A DNA stretch of 5,540 nucleotides from a virus (taxonomy: Duplodnaviria; Heunggongvirae; Uroviricota; Caudoviricetes): the IMG/VR virus record IMGVR_UViG_2671180724_000012. One strand, written 5' to 3'. The notes beneath the pieces were generated by a model. The model was not told the origin of the DNA. It was given only the letters and a program-made list of their open reading frames with translations, and searched no databases. Below, piece after piece: positions 1 through 5,540 of the stretch; the first letter of the stretch is position 1; each line of letters opens with the position of its first letter. The translations under genes were made by a program, and so were the position numbers.

Positions 1-1443
1 TTCAGTGGTCTGCCGCTCGGGGAATACACCCTGACAGTCAGGGCAATTAACAGTTATGGCCAGCAGGGCGAACCGGCCACCACCACGTTCAGGATTAATG
101 CACCTGCGGTACCCGCCACGATTGAGCTGACACCGGGCTATTTTCAGATAACAGCGGTCCCGCGTCTTGCGGTGTATGACCCGACGGTACAGTTTGAATT
201 CTGGTTTTCGGAGGCAAAAATCGCAGACACCGCACAGGTGGAAACCGCTGCCCGTTATCTGGGGACCGGCAGCCAGTGGAGCGTCTCCGGCAGCCGGATT
301 AAGCCGGGGACGGATTTCTGGTTTTACGTGCGCAGCGTCAACCTGGTGGGGAAATCTGCTTTTGTGGAAGCCAGTGGCCGGGCCAGCAATGATGCAGAAG
401 GGTATCTGGGGCTGTTTCGGGAAAAAATAGGAAAACTGCATCTGGCTCAGGGGCTGTGGGAGCTGATAGACAACAGCCAGCTTGCGGATGAGATGGCGGA
501 GATGAAGACCACCATCACCGAAACCCGCAATGAAATCACACAGACGGTCAGTAAAACGCTGGAAGACCAGAGCGCCACCATTCAGCAGATACAGCGCGTG
601 CAGAAGGACACAAATGATGACCTGGCTGCGCTGTACATGCTGAAGGTTCAAAAAACGAAAGACGGCATTCCCTATGTGGCCGGGATTGGTGCAGGGATTG
701 AGGATACTGATGGCCAGCCACTGAGCAACATACTGCTGCTGGCTGACCGTATCGCGATGATAAATCCGGAGAACGGCAACAGCACGCCGTTATTTGTGGC
801 GCAGGGGAATCAGCTGTTCATGAACGACGTGTTCCTGAAGCGGCTGTTTGCGGTGAGTATCACCTCGTCCGGCAATCCCCCGACGTTTTCCCTGACGCCG
901 GAGGGCAGGCTGACCGCAAGAAATGCTGATATCAGCGGTAACGTGAATGCGAATTCCGGGACGCTCAACAACGTCACGATTAACGAGAACTGTCGGGTTC
1001 TGGGAAAACTGTCCGCGAACCAGATTGAAGGCGATCTCGTTAAAACAGTGGGCAAAGCTTTCCCCCGGGATTCCCGTGCACCGGAGCGGTGGCCATCAGG
1101 GACCATTACCGTCAGGGTTTATGACGATCAGCCGTTTGACCGGCAAATTGTTATTCCGGCGGTGGCATTCAGCGGCGCTAAACATGAGAGAGAGCATACT
1201 GATATTTACTCCTCATGCCGTCTGATAGTGCGGAAAAACGGTGCTGAAATTTATAACCGTACCGCGCTGGATAATACGCTGATTTACAGTGGCGTTATTG
1301 ATATGCCTGCCGGTCACGGTCACATGACGCTGGAGTTTTCGGTGTCAGCATGGCTGGTAAATAACTGGTATCCCACAGCAAGTATCAGCGATCTGCTGGT
1401 TGTGGTGATGAAAAAATCCACAGCAGGTATCAGTATCAGCTGA
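1..1443 (+). CDS. J: Tail-tip / host-specificity protein J, C-terminal portion (5' end lies upstream of the window)
   Basis: Frame 1 is open from position 1 to TGA at 1441..1443; the ORF track only begins at an internal GTG at 172. Translation ([25 protein letters not shown]...[13 protein letters not shown]...[18 protein letters not shown]...[19 protein letters not shown]...) matches, from memory, the C-terminal part of lambda J including its receptor-binding end. No search was run. Confidence 0.85.
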
Positions 1444-1461
1444 ATTTTATAACCCAGAACG

Positions 1462-1488
1462 GGCGTCAGAAATGACGCCTTTTTTATT
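1462..1488 (+). terminator. Rho-independent terminator-like hairpin after J (stem GGCGTCA / TGACGCC, loop GAAA, then T6-A-TT)
   Basis: Perfect 7-bp inverted repeat at 1462..1468 and 1473..1479 with a 4-nt loop, followed directly by TTTTTTATT. It lies 19 nt after the J stop. Confidence 0.7.
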
Positions 1489-1509
1489 GCAGAAAAGCGA
1501 GAGGTAATT

Positions 1510-2109
1510 ATGCGTAAACTTTATGCCGCCATTTTGTCCGCAGCCATTTGTCTGACCGTATCCGGTGCGCCTGCATGGGCGTCTGAGCAGCAGGCCACGC
1601 TGAGCGCGGGGTATCTTCATGCCCGGACGAACGCTCCCGGTAGCGATAATCTTAACGGGATTAACGTGAAATACCGTTATGAATTCACGGACACGCTGGG
1701 GCTGGTGACGTCATTCAGCTATGCAGGAGACAGGAATCGCCAGATTACCCGTTACAGCGATACCCGCTGGCATGAAGATTCCGTGCGTAACCGCTGGTTC
1801 AGCGTAATGGCGGGGCCGTCTGTGCGCGTGAATGAATGGTTCAGCGCGTATGCGATGGCGGGAGTGGCTTACAGCCGTGTGTCGACTTTCTCCGGGGATT
1901 ATCTTCGCGTAACTGACAACAAGGGGAAAACGCACGATGTGCTGACCGGAAGTGATGACGGTCGCCACAGCAACACGTCTCTGGCGTGGGGAGCTGGCGT
2001 GCAGTTTAACCCGACCGAATCCGTGGCCATTGATGTCGCTTATGAAGGCTCCGGCAGTGGTGACTGGCGCACTGACGGATTCATCGTGGGTGTTGGTTAT
2101 AAATTCTGA
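1510..2109 (+). CDS. lom: Lom (Ail/Lom/OmpX/PagC-family outer-membrane beta-barrel protein), copy 1, 199 aa
   Basis: ATG at 1510 is preceded by GAGAGG about 6 nt upstream. N-terminus [24 protein letters not shown] is a classic signal peptide with an A-x-A cleavage site. The C-terminus ...[23 protein letters not shown] ends in an aromatic residue and matches the lambda Lom C-terminus as I recall it. Confidence 0.9.
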
Positions 2110-2135
2110 TTAGCCAGGTAACACAGTGTTATGAC

Positions 2136-2162
2136 AGCCCGCCGGTTCAGGCGGGCTTTTTT
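2136..2162 (+). terminator. Rho-independent terminator-like hairpin after lom copy 1 (stem AGCCCGCC / GGCGGGCT, loop GGTTCA, then T-run)
   Basis: Perfect 8-bp GC-rich inverted repeat at 2136..2143 and 2150..2157, followed by TTTTTTGT. It lies between the lom stop (2109) and the stf start. Confidence 0.75.
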
Positions 2163-2173
2163 GTGGGGTGAAT

Positions 2174-2773
2174 ATGGCAGTAAAAATTTCAGGTGTACTG
2201 AAAGACGGCACAGGAAAACCGGTACAGAACTGCACAATCCAGCTGAAAGCAAAACGTAACAGTACCACGGTGGTGGTGAACACGCTGGCATCTGAAAATC
2301 CGGATGAAGCCGGGCGTTACAGTATGGACGTTGAGTACGGTCAGTACAGCGTTATTCTGTTGGTGGAAGGATTCCCGCCGTCACATGCCGGGACCATCAC
2401 AGTGTATGAAGATTCCCGACCCGGTACGCTGAATGATTTTCTCGGTGCCATGACGGAGGATGATGCCCGTCCGGAGGCACTGCGCCGTTTTGAACTGATG
2501 GTGGAAGAGGTGGCGCGTCACGCAGAGGAGGCGAAGAAGAATGCCGGAGAGGCGGAGACGTCAGCGAGGAATGCCGGCATATCAGCCAGTCAGGCAGAAG
2601 AGGGCGCTGCAAATGCTGACACTTCAGCAGGGGAGGCATCGGAGTCAGCCCGGCAGGCGGCAGAAAGTGCAGCCGCTGCAAAGCAGTCAGAGGAAGCGTC
2701 CTCGTCCTCGGCCTCTGCGGCCGCTCAAAAAGCCAGTGAGTCATCACAAAGTGCAGCAAAAAGAGCATACTGA
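2174..2773 (+). pseudogene. stf: Side tail fibre stf, interrupted copy: 195 N-terminal Stf codons, then 4 junction-derived codons and a stop
   Basis: ATG at 2174 (the ORF track starts at an upstream GTG at 2168) with GGGGTG upstream. [37 protein letters not shown]... matches the lambda Stf N-terminus from memory. Identity with the downstream stf copy (4433..) ends at 2758; the frame then reads K-R-A-Y and stops at TGA 2771..2773 inside J-derived sequence. Confidence 0.75.
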
Positions 2774-3014
2774 TATTTACTCCTCATGCCGTCTGATAGT
2801 GCGGAAAAACGGTGCTGAAATTTATAACCGTACCGCGCTGGATAATACGCTGATTTACAGTGGCGTTATTGATATGCCTGCCGGTCACGGTCACATGACA
2901 CTGGAGTTTTCGGTGTCAGCATGGCTGGTAAATAACTGGTATCCCACAGCAAGTATCAGCGATTTGCTGGTTGTGGTGATGAAGAAAGCCACTACAGGCA
3001 TCACGATTAGCTGA
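2762..3014 (+). pseudogene. Orphan 3' fragment of J (last 84 codons), divergent copy, with no start codon of its own
   Basis: 2762..3014 aligns colinearly with 1191..1443 ([75 protein letters not shown]...). Substitutions are concentrated in the last 8 codons (STAGISIS versus ATTGITIS). It is in a different frame from the stf fragment upstream; the ORF 2541..3014 is an alternate-frame read of stf that runs into this remnant. Confidence 0.7.
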
Positions 3015-3033
3015 ATTTTATAACCCAGATACG

Positions 3034-3060
3034 GGCACCAGAAATGGTGCCTTTTTTATT
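3034..3060 (+). terminator. Rho-independent terminator-like hairpin after the J fragment (stem GGCACCA / TGGTGCC, loop GAAA, then T-run)
   Basis: Paralog of the 1462..1488 hairpin. Two stem positions differ, and both changes are compensated on the opposite arm (G:C to A:T, and T:A to C:G). Confidence 0.7.
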
Positions 3061-3081
3061 GCAGAAAAGCGAGAGGTAATT

Positions 3082-3681
3082 ATGCGTAAAGTTTGTGCAG
3101 CCATTTTGTCCGCAGCCATCTGTCTGGCCGTATCCGGTGCGCCTGCATGGGCGTCTGAGCAGCAGGCCACACTGAGCGCAGGGTATCTTCATGCCCGTAC
3201 GAACGCTCCCGGCAGCGATAATCTGAACGGGATTAACGTGAAATACCGTTATGAGTTTACGGACACGCTGGGGCTGATTACGTCATTCAGTTATGCCAAC
3301 GCTGAAGATGAGCAAAAAACGCATTACAGCGATACCCGCTGGCATGAAGATTCCGTGCGTAACCGCTGGTTCAGCGTGATGGCGGGGCCGTCTGTGCGCG
3401 TGAATGAATGGTTCAGCGCGTATGCGATGGCGGGTGTGGCTTACAGCCGTGTGTCGACTTTCTCCGGGGATTATCTGCAGGTGACCGACAATACGGGGAA
3501 AACGCACGATGTGCTGACCGGAAGTGATGACGGTCGCCACAGCAACACGTCTCTGGCGTGGGGGGCTGGCGTGCAGTTTAACCCGACAGAATCCGTGGCC
3601 GTTGATGTCGCTTATGAAGGCTCCGGCAGCGGTGACTGGCGTACCAACAGTTTCATCGTTGGTGTCGGTTATAAATTCTGA
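3082..3681 (+). CDS. lom: Lom (Ail/Lom/OmpX/PagC-family outer-membrane protein), copy 2, divergent paralog, 199 aa
   Basis: Same length and RBS as copy 1, with intact signal peptide and C-terminal beta-signal. It differs from copy 1 at about 17 residues: 8 of the 9 codons 73-81 (GDRNRQITR versus NAEDEQKTH), plus L4V, Y5C, T16A, V66I, R134Q, K138T, I175V, D189N, G190S. Confidence 0.9.
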
Positions 3682-3707
3682 TTAGCCAGGTAACACAGTG
3701 TTATGAC

Positions 3708-3734
3708 AGCCCGCCGGTTCAGGCGGGCTTTTTT
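3708..3734 (+). terminator. Rho-independent terminator-like hairpin after lom copy 2
   Basis: Same AGCCCGCC-GGTTCA-GGCGGGCT hairpin and T-run as 2136..2162. Confidence 0.75.
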
Positions 3735-3745
3735 GTGGGGTGAAT

Positions 3746-3967
3746 ATGGCAGTAAAGATTTCAGGTGTACTGAAAGACGGTGCAGGTAAACCGGTACAGA
3801 ACTGCACAATCCAGCTGAAAGCAAAACGTAACAGCACCACGGTGGTGGTGAACACGCTGGCCTCAGAAAATCCGGATGAAGCCGGGCGTTACAGTATGGA
3901 CGTTGAGTACGGTCAGTACAGCGTTATTCTGTTGGTGGAAGGATTCCCGCCGTCACATGCATGGTGA
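3746..3967 (+). pseudogene. stf: stf 5' fragment, divergent copy: 71 Stf codons plus 2 junction codons, then TGA
   Basis: ATG at 3746 (upstream GTG at 3740). [20 protein letters not shown]...GFPPSH follows Stf to 3960, where the sequence switches into mid-lom; the frame stops at TGA 3965..3967. About 8 nucleotide differences from 2174..2388. Confidence 0.7.
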
Positions 3968-4368
3968 CGTCATTCAGCTATGCAGGAGACAGGAATCGCC
4001 AGATTACCCGTTACAGCGATACCCGCTGGCATGAAGATTCCGTGCGTAACCGCTGGTTCAGCGTAATGGCGGGGCCGTCTGTGCGCGTGAATGAATGGTT
4101 CAGCGCGTATGCGATGGCGGGAGTGGCTTACAGCCGTGTGTCGACTTTCTCCGGGGATTATCTTCGCGTAACTGACAACAAGGGGAAAACGCACGATGTG
4201 CTGACCGGAAGTGATGACGGTCGCCACAGCAACACGTCTCTGGCGTGGGGAGCTGGCGTGCAGTTTAACCCGACCGAATCCGTGGCCATTGATGTCGCTT
4301 ATGAAGGCTCCGGCAGTGGTGACTGGCGCACTGACGGATTCATCGTGGGTGTTGGTTATAAATTCTGA
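3961..4368 (+). pseudogene. lom: lom 3' fragment (codons 65-199 of copy 1, with no signal peptide); the junction base creates an in-frame ATG
   Basis: 3962..4368 is identical to 1703..2109. Base 3961 is A where lom copy 1 has C at the matching position, so the lom Leu65 codon CTG becomes ATG. There is no Shine-Dalgarno sequence upstream, and the fragment lacks the signal peptide and the first beta-strands. Confidence 0.7.
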
Positions 4369-5017
4369 TTAGCCAGGTAACACAGTGTTATGACAGCCCG
4401 CCGGTTCAGGCGGGCTTTTTTGTGGGGTGAATATGGCAGTAAAAATTTCAGGTGTACTGAAAGACGGCACAGGAAAACCGGTACAGAACTGCACAATCCA
4501 GCTGAAAGCAAAACGTAACAGTACCACGGTGGTGGTGAACACGCTGGCATCTGAAAATCCGGATGAAGCCGGGCGTTACAGTATGGACGTTGAGTACGGT
4601 CAGTACAGCGTTATTCTGTTGGTGGAAGGATTCCCGCCGTCACATGCCGGGACCATCACAGTGTATGAAGATTCCCGACCCGGTACGCTGAATGATTTTC
4701 TCGGTGCCATGACGGAGGATGATGCCCGTCCGGAGGCACTGCGCCGTTTTGAACTGATGGTGGAAGAGGTGGCGCGTCACGCAGAGGAGGCGAAGAAGAA
4801 TGCCGGAGAGGCGGAGACGTCAGCGAGGAATGCCGGCATATCAGCCAGTCAGGCAGAAGAGGGCGCTGCAAATGCTGACACTTCAGCAGGGGAGGCATCG
4901 GAGTCAGCCCGGCAGGCGGCAGAAAGTGCAGCCGCTGCAAAGCAGTCAGAGGAAGCGTCCTCGTCCTCGGCCTCTGCGGCCGCTCAAAAAGCCAGTGAGT
5001 CATCACAAAGTGCAGCA
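3962..5017 (+). repeat. Segmental repeat, unit C (exact 1,056-bp copy of 1703..2758: lom 3' part, terminator, stf 5' part)
   Basis: Line-by-line comparison with 1703..2758 showed no mismatches. Beyond 5017 the sequence continues as genuine stf, whereas the first copy breaks off at 2759. Confidence 0.85.
4395..4421 (+). terminator. Rho-independent terminator-like hairpin after the lom 3' fragment
   Basis: Identical to 2136..2162 (offset 2259). Confidence 0.75.
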
Positions 5018-5540
5018 GAAGCTGAATTGTCAAGAAAGACGGCAGAAAGTGCAGCCGGTAATGCAGCCAGGGATGCAACGACCGCAACAGAAAAAGCCCG
5101 GGAGTCAGCAGAAAGCGCACAGTCAGCGGAACAAAGCAGGATAGCGGCGGAAGAGGCCGTAAACCGAATCCCCACCGTGGTGGGACCTCCCGGGCCAAAG
5201 GGGGAACAGGGGCCCGCGGGTCCTCAGGGGCCGAAGGGTGATAAGGGAGAGCGCGGTGACACCGGCCCTGTCGGGGCAACCGGCGAACGGGGACCGGCAG
5301 GTGATGCTGGTCCGGCAGGCCCGCAGGGGCCGAAAGGTGACAGGGGAGAGCGGGGAGAGACCGGTCTGACGGGAAATGCAGGTCCACAGGGTCCAAAGGG
5401 AGATACCGGTGCGGCAGGCCCGGCAGGCCCACAGGGACCGAAAGGAGAAACAGGTGCGGCTGGCCAGGTGGGGGCAACCGGACCTCAGGGACCGAAGGGC
5501 GACCCGGGGGAGACACAAATCCGTTTTCGTCTGGGGCCGG
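4433..5540 (+). CDS. stf: Side tail fibre protein Stf, apparently intact 5' portion (3' end beyond the window); Ala/Glu/Ser-rich region followed by a collagen-like Gly-X-Y domain
   Basis: ATG at 4433 with the same RBS context as 2174. I translated the frame by hand to the window end and found no stop. The sequence is identical to 2174..2758 through 5017, then continues ...[82 protein letters not shown]... Confidence 0.85.
5183..5515 (+). repeat. Collagen-like triple-helix repeat coding region within stf (37 uninterrupted Gly-X-Y triplets with recurring GPQGPKGD units)
   Basis: Hand translation of the stf frame gives [111 protein letters not shown]. The nucleotide sequence is correspondingly periodic and GC-rich. 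Confidence 0.85.

Follow-up and report, generated by a model that had tools for sequence, protein, structure and literature searches.

The two intact lom genes of the 5,540-nucleotide window (the whole stretch of DNA that was analysed) are very probably two common lom alleles from two prophages of one strain, scaffolded side by side across N gaps and differing mainly in a ~31-nt, two-state loop-2 cassette. The cassette (gene nt 210–240, residues about 73–80) encodes the tip of loop 2, in a basic and outgroup-like state A in lom copy 1 and in an acidic state B in lom copy 2.

The lom locus and the assembly of the window

Pfam assigned J, Ail_Lom and phage_tail_N domains in the window, and the ORF listing gave its units in the order J 3′ part, lom, stf 5′ part, J end, lom, stf start, lom and stf (Table 1). 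Both Lom copies matched PF06316 (Ail_Lom) over profile positions 1–199 of 199, scoring 391.9 and 415.8 bits where the cut-off is 23. As read from the sequence, the N terminus is a signal peptide (MRK-hydrophobic-AWA/SE) and the C terminus has an aromatic end (...GVGYKF). The gene has the setting of a lambda-type lom moron, a single gene between J and stf with terminator-like hairpins on either side. The hairpin between J and lom was present as two alleles (GGGCGTC...GACGCCT before copy 1 and GGGCACC...GGTGCCT before copy 2) that differ by two adjacent compensatory changes and leave pairing intact. In other genomes the J–stf interval held a single lom that encoded the exact state-A protein of copy 1, and the exact state-B protein of copy 2 (644 blocks) was the sole lom of the J-lom-stf locus among the places listed. 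Loci carrying the exact state-A allele (L009–L016) had a short 437-aa stf and then type III effector-like genes (for a SopA-like pentapeptide protein, SseK/NleB and NleF), downstream of stf at locus positions of about 8400–12600, while prophages with the state-B allele had a long stf and a tail-fibre assembly gene instead of the effector-like genes. In the window itself, the stf product showed collagen-like Gly-X-Y repeats at 5165–5540, up to the end of the scaffold.

Table 1. Coordinates of the features in the window (copy 1 positions unless stated; location in the barrel as predicted).
Feature	Position	Strand	Basis or remark
J, tail tip protein, C-terminal part	1..1443	+	Pfam Ig_GpJ_C, Phage_Tail_Tip, Ig_J_second; PDB J matches
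Terminator-like hairpin between J and lom	1461..1480 (copy 2: 3033-3052)	+	Compensatory stem changes
lom copy 1, 199 aa, loop-2 state A	1510..2109	+	ORF; Pfam PF06316 E=6.9e-118
Core mini-cassette, allele A, gene nt 210-240	1719..1749	+	r2 = 1.0, two haplotypes
Loop-2 block (codons 73-81) in state A: GDRNRQITR, charge +2	1726..1752	+	Predicted tip of β3-β4 hairpin
Loop-3 differences R133Q, K138T	1906..1923 (copy 2: 3478-3495)	+	K138 at predicted loop-3 tip 136-140
D189N, G190S	2074..2079 (copy 2: 3646-3651)	+	Predicted extracellular top of β8, adjoining loop 4
Terminator-like hairpin after lom	2136..2157	+	Identical at 3708-3729 and 4395-4416
stf, side tail fibre gene, 5′ part	from 2174		phage_tail_N (Pfam)
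Scaffold gap, NNNN in CYAJ01000080.1, AAAA in window	2758..2761	.	Joint between the stf 5′ part of contig a and the J end of contig b
Contig b: last 84 J codons, lom allele B, 71 full stf codons	2762..3960	+	
lom copy 2, 199 aa, loop-2 state B	3082..3681	+	ORF; Pfam PF06316 E=3.4e-125
Core mini-cassette, allele B, gene nt 210-240	3291..3321	+	
Loop-2 block (codons 73-81) in state B: NAEDEQKTH, charge -2	3298..3324	+	
Second stf start	from 3746		Ends at 3960 inside codon 72
Scaffold gap, N in CYAJ01000080.1, A in window	3961..3961	.	Joint between the stf start of contig b and codon 66 of lom in contig c
Contig c: codons 66 onwards of lom allele A, then full stf	3962..5540	+	
Third lom, partial	3962..4371	+	Overlap of lom copy 1

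The window consists of three contigs joined across N gaps. The NCBI record CYAJ01000080.1 (GCA_001285225.1; 5,540 bp), to which a look-up of the 73-aa stf fragment led, corresponds to the entire window, with mismatches at five positions only (2758–2761 and 3961), all of which are N in the record and A in the window. These N stretches coincide exactly with both illegitimate junctions, and no sequence therefore supports the two lom genes as physical neighbours. Positions 1703–2757 and 3962–5016 were 100% identical, and contig c thus overlaps contig a; the middle unit showed 90–96% identity to the other two. When compared with other genomes, the stretches 1–2758 and 3962–5540 matched positions 4492–7249 and 6194–7772 of locus L009 at 100% each, giving one ordinary locus with a 1,056-bp overlap. 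Contig b (about 2760–3960) was found at 100% in locus L003 (5679–6879) and in four complete genomes, always at single-lom loci and in a different prophage type from that of the contig a and c locus, and this middle piece is broken mid-gene at its two ends. These matches left only the A residues at each joint unaccounted for. The best complete-genome matches folded the 5,540-base window onto an ordinary J-lom-stf locus of 3,281 bp.

The initial annotation had described two lom paralogs in an array and a lysogen that would display two loop variants from it. Genuine tandem paralogs within one prophage, produced by duplication and followed by divergence of loop 2, are very improbable, although the window as given does read through both junctions and keeps two lom ORFs intact. 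Besides the N gaps at both joints, the 100% overlap of the flanking pieces and the truncation of the middle piece, neither junction was present in 5,426 complete E. coli genomes (exact junction searches), and exact searches with A or N at the joint returned no match in genome, viral or metagenome collections, with the control that a pattern N does match a record N. The uninterrupted sequence across the junctions that would mark a tandem paralog array was not found. The in-frame stf::J ORF (2174–2773) and the ATG at 3961 that opens a truncated lom are both false and arise from N shown as A; neither the fusion ORF nor the 135-aa truncated lom ORF had a protein match in the look-ups, because both depend on the N-to-A bases. 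The array, and with it the lysogen said to carry it, therefore reduces to three contigs scaffolded via N. The gaps show that adjacency is unsupported, which is short of strict disproof.

Illegitimate J/lom/stf junctions were also observed in four other drafts (L163, L177, L178 and L179), and every one that was checked fell on a single N (positions 3144 and 5510 in L163, 432 in L177, 5552 in L178 and 5306 in L179), such that the look-alikes of the array are all N joints. We considered whether the fused or duplicated Lom proteins of the database, among them P0001–P0003 (internal duplications), P0065 and P0107 (J::lom fusions) and P0112, represent recurrent real rearrangements and rejected this for those that were checked, P0077, P0095 and P0115 (lom::J and stf::lom), which have single-N joints. 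Several "fusion" Lom proteins in public databases share this N-joint origin. Like the source of the window, these draft assemblies join J-lom-stf repeats by 1–4 N and thereby give lom genes a spurious tandem arrangement and create spurious fusion ORFs, but unlike the visible joints of the other drafts, those of the window were hidden by the rendering of N as A. This serves as a warning, as the substitution masked two joints and gave rise to a tandem array, a fusion ORF and a start codon that are all spurious.

The codon 73–81 block and its place in the barrel

The two Lom copies were identical at 183 of 199 residues, and their differences were concentrated at codons 73–81. Seven of the nine residues in this block differed, with Q78 and T80 common to both copies. 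The coordinates of the block, the flip from basic to acidic (+2 to −2) and the clustering of changes proposed initially were all borne out, but the count of eight changed residues out of nine was one too many. Permutation gave a probability of 2.5e-5 for at least 7 of 16 substitutions falling within nine codons, and of less than 5e-6 for 17 of 53 nucleotide differences falling inside 27 nt; the clustering is real and not due to chance. The remaining differences were L4V, Y5C and T16A in the signal peptide, the conservative changes V66I and I174V in strands, and four substitutions at 133, 138, 189 and 190 (Table 1). Among the isolated positions named in the initial annotation, 138 and 189–190 were correct, the change placed at 134 is R133Q, I174V had gone unlisted and V66I differs as well. 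Once the signal peptide is set aside, 13 differences remain, 11 of them in or adjoining loops 2, 3 and 4.

Alignment and structural models support a location of codons 73–81 at the tip of the β3-β4 hairpin, which is extracellular loop 2 of the eight-stranded Ail/OmpX/Lom barrel. Searches with phmmer against PDB sequences recovered lambda Lom (9wso_C, E = 5.6e-49) as well as OmpX and Ail (E about 1e-18), and aligned Lom 74–77 to OmpX 47–50 and Lom 85 to OmpX 51, with a 7-residue Lom insertion at 78–84 in between. In OmpX, loop 2 comprises residues 49–59 and loop 3 residues 91–103 (PMC9329534). The two AlphaFold models placed β3 at 63/65–73/74, a tight turn at 74–76 or 75–76 and a short strand at 77–82, followed by a kink at 83–86 and β4 from 87 onwards; short turns were predicted at 59–62, 109–110 and 170–171, the tip of loop 3 at 136–140 and loop 4 at 183–186. 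Strands β2–β8 were resolved and β1 was poorly predicted. Model confidence was moderate (mean pLDDT 62 and 65, about 50–54 in the loop), and removal of the signal peptide raised it little. Foldseek returned OmpX and Ail as top matches of the Lom model (prob 1.00). With phmmer, the AlphaFold turn and Foldseek agreeing on loop 2, the initial proposal that the block lies in an extracellular loop held up when checked by structure prediction and OmpX alignment.

Two cassette states, their linkage and their origin

Rather than a hypervariable site, the loop-2 block is a short mosaic cassette in surroundings that recombine. We compared 177 lom genes of the 199-aa type, taken from 176 loci and the window, which represented 129 distinct sequences. 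State A (G-D-K/R-N-R-Q-L/I-T-R/H) was present in 61 and state B (N/D-A-E/K-D-E-Q-K-T-H/R) in 68 of the 129; because both alleles were used to seed the 176-locus sample, its 47:53 ratio is no estimate of frequency. The same two states were recovered in 120 protein clusters from a homology search, several of which had thousands of members per state. Only one- or two-residue variants occurred within each state, and there were no intermediates in the core at 74–79 among the 129 genes and the 120 clusters, so the earlier description of the block as hypervariable does not apply to these collected homologs. Across the whole superfamily, loop 2 was the most variable part in sequence and length among the 54 distant family members examined. 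We found no prior description of the two-state dimorphism in the literature searched.

Linkage was complete over the 31 nucleotides at gene nt 210–240 (r2 = 1.0), with two haplotypes only among the 129 distinct genes. At codons 66 and 81 the r2 with the cassette was ~0.8 and all four haplotype combinations were present, and beyond them it was 0.0–0.3, in the remainder of lom as well as in the C-terminal part of J and the N-terminal part of stf. Four gametes were observed between the cassette and nearly all flanking sites. The cassette is thus a sharp-edged linkage island in all four haplotype combinations with its flanks, as is characteristic of a recombining mosaic, and the exchange of loop cassettes that had been suggested from the window alone fits this pattern. 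Neither the receptor-binding domain of J nor the N-terminus of stf co-varied with the loop state, the r2 values of 0.1–0.3 being background. N-terminal lom sequence types combined freely with both loop-2 states. Codons 1–50 (1510–1659 and 3082–3231), which cover the signal peptide and β1-loop 1, make up a further mosaic module, represented across the family by four or more sequence types. One of these has a lambda-like loop 1 that carries a 7-residue insertion, and every type was found with either loop-2 state.

Frequencies were assessed with 60-base state-specific queries in 5,426 complete E. coli genomes, counts that are unbiased by the query but come from genomes that are not phylogenetically independent. 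Of these genomes, 3,381 held state A, at 8,398 places in total, and 2,934 held state B, at 4,990 places, so that a minimum of 889 must have both states. Strain E2865 had eight A places and one B place, and in the IMG sample two of the five genomes with two lom loci held one of each state. Strains able to display both loop states are common, with the two in separate prophages and without any array.

Between the window alleles, 17 of 27 nucleotides in the block differed, with pS = 1.0 and pN = 0.54 over the nine codons. For the rest of lom, dS was 0.20 and dN 0.022 (dN/dS about 0.1), indicating purifying selection. Because synonymous sites in the block are saturated, dN/dS is uninformative on positive selection there, and the diversifying selection suggested initially finds no support in the dN > dS sense. 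The alleles were ~94% identical outside the cassette, and the two states were as unlike as unrelated sequence. Two outgroup lom genes were ~79% identical outside the block. Within the block, identity was 10/27 nt between A and B, 19/27 between A and P0093, and 12/27 between B and P0093; that state A is closer to P0093 than to state B indicates that it resembles the ancestral form. State B fits either an old or an imported sequence, and the two are indistinguishable because its donor was not found: the 54 distant family members included no donor and no B-like loop. The "GDDEQR" segment of P0228 was considered as a donor of state B, and its weak likeness was taken as chance.

Several processes could have generated such a block. 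Recent diversifying selection by point mutation, with dN well above dS in alleles descended from a shared recent ancestor, would be in line with seven changed residues and a charge inversion in an exposed loop of a protein under purifying selection elsewhere. We nevertheless consider it improbable, as every synonymous site of the block differs, with even the conserved Q78 and T80 having different third positions, as complete linkage extends to synonymous sites in the flanking codons 70 and 72, as the core lacks intermediates and as state A is closer to the 20% diverged outgroups than to state B. Programmed variation of lom through a diversity-generating retroelement or an invertible or shufflable cassette has hardly any likelihood. 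An imperfect 19-nt inverted repeat (1605–1623 / 1769–1787) does bracket the block in both alleles, but only two states occur, their differences involve all bases and are not adenine-specific, no reverse transcriptase, template repeat or invertase was present in the window or in the J-lom-stf neighbourhoods listed for related loci, and flipping the 145-nt segment would wreck the reading frame. In copy 2 the repeat lies at 3177–3195 / 3341–3359, and it is 84–89% complementary; it is probably a product of chance or a by-product of coding constraint.

A more plausible alternative, though one we still hold to be rather unlikely, is that the block is a functionally meaningless relic, left when gene conversion with a divergent Ail/Lom homologue replaced a short tract that by chance included the loop-2 tip, and then spread with successful prophages. 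The tract is short and sharp-edged like conversion patches, and loops in this family tolerate almost any sequence and length (54 distant members; PMC9329534; PMC3417512). Set against this are the high abundance of both states on many backgrounds, the clean inversion of charge at the most exposed point and the failure to find a donor among the 54 distant family members.

Possible role and known relatives

The block as such is ordinary allelic variation, a mosaic surface-loop polymorphism. Under the reading of two common prophage alleles, recombination has put both cassette states on many backgrounds of Lom, a prophage-encoded surface barrel expressed in lysogens. The tip of loop 2 may be a contact surface, which could be why both states are kept common. 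Its partners might include host polyanions or matrix, it might be the target of phages or antibodies, or it might set the specificity of the block that Lom is reported to impose on lambda infection; a switch between basic and acidic could accordingly change partners or alter visibility to phages or antibodies. We tentatively put forward, as a possibility that is less likely to be right than wrong, that the tip of loop 2 acts as a "charge switch" with two balanced states, which sets what Lom binds or excludes, and that polylysogens would gain from carrying one of each. If so, the state might determine, for example, the range of lambdoid phages that Lom stops at adsorption, or its ability to bind host polyanions. 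A charge-inverting loop-2 cassette in thousands of E. coli genomes, often with both states in a strain, offers a testable handle on the role of Lom, and a swap of the 31 nt should reveal if phage exclusion or host binding depends on loop 2.

Lambda Lom has a reported link to buccal-cell adhesion, and its over-expression blocks lambda-vir (PMC12366544). It shares with the 199-aa type the PF06316 family, the slot between J and stf, the eight-strand barrel and the C-terminal GYKF, whereas the 199-aa prophage type is without the 7-residue loop-1 insertion of lambda. Loop 2 of lambda Lom reads ASKKSSTVMTGEDTF, which is neither state A nor state B. A solved "Outer membrane protein lom" of 206 aa and the lambda type is available as chain C of PDB 9wso, an entry that includes other chains.

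The best structural matches were Yersinia Ail (3QRA/3QRC) and E. coli OmpX (1QJ8/1QJ9), in which the strands are conserved and the extracellular loops are not. Heparin-binding site I of Ail, the main one, is made of basic residues of loops 2 and 3 (PMC3417512), and this basic loop-2/3 site has the same position as the basic state-A block of Lom. Ail and OmpX are about 25–31% identical to Lom, in which loops 2 and 3 are longer. Variable regions of Neisseria Opa proteins and porins are short, highly diverged loop segments on a conserved barrel that are reshuffled by recombination. Lom resembles them in having diverged and recombined loop segments on a conserved scaffold, but differs in having two states instead of many.
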